39,646 bases of DNA from Enterobacteria phage IME10. The DNA is taken from the sequence record JN600960.1; one strand, written 5' to 3'. Below are positions 1-39,646 of this stretch, one piece after another. The position numbers and the translations under genes are program-made. Position 1 is the stretch's first letter, and every line of letters begins with the position of its first letter. The notes beneath the pieces are model-generated. The model worked only from the letters and a program-made list of their open reading frames with translations. It did not search any database and was not told the DNA's origin.

Positions 1-345
1 TCACCTGGTATCAACGTTGGCTACATTTTCGCTGATGCAGATGTCGCTCCGGATCCGGGCGATGAGCACGGTTTATCAAATAACGCTATCAATGCTGTCA
101 TTTTCAACCTTGCCTGCCGCATTGCACCGGATTATGCGCTGGAAGCGTCTGCAAAACTTATAACCACTGCCAGATACGGGAAAGAGCGACTCGTCAAACT
201 GTCTGCAATGGACAGAGCAAAAGCTGCTAAATGTAAGTCCGGTTATCCAAACCGTATGCCTGTTGGTAGCGGTAATCAGTTGGCGAAGTGGAACGGTTGG
301 AATTACTTCCACCGAAAGGAACCTTGCGATAACGGGAGCGAATAA
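1..345 (+). CDS. Head completion protein gp4, C-terminal portion (5' part lies at window end)
   Basis: Open frame from position 1 to TAA at 343-345, immediately followed by gp10 ATG at 346; position in P22 gene order. Confidence 0.7.
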   Translation, partial: SPGINVGYIFADADVAPDPGDEHGLSNNAINAVIFNLACRIAPDYALEASAKLITTARYGKERLVKLSAMDRAKAAKCKSGYPNRMPVGSGNQLAKWNGWNYFHRKEPCDNGSE

Positions 346-1764
346 ATGCCGATTCAGCAACTTCCGCTTATGAAAGGTGTCGGCAAAGACTTTCGAAACG
401 CTGACTATATCGACTATCTGCCAGTGAATATGTTGGCTACACCAAAAGAAATCCTTAACAGCAGCGGATATCTTCGCTCATTCCCGGGCATTGCCAAACG
501 TTCTGATGTGAACGGCGTATCGCGCGGCGTCGATTACAACATGGCGCAGAATGCTGTTTATCGTGTGTGTGGTGGCAAGCTGTACAAAGGAGAAAGTGAA
601 GTCGGTGACGTCGCCGGAAGTGGTCGCGTATCAATGGCGCATGGGCGGACATCACAGGCGGTAGGCGTTAATGGTCAACTGGTCGAACACCGCTATGATG
701 GCACGGTTAAAACCGTCTCAAACTGGCCTACGGACAGCGGATTCACGCAGTATGAGTTAGGTTCTGTTCGTGACATTACGCGCTTACGTGGGCGTTATGC
801 GTGGTCAAAAGACGGTACTGATTCATGGTTTATCACTGACCTTGAAGACGAATCACATCCTGACCGATACAGCGCACAATATCGTGCCGAGTCGCAGCCT
901 GACGGCATCATCGGAATCGGAACATGGCGAGACTTCATCGTCTGCTTTGGTTCATCGACGATTGAGTATTTTTCCCTGACTGGCGCAACCACCGTTGGTG
1001 CCGCTTTGTATGTCGCACAGCCATCACTGATGGTGCAAAAAGGCATCGCCGGGACTTACTGCAAAACGCCATTCGCTGATTCTTATGCGTTCATCAGCAA
1101 TCCGGCAACAGGTGCTCCGTCTGTATACATCATCGGATCCGGTCAGGTTTCACCAATCGCCAGCGCGAGCATTGAGAAAATCCTCCGCTCCTACACTGCT
1201 GATGAACTGGCTGATGGTGTGATGGAATCGCTGAGATTTGATGCTCATGAGTTGCTGATTATCCACCTTCCGCGCCATGTTCTCGTGTACGACGCATCTT
1301 CAAGCGCCAATGGTCCGCAATGGTGTGTGTTGAAAACTGGCTTGTATGACGATGTGTACCGCGCTATCGACTTCATTTACGAAGGCAATCAGATAACGTG
1401 CGGAGATAAGCTGGAATCGGTTACCGGCAAATTGCAGTTCGATATCAGCAGCCAGTACGACAAGCAGCAGGAACACCTGCTGTTTACTCCGTTGTTCAAA
1501 GCGGATAACGCCAGAGTTTTCGACCTTGAGGTTGAATCGTCAACTGGCGTTGCGCAGTACGCCGACCGCCTGTTCCTCTCTGCAACCACTGACGGCATAA
1601 ATTACGGTCGTGAGCAGATGATTGAGCAGAATGAACCGTTCGTTTACGACAAGCGTGTTTTGTGGAAGCGAGTCGGGCGCATCAGGAAAAATGTCGGCTT
1701 CAAATTGCGAGTTATCACGAAGTCACCTGTCACTCTGTCAGGCTGCCAGATAAGGATTGAGTAA
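346..1764 (+). CDS. Packaged-DNA stabilisation / head completion protein gp10
   Basis: 472 aa ORF, same length and position as P22 gp10. Confidence 0.8.
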
Positions 1765-2465
1765 TGGTTGATTCATCACTGAATGATCCTGTTGTGGTTC
1801 AGGCTACGCGCCTTGATGCTTCAATTTTGCCACGCAATATATTCAGCCAGTCTTACCTACTATATGTCATAAATCAGGGAGCTGATGTCGGTGCAATTGC
1901 TGGGAAGGCAAATCAGGCTGGCCAGGGCGCTTACGATGCTCAGGTGAAAAACGATGAACAGGACGTCGAACTGGCAGATCACGATGCAAGAATCACCGCA
2001 AACACAAAAGCGATAAATCTCCTTGAGGTCAGGTTAACAACTGCCGAAGGGAAGATAGTCGTACTGCGTAGCGATGTTGATTACTTGCTGGATGAGGTTA
2101 TCGATATTCAGGCGCATCTGGTCACTGTTGACCAAAGACTGGATGACGTAGAAAACGATGTCTCTGGCATTAAGAGTGATTACGTATCGAAAACCGTAAC
2201 AGAATCGCAGTCTCTTGCGTCACCGCTGGATGTAAAAACATCATATTCAGTTGATGGAATTCAGGTCGTTGGAGCAAGGCAGACCGGATGGACAGCGGCC
2301 ACAGGCACACCACTTCTTGGCTCATTCAACGCTAACCAGTCATACACGGTCGGCACTACGTACACACAATCCGAAGTCGCAGCTCTCGCTACAGGTTTGC
2401 AGCAGGCGCGGCAGCGTATTCTGGCGCTTGAAACAGCACTTAGATTACATGGGCTGATTGACTGA
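1764..2465 (+). CDS. Tail needle protein gp26
   Basis: 233 aa ORF, ATGA-type start overlap with gp10, coiled-coil-like middle, P22 gp26 length and position. Confidence 0.8.
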
Positions 2466-2920
2466 TGATTACATTCAAACCAACGCGAAACATCGACCTG
2501 ATAGAAGCAGTCGGAAATCACCCTGACATTATTGCCGGGAGCAACAACGGTGATGGATACGACTACAAGCCTGAATGCCGTTACTTTGAGGTTAACGTGC
2601 ACGGTCAGTTTGGCGGCATTGTTTACTATCAGGAGATTCAGCCGCTGACATTCGATTGCCACGCCATGTACCTGCCAGAGATTCGCGGCTTCAGCAAGGA
2701 AATCGGGCTGGCGTTCTGGCGATACATTCTGACTAACACCACCGTTCAGTGCGTCACATCGTTCGCTGCGCGCAAATTCCGCCACGGTCAGATGTACTGC
2801 GCAATGATTGGCCTTAAGCGTGTAGGAACCATCAAGAAATACTTCAAAGGCGTGGATGACGTGACGTTTTACAGCGCCACACGCGAAGAACTAATCGAAT
2901 TCCTGAATCACGGGAGATAG
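2465..2920 (+). CDS. Head assembly / ejection-associated protein gp14
   Basis: 151 aa ORF in the P22 gene 14 position, overlapping start with gp26 stop. Confidence 0.7.
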   Translation: MITFKPTRNIDLIEAVGNHPDIIAGSNNGDGYDYKPECRYFEVNVHGQFGGIVYYQEIQPLTFDCHAMYLPEIRGFSKEIGLAFWRYILTNTTVQCVTSFAARKFRHGQMYCAMIGLKRVGTIKKYFKGVDDVTFYSATREELIEFLNHGR

Positions 2921-2922
2921 CC

Positions 2923-3615
2923 ATGTTATATGCATTTAAGCTGGGCAGAAAACTGCGCGGCGAGGAACCTTATTGCCCTGAAAAAGGCGGGAAAGGTGGC
3001 AGCTCTGATAAAAGCGCAAAGTATGCAGCAGAAGCTCAGAAGTATGCCGCAGACCTGCAAAATCAGCAGTGGCAGACGATCATGAAAAACCTTGCTCCGT
3101 TCACGCCTCTTGCGGAGCAGTATGTTAACCAGCTTCAGAACCTTTCCAGTTTAGAAGGTCAGGGGCAGGCACTTAATCAGTATTACAACTCTCAGCAGTA
3201 TAAAGACCTTGCAGGTCAGGCTCGTTACCAGAGTCTTGCTGCTGCGGAGGCGACGGGGGGACTTGGTTCGACAGCCACAAGCAATCAACTGGCTACGATC
3301 GCGCCGACTCTCGGTCAGTCTTGGTTATCAAACCAGATGAGCAATTACAACAATCTGGCAAACGTTGGTCTTGGTGCTCTGCAAGGTCAGGCAAACGCTG
3401 GGCAGACATACGCCAACAACATGAGCAGCATTGCACAGCAAAGTGCAGCACTTGCCGCTGCTAATGCCAATAAACCATCAAGTCTTCAGACTGCAATTAG
3501 CGGTGGCACGTCTGGTGCGATTGCCGGTGCAGGTCTTGCCAGTCTTTTGGGAACATCAACGCCTTGGGGCGCTGGCATTGGTGCTGGTATCGGATTGCTT
3601 GGCTCGTTGTTTTAA
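2923..3615 (+). CDS. Ejection (internal virion) protein gp7
   Basis: 230 aa ORF with Gln/Ala/Gly-rich low-complexity C-terminus, P22 gp7 length and position. Confidence 0.75.
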   Translation: MLYAFKLGRKLRGEEPYCPEKGGKGGSSDKSAKYAAEAQKYAADLQNQQWQTIMKNLAPFTPLAEQYVNQLQNLSSLEGQGQALNQYYNSQQYKDLAGQARYQSLAAAEATGGLGSTATSNQLATIAPTLGQSWLSNQMSNYNNLANVGLGALQGQANAGQTYANNMSSIAQQSAALAAANANKPSSLQTAISGGTSGAIAGAGLASLLGTSTPWGAGIGAGIGLLGSLF

Positions 3616-3624
3616 GGGGTAATC

Positions 3625-4956
3625 ATGGCTACTTGGCAAGGAACAAACGGCGGATTGTTGGCTGGTATCGGCGGCGTCAACTCAAACGCTCCGAGCGTAA
3701 ATGACATCGGCAATACGCTTCAGCTTATCAGGCAGAACAATGATATTGAGCGTTCAGGCGCTAACAATGTTGGGCTGACTGCTTTGCAAGGCCTTTCAGG
3801 TATTGCGGGGGTGTTTCAGCAGGAAAAGCAGGCTCAGCGGCAGAAAGAATTTCAGCAGGCATACGCTAATGCTTATGCGTCTGGTGATCGCGGTGCTTTG
3901 CGTCAGTTGGCTACTCAATATCCAGACCAGATTGAATCCGTTCGTAAAGGCATGGGATTCATTGATGAAGAGCAGCGTAATTCTATCGGCACCTTAGCAG
4001 CTGGCGCACGCCTTGCGTCATCGTCTCCAGAAGCAATGCAATCATGGCTGCAAAACAACGCCGGTGAGTTAGATCGTGTTGGCGTTAATCCTCATGACGT
4101 CGCTCAGATGTACCAACAGAACCCGCGGCAGTTCGGCGAATTTGTCGATCACCTGGGGATGAACAGTCTCGGGCCCGAAAAATACTTTGACCTACAGGAT
4201 AAAATGCAGGGTCGCCAGGTTACCATGCGCGGTCAGGATCTGGATTCGCAAACCGCCGCTCGGAATCAGGCAATCACAATGCGCGGACAAGATATCCAGG
4301 CGGATTTAGGTCAGCAGCGCATTAATCTGGACGCAGAAACAAACCGCATTAACAACGAAAATAAGCGCCTTGACCGGATGCTATCAGCAGAAACTAACGA
4401 CCTGAAGCGCCAGGAAATACAGAGCCGCATAGCAGCCAACAACCAGCAGTTGCAGCAGAAGCAGCAAGCGCTAAATGATGGCTACAAAGACGGCATCAAC
4501 ACCCTCACAACCAGCATGTTCACTCTGAACGATATCGTTAGTTCTCCTTCACTTAAGAGCATTACAGGCTTACGTGGAGTAATCCCCAACGTTCCAGGCT
4601 CACAGGCTGCAGACACTCAGGCACGACTTGATACCTTTAAATCACAAGCATACCTGACAGCGGTTCAGGCCATGCGAGGCATGGGCGCACTTTCTGATGC
4701 CGAGGGCAAAAAGCTCGACCAGGCTGTTGGTTCGCTGCAGAACTCGCAGAGCGAGGAGTCCTTTCGTCGCAACGCTGGCGTCATCCTGAACACGCTCAAC
4801 CAGAAGCGTAATGAGGCGGTTGGTAAGTACGTTCAGCAAAACGGTATCAAGCGAGTGGAAGCGCCTCAGGCTTCTATAGATTACCTGAAGCAGCACCCCG
4901 AGCTGTCAATCGACTTCATTAATCGCTACGGATATCTTCCATCTTTGGGGCAGTAA
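3625..4956 (+). CDS. Ejection protein gp20
   Basis: 443 aa ORF between gp7 and gp16 homologs, coiled-coil-rich. Confidence 0.7.
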   Translation: MATWQGTNGGLLAGIGGVNSNAPSVNDIGNTLQLIRQNNDIERSGANNVGLTALQGLSGIAGVFQQEKQAQRQKEFQQAYANAYASGDRGALRQLATQYPDQIESVRKGMGFIDEEQRNSIGTLAAGARLASSSPEAMQSWLQNNAGELDRVGVNPHDVAQMYQQNPRQFGEFVDHLGMNSLGPEKYFDLQDKMQGRQVTMRGQDLDSQTAARNQAITMRGQDIQADLGQQRINLDAETNRINNENKRLDRMLSAETNDLKRQEIQSRIAANNQQLQQKQQALNDGYKDGINTLTTSMFTLNDIVSSPSLKSITGLRGVIPNVPGSQAADTQARLDTFKSQAYLTAVQAMRGMGALSDAEGKKLDQAVGSLQNSQSEESFRRNAGVILNTLNQKRNEAVGKYVQQNGIKRVEAPQASIDYLKQHPELSIDFINRYGYLPSLGQ

Positions 4957-7350
4957 ATGGCTAATTACCGTGATTTGTTAGAGCAGGCTGGCGCACGTTA
5001 CGGTGTGCCAGAAGGGTTGATGACTGCACTGGGTGCCAAGGAGTCTTCTTACAACCCTGCCGCAGTAAGCTCCGCCGGGGCTGTAGGATTGACTCAGGTC
5101 ATGCCTGGGACATGGCGTGATATGGGTTATACCGATGAGCAAATGCAAAACCCCGAATATCAGGCTGACGCTGGCGCGCGCTATCTGGCAAAGATGTACC
5201 AGCAGTTTGGTAACTGGCGTGACGCTCTTCAGGCTTATCACGACGGTCCCGGCAACGTTATGAAGGCAAAGCGTGGTGAATATACGCCAGGACCTGAAGG
5301 CCGCGGTTACGTTGATGATCGCTTTGCTCAATGGGCGGGTGACCCGGTGACAGACTCAACAGTCGAACAGCGCGCCACCTCTGCAAAGGTACATCCTCAG
5401 CAAGACCCTAACAACCCGTTTGCACAACTGGAAGCACAGTCATCCGAACAAGTATCGGCATCAGGCGTGCAGTCAGACCCAAATAATCCATTTGCTCAGA
5501 TTGAGCAGCAGGCAGCCAGTCAGCAGCCACCTCAACCCGTAAGTTCTGTCGCACCGAAACCTGTTCAGCAGCAAGGCGGAATAATGTCTGACCTTGGTAA
5601 TGGACTTGCTGAAACCGGGCGCGGCTTACTACAGGCAGGAATCAACGTAGCGAACATACCTGCTGAACTCACTGATGCTGTAACAAGCGCGGCGGCTTGG
5701 GCTGGCGGTAAACTCGGCATTGGCGATGGTACATATCAACCAGCGCCACGAGTAACAACGCAGGGATTAGAGCAGGACTTTGGCCTTCAGCAAGGCGCGC
5801 TGACTCCACAAACGACAGAGGGCAGGGTGTTTGCTGAAGCATTGCCTTACCTCACTCCTGCTGGCGTTGAGAGAGCGGCAGCACAGGCACCAACACTTGC
5901 TGGTCGAATTGCTCAGGGGGCAACTCGCCTTCTAGCAGAAAACGCAGTTGGATCACTTGCTGAAAATAGTGCGAAAGATGATGCGGAAGCACTCGCCACC
6001 GATTTAGGCGTTGGTGTGCTGGCTGGCGGTGCTATTAACGCTGCCGGACGTGGATTAGGTGCTGCTTATCGTGGCGTTCGTGGTGCTATTGCGCCAGAAG
6101 CGCAGCAGGCTATCAGATTTGCAGAGCGTGAAGGAGTTCCTCTGCACACCACAGACCTGTTACAGCCTACTTCCCGGGTCGGAAAAATGGCGCAGACTAC
6201 AGCAGAAAATATCCCTCTGGCTGGCACAAGCGGAATGAGAGCAACGCAACAGGAAGCGAGAAGCCAGTTGGTGCAGAGATTTGCTGATAAATTCGGCGAG
6301 TACGATCCGGCAGTTGTTATTGACAGCCTTAAAGCGAAAACATCAGGAATTCGTCGTGCTGCAGGGAGCCGTCTTGAGCAGGTTCAGAATGCAATGGCGG
6401 GAGTCAATATACAGCCTGCGCGAGCAATTCAGCAGATTGATACTGAGATATCTAATCTGCAGAAGCTTGGTAAGGTAGCTGATAACGAGACAATTTCAAA
6501 ACTTCAGTCATATCGTGATGAGCTTGTTCGCAATGCTGGCCCTGATGGTCCGGTAAATCTGGATTTGAAGCAATTAAGCGACCTGCGCAGCCAGTTCAGA
6601 ATGGACGTGAAGGGTGAGCGACCAGTGTTACCAAACCGTTCCGATGCCGCCATTCAGCGCGTTTACAAGGCAATGACTGACGATATCAATGGTGCCATTG
6701 GTCAGAATCTTGGCAACGATACTCTCCGTAAATATCAGCAGGCCAATGCCGTCTATGCTGACGAAGCGGCGAAACTAAAGAATACCAGGCTGAAGAATGT
6801 TCTCATGAAAGGCGACCTGACGCCGGAAGTTGTCAACAACATGCTATTCAGCAAGAACAAATCGGAAATTAAGACGCTGTATAACTCAGTTGGTCGCGTT
6901 GGCAGGGCGCAAATGCGCAATGGCATCATTGGAAAGGCGATGGAGAAATCAGGTGGTTCCCCTGACCAGTTCCTTCGGCAGCTTAATATTCTGCAAAACC
7001 AGACTGGCATCACATTTAAGGGGCAGGACGCTGCTTATCTGAAAGGATTAAAAAACTACCTGCAATCCACGCAGCAGGCAGCAAAAGCGGCAGTAACAAC
7101 ACCAACAGGGCAGCAAACCATCCCGTTTATTATCGGGTATGGGACGGCAATGAACCCGGCGACAACTGGCGCAGCAGTAAGCTACGGACTTCTTACTCGC
7201 GCCTATGAGAGCGAGCCATTCAGAAATGCAATGCTCCGAATGGCAAACACCCCACGCGGTTCAACAGCGTTTGAGAAAGCCATGCAGCAGGCACAAAAGG
7301 CAATTAACGCTATGACGCAGGGGGCTAAGTCTGATGCGTTGTCAGAATAG
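4957..7350 (+). CDS. Ejection protein gp16-like with N-terminal soluble lytic transglycosylase domain
   Basis: 797 aa; N-terminus has SLT-like motifs (GAKESSYNPAAVSSAGAVGLTQVMPGTW); position of P22 gene 16 but longer than my recollection of P22 gp16. Confidence 0.75.
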   Translation: MANYRDLLEQAGARYGVPEGLMTALGAKESSYNPAAVSSAGAVGLTQVMPGTWRDMGYTDEQMQNPEYQADAGARYLAKMYQQFGNWRDALQAYHDGPGNVMKAKRGEYTPGPEGRGYVDDRFAQWAGDPVTDSTVEQRATSAKVHPQQDPNNPFAQLEAQSSEQVSASGVQSDPNNPFAQIEQQAASQQPPQPVSSVAPKPVQQQGGIMSDLGNGLAETGRGLLQAGINVANIPAELTDAVTSAAAWAGGKLGIGDGTYQPAPRVTTQGLEQDFGLQQGALTPQTTEGRVFAEALPYLTPAGVERAAAQAPTLAGRIAQGATRLLAENAVGSLAENSAKDDAEALATDLGVGVLAGGAINAAGRGLGAAYRGVRGAIAPEAQQAIRFAEREGVPLHTTDLLQPTSRVGKMAQTTAENIPLAGTSGMRATQQEARSQLVQRFADKFGEYDPAVVIDSLKAKTSGIRRAAGSRLEQVQNAMAGVNIQPARAIQQIDTEISNLQKLGKVADNETISKLQSYRDELVRNAGPDGPVNLDLKQLSDLRSQFRMDVKGERPVLPNRSDAAIQRVYKAMTDDINGAIGQNLGNDTLRKYQQANAVYADEAAKLKNTRLKNVLMKGDLTPEVVNNMLFSKNKSEIKTLYNSVGRVGRAQMRNGIIGKAMEKSGGSPDQFLRQLNILQNQTGITFKGQDAAYLKGLKNYLQSTQQAAKAAVTTPTGQQTIPFIIGYGTAMNPATTGAAVSYGLLTRAYESEPFRNAMLRMANTPRGSTAFEKAMQQAQKAINAMTQGAKSDALSE

Positions 7351-7439
7351 CTTTTCAAACACCAGGAACGTGCAAAAACCAAATATGTAGAACGCAATAT
7401 TCAGCATATCTCTTTGCATAAATCCTCCGTAACTGATGG

Positions 7440-7733
7440 TTAGCTACTGTCTTTTTTATATAGCTTCTTGAGCGTATCAAAGACAATTTTCTTAACCATA
7501 TCAGATTGTTGTTCTGCCATACGCTCTGCATCGTCAATGTAAACTGATGCAGAGCTTTGTTTATCCAATGATTCTTCAATCGCTGCAATTATCTCTGAGT
7601 TCAGCGACCTGTTATTCATCTTCGCGCGCTGTTTAATTTTCGCGTGGAGTTCATGCGGAAGTCTCAAGTGAAACTGCGCCTCGTCGTATTTGCTGTACAT
7701 CCTTGATGCCTCACCAGTTGGGTGGAATGGCAT
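7440..7733 (-). CDS. mnt: Mnt-like ribbon-helix-helix repressor
   Basis: 97 aa; C-terminal DAERMAEQQSDMVKKIVFDTLKKLYKK resembles P22 Mnt as I recall it; Arc/MetJ-type N-terminal region; lies between gene 16 and the tailspike as in P22 immI. Confidence 0.7.
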   Translation of the reverse strand: MPFHPTGEASRMYSKYDEAQFHLRLPHELHAKIKQRAKMNNRSLNSEIIAAIEESLDKQSSASVYIDDAERMAEQQSDMVKKIVFDTLKKLYKKDSS

Positions 7734-7773
7734 CGTAACCTACTGGATAAATACTCAATAGTACCATTTCGGT

Positions 7774-7796
7774 ATGCAATCACATCATGATTGCAT
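7774..7796. promoter_or_regulatory. Candidate Mnt operator: perfect 9-bp inverted repeat ATGCAATCA-N5-TGATTGCAT
   Basis: Palindrome read directly in the mnt-tailspike intergenic region, about 25 bp upstream of the tailspike start. Confidence 0.4.
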
Positions 7797-7821
7797 CATA
7801 TCATTCGTCTGGAGCAATGAA

Positions 7822-9642
7822 ATGTCAGATATCACCGCAAATGTTGTGGTAAGCATGCCTTCGCAACTATTCACTATGGCGCGTTCTTTTAAAGCCGTAG
7901 CCAATGGAAAAATTTATATCGGTAAAATTGACACTGACCCGGTAAATCCTGAAAACCAGATTCAGGTTTATGTGGAAAACGAAGACGGTTCTCACGTTCC
8001 TGTTGCACAGCCAATCATCATTAACGCTGCTGGTTACCCTGTATATAATGGACAGATTGCCAAATTCGTAACTGTGCAAGGCCATTCGATGGCTGTATAC
8101 GATGCGTATGGTGTGCAGCAGTTTTATTACCCGAATGTGCTGAAGTATGACCCTGATCAGTTGGAGCAACGATTGTCTTCACCTGGTGGCGCAGTGTATA
8201 TAGGTGGCGTTGGTGGTGGAAATTTATCCCAAATAATAAATGCGGTATCTCCAGAACAGTTCGGAGCAGTAGGAGACGGATTCACTGATGATATTGAAGC
8301 TCTCGATGCTTGCATGGCTTTTGCGAGAGAAAAACCATTAGACATTATATTTAGTAAGACATACGCAATTTCACGTCCTTATGTTATTTACATGGGAAAT
8401 AAAAAAAATCCTCGCCATATTGGTCAAGGGTCCATGGCGAAAATAATATTAACCACAACAACAAAATCTGGATTGGGTAGTGACTCATACGGTACTGATT
8501 TGAATGTAAACGCAGCTGTTATTGTAGCCGCGATCACAGGTACAGGGCATAACCAACAACCCCAGAACTTTCGGTGGGAAAACATTGACCTTGACACCAC
8601 TGTAGATGCAGATTACGGCATGTACACGTCAAAAATGCAGTCCGCGGCAGTCAGTAATTTCAGGACGTATAATTTCAAGACAGGTATTCAGGATAACGGT
8701 TCCTGGAATACGTTGTATGAAAACATTAAGATGTCTGCCCACTCCACCGTAGGTTTCCGTAAAAATGCTGGTACTAGTACTACTATCCGTAACTGTTACG
8801 TAGAGAAATCGAAAGTTGGTTATCGTGTTTACAGCGGATACTCTCAGATTGAAGGGTGTGCATGCGACACTAGCACTGATGTCTCGTATTGGATTGAAGG
8901 TAACCCAGTAGCTTTAAGTAGTGACAGCACGTTTTCTCTTGTGTCATGTGGCGCAGAGAATTCAGGGACGGCCGTGGTACGAATTACTGGGACACTAACA
9001 GCAAGTATTATCAACTTTCAATCATTTAATTGGTCACAACAGCAAGACCCGACACCAGATTGTTTCTTAGATATTCAGTCCAACACTGCTAGCATTTCAG
9101 TTGAAGAGGTCAGATATCTTGGTGTTGCTCGCAGGATAAAAGACACTGGAACAAACAACACAGTTATCATAAGAAATATGACGACTCGTGGTACAGATGT
9201 TAGAGATCAGGATACCTATCCAAATAGCACTAGAATTATTGAGCTTAATCATAACGGTGTGCGAGTAGCGACAGGTTACGATAAAAATGGGATTTTGATC
9301 ACTGAAGATAATATGACCGATTCAATCGGAAGTACTACATGGTCAAGGCTATTTAACAAACAAAAAATTTGGCGCTATAGGGGTATAGTAACAAGAACAA
9401 GCGGTCAGAGTTACGGAAGGTTACAGATCAATATTCCGTTCACTATGGCTGATAATAGTTATAGCGTTGCTATTACACCAGAAGTGTATCACACCGATAT
9501 GGCAACATATGGTTACCAATGTTCAGTAGGCCCAACTGATAAAACAACAACATCATTCTTCATCAACGTAAACTCTGGAACAGGTAACACGTCATGGAAC
9601 AGTATAGCTGTTGACGTAATTGTGATGGGGCTTTCTATCTAA
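7822..9642 (+). CDS. Tailspike protein: P22-type N-terminal head-binding domain plus a different beta-helix receptor-binding domain
   Basis: Start [11 protein letters not shown] with GGAG RBS 7 nt upstream; first ~115 aa closely resemble the P22 gp9 N-terminus as recalled; remainder differs and contains the [11 protein letters not shown] motif typical of pectate-lyase-like beta-helix depolymerases. Confidence 0.85.
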
Positions 9643-9886
9643 TTAATGTGTTGCGATGGAATTGGCTAATGTGATATATGCAATTCCATCACTTCATTGT
9701 ATGCGGTTGATGACATGTGATATTTGTAATTAGATTAATAATAACTAAGTTTACTATACAGAAAGGAGGTTATATTGCTCTACTACATGGTATGCCATGA
9801 TATAAAATGTGATCTATATCTCAAGTTGCTTATTTATTATTTCCATGCTAAGATAAATTCCCGTTAATAATTATATTATATCTTCT

Positions 9887-11353
9887 ATGAGAAATATGAA
9901 ATTACTCTCAAAAAGACTAGTGGTAATTGTATGTTCTGTATTTATCCTTTCAATTATATTGTGCATACATTTAAGAAAGGGAAACTTTAACCTCAATAAT
10001 ATAAGTAGCGTACAAAATGCTAATGACATATCAACAACCAATAGTATATTGAATGATGATTTAGTGTTTTCCGAAAGATATGATTCCCTTTTTTATTACT
10101 TCGTGCATTCGTTTGTTAAATATTCTTCAGATGATTATGCTCTTGTTAATTATCCTGGGATGCTATCGACGAGTGGGAATAAGACAAACCAAGTTGAGGG
10201 TACGGCAAGGACGCTACCATTAATTGCTGCATGGGTTTATTCTGGAAGAGATTCAACCATTATCGTTAATGGTAATAAGTTAAATATAGTAGATCTGATT
10301 AGGAGTAGTATATTGTCTGGAACTAATCCAAGTTCTGTAAACTATTGGGGGGATATACATGATTATGATCAGAGAATTTTAGAGGCCGCAGATATAGTAA
10401 GAGTCTTATGGCTTACAAAAAAAGAGATATGGAATCACTTAAAAGATAATGAAAAAAATCAGATAGCTTTGTGGCTGGAGCAAGCTGCATCGGCGAAAAC
10501 TGTAAAAAACAATTGGCTACTAGCTCCATTCATAATTCAGAATTTTTTGCAGGATAATGGATATACAGTTAAGGTTAATTACAAAAATTACACAGACTTT
10601 AAGAAAAACTATCTTGAACACGGATGGTTTAGAGATGGAAATGATGGAGAAGTAGATTTCTATAATACTTGGGGTATATCCTATGACTTATTCTGGATAT
10701 CACTTATTACAGATTATGATAATGCTTTTATACTAAAAACACTATCTGAGTCGGCTGATTTCACTTCACATTTAATATCTAAAAATGGCATCCCGCTTGT
10801 TGGTAGAAGTATTTGCTACAGGACTGCAGCACCCACACCTGTTCTAATTGAAGGTCTATTAAAAAATGATGGATATCATCAAGGTTTAGCAAAATCAGCA
10901 TTAGACTATACGTGGAAATATTTTGCAAGCCACAATGCATTAGTATCAGATACATTATCAATGGGGTATTTTAATAATGACAAGCGCTTTGTTGATAATT
11001 ATAGCGGGTCAGGAAGTTGCCTGTGGGGAATAAGGTCGTTAGTTGTCGCTTATATGAATGATAAAAAATCATATATCTGGAATGGGAAATATGAGAGATT
11101 GCCTATTGATAATTCTGATTTCATTATCAATGCAGATAAACTTGGTTGGATAGTTGAGGGTAATAAAGATAGTGGAGAGATAAGGGTTATTATACCTGCA
11201 AACGAAAAAAACTCACCAAAGATAAATGATACCAATAAACTTAAAGAAGTTATATGGAGAGTTCTTGGTAAAGCAGGAAGAACTAATCAACATGACATTG
11301 AGTACCTAAAGCCATATTACTCATCACTAGAGCCTATATCTGACGTTGAGTGA
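9887..11353 (+). CDS. AT-rich cargo gene: membrane-anchored protein of unknown function (N-terminal TM helix, ~450 aa extracytoplasmic domain)
   Basis: 488 aa ORF with visibly lower GC than flanks; hydrophobic N-terminal segment LVVIVCSVFILSIILCI; sits between tailspike and attP/int, the classical lysogenic-conversion slot of P22-like phages. Confidence 0.6.
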   Translation: MRNMKLLSKRLVVIVCSVFILSIILCIHLRKGNFNLNNISSVQNANDISTTNSILNDDLVFSERYDSLFYYFVHSFVKYSSDDYALVNYPGMLSTSGNKTNQVEGTARTLPLIAAWVYSGRDSTIIVNGNKLNIVDLIRSSILSGTNPSSVNYWGDIHDYDQRILEAADIVRVLWLTKKEIWNHLKDNEKNQIALWLEQAASAKTVKNNWLLAPFIIQNFLQDNGYTVKVNYKNYTDFKKNYLEHGWFRDGNDGEVDFYNTWGISYDLFWISLITDYDNAFILKTLSESADFTSHLISKNGIPLVGRSICYRTAAPTPVLIEGLLKNDGYHQGLAKSALDYTWKYFASHNALVSDTLSMGYFNNDKRFVDNYSGSGSCLWGIRSLVVAYMNDKKSYIWNGKYERLPIDNSDFIINADKLGWIVEGNKDSGEIRVIIPANEKNSPKINDTNKLKEVIWRVLGKAGRTNQHDIEYLKPYYSSLEPISDVE

Positions 11354-11388
11354 TAACTTTATATTAATTGTTATTTGACATATGTTTT

Positions 11389-11409
11389 AAGGTGGCATTA
11401 TGCCACCTT
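11389..11409. terminator. Bidirectional intrinsic terminator hairpin between the convergent cargo gene and int
   Basis: Perfect inverted repeat AAGGTGGCA-TTA-TGCCACCTT followed by TT; overlaps the int stop codon. Confidence 0.5.
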
Positions 11410-12591
11410 TTCATCAAGCCAGTCCGCCCACCACTGCATCATTTCTCTGCGCTTATCGAGATACTGAGCATGGTTGTAAATCCCACGCACAGATCCGCCG
11501 TTGGCATGTGCCAGTTGCACTTCAATAGCGTCAGCAGGCCATTCGTGCTCGTTCATAATTGTGCTGAATTCATGCCTGAATCCGTGACCGCTTTCCAGAC
11601 CCTCATAGCCGATTTGTTTGATCACAAGCAATACTGCGTTCTCGCAGATTGGCTTCTTCTTATCGTTGCGCCCGGCAAAAACAAACTCTGATACTGGTTT
11701 AGTGATTGAGCTTAGTGTAGTGAGAAGTTCAACTACCTGGTCTGACATAGGAACCACATGAATTTTGCGTCCCTTCATCACACTGGCGTCAATGGTGATA
11801 ATCATGTTTTCAAAATCGACGTTCTTCCATTGCATGGAACGAAGCTCTTTTGTTCTGAGGGCTGTGTAGCGTAAAACTTTTGTCGCAATGAGCGATACGA
11901 TACTTCCTGAAAATGTTGCAAGTGCTTTGTTGAATGCCGGGATCTGGTCGGCAGGAAGAAACGGGAAGTTCTTCTTGCGGTATCCCTTCATGGCGTCAGC
12001 AAGGTCAGGTGCCGGGTTATATTTAGCCCTGCCGGTGACAATAGCGTAACGGAAAACCTCGCCGCATCTTCTGCGTGCTTTGTTGGCTCGCTCCATTGCA
12101 CCGCGATCTTCAAATCTGCGGATTACTTCCAGCAGTTGCATCGGCTCAATATCCAGAATCTCAAGGCCGCCGATGATAGGTAAAATGTCGTCATCAAACA
12201 TTTTTGCAAGTTCAGTCGCATACCCTACTGACCAGACTTGCTTCTTGTGCTCGTACCATTCCTTGTAAATCGCACTAAAGGAATTGTTGTTAGACGAAGC
12301 CTTTTTCGCTTTTACCGGATCGATGCCAACCGAGATGTCTTTCCTCGCGGTCCATGCTTTATCTCTTGCCTCCTGCAAAGTCATTAGCGGATATTTTCCT
12401 ACGGTCAGGATTTTCTCCTTACCGTCAATCTTGTAGCGAAGCTGCCATACCTTTTTCCCTGACACAGGGACATAAAGGTACAGGCCATTACCATCGAGTA
12501 GGCGGTATGGTTTTTCTTTCGGCTTTGCTGCTTCAATCTGCTTAACGGTGAGCATGGGTAAAAATCCGGTGGGTAAAATTATTTTATCCAC
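11398..12591 (-). CDS. int: Tyrosine integrase, P4-like (DUF4102-type N-terminal arm-binding domain)
   Basis: C-terminal catalytic motifs HGFRHEFST and GIYNHAQY; N-terminal LTVKQIEAAKPKEKPYRL; annotated start is GTG at 12591, a more likely ATG start (MLTVKQ) is at 12555. Confidence 0.9.
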   Translation of the reverse strand: MDKIILPTGFLPMLTVKQIEAAKPKEKPYRLLDGNGLYLYVPVSGKKVWQLRYKIDGKEKILTVGKYPLMTLQEARDKAWTARKDISVGIDPVKAKKASSNNNSFSAIYKEWYEHKKQVWSVGYATELAKMFDDDILPIIGGLEILDIEPMQLLEVIRRFEDRGAMERANKARRRCGEVFRYAIVTGRAKYNPAPDLADAMKGYRKKNFPFLPADQIPAFNKALATFSGSIVSLIATKVLRYTALRTKELRSMQWKNVDFENMIITIDASVMKGRKIHVVPMSDQVVELLTTLSSITKPVSEFVFAGRNDKKKPICENAVLLVIKQIGYEGLESGHGFRHEFSTIMNEHEWPADAIEVQLAHANGGSVRGIYNHAQYLDKRREMMQWWADWLDEKVA

Positions 12592-12600
12592 TTTTTACCC
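12556..12600. repeat. Cluster of GGGTAAAA / TTTTACCC octamers, candidate integrase arm-type binding sites
   Basis: GGGTAAAA at 12556 and 12571, inverted copy TTTTACCC ending at 12600; same octamer recurs at 12791 and 12803 on the other side of the att core. Confidence 0.4.
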
Positions 12601-12716
12601 GTCATGGAGTGCGGCTGTCAACGATCTGAAGCGAACCATGACGAACTGTAAATCTACGGAAGGCTTGATATTCAGGGGATTTTGCGGACTGGTACGGATG
12701 AGAGCGAACTGATAAA

Positions 12717-12731
12717 TGGTGTCCCCTGCAG
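12717..12731 (-). other. Candidate attP core matching the 3' end of tRNA-Arg (argW)
   Basis: Minus strand reads CTGCAGGGGACACCA, which matches the 3' end of E. coli argW including CCA as I recall it; lies between int and xis and is flanked by CAGGGGATT direct repeats (12673, 12749). Confidence 0.45.
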
Positions 12732-12790
12732 ACATCTACTTGAAGCGGCAGGGGATTGATTGGAATGGTGTTTTTTAGATGTGAAAAAAA

Positions 12791-12810
12791 TTTTACCCGC
12801 TATTTTACCC
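12791..12810. repeat. Two direct TTTTACCC octamers, candidate arm-type sites
   Basis: TTTTACCC at 12791-12798 and 12803-12810, overlapping the xis stop. Confidence 0.35.
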
Positions 12811-13005
12811 ATTGGCGCGGCTTAAGAGCTTATTTTTGAATTCACAATGGTCACGATATAACCATCTTGCTCGCCCGTGGATAACTTTGGCTTTAGGCAG
12901 GTCCCCGGACTTAATCCGGTCATAGATGAAGGTTTTACCGAAGCCAGTATCGGCCATGATGAATTTCAAATCAACCAGTGAATCAGGCTGTAGTTCGTGT
13001 TGCAT
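12805..13005 (-). CDS. xis: AlpA-family excisionase / transcriptional regulator
   Basis: 66 aa; winged-HTH sequence DLKFIMADTGFGKTFIYDRIKSGDLPKAKV typical of AlpA/Xis partners of P4-type integrases. Confidence 0.75.
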   Translation of the reverse strand: MQHELQPDSLVDLKFIMADTGFGKTFIYDRIKSGDLPKAKVIHGRARWLYRDHCEFKNKLLSRANG

Positions 13006-13024
13006 GAGTGCTATCTCCGAATAG

Positions 13025-13040
13025 GGAATCGAACCTGCAA
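13025..13040 (-). other. tRNA-Arg-like T-arm fragment (no intact tRNA)
   Basis: Minus strand reads TTGCAGGTTCGATTCC, matching the T-stem/loop of argW as recalled; no acceptor or anticodon arm follows. Confidence 0.3.
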
Positions 13041-13049
13041 ATCAGGCAA

Positions 13050-13070
13050 TAAAAAAACCGCATTGATGCG
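13050..13070 (-). terminator. Intrinsic terminator upstream of xis on the leftward transcript
   Basis: Minus strand CCGCA-TCAA-TGCGG followed by T7. Confidence 0.55.
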
Positions 13071-13149
13071 GCGATGGTAGGTCTGGATATCTTGAGAAAT
13101 GAACTGGCCTCATCGAGTGTGAGGCGGTGTGATTTCTTTATTTCCACTC

Positions 13150-13365
13150 TTAATGTTTGTCAGTGAATGGTTTCTCCATCTCCATTAATGCCTTATTCAT
13201 CTCATTTCGTAACTCTATAGCCATCCTGACGGCTTCAACTTGTGCAGGATGTCGGTTAATTGCTGGAGAATATCGTCGGGAACGAAGGATTGAGAAAACA
13301 AAGATAATGCAAGCAACTATCTGAATTGCATTGCATGTTATTGATACAATGTGAATTGCAGCCAT
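13150..13365 (-). CDS. Small membrane protein (71 aa), unknown function
   Basis: Hydrophobic N-terminus IVSITCNAIQIVACIIFVFSIL followed by a basic tail; bracketed by two intrinsic terminators. Confidence 0.5.
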   Translation of the reverse strand: MAAIHIVSITCNAIQIVACIIFVFSILRSRRYSPAINRHPAQVEAVRMAIELRNEMNKALMEMEKPFTDKH

Positions 13366-13373
13366 CTACTACC

Positions 13374-13396
13374 CCCAAAAAAACCGCCATCAGGCG
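13374..13396 (-). terminator. Intrinsic terminator
   Basis: Minus strand CCGCC-TGAT-GGCGG followed by T7, immediately upstream of the 71-aa gene. Confidence 0.55.
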
Positions 13397-13504
13397 GCTT
13401 GGTGTTCTTTCATTTCTTCAATTCGAATATTGGTTACGTCTTATTCGATGCGCAATCCTGGTATTTCGCCTTTTGATATTGCTAAGTCATAAATTTGCGC
13501 AGCA

Positions 13505-13753
13505 CTATACCCATCTCGCATCCATGAATCTAAGGCGCGGAACAGTCTCGCTACGCTTTTTATCTTCTCTCTCATTTTTGATATCAACGAGGACATCAAC
13601 GCAATTAAGGCAAATGTGGATTTTGTCCTTACATTCAATCATGGCGGCTTTACCATGATTTCCGCCACACAGTGAGCATAAATCTTCAGGGTCTGGCTGG
13701 TATTTCTGTAACGTTAGAGGGTTGAATGTTGAACAGACCATAATCATCTCCAT
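13505..13753 (-). CDS. Hypothetical Cys-rich protein (zinc-ribbon-like CxxC pairs)
   Basis: 82 aa ORF with CSLCGG and CLNC motifs; weak RBS; overlaps alternative ORFs, so the start and reality are uncertain. Confidence 0.3.
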   Translation of the reverse strand: MEMIMVCSTFNPLTLQKYQPDPEDLCSLCGGNHGKAAMIECKDKIHICLNCVDVLVDIKNEREDKKRSETVPRLRFMDARWV

Positions 13754-13898
13754 AAAACAAAACCCGCCGTAGCGAGTTCAGATAAAAGAAATCCCCGCGA
13801 GTGCGAGGATTGTTATTGTCTTTTCTTCGTGCATTTGTCGCACTTTCGGCACCATCCAGATAGGCACATCCGTCCGCAATTAACACATATAGGCCACA

Positions 13899-14177
13899 TC
13901 ATTTTTCCTCTTTTGGTTTATGAATCTGAATGGTCATGCCGCTTTGAGTGGTGACTACAATGACAGAACCAGGCTGAAGGCTGTTAAGATTGAATGCTTC
14001 GTAAAACGAATCCAATGCCAGTGCTTTTTTATTCTTTCTGTTCCACCAACGCCACCCCTTGCTACAGGCTACACTGACAATCCACTGTCCACTCCTGTAA
14101 GCCATATAAAACCAGATGAGCAAAACCTGAAGGAAGGCAATCCAGTCAATAATCGTATATTTCGCGAAGGATTCCAT
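13899..14177 (-). CDS. Small membrane protein (92 aa)
   Basis: Start MESFAKY with AGGAGG RBS; hydrophobic segment IIDWIAFLQVLLIWFYMAY; 1-nt start/stop overlap with upstream gene. Confidence 0.55.
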   Translation of the reverse strand: MESFAKYTIIDWIAFLQVLLIWFYMAYRSGQWIVSVACSKGWRWWNRKNKKALALDSFYEAFNLNSLQPGSVIVVTTQSGMTIQIHKPKEEK

Positions 14178-14389
14178 CACTTCACCTCCTGCGCCGTTTT
14201 GATGATTGCTGCCAGACAATTCTTGCAAGGAACAAGCAGCGTTTCCTGCTCAATGCTCAATAGCGCATGCTGAGCATCCTGAAAAAGATATTCGAATGAA
14301 CCAGGCCGATGACCGCACCATGTCTCAATCTCGTGCTTAGGGAGTTTAACTCCCTCTCGATAGTCATATTTGATGATGTGCTTGCTCAC
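14177..14389 (-). CDS. Hypothetical protein (70 aa)
   Basis: ORF ending QEVK-stop with the RBS for the next gene embedded; translationally coupled. Confidence 0.5.
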   Translation of the reverse strand: MSKHIIKYDYREGVKLPKHEIETWCGHRPGSFEYLFQDAQHALLSIEQETLLVPCKNCLAAIIKTAQEVK

Positions 14390-14571
14390 GACTTCACCTC
14401 CTGTTGAGTAGAAACCTGATTTTTGAGTGATTCAGAAATATTCCTGCAATACCTAGCGGATTCATCGTCGAAAATGCTTTCGAAATACTCAGCAATCCAG
14501 CCGAACACAACAACCTGCTCATTGCTTGGATTTGCACTTTGATTGAAGGCGGTTATTAGTGATGCACTCAT
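14386..14571 (-). CDS. Hypothetical protein (61 aa)
   Basis: Start MSASLITAF preceded by AGGAGGTGAAGT; ends QEVKS-stop. Confidence 0.5.
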   Translation of the reverse strand: MSASLITAFNQSANPSNEQVVVFGWIAEYFESIFDDESARYCRNISESLKNQVSTQQEVKS

Positions 14572-14573
14572 AC

Positions 14574-15305
14574 TCACTTCACCTCCTGTTTTGGGGCTGC
14601 TGGAAGAGGCATCCAGTGGGTTATGATTACTTCGCGAGGATTGCAGTCGTCCTCTACTGGCTGCCACTCCGTCCATCCATTGGTTTTATGGACAAAGAAA
14701 TAAGCAGGAATGTAGTCTGGTTCATCTCCTTCAAAATATGTTCCCCAGCAAAGATACAAGCAATTGCTATCAGGCATTCGCTCACTACAGCTTATCCAAC
14801 TATCCGGAGTTCCCGGAGAGTTGCCATTCACAAGGTCAGCTCGAACATATAGCGTGTCATCATGGTGCTGATTGTGGCTGCACCACGTTAATTCGCTTAA
14901 CTCGCCATCTTCTGGCCATACTCCAGCTGTTTGCAGCCAGATATGGGATGGCGCATCTTGGCAAGGTGTATTAACTGGCAACTTGCAAGTTTGGCTTACA
15001 GGTTCGGCTTCCAGTTCTGCTATGCGCTTTTTTGCTGTTTCCAGCTCGCCCAGCAGCGCCAGCACGGTAGCTGTATTGGCTGCGGCGATGAATTCAGCAT
15101 TGGCCTGCTGTTCTATTTGGAAATCTTCATCGAAACCGCTTTCAGGATGCGCTCCTTCAATTCTGCAAATGGGAATATATCCAGCAACTTCACGATGAAT
15201 TAGCGCATCATCACCATCAAATCGGCTCTCTCCATATTCGAGCGACCATACACCACACGTTGCTTTTTCTGCCTTTTCACGCAGTGCCTGATAGTCAATT
15301 TTCAT
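14574..15305 (-). CDS. Ead/Ea22-like protein with C-terminal DUF551-like domain
   Basis: N-terminal DYQALREKAEKATCGVW...ELETAKKRIAELEA resembles Ead/Ea22; C-terminal WISCSERMPD...YFFVHKTNGWTEW resembles DUF551; ends QEVK-stop. Confidence 0.6.
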   Translation of the reverse strand: MKIDYQALREKAEKATCGVWSLEYGESRFDGDDALIHREVAGYIPICRIEGAHPESGFDEDFQIEQQANAEFIAAANTATVLALLGELETAKKRIAELEAEPVSQTCKLPVNTPCQDAPSHIWLQTAGVWPEDGELSELTWCSHNQHHDDTLYVRADLVNGNSPGTPDSWISCSERMPDSNCLYLCWGTYFEGDEPDYIPAYFFVHKTNGWTEWQPVEDDCNPREVIITHWMPLPAAPKQEVK

Positions 15306-15946
15306 ACTCGCCATCCTTCACAGTTGTAATCACGACATCCTTCAAAATCATATGGGTTGTACTGCCAGGTAATTTTTCCGCAATGCGGACAATTCCAGCG
15401 CACCTTACCGCTTCGCGACTTTTTTCTTCTGTTTTGTTTTTTCAACCAGTCAGGTATGACCAAACCTGCGCCCTGAACCATTGTTCTGCGGTTAAAATTA
15501 TTGATATTGAACGTCCGGCGCTTTGCTGCATCGGCAATGGAAAATGGCAACCAAACTATTCCTGGCTCGTTTTTGTTAGCGACGCTAAAGATGGTTGCTT
15601 TACTGAAGTCATCGGTTGGTAGCCCACCATGTTGAAGCCAGTAGACGTCGTTGCCGTTCCAGCTACCTTTTTTGTAGGCTACATACGCAGTGCAATCTGG
15701 CTCAATCAGGTTTTCTGTAGGGATGTACTGGCAATCAACGTGCCACACTGCCATTGTATCCACACTATCGGCACAAACAGGCTGATCTATATCTCGCCCA
15801 CAATTCCAGGCTTTTTGGGCTTCTTCCAGCGTGTAAACATGAGCGCGATCGATATCAGAACTGTAACCATTGCCGTTATGGCAATGGAATGAAGCGTTAT
15901 TACCCACAGTTTCACGCGAGCACATCATGTAAAAACGGTTACTCAC
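15302..15946 (-). CDS. Hypothetical protein with C-terminal zinc-ribbon (CPHCG...C..C)
   Basis: Frame open from GTG at 15946 (AGGAGG 6 nt upstream) or ATG at 15928; C-terminal RWNCPHCGKITWQYNPYDFEGCRDYNCEGW. Confidence 0.5.
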   Translation of the reverse strand: MSNRFYMMCSRETVGNNASFHCHNGNGYSSDIDRAHVYTLEEAQKAWNCGRDIDQPVCADSVDTMAVWHVDCQYIPTENLIEPDCTAYVAYKKGSWNGNDVYWLQHGGLPTDDFSKATIFSVANKNEPGIVWLPFSIADAAKRRTFNINNFNRRTMVQGAGLVIPDWLKKQNRRKKSRSGKVRWNCPHCGKITWQYNPYDFEGCRDYNCEGWRV

Positions 15947-16250
15947 TGGCTGCCTCCTTTGCTGGGCTTTCGAACTTCTGAGTGGTTGTATCAAACTCAA
16001 ACAACTTAACCACGTCATCAAACAGGACATAATCGCCATCAGAATCTTCAGTCATGTCAGCGCCACAATCCTGACCGAACGAGTCACAACCATCCATATC
16101 AAGCTCGTATCGCTTGAGTTTTGCGATATTTGATAAATTCAGCGCCAGTACAGCAAGGTCATAAACCTCTTCGACTGTATACCCTGCGCCATGCCCATAC
16201 ATTTCAATACGGGATATGATTTCTTCTACACGTTGCTTTGTTATTGCCAT
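15939..16250 (-). CDS. Hypothetical acidic protein (103 aa)
   Basis: ORF with GGGAGGTGAG RBS; overlapping start/stop with neighbours. Confidence 0.5.
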   Translation of the reverse strand: MAITKQRVEEIISRIEMYGHGAGYTVEEVYDLAVLALNLSNIAKLKRYELDMDGCDSFGQDCGADMTEDSDGDYVLFDDVVKLFEFDTTTQKFESPAKEAASE

Positions 16251-16612
16251 TTTTGCTCACCTCCCTGTTCTTCCAGAAAAATACGCATAGCCTCAAGCAT
16301 CTCTTCGGTGTCATACGGTGATAACTTGTCACGCAGGATGTGTTCAATGCTGTTAATGAACTTGCGGATTGCTTTGCGTTCAATTTCAGCCAGGACAGCG
16401 TCGGTGGTTGGAGTCCCTTCAACCTTCAGCCCTATAGGGGCCAGGTAATCCTTCAGCCCCGCATTCTCCGCAGCCAGCGCCGCGCATTTAGCTTCAAGTT
16501 CAGCAAATTTACGCACCAGATATTCAGTGTTTGTTTCGTTCACCTTTAAATCTCGTGGGATGCATTTACCTTTCAGAAATCCATCCATCTCAATTAGTGT
16601 CATTTGTTTCAT
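16241..16612 (-). CDS. Hypothetical protein (123 aa)
   Basis: ORF with RBS, coiled-coil-like ELEAKCAALAAENAGLK. Confidence 0.5.
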   Translation of the reverse strand: MKQMTLIEMDGFLKGKCIPRDLKVNETNTEYLVRKFAELEAKCAALAAENAGLKDYLAPIGLKVEGTPTTDAVLAEIERKAIRKFINSIEHILRDKLSPYDTEEMLEAMRIFLEEQGGEQKWQ

Positions 16613-16783
16613 TTCTTCCCACTCCGCAACATAGCATTCAGATATTTGTTTTGATTCACTGATGGAAAAGAATTTCTCTTAAGCAATTCCTCTCTCTATG
16701 GCATTGGCTTTACGCGTTGGCGAATAATCATTTCTGCCGGAAGAATGCCGGGATTGTATGCAAGTCCTCTCATGGTAAATTCC

Positions 16784-17080
16784 TCAGTCATTACTGATAG
16801 CGCCATAACGTGAGCGGTAATTACGCAGGCGCGGGTCGATATATTCAGGGAAGTGGGTATATGTGGCTTTGCGGAATGGTCGGATTGATGTCTGGTAAAT
16901 TCGCTCGCGTTCTTCTTTCTCTGCAAGCCATATACAATGGCGAAATTCCTTTTCCTCTTTCGTTTCCTGCGGTAGCGACATTATCCGATCGTAGTTTTTT
17001 CTGAATTTATCCAGCACCTCCGATACGGAATTGCCGGAACAGCGGCGCGGGTCATCCGCACCATACAGAGGCGCTGGCAT
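16784..17080 (-). CDS. Hypothetical protein (98 aa)
   Basis: ORF with AGGAG RBS 7 nt upstream of ATG; stop of upstream HNH gene 10 nt away. Confidence 0.5.
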
Positions 17081-17093
17081 GATTTTCTCCTGA

Positions 17094-17573
17094 TTAAATT
17101 GCGTGAATAGCGTGACGAGGGAAGGGGAGAGTTACTGGTTCCTCGTCTGGGTAGATAGGTTTGTTATGTTTGTGCCACTCGACATGACATGACTTGCAGA
17201 GCCACATCACATCGGTTGGTTTGCTGTAGTCGCAGTGGTGCGCCTGTGGTTTACATTCTGATCCGCAGCACTCACATTGTGGTGGTCGGATTAGCTTACC
17301 GTCGCGCAAAAAATTACCCACGATGATGTGGGCTTTTCTTTTCCATGGGTTGCTCTGAATGAACCGCTTTTTGGCTGCGTTACACCGTTCTCTGCCGCGT
17401 TCCGATGATTGATATTCTCTCCTTGCTGATACTCGATGTGGCAATCCCGCGCGCTCTTTGTCGTATTCAGCCAGGCAAGCCCGGCAAGCGGCAGTTAATC
17501 CATCTCTGGATGCTCTTCTGATTTGAAAGTCCATTTCTTCCTTCTGTTGATGGCATCTTGAGCAGATTTTCAT
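17094..17573 (-). CDS. HNH endonuclease family protein
   Basis: Cys/His pattern CECCGSECKPQAHHCDYSKP...WLCKSCHVEWHKHN typical of HNH/His-Me finger nucleases. Confidence 0.65.
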   Translation of the reverse strand: MKICSRCHQQKEEMDFQIRRASRDGLTAACRACLAEYDKERAGLPHRVSARREYQSSERGRERCNAAKKRFIQSNPWKRKAHIIVGNFLRDGKLIRPPQCECCGSECKPQAHHCDYSKPTDVMWLCKSCHVEWHKHNKPIYPDEEPVTLPFPRHAIHAI

Positions 17574-17582
17574 ATTCAGCTC

Positions 17583-18056
17583 CTAGAACGGAATATCCGA
17601 ATCGTCGAAGTTCATAGGTGGTTCGCTGTGATTTCCATGCTGCTGAGGTTGCTGTCTTTGTTGATGACCGTTATTTCGCTGAGGTGAAGACTGTTCATTG
17701 CCTCCTTGCTTGCCACCAAGCATTTGCATGGTTCCACCAACGCCCACGATGACTTCGGTAGTGAACCTATCCTGTCCGCTTTGATCCTGCCATTTTCTTG
17801 TCCGCAATTTTCCTTCAAGATAAACCTCAGAGCCTTTTCGCAGATATTCGCTGGCAATTTCTGCCAGTTTCCCGCTCATTACCACGCGGTGCCACTCCGT
17901 CTGCTCCTTTTGCTCTCCAGTTTGCTTATCACGCCATTGTTCTGACGTAGCAACTGTAAGGTTTGCAAATGCCGTTCCTGATGGTGAATATCTGATTTCT
18001 GGATCATGCCCAAGGCGACCAATAATGATCACCTTATTTACGCCTCTGCTTGCCAT
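17583..18056 (-). CDS. ssb: Single-stranded DNA-binding protein
   Basis: OB-fold N-terminus ([18 protein letters not shown]), Gly/Gln-rich linker, acidic C-terminal tail DDSDIPF. Confidence 0.9.
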
Positions 18057-18764
18057 TTATGCCGCCTGTTTTAGCTCGTTAACTCTGATGTTCATTACCT
18101 GAACGCATTTAGCCTGCGCCTCCTCGTTGCCAGCCATTAATTGCCAGTCACGCTGATAACGCTCGATGAGTTTTTTCTTGTCAGTTTCTGTTGACGCATA
18201 ATCGCTGAAGTCTTTCAGGATTTGCTCGCAGTCAACCGATGGAGATTTCTGGTTGGTATTTTCTGGTGATGGTTTGTTATCTGATGCTGGGATTGCCCAT
18301 CCCGGCAGCGATGGAGGGAGCCAGTAAAATCCTGTTCCATCCTTGAGTTTTGCCCTGTGCCATCCCTGCTTTTTATCGAGAGATGTTTGTGCGAAACCTT
18401 CCTCAATGTTATACAGATACCGACCGATTCCCCACTGAACGGCAGCGCGCTTCATTGCACCGGAACGACCACCTTTGACGGCTTCTACCTGCGTGTTTTC
18501 AGCAGCATCCCATTTGGTTACCCATTCGGAATCAATCTTGATTGATATGCCGCATTCAACGCCGCCGTTGTTGGGAATATCGCGGTATTCATTGCGCCAT
18601 CCTGCTTTGCCACAAACATCGTCAAGGCGTTTCATGATTGCCCGGTTCGTGACATAAGCCAGCACCATAGCCCACACTTTGCCATCGCGTGTTTTACCGC
18701 TTTGCTGTATTCGCCATTCGATATCTTCAGGGCTGAATGGCTCATCGAATTTGTTCAAATCCAT
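18057..18764 (-). CDS. Rad52/Sak-family single-strand annealing protein
   Basis: N-terminal FSPEDIEWRIQ and GAMKRAAVQWGIGRYLY motif resemble Rad52-type annealases; occupies the Erf/Bet position next to ssb. Confidence 0.6.
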   Translation of the reverse strand: MDLNKFDEPFSPEDIEWRIQQSGKTRDGKVWAMVLAYVTNRAIMKRLDDVCGKAGWRNEYRDIPNNGGVECGISIKIDSEWVTKWDAAENTQVEAVKGGRSGAMKRAAVQWGIGRYLYNIEEGFAQTSLDKKQGWHRAKLKDGTGFYWLPPSLPGWAIPASDNKPSPENTNQKSPSVDCEQILKDFSDYASTETDKKKLIERYQRDWQLMAGNEEAQAKCVQVMNIRVNELKQAA

Positions 18765-18772
18765 AATTCACC

Positions 18773-18943
18773 TCAGAATGGACACGGCCCAAGGAAATAA
18801 CGCTGATTTAATACTTCGACTCGGGACAAATTAAGGCATACCCGCATTCCTTCGCGGTCACCATTATGGCGATACCAGAGAGCTTTCTGCGTGTACATGC
18901 GTCTCTGTAACTTGCTCTCCTTCACTGTGGTTGCAAGTGACAT
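18773..18943 (-). CDS. Small ORF (56 aa), possible Kil-like early protein
   Basis: AAGGAGATATTC RBS directly upstream of ATG; located between cIII and the annealase, where lambda has kil; no sequence recognition. Confidence 0.3.
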   Translation of the reverse strand: MSLATTVKESKLQRRMYTQKALWYRHNGDREGMRVCLNLSRVEVLNQRYFLGPCPF

Positions 18944-19155
18944 GAATATCTCCTTCGTTACCGATTAATTCTTTCATCTGACGAATGAATTCTTCGTCTG
19001 ACCAGTTATCTGTAAAACTCATTTCCTGCGATACCACGGAAGGTTGATAGCTGATTTCATCGCTTTATTTGCTTCAATCCACATTTTTGAATCACCAATA
19101 AATCTGGCTATTACTGCTTTGTTCTGTGCTGCACGAAGCATCTGGTGATTGATGG

Positions 19156-19287
19156 CTATTTCATTGCGCATAATAAGACCTCAACTCTTTTCCATCCGTC
19201 ACGTAATTTACGGGTGATTCGTTCAAGTAAAGATTCATTTAGTTGGAAGGCACCCATGCGAGCGCCTCCCGCGATTGCGTAAATCAT
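19156..19287 (-). CDS. cIII: cIII protease inhibitor homolog (43 aa)
   Basis: Translation MIYAIAGGARMGAFQLNESLLERITRKLRDGWKRVEVLLCAMK; the ESLLERITRKLRDGWKR core matches lambda CIII as I remember it; below the 60-aa ORF-track cutoff. Confidence 0.7.
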   Translation of the reverse strand: MIYAIAGGARMGAFQLNESLLERITRKLRDGWKRVEVLLCAMK

Positions 19288-19311
19288 GGGTGGTTCCTTA
19301 TGTTGGTTTTA

Positions 19312-20280
19312 TTAGTAGGTTATTTTTGTTGCGAATACTTCGCCTTTTACGATGGCTGTTATGATATTTTTAGCAACATCTTCTGATGCGCCAACCTTGA
19401 TAAGGTCAGCAAGTATTTTGTTATTTACTTCTTTCCGGTGAGCTTTATCCTTTGCTCTACGCTCTTCTTCGTCCTTGATTCTTTTTTCTTCTGCTATTCT
19501 GGCTTGCTCTTTTGCTTCAGCCTCGCGACGGATTCGTTCAGCCTCCTCCTGTGCTTTTCTGCGTTCTGCTTCAATTGCTGCCTGCTTTTCTCTTTCAGCT
19601 CGTTCTGCTGCCTCTTTTGCTTCGCGCTGTGCTCGTTGCTCGGCTTCAATGCGTTCACGCTCTGCACGTTCCGCTGCTGCCTTAGCTTCTGCTTCTCGCC
19701 TTGCCGCTGCTTCAATTTCGGCTTTTGCCTTTGCTTCGGCTTCTGCTCTGGCTTTCTCTTCAGCTTCTCTTTTTAAGCGTTCTTCATGCTCTCGCTTTTC
19801 CTGCTCCGCTTTGAGTCTTGCCTCTTCTCTTTGGCGGTCAAATTCGCGATCCATCAAAATCGCTATTTCATGGTCAGACTCAATTTGCTTTGCGAGAGCT
19901 TCAGCTGCTGCCTTAGCTTCTTCTTCGGCTTTAATCCGCGCCTGTTCTTCCTCATAATCAGTAAGAGGCTGGCGTGCCTTGGCTTTCAGCTCATCAAGGC
20001 GATCACGCACTGTCTTGCGGTTGGCATCAATGAGCTTTGGAATTTCCTTCAGTTCAGCAACAAGGTCTTTGCCAAGACCATCGAGATATGTTTTCGTCTG
20101 CGCAACTTTATACGCCAGAGAAGCGATCTCCTTTCTGCCCTTTGCCGTTGTGATATCAGGCACAAAGGACATAACTTCACGTTCAACCTTTTGAAGGATT
20201 TCTTCAATCTGGTCGGCAGACTGAAATACAGTCATTGCATTTGCTTTTTCAATAACAACTAAATCTGTTACTTCACTCAT
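19312..20280 (-). CDS. Coiled-coil protein with Glu/Arg/Ala-rich low-complexity core (322 aa)
   Basis: Long ORF with GGAGGA RBS; central ~150 aa of EAKAKAE/RREAE-type repeats; conserved-looking N- and C-terminal ends. Confidence 0.6.
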   Translation of the reverse strand: MSEVTDLVVIEKANAMTVFQSADQIEEILQKVEREVMSFVPDITTAKGRKEIASLAYKVAQTKTYLDGLGKDLVAELKEIPKLIDANRKTVRDRLDELKAKARQPLTDYEEEQARIKAEEEAKAAAEALAKQIESDHEIAILMDREFDRQREEARLKAEQEKREHEERLKREAEEKARAEAEAKAKAEIEAAARREAEAKAAAERAERERIEAEQRAQREAKEAAERAEREKQAAIEAERRKAQEEAERIRREAEAKEQARIAEEKRIKDEEERRAKDKAHRKEVNNKILADLIKVGASEDVAKNIITAIVKGEVFATKITY

Positions 20281-20292
20281 ATATCCTCCGTC

Positions 20293-20319
20293 AAAAAAAT
20301 GCCCTCACACTGGAGGGCA
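20293..20319 (-). terminator. Intrinsic terminator (tL-like)
   Basis: Minus strand GCCCTC-CAGTGTG-AGGGC followed by ATTTTTTT. Confidence 0.55.
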
Positions 20320-20437
20320 AAGAAGATTTCAAATAATCATAACAAGTCGGCTCCTGTTTAGTTACGAGCGACATTGCTCCGTGTATTCACTCGTTGGAAT
20401 GAATACACAGTGCAGTGTTTATTCTGTTGTTTATGCC

Positions 20438-20462
20438 AAAAATAAAGGCCGACTATGCGGCC
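20438..20462 (-). terminator. Intrinsic terminator downstream of the 62-aa gene
   Basis: Minus strand GGCCGCATAGTCGGCC followed by TTTATTTTT. Confidence 0.5.
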
Positions 20463-20467
20463 ATCAC

Positions 20468-20656
20468 TTAAATTTCCTTCCATCCCCAATCAAGCGTTTC
20501 AAATGCTATATCACGCATGTTTTCGTCTTTTTCGTCCTGATCCATTTCATTCCACTCATTCTCGGATAAGCCAAGATCACCGAGTGTTACAACTGTCTTT
20601 TTGCAAGAGTGAATGTTTGCGCCGGAATCCAACCAAATTTCAAATTTACGTTCCAT
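20468..20656 (-). CDS. Small acidic protein (62 aa), unknown function
   Basis: ORF with GAGGTGA RBS directly downstream of N. Confidence 0.5.
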   Translation of the reverse strand: MERKFEIWLDSGANIHSCKKTVVTLGDLGLSENEWNEMDQDEKDENMRDIAFETLDWGWKEI

Positions 20657-20664
20657 ATATCACC

Positions 20665-20964
20665 TCAAATAAGTGGTTTGCTGCCTAATTTCATTTTCTG
20701 GCGACCAACACAAGTCACACCCATTTCACTGCGTGGCTTGCGGTAGTAAATACGGTTCTGTTTACGCTCGACTTCTTCTGCCTTCTTGCAGCGAAGGATT
20801 CCGAGTGATGCTGCTTTATCTGCTCTGACGCAACCAGAGAGCTTTAGCGCAATTTTTCGTGCCAATCGCTGTTCTTGCATTGCCTGTTCACGTTGAGCCT
20901 GTCTGCGTGCTCTGCGGCGATTTCTGGCGTTATCGTCAGCCAGATATGTAATGACTACTGTCAT
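20665..20964 (-). CDS. N: N-like transcription antiterminator (P22 gene 24 analogue)
   Basis: First gene of the PL operon; N-terminal arginine-rich motif NARNRRRARRQAQRE; MTVVITY start resembles P22 gp24 as recalled; GGAGG RBS. Confidence 0.7.
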   Translation of the reverse strand: MTVVITYLADDNARNRRRARRQAQREQAMQEQRLARKIALKLSGCVRADKAASLGILRCKKAEEVERKQNRIYYRKPRSEMGVTCVGRQKMKLGSKPLI

Positions 20965-21158
20965 GTTGACCTCCGATGATTGACTTTGGTGATTGGATGG
21001 CCGGTGCTGAATTCCGGCTTACTGGTTAGAGCGCCCGCACTACCAGTGACGCTGTCTTGAGGCGCAGATTGGTTACTGCTTGCCATGAGCGCTGTTTATA
21101 CATTGGTCGAGCATCAGCCTGCTCATTCATCCAATCCCAAAGCCAACTACTCTTTGGT

Positions 21159-21199
21159 TCCCGCATTTCGGCGGGACAATCCCATCAATGTTAAAGAGC
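21159..21199 (-). promoter_or_regulatory. nutL (boxA GCTCTTTAAC and boxB hairpin)
   Basis: Minus-strand boxA at 21190-21199 and boxB UCCCGCCGAAAUGCGGGA at 21159-21176; both elements are identical to the nutR copies. Confidence 0.65.
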
Positions 21200-21245
21200 C
21201 TGCCAACCTGTTCCGTTTGGCTACCAGCGTCCTGCTGATGGCTTA

Positions 21246-21274
21246 AATTTAAGATCTCTTTAATTAATGGTCAA
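21246..21274 (-). promoter_or_regulatory. PL promoter with overlapping OL operator
   Basis: Minus strand TTGACC, 17-nt spacer, TAAATT; operator-like ATTTAAGATCTCTTTAAT overlaps it. Confidence 0.5.
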
Positions 21275-21342
21275 GAGTATTTTTGAAGAAAACTTAAATT
21301 TTCTTTCGTAACTTAAGTTTGGCTTTGATTTTTAAAGGAAAT

Positions 21343-21365
21343 AAAAAAAAGGGGCGAATGCCCCC
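21343..21365 (-). terminator. Intrinsic terminator immediately after c2
   Basis: Minus strand GGGGGCATTCGCCCC followed by T8. Confidence 0.6.
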
Positions 21366-22016
21366 TTATGGAAGGTTTGCTAGTTTTGCATCGACAACTA
21401 CGCCGATGATTTTGCAGTTTCCGTTGATCTCGATCATCGGATATTGTGGGTTAAGTGGTTTTAGAAACTTCCTGCCTGCATCAATAACTAACTTCTTGAA
21501 AGTTGCCTCGTTTTCTCCTTCGAGCTTTGCAACTACCAGTTTCCCGTTACGCGGCTCTACTTCAGGATCGACGAGTATTATCATTCCTTCAGGGATACTG
21601 AGACCGGCCGGAGCCGTCATTGAGTCTCCCTTCACGTCCAACCAAAACGAATCTTCTGAACAGTCTACGGTTGTATCGTACCAGTTATCTATTGCACGCT
21701 TATGATATGGTTCTACAGCTTCCATCCAGCATCCTGCGCTCACCCAGCTAATCAGAGGGTATGACCCTCTTGGATCATGCCTACTGTGATAGGCAATGTT
21801 TGAAAGACTTTCCTCTCCTTTCATCAGATAGTCAGGGGAACACTTCAACGCATTAGCCAGGGCGAGAAGATTCTCTCCATTTGGCTCTGTCTCAGAGCGT
21901 TCCCACTGAGATATGGCAACATTAGACACGCCGACCATCTTTCCAAGTGCGGCCTGCCTGATCTTGAGTTCTTTTCTCCGAGCGCGAATGCGCTCTCCCA
22001 TCAATTGAGTTTTCAT
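21366..22016 (-). CDS. c2: c2 repressor (lambda cI analogue; HTH plus LexA-like cleavage domain)
   Basis: 216 aa; near-identical to P22 C2 as I recall it (QAALGKMVGVSNVAISQWERSETEPNGENLLAL...GDSM...KLVVAKL). Confidence 0.95.
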   Translation of the reverse strand: MKTQLMGERIRARRKELKIRQAALGKMVGVSNVAISQWERSETEPNGENLLALANALKCSPDYLMKGEESLSNIAYHSRHDPRGSYPLISWVSAGCWMEAVEPYHKRAIDNWYDTTVDCSEDSFWLDVKGDSMTAPAGLSIPEGMIILVDPEVEPRNGKLVVAKLEGENEATFKKLVIDAGRKFLKPLNPQYPMIEINGNCKIIGVVVDAKLANLP

Positions 22017-22020
22017 AGTT

Positions 22021-22082
22021 AAGACATCTTAAATAAACTTGACTTAAGATTCCTTTAGTGGATAATTTAAGTGTTCTTTAAT
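22021..22082. promoter_or_regulatory. OR operator region (OR1-OR3) with PR (-35 TTGACT 22039-22044, -10 GATAAT 22061-22066) and divergent PRM
   Basis: P22-type operator ATTTAAGTGTTCTTTAAT at 22065-22082 plus two related copies upstream; promoter hexamers with 16-nt spacing. Confidence 0.7.
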
Positions 22083-22096
22083 TTCGGAGCGAGTCT

Positions 22097-22282
22097 ATGT
22101 ACAAGAAAGATGTTATCGACCACTTCGGAACCCAGCGTGCTGTAGCTAAAGCGTTAGGCATTAGCGACGCAGCAGTCTCTCAGTGGAAGGAAGTCATCCC
22201 AGAGAAAGACGCCTATCGACTGGAAGTCGTTACAGCTGGCGCCCTGAAGTATCAAGAAAGCGCTTACCGCAAAGCGGCATAA
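22097..22282 (+). CDS. cro: Cro repressor
   Basis: 61 aa with HTH QRAVAKALGISDAAVSQW; divergent from c2 across OR. Confidence 0.9.
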   Translation: MYKKDVIDHFGTQRAVAKALGISDAAVSQWKEVIPEKDAYRLEVVTAGALKYQESAYRKAA

Positions 22283-22289
22283 GCAAATT

Positions 22290-22332
22290 GCTCTTTAACA
22301 GTCATGGTCCTCATTCCCGCCGAAATGCGGGA
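22290..22332 (+). promoter_or_regulatory. nutR (boxA GCTCTTTAAC and boxB hairpin)
   Basis: boxA at 22290-22299 and boxB UCCCGCCGAAAUGCGGGA at 22315-22332, identical to the nutL copies. Confidence 0.65.
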
Positions 22333-22390
22333 ATACAACGCGCATAAGTTGATGCGCATAACTTCTTATTTGTTAAGGAAATACTTACAT

Positions 22391-22669
22391 ATGGAACTTA
22401 CAAGTACTCGCAAGAAAGCGAATGCAATTACAAGCAACATCCTGAATCGAATTGCTGTACGTGGCCAGCGAAAGGTTGCCGACGCATTAGGGATCAATGA
22501 ATCGCAAATTTCGCGATGGAAAGACAGCTTTATCCCAAAGATGGCCATGCTTCTGGCTGTTCTTGAATGGGGTGTTGAAGACGAGGAGTTGGCTGAACTG
22601 GCTAAGAAAGTAGCCAGAATGCTGGCAAAAGAAAAAGCCCCGAAGAACGGCGAATTCTTCGAGGCCTGA
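22391..22669 (+). CDS. c1: c1 protein (lambda cII analogue), transcriptional activator
   Basis: 92 aa from the ATG at 22391; GINESQISRWKDSFIPKMAMLLAVLEWGV matches lambda CII / P22 C1 as recalled; the longer track ORF from 22304 would swallow nutR. Confidence 0.85.
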   Translation: MELTSTRKKANAITSNILNRIAVRGQRKVADALGINESQISRWKDSFIPKMAMLLAVLEWGVEDEELAELAKKVARMLAKEKAPKNGEFFEA

Positions 22670-22703
22670 TGTAGAAAGACTGGATCAATCCACAGGAGTA
22701 ATT

Positions 22704-22865
22704 ATGACAAAACGTCGTAAGAAATACCAGGAAAAAGAAGAGATTCGACACCCTGATTCACCTGAGGGATTAGTGGTAGCCGCAGCAAATAACAGGGCGT
22801 TCGCAGAGCGCCTTGTTGGTGTTTACAGACTAGCCAAAGCAGGAGTGAAACATGGGCGTCGTTAA
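22704..22865 (+). CDS. Small basic ORF (53 aa), unknown
   Basis: ATG with AGGAG RBS; below the ORF-track cutoff; overlaps the upstream extension of the replication gene. Confidence 0.3.
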   Translation: MTKRRKKYQEKEEIRHPDSPEGLVVAAANNRAFAERLVGVYRLAKAGVKHGRR

Positions 22866-22912
22866 GTTAGCTGATTACAGGCATAACCCTGTACAACATC
22901 AGGAGGCATCCA

Positions 22913-23742
22913 GTATGGGGTATGTCTCTATACACCGCCAGTTTATGGACAGCAGGCTCTATAAGGACTCTCAGGCAGTACATCTTTGGCTTCACTTAAT
23001 CCTCAAGGCTAATCACGAATCTACTGTCGTCAATACGGATATCGGGCCGATAACTGTTGATCGCGGTCAGATGATAACTGGACGCCCGTCGCTGGTCAGA
23101 GAAACATTCATCCCCGACAACAAAGTTCGGAGCTTATTGCGGACTTTTGAGTCGAAAGGGATGCTTAATATTTGCTCGATGGGGAAGAAATTTAGCCTGT
23201 TTACAATCGTTAAATATGACGATTTTCAGGCAAAAAATTGTCCAACGGTTGTCCAACGGTTGTCCAACGCAAACACCAGTAATGGCGCGGCTCTCAGCGG
23301 AGATTGTCCAACGGTTGTCCAACGGTTGTCCATAAACAATAATATAAATAATATCTCTAATACTGACGTATTAGAGAGTGCCACAGCAGACAAAAAGTCT
23401 GACAAGAAAAAACCTTCCGTTAGCTGTCAGGATGTTGTCGATGCTTACCACGAAATCCTTCCTGAAGCGCCAAAAATCCGCGCACTGAATGACAAGCGTA
23501 AAAACCAGATCCGAACGTTCTGGCGCAAAGCCGGAGTGATAACCCGCCAGCTTGACGGGCATGGGTTCACGATGCAGGACTGGAGAAATTATTTGAGCTA
23601 CGTAGGCGAAAATTGCCGATGGATGTTCGAAGAGCGTCCAAACCATCAACGCGGAACCGTCTGGCACAAAAAGGGATTTGATTTCCTGCTTAACGATAAT
23701 ACCTACCTGAAAGTTCGTGAGGGTGAACACGATGACCGATAA
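22913..23742 (+). CDS. Replication initiator (lambda O / P22 gene 18 analogue) containing ori iterons
   Basis: AGGAGG RBS before MGYVSIHRQ; iteron arrays encoded inside the ORF; followed by the helicase gene. Confidence 0.8.
23238..23334. repeat. Origin of replication: two clusters of three TTGTCCAACGG iterons followed by an AT-rich tract
   Basis: Iterons at 23238-23270 and 23305-23334 read directly; AT-rich AAACAATAATATAAATAATATC follows. Confidence 0.8.
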
Positions 23743-25168
23743 TTTTTATGCGCCGCCCCATAGCATCGAGGCAGAGCAGGCGGTGATTGGTGGATTGCTT
23801 CTGGATGATGACAGCAGTGAGCGCGTCCGGAAAGTTCTGGCGATGCTGAAGCCTGATTCATTTTACAGCCGACCACACAAAATCCTTTTCGAAGAAATAA
23901 CCAGAATGCACCGGGAGCAAAAGCCAGTAGATGGGCTGACGCTTTTCGATGAACTGGAGCGCAAATCGTTAACGGCGTCTGTTGGCGGTTTTGCTTATAT
24001 CGCTGAGATCGCAAAGAACACGCCAAGCGCAGCAAACATCGTTGCCTATGCAATGCAGGTTCGTGAAACCGCAATGGAACGCTACGCCATCAACCGCATG
24101 ACTGAAGCGACGGAATTGCTCTATTCCCGCAACGGAATGACTGCAACGCAGAAGTACGAAGCTATTCAGGCAATTTTCACGCAACTGACAGACCATGCAA
24201 AAACCGGATCGCGTCGCGGCCTTCGCTCATTTGGTGAGGTCATGGAAGACTGGGTTAGCGACCTTGAGAAGCGTTTTGACCCGTCAGGCGAACAACGAGG
24301 AATGAGCACAGGGATCCCATCGCTGGACAGGATGCTGTCACCGAAAGGTCTGGTGAAAGGCTCTCTGTTTGTCATTGGCGCTCGCCCTAAGATGGGGAAA
24401 ACGACGCTATACAGCCAGATGGCAATCAACTGCGCAGTGCATGAGAAAAAGCCTGCTCTGATGTTCAGCCTTGAAATGCCAGGTGATCAGATACTGGAAA
24501 AACTGGTAGGGCAGAAGTCTGGTGTTAACCCGAATATTTTTTACCTTCCGGCGACAAATGACGCCGATGACGGCTATCAGGGTGATTACGATGGTGACTT
24601 CAACAGGGCGATCGAAACAGCAAATCGCTTGAGTGAAATCGACCTGCTTTACATCGACGACACGCCGGGATTATCTCTGGCTCAAATCGTCAGCGAAAGC
24701 CGTCGAATCAAACGAGAAAAAGGATGCGTTGGCATGATTCTGGTCGATTACCTGACACTAATGACCGCTGAGAAGGCCGATCGCAACGACCTTGCTTACG
24801 GCATGATCACCAAAGGACTGAAGAACCTTGCCAAAGAGCTTGATTGCGTTGTTGTGCTTCTTACACAACTTAACCGCGCACTGGAAAGCCGAACCAATAA
24901 ACGCCCATTACCAAGTGACTCACGAGATACAGGGCAGATTGAACAGGATTGCGATTATTGGGTGGGGATCCATCGTGAAGGTGCTTTTGATGACAGTGTT
25001 CCACCTGGTGAAACCGAACTAATCCTTCGTCTCAATCGTCATGGCAATACCGGCACGGTGTATTGCATTCAGGCAAATGGAGCTATTTATGACACAGACC
25101 AACAGTCTGCTGAAATGCGCCGACGTGAACGCGAGGAACCGCAGTCCAAGAAGAAAGGAGGATTCTGA
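23732..25168 (+). CDS. Replicative DNA helicase, DnaB-like (P22 gene 12 analogue)
   Basis: Walker A GARPKMGKT, DnaB N-terminal domain, Walker B-like ILVDYL; start MTDNFYAPP overlaps the end of the initiator gene. Confidence 0.9.
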   Translation: MTDNFYAPPHSIEAEQAVIGGLLLDDDSSERVRKVLAMLKPDSFYSRPHKILFEEITRMHREQKPVDGLTLFDELERKSLTASVGGFAYIAEIAKNTPSAANIVAYAMQVRETAMERYAINRMTEATELLYSRNGMTATQKYEAIQAIFTQLTDHAKTGSRRGLRSFGEVMEDWVSDLEKRFDPSGEQRGMSTGIPSLDRMLSPKGLVKGSLFVIGARPKMGKTTLYSQMAINCAVHEKKPALMFSLEMPGDQILEKLVGQKSGVNPNIFYLPATNDADDGYQGDYDGDFNRAIETANRLSEIDLLYIDDTPGLSLAQIVSESRRIKREKGCVGMILVDYLTLMTAEKADRNDLAYGMITKGLKNLAKELDCVVVLLTQLNRALESRTNKRPLPSDSRDTGQIEQDCDYWVGIHREGAFDDSVPPGETELILRLNRHGNTGTVYCIQANGAIYDTDQQSAEMRRREREEPQSKKKGGF

Positions 25169-25198
25169 TGACCATCTACATCACTGAGCTAATAACAG

Positions 25199-25226
25199 GG
25201 GCTATTTACACAGTAGCCCTTTTTTA
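25199..25226 (+). terminator. Intrinsic terminator after the helicase gene
   Basis: GGGCTA-loop-TAGCCC followed by TTTTTT. Confidence 0.5.
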
Positions 25227-25252
25227 TTGGATTAAGAACGAGGGGGATCCTG

Positions 25253-25465
25253 ATGGACACCGTTAACGGAATGTGTTCAGACGCACCGCGTGCCAAAAAA
25301 TGTAAATGCGGAAAATTACCGACAATATTCGACATGGAGAACGGGTGCCAAATCTACTGCGCTAACCACGCTGCTGTGGCGGCCGCGAATTATCGCAGTG
25401 CGGTAACGGAGTGGAATAACCTGAAATCTGTTAGAGAGGGAAGTCATGAAAAAACTAACCTTTGA
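25253..25465 (+). CDS. Small Cys-rich protein (70 aa), nin-region
   Basis: ORF with GAGGGGG RBS; CKCGK...CQIYCANH zinc-binding-like pattern. Confidence 0.5.
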   Translation: MDTVNGMCSDAPRAKKCKCGKLPTIFDMENGCQIYCANHAAVAAANYRSAVTEWNNLKSVREGSHEKTNL

Positions 25466-25886
25466 AATTCGATCTCCAGCACATCAGCAAAACGCTATTC
25501 ACGCGGTACAGCAAATTCTTCCAGACCCAACCAAACCAATCGTAGTAACCATTCAGGAACGCAACCGCAGCTTAGACCAAAATCGGAAGCTTTGGGCTTG
25601 CCTTGGTGACGTCTCTCGTCAGGTTGAATGGCATGGTCGCTGGCTGGATGCAGAAAGCTGGAAGTGTGTGTTTACCGCAGCATTAAAGCAGCAGGACGTT
25701 GTTCCTAACCTTGCCGGGAATGGCTTTGTGGTAATAGGCCAGTCAACCAGCAGGATGCGTGTAGGCGAATTTGCGGAGCTATTAGAGCTTATACAGGCAT
25801 TCGGTACAGAGCGTGGCGTTAAGTGGTCAGACGAAGCGAGACTGGCTCTGGAGTGGAAAGCGAGATGGGGAGATCGGGCTGCATGA
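25446..25886 (+). CDS. ninB: NinB (Orf-family recombination mediator)
   Basis: 146 aa, essentially identical to lambda NinB as I recall it. Confidence 0.9.
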   Translation: MKKLTFEIRSPAHQQNAIHAVQQILPDPTKPIVVTIQERNRSLDQNRKLWACLGDVSRQVEWHGRWLDAESWKCVFTAALKQQDVVPNLAGNGFVVIGQSTSRMRVGEFAELLELIQAFGTERGVKWSDEARLALEWKARWGDRAA

Positions 25887-26410
25887 CTATCAAATCAAAT
25901 ACGCCAGCACACGACAAGGACTGCTGGCAAACGCCGCTTTGGCTTTTTGATGCACTGGATATTGAGTTTGGATTCTGGCTGGATTCGGCAGCGAGCGACA
26001 AAAATGCTCTGTGTGCTCACTGGCTAACTGAGGCCGACGACGCGCTCAATTCTGAGTGGGTAAGCCACGGTGCAATCTGGAATAACCCACCGTACAGCAA
26101 TATCAGGCCGTGGGTGGAAAAAGCCGCTGAGCAGTGCATACAACAGCGACAGACGGTAGTGATGCTTGTGCCAGAGGATATGTCTGTCGGATGGTTCAGC
26201 AAGGCTCTGGAGAGTGTTGACGAAGTTCGCATCATCACTGATGGACGGATTAATTTTATCGAACCATCGACGGGGTTGGAGAAGAAGGGAAACAGCAAAG
26301 GTTCCATACTGCTGATTTGGCGACCGTTCATCAGTCCTCGACGGATGTTTACTACCGTATCCAAAGCGGCATTGATGGCGATCGGGCAGGGCGTCAGGAG
26401 GGCGGAATGA
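25883..26410 (+). CDS. Phage-type DNA N6-adenine methyltransferase (orphan Dam-like)
   Basis: Start [12 protein letters not shown] (ATGA overlap with ninB stop); [16 protein letters not shown] and the catalytic NPPY motif. Confidence 0.75.
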
Positions 26411-26583
26411 GGCGACAGCAACGAAGTATCACCGACATAATCTGCGAAAACTGCAAATACCTTCCAACGAAACGCTCCAGAAATAAACGCAAGCCAATCC
26501 CAAAAGAATCTGACGTAAAAACCTTCAACTACACGGCTCACCTGTGGGATATCCGGTGGCTAAGACATCGTGCGAGGAAATGA
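26406..26583 (+). CDS. ninE: NinE
   Basis: [58 protein letters not shown] matches lambda NinE as recalled. Confidence 0.75.
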
Positions 26584-26945
26584 CAATGGATTATTCACAG
26601 TTAAGTGATTTTGAAATTAACGTGGCGGTATTCGAAGTCATTCATAACGGATCACCGGATTACAAAGAAGGTGAGAATGGCGATATGGTGTTTATCTCAT
26701 TTGAGGGAGACGTTGTAAACGGAGACGCAGTTGAAGTAGAAGTTGAGCGCGGATCATTTAACCCATGCGTAAACCCAGCAGACGCATGGCCGATTGTTGA
26801 AAAATACAGGATTAGCATTATCAATCTCGATGAAGACGAGTGGGGTGCACGCGGTGTGGCCTACTGTAAATCTAAGCGAGCTATACATGAAAATCCCCTC
26901 CGCGCCGCCATGATTGTCTTTCTCATGATGCAGAGAATCCAATAA
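26580..26945 (+). CDS. nin-region hypothetical protein (NinX-like)
   Basis: ORF between ninE and ninF; start at 26580 or 26586. Confidence 0.5.
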
Positions 26946-27121
26946 TGCTTAGCCCATCCCAATCCCTTCAATACCAGAAAGAAAGCGTCGAGCGGGCTTT
27001 AACGTGCGCTAACTGCGACCAGAAGCTGCATGTGCTGGAAGTTCACGTGTGTGAGCACTGCTGCGCAGAACTGATGAGCGATCCGAATAGCTCAATGTAC
27101 GAGGAAGAAGACGATGGCTAA
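26945..27121 (+). CDS. ninF: NinF
   Basis: 58 aa [43 protein letters not shown]... matches lambda NinF as recalled; below the ORF-track cutoff. Confidence 0.75.
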
Positions 27122-27725
27122 ACCAGCGCGAAGACGATGTAAAAACGATGAATGTCGGGAATGGTTTCACCCTGCATTCGCTAATCAGTGGTGGTGCTCT
27201 CCAGAGTGTGGAGCCAAGATAGCACTCGAACGACGAAGCAAAGAACGCGAAAAAGCGGAAAAAGCAGCAGAGAAGAAACGACGACGAGAGGAGCAGAAAC
27301 AGAAAGATAAACTTAAGATTCGAAAACTCGCCTTAAAGCCCCGCAGTTACTGGATTAAACAAGCCCAACAAGCCGTAAACGCCTTCATCAGAGAAAGAGA
27401 CCGCGACTTACCATGTATCTCGTGCGGAACGCTCACGTCTGCTCAGTGGGATGCCGGACATTACCGGACAACTGCTGCGGCACCTCAACTCCGATTTGAT
27501 GAACGCAATATTCACAAGCAATGCGTGGTGTGCAACCAGCACAAAAGCGGAAATCTCGTTCCGTATCGCGTCGAACTGATTAGCCGCATCGGGCAGGAAG
27601 CAGTAGACGAAATCGAATCAAACCATAACCGCCATCGCTGGACTATCGAAGAGTGCAAGGCGATCAAGGCAGAGTACCAACAGAAACTCAAAGACCTGCG
27701 AAATAGCAGAAGTGAGGCCGCATGA
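27114..27725 (+). CDS. ninG: NinG (Rap) recombination protein
   Basis: 203 aa, Cys-rich N-terminus, lambda NinG-like sequence and position. Confidence 0.85.
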
Positions 27726-27928
27726 CGTTCTCAGTAAAAACCATTCCAGACATGCTCGTTGAAGCATACGGAAACCAGACAGAAGTAGCACGCAGACTGA
27801 AATGTAGTCGCGGTACGGTCAGAAAATACGTTGATGATAAAGACGGGAAAATGCACGCCATCGTCAACGACGTTCTCATGGTTCATCGCGGATGGAGTGA
27901 AAGAGATGCGCTATTACGAAAAAATTGA
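27722..27928 (+). CDS. ninH: NinH
   Basis: 68 aa, lambda NinH-like. Confidence 0.8.
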
Positions 27929-28571
27929 TGGCAGCAAATACCGAAATATTTGGGTAGTTGGCGATCTGCACGGATGCTACACGAACCTGATGAAAAAACT
28001 GGAGGCGATAGGATTCGACACCAAAAAAGACCTGCTTATCTCGGTTGGCGATTTGGTCGATCGCGGTACAGAGAACGTCGAATGTATGGAATTAATCACA
28101 TTCCCCTGGTTCAGAGCTGTACGTGGAAACCATGAGCAAATGATGATTGATGGCTTATCAGAGCGTGGAAACGTTAATCACTGGCTGCTTAATGGCGGTG
28201 GCTGGTTCTTTAATCTCGATTACGACAAAGAAATTCTGGCTAAAGCTCTTGCCCATAAAGCAGATGAACTTCCGTTAATCATCGAACTGGTGAGTAAAGG
28301 GAAAAAATATGTCATCTGCCACGCCGATTATCCTTGTGACGAATACGAGTTTGGAAAGCCAGTTGATCATCAGCAGGTAATCTGGAACCGCGAACGAATC
28401 AGCAACTCACAAGACGGGATCGTGAAAGAAATCAAAGGCGCGGACACGTTCATCTTTGGTCATACGCCAGCAGTGAAACCACTCAAATTTGCCAACCAGA
28501 TGTATATCGATACCGGAGCAGTGTTCTGCGGAAACCTCACATTGATTCAGGTACAGGGAGAAGGCGCATGA
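27906..28571 (+). CDS. ninI: Serine/threonine protein phosphatase (lambda PPase / NinI)
   Basis: Start [24 protein letters not shown]; GDLVDRG and GNHE metallophosphatase motifs. Confidence 0.9.
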
Positions 28572-29191
28572 GACTCGAAAGCGTAGCTAAATTTCATTCG
28601 CCAAAAAGCCCGATGATGAGTGACTCACCACGGGCCACGGCTTCTGACTCTCTTTCCGGTACTGATGTGATGGCTGCTATGGGGATGGCGCAATCACAAG
28701 CCGGATTCGGAATGGCTGCATTCTGTGGTAAGCACGAACTCAGCCAGAACGACAAACAAAAGGCTATCAACTATCTGATGCAATTTGCACACAAGGTATC
28801 GGGGAAATACCGTGGTGTGGCAAAGCTTGAAGGAAATACTAAGGCAAAGGTACTGCAAGTGCTCGCAACATTCGCTTATGCGGATTATTGCCGTAGTGCC
28901 GCGACGCCGGGCGCAAGATGCAGAGATTGCCACGGTACAGGCCGTGCGGTTGATATAGCCAAAACGGAGCAGTGGGGGAGAGTTGTTGAGAAAGAGTGCG
29001 GAAGATGCAAAGGTGTCGGCTATTCAAGAATGCCAGCAAGCGCCGCATATCGCGCTGTAACGATGCTAATCCCAAACCTTACTCAACCCACCTGGTCACG
29101 CACTGTTAAGCCACTGTATGACGCTCTGGTGGTGCAATGCCACAAGGAAGAGTCAATCGCAGACAACATTTTGAATGCGGTCACACGTTAG
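28568..29191 (+). CDS. Q: Late antiterminator Q
   Basis: 207 aa, essentially identical to lambda Q as I recall it. Confidence 0.9.
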
Positions 29192-29233
29192 CAGCATGAT
29201 TGCCACGGATGGCAACATATTAACGGCATGATA

Positions 29234-29262
29234 TTGACTTATTGAATAAAGTTGGGTAAATT
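29234..29262 (+). promoter_or_regulatory. Late promoter PR' (-35 TTGACT, -10 TAAATT) with qut site
   Basis: Lambda-like PR' sequence directly downstream of Q; 17-nt spacer. Confidence 0.75.
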
Positions 29263-29268
29263 TGACTC

Positions 29269-29461
29269 AACGATGGGTTAATTCGCTCGTTGTGGTAGTG
29301 AGATGAAAAGAGGCGGCGCTTACTACCGATTCCGCCTAGTTGGTCACTTCGACGCATCGTCTGGAACTCCAACCATCGCAGGCTGAGAGGTCAGTAAAAT
29401 GCAATCCCGAAACAGTTCGCAGGTAATAGTTAGAGCCTGCATAACGGTTTCGGGATTTTTT
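29269..29461 (+). ncRNA. Short late leader transcript (lambda 6S RNA equivalent) from PR' to tR'
   Basis: About 193 nt between the predicted PR' start and the tR' terminator, as in lambda. Confidence 0.55.
29403..29461 (+). terminator. tR' intrinsic terminator
   Basis: Stem AATCCCGAAAC...GTTTCGGGATT followed by T6. Confidence 0.8.
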
Positions 29462-30000
29462 ATATCTGCACAACAGGTAAGAGCATTGAGCCGATAATCG
29501 TGAAGAGTCGGCGAGCCTGGTTAGCCAGTGCTCTTTCCGTTGTGGTGAATACGCAGGCTGATGCGTTAATCAGGTGAACGAGACACCCGCCGGTCCGTGA
29601 TATGGCACACTGTGCCGGTCATATCTGCCGCGGTTAGGTTTACGAGGATTTCGTAAAGCTGGTCTAGGGTGAAGCCGTGAAAGCGGAGGAAGTAAAACGA
29701 GGCGTCGGTACACGCCTATCGTCATTAAGTCGGAGTTCAGCACCGACCGCCACAACCCAACCTGAGCCGTAGCCACTGGCTGTCCTGAATTCATCAGTGA
29801 TAGTTATGCTGCGTCCTTCTACACATGACCTTCGTGAAAGCGGGTGGCAAGAGGCTGCGCTAACAACCTCCTGCCGTTTTGCCCGTGCATATCGGTCACG
29901 AACAAATCTGATTACTAAACACAGTAGCCTGGATTTGTTCTATCAGTAATCGACCTTATTCCTAATTAAATAGAGCAAATCCCCTTATTGGGGGTAAGAC

Positions 30001-30324
30001 ATGAAGATGCCAGAAAAACATGACCTGTTAGCCGCCATTCTCGCGGCAAAGGAACAAGGCATCGGGGCAATCCTTGCGTTTGCAATGGCGTACCTTCGCG
30101 GCAGATATAATGGCGGTGCGTTTACAAAAACAGTAATCGACGCAACGATGTGCGCCATTATCGCCTGGTTCATTCGTGACCTTCTCGACTTCGCCGGACT
30201 AAGTAGCAATCTCGCTTATATAACGAGCGTGTTCATCGGCTACATCGGTACTGACTCGATTGGTTCGCTTATCAAACGCTTCGCTGCTAAAAAAGCCGGA
30301 GTAGAAGATGGTGGAAATCAATAA
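30001..30324 (+). CDS. S: Holin S (dual-start MKM motif: antiholin/holin)
   Basis: 107 aa class I holin, lambda S-like; Met1-Lys2-Met3 dual start. Confidence 0.9.
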
Positions 30325-30784
30325 TCAACGTAAGGCGTTCCTCGATATGCTGGCGTGGTCAGAGGGAACTGATAACGGACGACAGAAAACCAGAAATCAT
30401 GGTTATGACGTCATTGTTGGCGGAGAGCTATTCACTGATTACTCCGATCACCCTCGCAAACTTGTCACGCTAAACCCAAAACTCAAATCAACAGCCGCCG
30501 GACGTTACCAGCTTCTTTCCCGTTGGTGGGATGCCTATCGTAAGCAGCTTGGCCTGAAAGACTTCTCTCCCAAAAGCCAGGACGCTGTGGCACTGCAACA
30601 GATTAAAGAGCGTGGCGCTTTACCGATGATTGACCGCGGTGATATTCGTCAGGCAATCGACCGTTGCAGCAATATCTGGGCTTCACTTCCGGGGGCTGGT
30701 TATGGCCAGTTCGAGCATAAGGCTGACAGCCTGATTGCAAAATTCAAAGAAGCAGGCGGAACGGTCAGAGAGATTGATGTATGA
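30308..30784 (+). CDS. R: Endolysin R (lytic transglycosylase)
   Basis: 158 aa, lambda R-like ([24 protein letters not shown]). Confidence 0.9.
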
Positions 30785-31218
30785 GCAGAGTCACCGCGAT
30801 TATCTCCGCTCTGGTTATCTGCATCATCGTCTGCCTGTCATGGGCTGTTAATCATTACCGTGATAACGCCATGACCTACAAAGAACAGCGCGACAAAGCC
30901 ACATCCATCATCGCTGACATGCAGAAGCATCAACGTGATGTAGCAGAACTCGACGCAAGATACACAAAGGAGCTTGCTGATGCTAACGCGACTATCGAAA
31001 GCCTCCGTGCTGATGTTTCTGCTGGTCGTAAGCGCCTGCAAGTCGCCGCCACCTGTGCAAAGTCAACGACCGGAGCCAGCGGCATGGGCCATGGAGAAAG
31101 CCCAAGACTTACAGCAGATGCTGAACTCAATTATTACCGTCTCCGAAGTGGAATCGACAGGATAACCGCGCAGGTTAACTACCTGCAGGAGTACATCAGG
31201 ACGCAATGCCTGAAATAA
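30781..31218 (+). CDS. Rz: Spanin inner-membrane subunit Rz
   Basis: N-terminal TM anchor and coiled-coil; the N-terminal third is lambda-like, the C-terminal part diverges. Confidence 0.85.
30974..31165 (+). CDS. Rz1: Spanin outer-membrane lipoprotein Rz1, embedded in Rz in the +1 frame
   Basis: Embedded ORF with lipobox LVVSAC and a Pro-rich mature region. Confidence 0.7.
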
Positions 31219-31250
31219 TTTTTTTGCAAATCACAAAGTCAATTTAATGA

Positions 31251-31272
31251 GCCTCGCGATGCGGGGCTTTTT
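31251..31272 (+). terminator. Intrinsic terminator after the lysis cassette
   Basis: GCCTCGC-GAT-GCGGGGC (one G-U pair) followed by TTTTT. Confidence 0.5.
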
Positions 31273-31296
31273 ATTCCCAACTCTATAGGTAATTTT

Positions 31297-31797
31297 ATGA
31301 CCCAGCATATTGGCGTAAAACTGATTAACGCCTTTCCGATGACGAGACAGGCATATAACGATTTTCGTGGCTGGCAGCTTCCTGCCGGAGAAAACGGCGA
31401 GGACGAAGGCTATCTGGTTGAATATCTGGATGGCGGAAAACCTAACACCGATCGCTTTGATGGCTACGTTAGCTGGAGTCCAAAAGAAGTATTCGAAAAG
31501 GCTTATCGTCAGGTATCAGGGCTAAGTTTCGGCCTTGCCATCGAAGCACTCAAACTGGGTAAGAAAGTTACCCGTGCTGGCTGGAATGGGAAAGGCATGT
31601 ATCTGCAATTAGTTCAGCCACCGCAATCAGCCACTCCGAATGATTGGCGCTATGACGTTACATGTGGTGACGAGTATACATTTGTTCCTGGTGTAAAACT
31701 TCTTCCCTGGATTGGGATGAAGACTGCTGATTGTAAATTTGTTCCGTGGTTGGCGAGTCAGACTGATGTTCTGGCTGAAGACTGGCAAATCATTTAA
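31297..31797 (+). CDS. DUF2829-like protein (Tad2-like fold candidate) with an N-terminal extension
   Basis: C-terminal half [26 protein letters not shown] ... [32 protein letters not shown] resembles the DUF2829 family from memory. Confidence 0.5.
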
Positions 31798-32088
31798 CCA
31801 TGTAGGCATTACAAAGCCCATCTACGGGTGGGCTTGATAATGAAACCGTGATTTACATCCCCACAATCCGGGTATGTAAAAGATAGTTCAGGCGAGAACA
31901 GATTTAACTAAATCTGTGCACCACCAGTTACGGAAGTACAGCGACACAACCCAAGCCAGTAAGTGGGGAAATAACACTGGCAGCCACTGAAAGATGAACC
32001 TCCAGCCTTATGGCAAAAAAGATTCTTTGTGGTGGCGGACTGATGGAAAGACATCCTAATCAAGCAACCACGCCACAGGGGCATAATT

Positions 32089-32469
32089 ATGAACGACCAG
32101 CAAATCGAAAAAGAAATCGTTGAGAAAGGCAAAACCGCTCCGCGAGTTACCCCGCAGCACATCGAAGACGTGATTAAAAGCGAGCATTACTTTACTGCTT
32201 ATGATGGACGAAATGGTGCCATTTCCAGCAACGAATATTGTGGCAGGGAAAAACCAGAAGAAGGCGATCGTGATTTATCACCATTGAAGTTGCTCAATTT
32301 CTGCGTACTGGTGCTGAAGAATGGCTTCACCGTCACCGGAGAGAGTGCCTGTGCAAGTCCGGAAAATTTTGATGCAGAAATTGGTCGGAAGATTGCCAGA
32401 CAGAATGCTGTAAACAAAATCTGGATGCTCGAAGGTTACTTGCTGAAGCAGAAGCTAAGCGAACAGTAG
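32089..32469 (+). CDS. Phage gp49/Sf6 gp66-family protein
   Basis: 126 aa; NGFTVTGESACASPENFDAEIGRKIARQNA resembles the Phage_gp49_66 family from memory. Confidence 0.5.
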   Translation: MNDQQIEKEIVEKGKTAPRVTPQHIEDVIKSEHYFTAYDGRNGAISSNEYCGREKPEEGDRDLSPLKLLNFCVLVLKNGFTVTGESACASPENFDAEIGRKIARQNAVNKIWMLEGYLLKQKLSEQ

Positions 32470-32572
32470 TTATTACAAAAGCCATTCCCTACAGAGTGGC
32501 TTTGATAATGGCTTATACCCTACACGGGATAACTTAACTGATATCCCTTTTAACGGATAAACGGAGCCAACA

Positions 32573-32815
32573 ATGGCAGAGATTACCCCCATGACTGAAG
32601 AACAGAAATTCCAGTTAGAGATTTACAAGCTGGTCATGAACCAGAACGCAGCCGCAGAAGAAGCATTTCAATTCATTGGCACTGACGAGCTGAAGCTTGA
32701 GCTATTCAAAATTCACTTCCAGTCAGGCGGCGCTAATTCAGATATCACGATCCGCACATTCGAAGCGGTGCGTAAATCTAAGGAAGCGTTAGACCTGTTC
32801 ACTACCGGAGCATGA
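32573..32815 (+). CDS. Hypothetical protein (80 aa)
   Basis: ORF with GGAG RBS upstream of the terminase genes. Confidence 0.45.
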   Translation: MAEITPMTEEQKFQLEIYKLVMNQNAAAEEAFQFIGTDELKLELFKIHFQSGGANSDITIRTFEAVRKSKEALDLFTTGA

Positions 32816-32850
32816 TGCTCAACCTGAAATAACAACTAAGTGAGATGAAT

Positions 32851-33339
32851 ATGGCAGCACCAAAGGGCAACCGATTTTGGGAGGCCCGCAGTAGTCATGG
32901 GCGAAATCCTAAATTCGAATCGCCTGAGGCGCTGTGGGCTGCTTGTTGTGAATACTTCGAGTGGGCTGATGATAACCCGCTATGGGAGGGTAAGGTATTT
33001 TCATATCAGGGAGAAATAATTAAGGCTAATGTCCCTAAGATGCGAGCCATGACTATTTCAGGATTGTGCACCTTCCTTGATATCACCAGGCAAACATGGG
33101 GAACCTTCCGGTCAATGGAAGGTTTTTCTGACGTCACATCACGAGCGGAAGACATCATCTACGACCAGAAATTCTCTGGCGCAGCCGCTGACCTTCTCAA
33201 CGCTAACATCATCGCCCGTGATTTGGGCCTCAAAGAGCAGTCGCAAGTTGAAGACGTGACACCTGATAAGGGAGATCGCGATAAGCGACGCTCTCGTATC
33301 AAGGAGCTATTCAACCGTGGAACTGGACGCGATTCTTGA
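32851..33339 (+). CDS. Terminase small subunit (P22 gp3-like)
   Basis: Start [22 protein letters not shown] matches P22 gp3 as recalled; the pac site is expected inside this gene in P22-like phages. Confidence 0.9.
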
Positions 33340-34816
33340 TAACCTGAGCGACGAAGAGCAAATCGAATTGCTCGAGCTACTCGAAGAAGAAGAGAACTAC
33401 AGGAACACACACCTGCTATATGAATTTACGCCATACAGCAAACAGCGTGAGTTCATCGACGCCGGGCATGACTATCCAGAGCGCTGTTTTATGGCTGGTA
33501 ACCAGCTTGGTAAGTCATTTACCGGTGCTGCCGAAGTCGCGTTTCACCTTACAGGGCGTTATCCGGGCACAAAAGGCTATCCTGCTGATGGTAAATATGG
33601 CGGTGAGTGGAAAGGTAAGCGTTTCTATGAGCCTGTTGTCTTCTGGATTGGCGGCGAGACAAACGAGACGGTAACCAAAACGACTCAACGCATCCTGTGC
33701 GGTCGTATCGAAGAGAATGACGAGCCAGGCTACGGTTCCATACCGAAAGAAGACATCATTAGCTGGAAGAAGTCTCCTTTCTTTCCGAACCTTGTTGATC
33801 ACCTTCTGGTTAAGCATCACACGGCTGATGGCGTTGAAGATGGCATTTCAATCTGCTACTTCAAACCATACTCGCAAGGCCGTGCTCGATGGCAGGGTGA
33901 CACAATCCACGGTGTGTGGTTTGACGAAGAACCACCATACAGCATTTATGGTGAAGGCCTTACCCGTACCAACAAATACGGTCAATTCTCAATTCTGACG
34001 TTTACCCCGCTGATGGGGATGTCTGACGTTGTTACCAAGTTCCTGAAGAACCCCAGCAAGTCTCAGAAAGTGGTCAACATGACCATCTATGACGCTGAGC
34101 ACTATACCGACGAGCAGAAAGAACAAATCATCGCATCCTATCCAGAGCATGAGAGAGAGGCGCGTGCTCGAGGTATTCCTACGATGGGTAGCGGTCGAAT
34201 CTTCCAGATACCGGAAGAGACGATTAAGTGTCAGCCGTTCGAGTGTCCTGATCACTTCTACGTAATTGGCGGGATGGATTTCGGATGGGATCACCCACAG
34301 GCGCAGGTTCAGCTTTGGTGGGATAAGGACGCAGACACAATCTACGTTTCACGCGTGTGGAAGGCGAAAGAAAAAACAGCCGTTCAGGCGTGGGGAGCAG
34401 TTAAATCATGGGCGCATAAAGTGCCAACCGCATGGCCTCATGACGGAAACCAGCACGAGAAGGGCGGCGGTGAGCAGCTTAAAGGGCAGTACGCGGAAGC
34501 TGGTTTTATGATGTTGCAGGAGCATGCGACATGGCCTGATGGCGGTAATGCTGTTGAGCCTGGCATCACTGAATTGCGCGACATGATGCTTGATGGTCGC
34601 TTCAAAGTATTCAACACCTGTGAGCCATTCTTTGAGGAGTTCCGCCTCTATCACCGTGATGAAAACGGGAAAATCGTCAAGCTTAACGACGACGTGCTAT
34701 CCGCCGTTCGCTATGCATACATGATGCGCCGCTTCGCAAAAATGATGCGCGACATCAAAAAACCAAAAGAGAAAAAGATACCAGCCCCAATCAGGCCCAT
34801 CGCACGGAGAACTTAA
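33317..34816 (+). CDS. Terminase large subunit (P22 gp2-like)
   Basis: 499 aa; ATPase Walker A-like GNQLGKS and C-terminal nuclease domain; overlaps gp3 end. Confidence 0.9.
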
Positions 34817-36982
34817 ATGGCCGACGAAAACAGACTCAATTCCATTCTGTGTAAGTTTGACGCAGACTGGATGGCGAGCGATGAAGCCAGAACCGAGGCG
34901 ACAAATGACCTGTATTTTAGCCGAGTGTCGCAATGGGATGACTGGCTATCAAACTACACGACTCTGCAATATCGCGGACAATTCGATGTTGTTCGCCCGG
35001 TGGTCAGGAAACTGGTCGCAGAGATGCGCCGGAACCCTATCGACGTTCTCTTCCGACCCAAAGACGGTGCTAATCCTGATGCAGCCGATGTGTTGATGGG
35101 GATGTATCGTACTGATATGCGCCATAACACGGCAAAGATTGCCGTTAACGTTGGCGTTCGTGAGCAGATAGAGTCCGGCGTTGGTGCATGGCGTCTGGTC
35201 ACGCAGTACGAAGACAACGACCCAACAAGCAACAATCAGGTAATCCGACGCCTGCCAATCCATGAAGCTTGCTCACACGTTATATGGGACGCCAACAGCA
35301 AGCAGATGGATAAGAGCGACGCTAAGCACTGCACGGTGATTAACGCCTTGTCGCGCAATGGCTGGAAAGAGTTCGCAGAGGATTACGGTATTGACCCGGA
35401 TACCTTGCCATCTTTCCAGAATCCTAACGATACATGGCTATTCCCGTGGGTGTCGAATGATGTCGTCTACGTCGCTGAGTATTACGAGGTAGAAGAGAAG
35501 AAGGAGAAGGTCTTCATCTACCGCGACCCGCTGACAGGTGAGCCGGTCAGCTATTACCAGCAGGATATCAAAGACGTCATCGACGACCTGGCTAATCGTG
35601 GATTCATTAAGGTAGCAGAGCGCAAGTTGAAGCGTCGGCGTGTGTATAAGTCGATCATCACCTGCACGCAGATACTGAAAGACCGCGAGAAGATAGCCGG
35701 AGAGCATATTCCAATCGTTCCAGTGTATGGCGAATGGTCATTCGCTGGTGACAAGGAGTGCTACGAAGGAGTGGTAAGGCTGACGAAAGACGGTCAACGC
35801 CTTCGTAACATGATCATGTCGTTCAACGCCGATATTGTTGCTCGTTCACCGAAGAAGAAACCGACCTTCTTCCCTGAGCAAATCGAAGGCTACGAATACA
35901 TGTACGGTGGAAATGATGACTATCCGTACTATCTGCAGAACAGGACCGATGAAAACGGTAACGACCTGCCGATTGGTCCAATCTCCTACATGGAAAACCC
36001 TGAAGTGCCGCAAGCCAACGCTTACATGCTTGAGGCTGCCACCAACGCAGTGAAAGAGGTGGCTAGTCTTGGTGTGGATGCGCAGGCAGCAAACTCTCAG
36101 GTCGCTTTCGATACCGTCAATCAACTGAACATGCGGGCAGACCTTGAGACATACGTGTTTCAGGATAACCTTGCTACCGCAATGCGACGTGATGGCGAGA
36201 TTTATGCCTCAATGGTCAATGATATTTATGACGTTCCTCGTCATGTAACGCTGACACTTGAAGATGGTAGCGAGAAAGACGTTCAACTCTACGCGCAAGT
36301 TGTAGATTACCAGTCCGGTAATGTGGTCACACTCAACGACATTCGCGGTCGCTATGAGTGCTATACCGACGTTGGACCATCCTTCCAGAGTATGAAGGAA
36401 CAGAACCGCGCAGAGATTCAGGAGTTACTCACCAAGGTTCCGCAAGGTACTCCAGAGTTCCAGATGCTGATGTTGCAATATTTCACGCTGCTTGACGGTA
36501 AAGGCGTCGAGATGATGCGAGAGTACGCGAACAAGCAACTGGTGATGATGGGGCTGAAGAAACCAGAAACACCTGAAGAGATGGAGATGGTGCAACAGGC
36601 GCAACAGCAGCCGCAGCAGCCATCAGCAGAGCAAATTCAGGCGCAGGGTATCCTTCTGCAAGGTCAGGCTGAATTGATCAAGGCAGAGAACCAACAGGCG
36701 CAGATTCAGGTTGAAGCCGCCAAGGTTGAAGCCCAAAACCAACTCAACGCCGCGAAGATTGCAGAAATCTTCAACAATATGGACCTCGACAAGCAGGCAG
36801 AACTGCGTGAGTACCTCAAGCTCGTAGGTCAATTCCAGCAACAGCGCAGCAAAGATGCTCGTGCTAACGCTGAGCTGCTTCTTAAAGATGCAGACCAGAC
36901 TCATTCACAACGCATGGATTTCGCGAATCTTATGCGTCAAGTTCAAATCCCCTCCGGCGGAGTAGCCGAGACACCTCAATAA
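34817..36982 (+). CDS. Portal protein (P22 gp1-like)
   Basis: 721 aa with Gln-rich C-terminal barrel region; position after the terminase. Confidence 0.9.
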
Positions 36983-36995
36983 GAGAGAGTTAACC

Positions 36996-37907
36996 ATGGA
37001 CCAAACCACCGACATTCAGGCTTCTGAAGAATTAACCCTGCCCGGCAATCATGCAGCGGCATCTGCTGATGGCTTAGTTGTCGATAATGCCAACGACAGC
37101 GCAGGTCAGGAAGAAGGCTTTGAGATTGTCCTGAAAGACGATGAGAAACCAAAACAAGACCCGGCAACTAATGCTGAATTTGCCCGTCGCCGCATCGAAC
37201 GCAAACGCCAGCGTGAGCTTGAGCAGCAGATGGAAGCGGTTAAGCGTGGAGAGTTGCCGGAGCACCTGCGGGTGAACCCTGAGTTACCAAAACAACCAGA
37301 CCCTAACGATTATCTTTCCGAAGATGCACTGGCTAAGTACGACTATGACCAGAGCCGCGCACTGGCTGCCTTCCAGCAGGCAAACAGTGAATGGCAGATC
37401 AAGGCCATGGACGCACGAAGCCAGGCTGTCGCCGAGCAGGGTCGCAAAACTCAGGAGTTCACCCAGCAATCAGCGCAATACGTCGAGGCAGCCCGTAAGC
37501 ACTACGACGCAGCGGAAAAGCTCAATATCCCTGACTATCAGGAGAAAGAGGATGCATTCATGCAACTGGTGCCGCCAGCAGTCGGTGCCGACATCATGCG
37601 CCTCTTCCCGGAGAAATCCGCTGCTCTCATGTATCACCTTGGTGCTAATCCTGAGAAAACACGCCAGTTACTGGCGATGGACGGGCAATCCGCGCTGATT
37701 GAACTCACTCGACTGTCAGAACGTTTAACTCTCAAGCCTCGAGCCAAGTCTGTTTCAGAAGCCCCGTTACCTGATGAACCCATTCAGGGACACGCTGTTG
37801 CTGCAAATATCTCTGCGATTGAAAAGCAGATGGAAGCGGCAGCAAACAAAGGTGATGTAGAGACGTACCGCAAGCTTAAGGCGCAACTGAATAAAGGAAT
37901 TCGATAA
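36996..37907 (+). CDS. Scaffolding protein (P22 gp8-like)
   Basis: 303 aa, highly charged helical protein between portal and coat. Confidence 0.85.
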
Positions 37908-39202
37908 TGGCATTAAATGAAGGTCAACTGGTCACATATGCTCTGGATGAAATCATCGAAACCGTCCAGAACCTGACGCCAATGGCGTCCAAAGTGACAA
38001 AATACACCCCTCCGGCAGAATCCATGCAACGTTCAAGCAACACCGTGTGGATGCCTGTTGAGCAGGAAGCGCCAACTCAGACAGGCTGGAATTTAACTGG
38101 CAACGCAACCGGGATTCTGGAACTCTCCGTGAAATGCAACATGGGCGATCCGGATAACGATTTCTTCGAGCTTCGTGCAGATGACCTGCGTGATGAGCGT
38201 TCTTACCGTCGCCGCATCCAGGCATCCGCCAAAAAACTGGCGAATAACATTGAGTCAGCAATTGCCAAACAGGCAACCGAAATGGGCTCACTTGTTGTTC
38301 ACGATACCCGCGCAATTGGTCCATCTACTGGCCTGTCTGGCTGGGATTTTGTGTCTGATGCAGAGCGCCTGATGTTCTCCCGTGAGCTAAACCGCGATAT
38401 GGGCATCAGTTACTTCCTGAACCCTGACGATTACCGCAAAGCAGGCCGCAACCTGGTAGATGGTGACATCTTCGGGCGCGTTACTGAAGACGCGTATCGC
38501 AACGGTACTATTCAGCGTCAGATTGCTGGCTTTGATGAAATTCTTCGCTCACCGAAACTTCCGGCAGTTACCAAGTCAACCGCTACTGGTGTAACTGTTT
38601 CTGGTGCGCAGAAGTTTAAGCCGCAGGCATACACCCTTGATACCGATGGTAACAAAGAGAACGTCGACAACCGTGTTGCAACGGTGACCGTATCCTCCAC
38701 CACCGGATTTAAGCGCGGCGACAAAATCAGCTTCACTGGTGTGAAATTCCTGTCTCAGATGGCGAAGAACGTGCTGACTGATGATGCTACTTTCTCAATC
38801 ACCCGAGTGATCGATAGTACTCACATCGAAATCACGCCGAAGCCGATTGCGCTGGATGACGCGTCACTGACAAAAGAAGAGAAGGCTTACGCTAACGTAA
38901 ACACCTCTCTTGCTGATAACACTCCGGTAAACGTTCTGAACGTGGCAACAACCACTGCTAACGTGTTCTGGGCTGATGACTCAATCCGCCTGCTGTCTCA
39001 GCCGATTCCGGTAACCCATGAACTGTTTGCTGGCATGAAAACTTCTTCCTTCAGCATTCCAGGTATTGGTGTTAACGGCATCTTCGCAACGCAGGGTGAT
39101 ATCAACACTCTGTCTGGTAAGTGCCGTATTGCTGTGTGGTATTCAGCATGTGCTGTACGACCAGAGGCAATTGGCGTTGGTCTGCCTAACCAGACTGCGT
39201 GA
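37907..39202 (+). CDS. Major coat protein (P22 gp5-like, HK97 fold)
   Basis: 431 aa; extensive similarity to P22 coat as recalled (MALNEGQ..., [19 protein letters not shown] end). Confidence 0.9.
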
Positions 39203-39210
39203 TAACCAGA

Positions 39211-39232
39211 GGGAGCTTCGGCTCCCTTTTTT
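39211..39232 (+). terminator. Intrinsic terminator directly after the coat gene
   Basis: GGGAGC-TTCG-GCTCCC followed by TTTTTT. Confidence 0.7.
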
Positions 39233-39246
39233 ATCTGGAGACAAAC

Positions 39247-39499
<253 letters not shown>

Positions 39500-39513
<14 letters not shown>

Positions 39514-39646
39514 TTTAGTTCTTGCGGCATTACGTAAGCTCGGTGTGGCATCAAATGCCACGTTAACCGATGTCGAACCGCAGTCTATGGAAGACGGCGT
39601 CAACGACCTTGAAATGATGATGGCTGAATGGCTTGGCGGTGATGTG
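39500..39646 (+). CDS. Head completion protein gp4, N-terminal portion (continues at window start)
   Basis: [33 protein letters not shown] resembles the P22 gp4 N-terminus as recalled; frame runs exactly to the window end and continues in frame at position 1. Confidence 0.7.

Follow-up and report, generated by a model that had tools for sequence, protein, structure and literature searches.

The window analysed here, a stretch of 39,646 nt from Enterobacteria phage IME10 (JN600960.1), amounts to a practically complete genome of the P22/Sf6-like (Lederbergvirus) type. Checks against family libraries covered terS, the lysis genes and the accessory genes, while the remaining labels in Table 1 were assigned from size, order and synteny with P22-like phages. 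An ORF of 166 codons, the sole ATG ORF at its position, lies between the lysis and packaging genes. It is divided into an N-terminal module of about 72 residues, here called the N-module, and a C-terminal Tad2-like domain. The earlier note on this DNA had quoted three protein strings from the ORF, and both the ORF and the strings (residues 78-103, 150-163 and 56-70) are real. Its description of the slot, after the lysis genes and before the terminase, is also borne out, with Rz/Rz1 and a terminator-like hairpin on the 5' side and terS and terL on the 3' side.

Table 1 Features of the IME10 window discussed in the text (positions in nt of the 39,646-nt stretch)
Feature	Position	Strand	Basis or remark
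Tailspike-sized ORF	7774		Label from size, order and synteny with P22-like phages
DUF2264 protein, 488 aa	9887-11353	+	Between tailspike-sized and integrase-sized ORFs
Integrase-sized ORF	11398	-	Label from size, order and synteny
Holin	30001		5' of the 166-aa ORF
Endolysin	30308		5' of the 166-aa ORF
Rz/Rz1	30781-31218		5' of the 166-aa ORF
Terminator-like hairpin with T-run	31249-31269	+	Just after Rz/Rz1; pattern scan; -15 kcal/mol, z -3.3
Two-module protein ORF	31297-31797	+	Sole ATG ORF there, 166 aa (ORF list)
N-module	31297-31515	+	aa 1-73 of the 166-aa ORF
Tad2-like domain	31516-31794	+	aa 74-166 of the 166-aa ORF
Hypervariable β2-β3 insertion of the Tad2 domain	31615-31707	+	aa 107-137
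Stable hairpin without T-run	31814-31835	+	After the stop codon; -20.6 kcal/mol, z -4.3
Acb4-family gene (Sf6 gp66-like, 126 aa)	32089-32469	+	PF13876, E 1.4e-33, 115.7 bits against a cut-off of 27
DUF2560 protein, 80 aa	32573-32815	+	PF10834, PHROG 571; between Acb4-family gene and terS
terS	32845		3' of the 166-aa ORF; PF16677
terL	33317		3' of the 166-aa ORF
Portal-sized ORF	34817		Label from size, order and synteny with P22-like phages
Coat-sized ORF	37907		Label from size, order and synteny with P22-like phages

The terminator-like hairpin is located 28 nt 5' of the ATG. In a DNA alignment of the four phages IME10, Kapi1, Huey and Louie it is conserved, and the DNA common to all four starts there. 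The second hairpin is likewise conserved in Kapi1, Huey and Louie and closes the cassette. The 166-aa gene sits as a hairpin-bracketed accessory cassette with lysis genes on one side and packaging genes on the other. No sigma-70-like promoter was found on the plus strand between Rz and the ORF (31220-31296), yet the 75%-identical Kapi1_043 is reported to be the highest-expressed prophage gene.

The next gene downstream begins about 290 bp 3' of the 166-aa ORF and matches PF13876, published as the Acb4 (anti-CBASS) sponge family. Its product gives a weak direct match to SPO1 Acb4 itself (9e4w, E 0.02), and its counterpart in phage Huey is annotated as "anti-CRISPR protein". Because this PF13876 gene adjoins the 166-aa ORF, the two genes together would form, as far as family membership tells, a small two-gene anti-signalling islet in the lysis-packaging accessory slot. 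Sf6, HK620 and many P22-like phages share the DUF2560 gene that follows, which is another candidate for an accessory gene of the slot. Elsewhere in the genome, the gene of the DUF2264 protein occupies what looks like a moron position.

The C-terminal half of the 166-aa protein had been assigned to DUF2829 in the earlier note, with an HMM search and a comparison with solved structures proposed as checks; both turned out positive. PF11195 ("Tad2-like") matches residues 77-166 over profile positions 2-73 of 73, far above chance (86.5 bits against a gathering cut-off of 25, E 1.8e-24). A phmmer search of the PDB sequences retrieved ModTad2 of Myroides, SPO1 Tad2, HgmTad2/AcrIIA7 and SptTad2 at E-values of 2e-16 to 2e-11 (9eib, 8v3e, 8sme, 8kbi, 8wjd). 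The full-length AlphaFold2 model, built with an alignment of 50 homologues, has a pLDDT of 85, and in the Tad2 domain it contains helices at 78-86 and 155-159 and strands at 91-93, 102-106, 138-142, 148-150 and 163-165. The model superposes on the Tad2 crystal structures. Foldseek retrieved 24 Tad2 chains from the PDB at E ≤ 2e-5 with probability 1.00 and target-normalised TM-scores of 0.58-0.83 (0.7-0.83 for 8smf, 8sme and 9eib), and no match other than Tad2 was found for the model in the same database. Sequence and predicted fold agree in marking residues 74-166 as a clear Tad2 domain.

The Tad2-like reading extends to the ligand pocket. Contact residues reported in the primary papers for SPO1 Tad2 (W25, N26, I63, T65, D67, H71, W73, S76, T78, D79) and for HgmTad2 (W21, N22, G23, M76, A78, T82, V84, W87, L88, S90, T92, D93) were transferred to the IME10 protein via a MAFFT alignment. 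The IME10 protein is identical at eight of the ten SPO1 Tad2 contacts (W25, N26, T65, D67, W73, S76, T78 and D79) and at 10 of the 12 HgmTad2 contacts, including W21, N22, G23, W87, L88, S90, T92 and D93. The differences are methionine for SPO1 I63, valine for SPO1 H71 and lysine for HgmTad2 T82. In IME10 numbering, the pocket comprises W96, N97, G98, M141, T143, D145, W151, L152, S154, T156 and D157. W96, N97, W151 and D157 are invariant in all 50 homologues and most other contact positions are invariant or nearly so; the chief exception is the position of HgmTad2 T82 (K147, found in 29 of the 50). Because so many contacts are identical and these four residues are invariant, the gcADPR pocket is intact.

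We consider it likely that the C-terminal domain forms a Tad2-type tetramer sequestering ADPR signals made by the TIR proteins of Thoeris. By analogy with the solved relatives, the Tad2 module (residues 74-166) would assemble as a homotetramer, and its inter-protomer pockets would sequester 1''-3' gcADPR (3'cADPR) produced by Thoeris TIR proteins, possibly together with related ADPR signals. Activation of a ThsA-type effector would thereby be prevented, and Thoeris would be inhibited. Diverse Tad2 homologues did block a signalling defence in published experiments, four of five in one test and most of 18 in another. The published ligands of Tad2 homologues vary widely, however (3'cADPR, His-ADPR, N7-cADPR, cGG, cGAMP, cUMP), so that homology does not fix the exact target of the IME10 protein.

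The most variable part of the protein is the insertion between strands β2 and β3 of the Tad2 domain. In the four-phage DNA alignment, IME10, Kapi1, Huey and Louie are almost the same in the N-module and on both sides of the Tad2 insertion, whereas the stretch coding for residues 107-137 is unalignable among the IME10/Huey, Kapi1 and Louie alleles. Among 50 homologues, the mean pairwise identity is 0.13 in the insertion versus 0.70-0.73 elsewhere in the protein. A search of 5,426 complete E. coli genomes found the first ~300 nt of the gene in 45 of them, at 90-96% identity and with the matches ending there; the IME10 insertion allele is present in none of the 5,426. The insertion is a swappable hypervariable cassette, exchanged in one piece between genes that are otherwise nearly the same. 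It is reasonable to infer that a second specificity is tuned by such exchange, and since the cassette is swappable and hypervariable, such a specificity would vary by allele and would not be predictable.

An insertion of this kind also raises the question of whether the main ligand could be a cyclic mononucleotide or dinucleotide (c-di-GMP, cGAMP, cUMP), in which case the Tad2-fold sponge would act mainly on CBASS or Pycsar or, if expressed from the prophage, on host c-di-GMP signalling. Published work has shown that HgmTad2 and SptTad2 bind cGG and cGAMP via their β2-β5 insertion and that MoTad2 binds cUMP at the interface used by their second pocket. The IME10 insertion is long (~31 aa) and turns over rapidly, and the reported rank of the Kapi1 homologue as highest-expressed prophage gene in lysogens would suit the host-signalling variant. 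The IME10 insertion is nevertheless unlike those of HgmTad2 and SptTad2. In the alignment, the residues of the HgmTad2 cyclic-dinucleotide pocket (R31, L36, S47, F70, N85) have no counterparts in the IME10 protein, and residues 111-129 of the insertion have a pLDDT below 50 in the full-length model. Because the insertion is modelled at such low confidence, a second pocket is speculative. The gcADPR pocket, moreover, is intact and invariant across the family, which argues for selection on that pocket. We therefore regard a cyclic nucleotide as an unlikely main ligand.

The C-terminal domain also matches chains that were deposited as AcrIIA7 or "Inhibitor of Type II CRISPR-Cas system" (8kbi, 9kzr), and the orthologues in Huey and Louie carry the GenBank label "anti-CRISPR protein", from which one might take the IME10 protein for an AcrIIA7-like Cas9 inhibitor. 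The enterobacterial hosts of this phage group possess type I CRISPR systems and are not known to have type II-A. The label itself is a homology transfer from AcrIIA7, and Li et al. failed to reproduce inhibition of SpyCas9 by HgmTad2 (AcrIIA7) and homologues either in vitro or in vivo. In the view of Yirmiya et al., DUF2829 proteins counteract Thoeris and not CRISPR. An anti-CRISPR function is highly improbable in our view, and sequestration of Thoeris signals is the reading that we retain for the Tad2 domain.

The N-terminal extension had been called unusual in the earlier note, and the protein twice the usual size. Neither description holds, because the architecture recurs in thousands of homologues. 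A search of 5.8 billion proteins gave 7,957 matches. Each of the best 120 aligns over about 100% of the query, and their sources are Escherichia, Klebsiella, Salmonella, Citrobacter, Burkholderia and Paracoccus. The named proteins among these 120 are "DUF2829 domain-containing protein", and one so named in E. coli is 98% identical. PHROG 872 matches the full length of the protein (E 1.1e-68), and phage Huey has a 97%-identical locus with both accessory genes annotated as "anti-CRISPR protein". Rather than being unusual, the two-domain form is a large and old family, represented by PHROG 872, N4 gp49 and Kapi1_043. This family is already annotated in the databases as DUF2829, Tad2-like or "anti-CRISPR". 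Kapi1_043 has been described as having the highest expression of all Kapi1 prophage genes in lysogens and was proposed to be Tad2-like and anti-Thoeris (PMC12922286, 2026). The Tad2 half is ordinary, and the new information is in the N-module, residues 1-73.

That the N-terminal region is of no known nature, as the earlier note had put it, agrees with our searches: sequence and profile searches with residues 1-73 gave zero matches in Pfam, NCBIfam, PADLOC and the PDB, and a literature search found no paper naming or characterising the module. Modelled alone, it reaches a pLDDT of 93.8 and consists of three strands (residues 10-14, 38-43 and 57-62) and two short helices (17-24 and 63-69). Two known families were compared with it. 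Sequestin (PF21825) gave no match to the N-module at E ≤ 1, and its all-helical fold of 60-80 aa differs from the three β-strands predicted here. Lockin, an elongated β-rich protomer that forms hexamers, is reported in none of the INPHARED phage genomes, whereas the N-module occurs in 133 INPHARED records and has no PDB match; this comparison with Lockin is by description only. We also considered that the N-module could be a divergent Acb4, an idea that arose from a 12-residue string in it resembling "CASPENFDAEIG" and from PHROG 9467, which joins the two. This was rejected, as the hhalign probability of the N-module against the Acb4 profile is 0.2% and the module has no Pfam match; PHROG 9467 is a fusion of an N-module and Acb4.

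The N-module alone, searched against 1.84 billion cluster representatives, matched 1,586 clusters at E ≤ 1e-3 and 849 at E ≤ 1e-10, in which it is N-terminal, C-terminal, in the middle or stand-alone. It is present in phage N4, in crAssphage and in Clostridium, Vibrio, Acinetobacter and Pseudomonas phages. Among the best 150 of the 1,586, a Pfam scan found Tad2 in 51, Sequestin in 37 and Acb4 in 20 proteins, so that about 100 of these 150 also carry Tad2, Sequestin or Acb4, and the order is free. Architectures were counted in the same 150 by local HMMs and cluster assignment: N-Tad2 (49) and N-Sequestin (26) were followed by N-Acb4 (8), Acb4-N-Sequestin (7) and Acb4-N (5), a further 7 had other triple or reversed orders, including one Tad2-N, and 48 had an N-module without recognised partner. 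A RyR-like partner stands beside the N-module in one member. Examples are Vibrio phage 41E34.2 for the combination with Tad2, Clostridium phage CP51 and gp41 of the prototypical crAssphage for Acb4, and Acinetobacter phage SH-Ab15599 and one Pseudomonas jumbo phage for Sequestin. Sequestin was itself discovered through its fusion to Tad2 and Acb4, as published. Because no Pfam model of the N-module exists, Pfam-based fusion surveys missed it. One N-module and Tad2 protein of 354 aa (P0182) has its Tad2 domain interrupted at residues ~102-310, a break that coincides in position with the hypervariable insertion. The interrupting segment probably bears the AP2 and HNH_3 domains that Pfam reported among the best 150, and the interruption may be a homing-endonuclease insertion.

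For four stand-alone N-module genes the contig continues beyond the gene. Directly 3' of one of them, which encodes 80 aa, comes a separate Tad2 gene (L012, 3001-3491). The end of a second one, encoding 98 aa, overlaps the start codon of a Sequestin gene on three contigs (L016, 1472-2007), and for the other two no recognised sponge neighbour was found. Stand-alone N-module genes beside Tad2 or Sequestin genes are split versions of the fusions.

Across all partner contexts, conservation reaches at least 90% at about 28 of the 73 N-module positions, and about 17 of these are polar or aromatic (K8, R17, Y20, N21, R24, W26, E32, D36, E42, Y43, D45, N50, Y57, S59, W60, S61, Y70). As a whole, the N-module is not more conserved than its neighbour, with a mean pairwise identity of 0.73 versus 0.73 and 0.70 for the two Tad2 flanks (50 homologues). 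An activity of its own is suggested by the four unrelated sponge partners in any order, the stand-alone genes and the near-invariant positions. It is quite possible, if short of an even chance, that the N-module is an autonomous binder with its own activity, directed for example at a further signal or at a host protein. Somewhat more tentatively, we propose that it represents a new and very widespread anti-defence family, a further immune-signal sponge or a defence-protein binder, which serves as a hub of multi-sponge fusions.

RyR Tad, gp68 of Pectobacterium phage CB1, was described in a preprint of June 2026, in which its N-terminal domain is said to be of unknown function, the ligand sits in the C-terminal domain, and the crystal structure contains a dimer with swapped β1 strands to which the N-terminal domain contributes (bioRxiv 10.64898/2026.06.04.730250). 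The PDB copy used for the searches above does not include this structure. Aligned with our N-module profile by hhalign, residues 4-65 of gp68 gave a probability of 95.2% (E 2.5e-8, 61 columns, 36% identity), and hmmsearch gave 17.6 bits with a conditional E-value of 2.5e-7. A Foldseek search of BFVD with the N-module model found the RyR-domain protein of Yersinia phage TG1 (probability 1.00, E 0.013, 34% identity), which the GenBank note on CB1 gp68 calls similar. Profile and model comparisons both indicate distant homology between the N-module and the N-terminal domain of RyR Tad. Most likely, by analogy with this distant relative, the N-module dimerises by β-strand swap, and the dimer would resemble that in the RyR Tad crystal.

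Dimerisation could be all that the N-module does. It would then be a dimerisation or assembly scaffold that stabilises or cross-links sponge oligomers and has no ligand or target, a view in keeping with the strand-swapped dimer of RyR Tad, with the position of the ligand in its C-terminal domain and with the fact that most N-module occurrences are fused to or directly beside a sponge gene. It also accords with the only experiment on this module, in which the N-terminal domain of gp68 alone had no anti-type-I-Thoeris activity (bioRxiv 10.64898/2026.06.04.730250). That domain is divergent, however, as it does not possess many of the residues that are invariant in the main N-module family, nor R17, R24, W26 and the DGGxxN loop; its inactivity therefore says little about this family. 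The benefit of a scaffold is also unclear, since Tad2, Acb4 and Sequestin oligomerise unaided, and there are stand-alone N-module genes without a recognised sponge neighbour. In addition, the polar and aromatic residues conserved over all partners and positions go beyond the usual need of a fold or an interface. A pure scaffold is quite possible too, though slightly less likely in our estimate than an autonomous binder.

What the locus means differs for the two halves of the protein. With the Tad2 half, a further anti-Thoeris sponge is predicted for a P22/Sf6-like enterobacterial phage, next to an anti-CBASS gene of the Acb4 type. Annotation can benefit from this, as the labels in current use ("DUF2829", "anti-CRISPR protein" and "hypothetical") say little or are probably incorrect. 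That the insertion is exchanged block by block points to a natural mechanism of specificity swapping. The N-module matters more, being present in N4 gp49, crAssphage gp41 and about 1,600 protein clusters and joined to four unrelated sponge folds. The lead rests on guilt by fusion, the argument that also led to Sequestin. Should the target of the N-module be a signal or a defence protein, the module would constitute a new family of immune antagonists, and if it is an anti-defence family of its own, the IME10 gene, N4 gp49 and crAssphage gp41 would each neutralise one extra signalling pathway. If it is a scaffold, sponge assemblies would need a higher-order organisation.

Compared with known systems, the Tad2 domain of the IME10 protein has the Pfam family and the fold in common with SPO1 Tad2 (Gp34.65; 8SME/8SMF) and ModTad2 of Myroides (9EIB), at ~41-43% identity in Foldseek structural alignments and 45-49% with MAFFT, and the pocket motifs WNG and W-x-x-S-x-T-D are found in all of them. 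SPO1 Tad2 and ModTad2 are single-domain proteins of 88-89 aa, whereas the IME10 protein has in addition the N-module of 73 aa, and its β2-β3 insertion is longer than theirs and unrelated to them. HgmTad2/AcrIIA7 (8KBI-8KBM) also has a long insertion between core strands, but the insertion sequences are unrelated and HgmTad2 has no N-module. Among the two-domain relatives, Kapi1_043 (MT813197) is 75% identical to the IME10 protein with an identical N-module and lies likewise in the slot after Rz, while its insertion cassette differs. N4 gp49 (EF056009) combines an N-module and Tad2 like the IME10 protein, as both local profiles match it (E 9e-30 and 2e-26), and again has a different insertion cassette. 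The Acb4 gene beside it, gp48, mirrors the IME10 pair in opposite gene order, but the N4 pair occupies the vRNAP-proximal hotspot of a lytic schitovirus and not a lysis-packaging slot.

The multi-sponge fusions (Acb4-Tad2 of Pm86, Sequestin-Tad2, and Acb4-Sequestin of Ab09 gp59) follow the same design principle as the IME10 protein, in which one polypeptide strings together small oligomeric anti-signalling modules; the partner module in IME10 is neither Sequestin nor Acb4. RyR Tad has a homologous N-module fused to a gcADPR sponge domain, although its sponge is a helical domain similar to RyR Repeat12 and that of IME10 is Tad2.

Follow-up and report, generated by a model that had tools for sequence, protein, structure and literature searches.

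A widespread, covarying stem-loop behind late genes of Enterobacteria phage IME10 and other lambdoid phages

The late region of Enterobacteria phage IME10, a P22-like (Lederbergvirus-type) phage, carries two similar hairpins, each of them just behind a gene, and this raises the question of what these hairpins are, how widely they occur and why they would be kept at such places. We analysed the whole 39,646-nt sequence record (JN600960.1; hereafter, the window), in which the hairpins and their neighbours are arranged as follows.

30001, holin; 30308, endolysin; 30781-31218, Rz
31249..31275, + strand, canonical intrinsic terminator after Rz (GC-rich stem, then TTTTATT), the left border of the cargo slot
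31297..31797, + strand, ORF166, directly 5' of copy 1, with a Tad2-like C-terminal domain (Pfam PF11195, E 1.8e-24)
31806..31843, + strand, hairpin copy 1 (repeat finder, RNA folding, covariance-model match of 61 bits, E 6e-15): lower helix 31807-31811 / 31838-31842, internal loop CA 31812-31813 / GA 31836-31837, upper helix 31814-31822 / 31827-31835, tetraloop UACG 31823-31826
31843..32088, + strand, interval between copy 1 and ORF126, without a convincing gene
32089..32469, + strand, ORF126, directly 5' of copy 2, of the N4 gp49 / Sf6 gene 66 family (Pfam PF13876, E 1.4e-33)
32470..32511, + strand, hairpin copy 2 (repeat finder, RNA folding, covariance-model match of 51 bits): lower helix 32471-32475 / 32506-32510, which can lengthen to 8 bp, internal loop CA 32476-32477 / GA 32504-32505, upper helix 32478-32487 / 32494-32503, terminal loop CCUACA 32488-32493
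32511..32572, + strand, conserved leader from copy 2 to ORF80, in which GGGATAA / TATCCC arms recur (downstream cluster D1)
32573..32815, + strand, ORF80 (DUF2560), 3' of copy 2 (Pfam PF10834, E 2.3e-42)
32845, TerS (Pfam PF16677, GP3_package); 33317, TerL; 34817, portal

Both copies fold into a 5-bp AU-rich lower helix (CAUUA/UAAUG), a 2x2 CA/GA internal loop, a GC-rich upper helix and a terminal loop, the upper helix being 9 bp long in copy 1 (loop UACG) and 10 bp long in copy 2 (loop CCUACA). The first-pass annotation had described two look-alike hairpins with a 7-bp stem at this locus. Both hairpins are indeed present and were recovered as inverted repeats (I13 and I10), but the coordinates had been set one base off (the strings quoted lie at 31809-31842 and 32473-32510) and the structure, with its lower helix, internal loop and 9-10 bp upper helix, is larger than the stem then proposed. 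The shared flanking sequence that had also been claimed was found independently by the repeat finder, as repeat D3 on the 5' side (31802-31821 / 32466-32485) and repeat D12 on the 3' side (31828-31842 / 32496-32510). When the + strand was folded as RNA with its flanks, each copy reached -20.6 kcal/mol (z = -4.85 for copy 1 and -5.36 for copy 2), and 0 of 200 dinucleotide-preserving shuffles matched the folding energy of either copy. Folding of the - strand was weaker (-16.1 and -16.0 kcal/mol for copies 1 and 2), and DNA energy parameters gave the same strand order with smaller gaps. In the model alignment, the copies differ on both sides of three pairs (G-C/A-U, C-G/G-C and C-G/U-A), which bears out the compensatory differences first read from the letters. 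Canonical terminators were rejected as an identity: the GC-rich hairpin is present, but both copies end in GAUAAUG, with no U-tract, just as had been noted, and a terminator scan lists neither of them.

With respect to the neighbouring genes, copy 1 begins 10 nt past the stop codon of ORF166 (an out-of-frame TAG lies 2 nt 5' of its ATTACA), and copy 2 begins 2 nt past the stop codon of ORF126, with 62 nt from its end to the ORF80 start. The earlier description of the hairpins as lying upstream of two accessory genes is misleading, since the tie to the preceding stop (10 and 2 nt) is much tighter than that to the next starts, which are 246 and 62 nt away. The interval behind copy 1 begins with a relic of the rha 3' end and then holds a ~125-nt block that is nearly invariant among P22-like phages; compared with the Rfam family Proteo-phage-1, it gives a weak partial match (16.8 bits vs a gathering score of 42). 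A small ORF at 32010-32123 was considered as the true feature of this interval and rejected, its start codon being lost in locus L139 and its frame shifted in L155. In P22, the start codon of orf25 sits in the hairpin loop, and orf25 looks spurious. The leader behind copy 2 stays linked to hairpins of the copy-2 type and the P22 type.

A search for further copies had been suggested by the first-pass annotation. With a covariance model run with filters off, these two hairpins (61 and 51 bits) are the only copies in the window, the next-best match on the + strand scoring 15 bits; outside it, they belong to a large family, and we found the element in 144 phage records. At the homologous site, P22 carries a third stem variant (UUAUUGCA GAGGCCAUU ... 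AGUGGCCUC GAUAAUG). Critically, the element was also found in loci retrieved without using it: it is present in 80 of 80 sampled ORF80-encoding loci, and in all of 80 loci anchored on an unrelated gene, that of a major tail tube protein with Phage_tail_2 and Big_2 domains. In the ORF80-anchored set, a copy ends 62 nt before ORF80 in 80/80 loci (one of them clipped by the contig end), most loci have a second copy 150-760 nt further upstream, and every copy is on the gene strand; beyond these, only two weak third copies pass in the 8-kb loci.

Stem diversity was sampled by scanning viral contigs with a pattern that fixes the flanks only, and bacterial genomes in a similar way, true copies being told from chance matches by folding energy, which is clearly bimodal. 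The viral matches split cleanly into ~44 stable hairpins and ~80 unstructured chance matches, and brought in stems unlike those in IME10 (GGGCGGU/ACUGCCC, GGGUAUC/GRUGCCC and GCGUCUU/AAGGCGC). The bacterial scan, with sources in Enterobacter, Siccibacter, Pseudocitrobacter, Morganella and Xenorhabdus, added GCGCCUC/GGGGCGC, GGGUGCU/AGUGCCC and others. In an alignment of 20 distinct sequences (A1), 100% of the pair cells are standard and 7 of the 14 pairs show changes on both sides. A covariance model (R1) was built from these 20 sequences, and in a larger alignment of 68 distinct sequences (A3), which were aligned to R1 and are hence model-fitted, 98.7% of the pair cells are standard and both-side changes reach 11/14 pairs; controls in which the partner was slid were 34-53% paired. 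Of 500 shuffles, none reached the observed value on four of five measures for A1 and none equalled it on four of five for A3, counts that are not to be read as probabilities because many aligned rows are close relatives. With RNAalifold, the upper helix was recovered together with four lower-helix pairs, and the lower helix covaries too: an A-U pair becomes G-U in P22 and G-C elsewhere, and a C-G pair alternates with U-G and U-A. Between the helices, alignment positions C7 and A8 are invariant in 68/68 sequences and G35 and A36 are kept in 67/68, so that the CA/GA 2x2 internal loop is invariant or nearly so across the 68 sequences, part of which were found by patterns with fixed flanks. Pairing is retained across at least ten different stems, which confirms the conserved structure with true covariation that had been suspected, and conservation of the pairing in related phages, on which that claim had been staked beforehand, was found. 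At gathering thresholds, Rfam 15 has no match in the whole window, and none overlaps the hairpins at E <= 10; likewise, no copy was found in DLP12, Qin and Rac, the cryptic lambdoid prophages of E. coli K-12, the strain for which published cleavage and 3'-end maps exist. Altogether, these results indicate that the IME10 hairpins are copies of a widespread, unannotated and strongly covarying stem-loop in the late operons of P22-like and other lambdoid phages.

The tail-tube loci were especially informative about what is conserved in the element. They belong to another type of siphovirus prophage (the pattern scan found copies with the same flank in Morganella and, diverged, in Xenorhabdus), and in 80/80 loci the element lies 1-2 nt past the stop of the major tail tube gene and ~13 nt before the start of the next gene, which encodes a chaperone. 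At this junction, a drop from high to low expression would be expected. Both flanks, ATTACAAAG and CTTGATAAT, are unaltered in 80/80 loci, whereas the two main groups differ by ~35% in the adjacent codons of the neighbouring genes, and covariation is seen in the upper stem. Because the flanks stay constant as codons and upper stem change around them, the lower helix and the internal loop are evidently under selection for their primary sequence, beyond pairing.

Does the structure act as RNA or as DNA? Among the 952 pair cells of the 68 sequences, 111 are G-U pairs vs 8 A-C mismatches, and the + strand is the more stable one in 62/68 sequences, by a mean difference of 4 kcal/mol. UNCG accounts for 27/52 distinct tetraloops, each of the four bases occurring at N, and GNRA for 0/52; in RNA, a UNCG loop on a closing C-G pair is exceptionally stable. 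Finally, every copy is co-oriented with the neighbouring late genes. Because G-U pairs exceed A-C mismatches, the + strand folds more stably, UNCG loops are frequent and the orientation follows the late genes, we favour a structure that forms in the sense-strand transcript and not in duplex DNA, and it is probable that the functional structure resides in sense RNA. The first-pass annotation had left the choice between RNA and DNA open, and these asymmetries narrow it to RNA. The + strand might conceivably also have a role as single-stranded DNA.

The position of the element is as constrained as its fold. In more than ten unrelated genes, exactly 2 nt separate the stop codon from the ATTACA behind it, and in most contexts the preceding stop lies 2-15 nt upstream, the next start being 13-257 nt downstream. 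By their Pfam domains, the genes found 5' of the element are Tad2-like, Acb2/Tad1-like, gp49/66, Rha, KilA-N, NUMOD4-HNH, T5orf172 and tail tube genes. Tad2 stands for Thoeris anti-defence 2, and Tad2-like and Acb2/Tad1-like proteins are anti-defence sponges. A coding or read-through role was rejected, because the element does not keep one frame with respect to the preceding stop across contexts.

When the flanks were clustered, 26 upstream and 22 downstream contexts were seen in many combinations, and many megablast alignments of other phages begin exactly at 31807, in copy 1. In L021, L087 and L108, the post-Rz terminator directly adjoins the element, ending 3-5 nt before it (similar terminators are found in L265 and L246), so that ORF166 of IME10 fills an insertion slot. 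Similarly, P22 and L124 lack ORF126, and their flanking sequence runs straight into the element. L157 and L160 are hybrids with the junction within the element. The stem type is more closely associated with the first 8-60 nt downstream than with the upstream gene; since it travels with the downstream sequence, exchange would take place mostly at the 5' edge of the element. Judged from these joints, the element marks points where accessory genes, including anti-defence genes, swap between phages.

What could such an element do? We give about even chances to an intercistronic signal for mRNA processing or stability that doubles as a homology anchor for recombination. This reading, of which a processing site was already one option in the first-pass annotation, is suggested by the variable, stable and UNCG-capped upper helix, the constrained lower helix and loop, the placement after stop codons and the occurrence at the tail tube/chaperone junction. 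The stable GC-rich upper helix, free in sequence and usually capped by UNCG, would block 3'-to-5' exonucleases, and the AU-rich lower helix with the CA/GA loop would most likely be recognised by a conserved host factor, for which we consider an endoribonuclease acting as at the RNase III sites of phage T7 the most likely candidate. Cleavage would leave the upstream cistron with a protective hairpin at its end and the downstream RNA with a processed 5' end, and neighbouring genes could thus be expressed differently from a late transcript that antiterminated RNA polymerase does not terminate. What the analysis shows is the fold, its strand, its conservation and placement and the shuffling of its flanks; that it works in RNA, is processed and is read by such a factor is what we infer. 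The same 38-42 nt island would serve as a homology anchor at which the genes 5' of it are exchanged, and mosaic joints would form there because selection keeps the element in many otherwise unrelated phages; together with the conserved post-Rz terminator, it would provide the homology for double crossovers that swap the DNA between them.

T7 RNase III sites of the R1.1 type are likewise intercistronic hairpins of a polycistronic transcript in which an internal loop separates two helices, and cleavage of that type would leave a protective 3' hairpin on the upstream message, as proposed here. The likeness is one of architecture: the element is shorter (~16 bp vs ~22 bp) and its internal loop is a symmetric 2x2 CA/GA loop. 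Its helix comprises 14 pairs and 2 mismatches, and copy 2 alone extends to ~20 bp, to be set beside the ~22 bp that RNase III accommodates (PMC6212723). REP/BIME elements and the malE-malF stabilisers resemble the element in being stable stem-loops just 3' of a cistron within an operon. Stabiliser hairpins at such places are expected to block 3' exonucleases and to favour expression of the gene before them over that of the gene behind them. Unlike REP, however, the element is not dispersed in the host genome (each phage has two copies, and the cryptic prophages of K-12 have none), has a different consensus, and shows sequence conservation in its lower helix and internal loop. A canonical terminator hairpin precedes the element by 3-5 nt in at least five contexts; because the upstream RNA could already be protected by this terminator, acting on the upstream cistron would not be the whole story. 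The closer association of the stem type with the downstream sequence than with the upstream gene likewise speaks against the processing or stability reading.

Could the element instead stop transcription, weakly or conditionally? It would then act as an insulator that halts some unmodified RNA polymerase, for instance during read-through from accessory genes of the prophage, and lets Q-modified polymerase pass. The hairpin is terminator-like, with UNCG loops, its 5' flank ACAAA is complementary to the 3' flank UUGAUAAU, it stands directly behind stop codons, and in L021, L265 and L246 it follows canonical terminators in tandem. Intrinsic terminators share with it the GC-rich stem, the stable tetraloops and the complementary A-rich/U-containing flanks by a stop codon. 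However, its 3' tail is not a U-tract: GAUAAUG is near-invariant in the 68 sequences and offers at most 4 U in 8, against a criterion of at least 5 U in 8. The record of phage L marks the terminators that its authors predicted, and the element is not among them. Termination would also leave unexplained the invariant CA/GA loop, the copy between tail tube and chaperone genes, and the 3' arm of the lower helix, which lies beyond the termination point. It is because this arm lies past any termination point that the element resembles lambda sib/tI, where the upper hairpin is terminator-like as well and the full lower helix forms only in read-through (antiterminated) transcripts; yet sib is a single locus that destabilises the upstream int message, whereas the element is a multi-copy family, without a true U-tract, found after many genes. 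On balance, we regard a weak terminator as doubtful.

A second possibility is that the element works primarily as a DNA-level recombination site, that is, as a boundary or linker promoting module exchange, or as the target of a structure- or site-specific nuclease or recombinase. The extensive reassortment of flanks, the homology breakpoints exactly at the 5' edge, the hybrids within the element (L157 and L160), the constant 2-nt spacing from unrelated stop codons and the mobile endonuclease genes among the cargo (NUMOD4-HNH and T5orf172) all fit such a site. Nevertheless, we find it distinctly unlikely: the tail-tube context is perfectly conserved, with no sign of reassortment, which argues that the element is retained on other grounds; neither a double-stranded site nor a cruciform would be expected to show UNCG loops, a strand asymmetry and G-U pairs outnumbering A-C mismatches 111:8; and ordinary homologous recombination between conserved 38-nt islands suffices for the exchange. 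To our knowledge, no dedicated recombinase is linked to the element. The boundary sequences of lambdoid phages, a concept that reportedly comes from the HK620 and Sf6 genome papers, are similar in that they are short, conserved between unrelated segments, and found at gene boundaries and mosaic joints, but their definition involves no folded, covarying structure; in the stretch of the Sf6 record that we examined, the sole bsq feature (bsq7) lies inside gene 63 and none lies at the hairpins. Integron attC sites also share features with the element, being imperfect inverted repeats 3' of exchangeable genes, conserved outside and variable inside, that fold from one strand. The attC core consensus R''/R' is RYYYAAC / GTTRRRY; the corresponding ends of the element, ATTACAA/TTGATAAT, do not match it, and an attC identity was rejected on these core sequences. 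Moreover, cargo is inserted 5' of a resident hairpin here, whereas attC cargo brings its own site, and we know of no integron integrase in these phages.

The element could also belong to the unit downstream, either as a 5'-terminal stabiliser after upstream cleavage or by coupling translation, the lower helix masking an AU-rich region before the Shine-Dalgarno sequence until a terminating ribosome opens it. The stem type and the first 8-60 nt downstream do move together, a Shine-Dalgarno sequence follows 4-7 nt and a start codon 13-18 nt past the element in several contexts (L120, L106, L097, L265 and the tail set), and the element persists behind canonical terminators. Against this, 246 nt without a convincing gene follow copy 1, and the distance to the next start varies from 13 to 257 nt when that to the preceding stop is tight, so that we consider a 5' element quite unlikely as well.

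A bolder version of the recognition step is that the element serves as the recognition module of a dedicated RNA- or single-strand-binding factor, of host or phage, which would read the CA/GA loop and the AU-rich lower helix and thereby define the exchangeable slots of late operons, including those for anti-defence sponges. Such a cassette-boundary code for lambdoid phages would be analogous in its logic to integron attC or to a phage-wide RNA processing code; we think it improbable.

A promoter element, which the first-pass annotation had entertained, or a double-stranded palindromic operator through which a dimeric regulator would control the accessory genes downstream, is extremely unlikely: the flanks do make up an imperfect palindrome, and GATAAT is similar to a -10 hexamer, but the promoter scan found no sigma-70 -35/-10 pair with 16-18 nt spacing at either copy, the would-be -35 falls in the variable stem and changes freely by compensation, GATAAT is not preceded by TG, and compensatory changes with G-U pairs speak for a folded single strand and not for a protein-DNA site. 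GATAAT was also considered as part of a Fur-like box and rejected, the sequence between the flanks varying by compensatory change with G-U pairs. Hardly any credence can be given to an RNA decoy, such as a CRISPR-repeat mimic or another anti-defence RNA amid anti-defence genes: the adjacent cargo does include genes with Tad2-like and Acb2/Tad1-like domains, and the hairpin followed by GAUAA...AAACCG loosely recalls what we take to be the 3' part of a type I-E repeat, but CRISPR-repeat and all other Rfam families are without a match even at E <= 10, the AAACCG after copy 1 is part of the rha relic, the same element stands between tail genes in other phages, and the stems vary freely, unlike a mimic of one fixed repeat.

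Few temperate phages have been studied as thoroughly as P22, Sf6, L, ES18 and the Stx phages. The element is unannotated in the records of P22, Sf6, L, Huey and Stx2 phage 1717, and no description of it was found in the accessible literature on boundary sequences, the P22-like late operon, the pid locus, BTP1 or RNase III in lambdoid late transcripts. Nor is it mentioned in the Results of a 2022 paper on pid, the locus directly downstream of the hairpin in P22 (PMC8835761). The element is an undescribed motif of a familiar general kind, in phages that have been very well studied. Should it prove to be a signal for processing or stability, it would make it easier to understand why neighbouring genes yield product in very different amounts from one antiterminated late transcript. 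It also offers a concrete example of the old 'linker sequence' idea of phage mosaicism, in which a short functional RNA element would double as a homology anchor beside a hotspot of accessory and anti-defence genes, and its covariance model may be used as a handle to find such cargo slots in prophages.

The sequence directly 3' of the first hairpin copy and the region that follows it, together with two hybrid forms of the element and the terminator that follows Rz, comprise the features below.

Window 31249-31275: canonical intrinsic terminator directly 3' of Rz, within the late operon.
Window 31853-31880: small inverted repeat, TTACATCC..GGTATGTAA.
Window 31900-31917: small inverted repeat, CAGATTTAACTAAATCTG.
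Within window 31843-32088 (also L124 3775-3900 and L002 2005-2128): near-invariant block of ~125 nt in P22-like phages.
L157 1686-1723 and L160 3902-3939, two compared phage or prophage loci: hybrid elements.

The stretch AAACCG...CCAGTTACGGAAGTACAGCG immediately after copy 1 (window 31838-31925) is homologous to the end of P22 rha (ORF201; L002 1955-2035), the shared part being the final ~45 nt of the gene, and is a relic of rha replacement. The insertion that holds both small inverted repeats is present in some phages only; an Rfam match to mir-723 at this place was dismissed as a chance hit. In L157, a left arm of the copy-1 type is joined to a right arm of the copy-2 type, leaving a mismatch, and in L160 a copy-1 stem carries the CAAUGG flank typical of the P22-type group; both look like crossovers within the element.

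The block between the two hairpins (ACGGCAGTACAGCGAAACAACCCAAGCCAGTAAGTGGGGAAATAACACTGGCAGCCACTGAAAGATGAACCTCC...GGACTGATGGAAAGACATC) is nearly unchanged across P22-like phages. It contains a 37-aa ORF (32010-32123) that is annotated in phage Huey, but this frame lacks its start codon in one compared locus (L139) and is frameshifted in another (L155), and the block thus looks non-coding. There is a weak match (16.8 bits, gathering score 42) between its ends and those conserved in Rfam Proteo-phage-1, a family whose two internal hairpins are absent here; the folding z-score of the block is just -0.9.

Among copies of the hairpin elsewhere, that of P22 holds within its loop the start ATG of RefSeq orf25 (L408 1330-1407), annotated as 25 aa and probably not a gene. 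In L107, from a phage different from that of the window, an int-alpA RNA motif (RF02996; 6311-6375, - strand; 50 bits, exceeding the gathering score) starts 9 nt downstream of a hairpin copy. The ORF80 leader (window 32511-32572) carries repeated GGGATAA/TATCCC arms (GGGATAAC..TATCCC..GGATAAAC), which could form alternative hairpins beside the Shine-Dalgarno sequence, and similar palindromes (TTATCCCC-N4-GGGGATAA) occur 3' of the element in P22, L026, L299 and L214.

On the other side of the element, ORF166 (window 31297-31797) starts only 21 nt past the Rz terminator and lacks a promoter-like site of its own; its expression must therefore depend on antiterminated read-through. ORF166 carries a Tad2-like (anti-Thoeris) domain, and an Acb2/Tad1 hairpin domain is present in the gene that fills the equivalent slot of an Enterobacter hormaechei prophage (L280, upstream of 906). 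Genes for anti-defence sponges thus occupy the slot 5' of the element and are apparently co-transcribed with the late operon.
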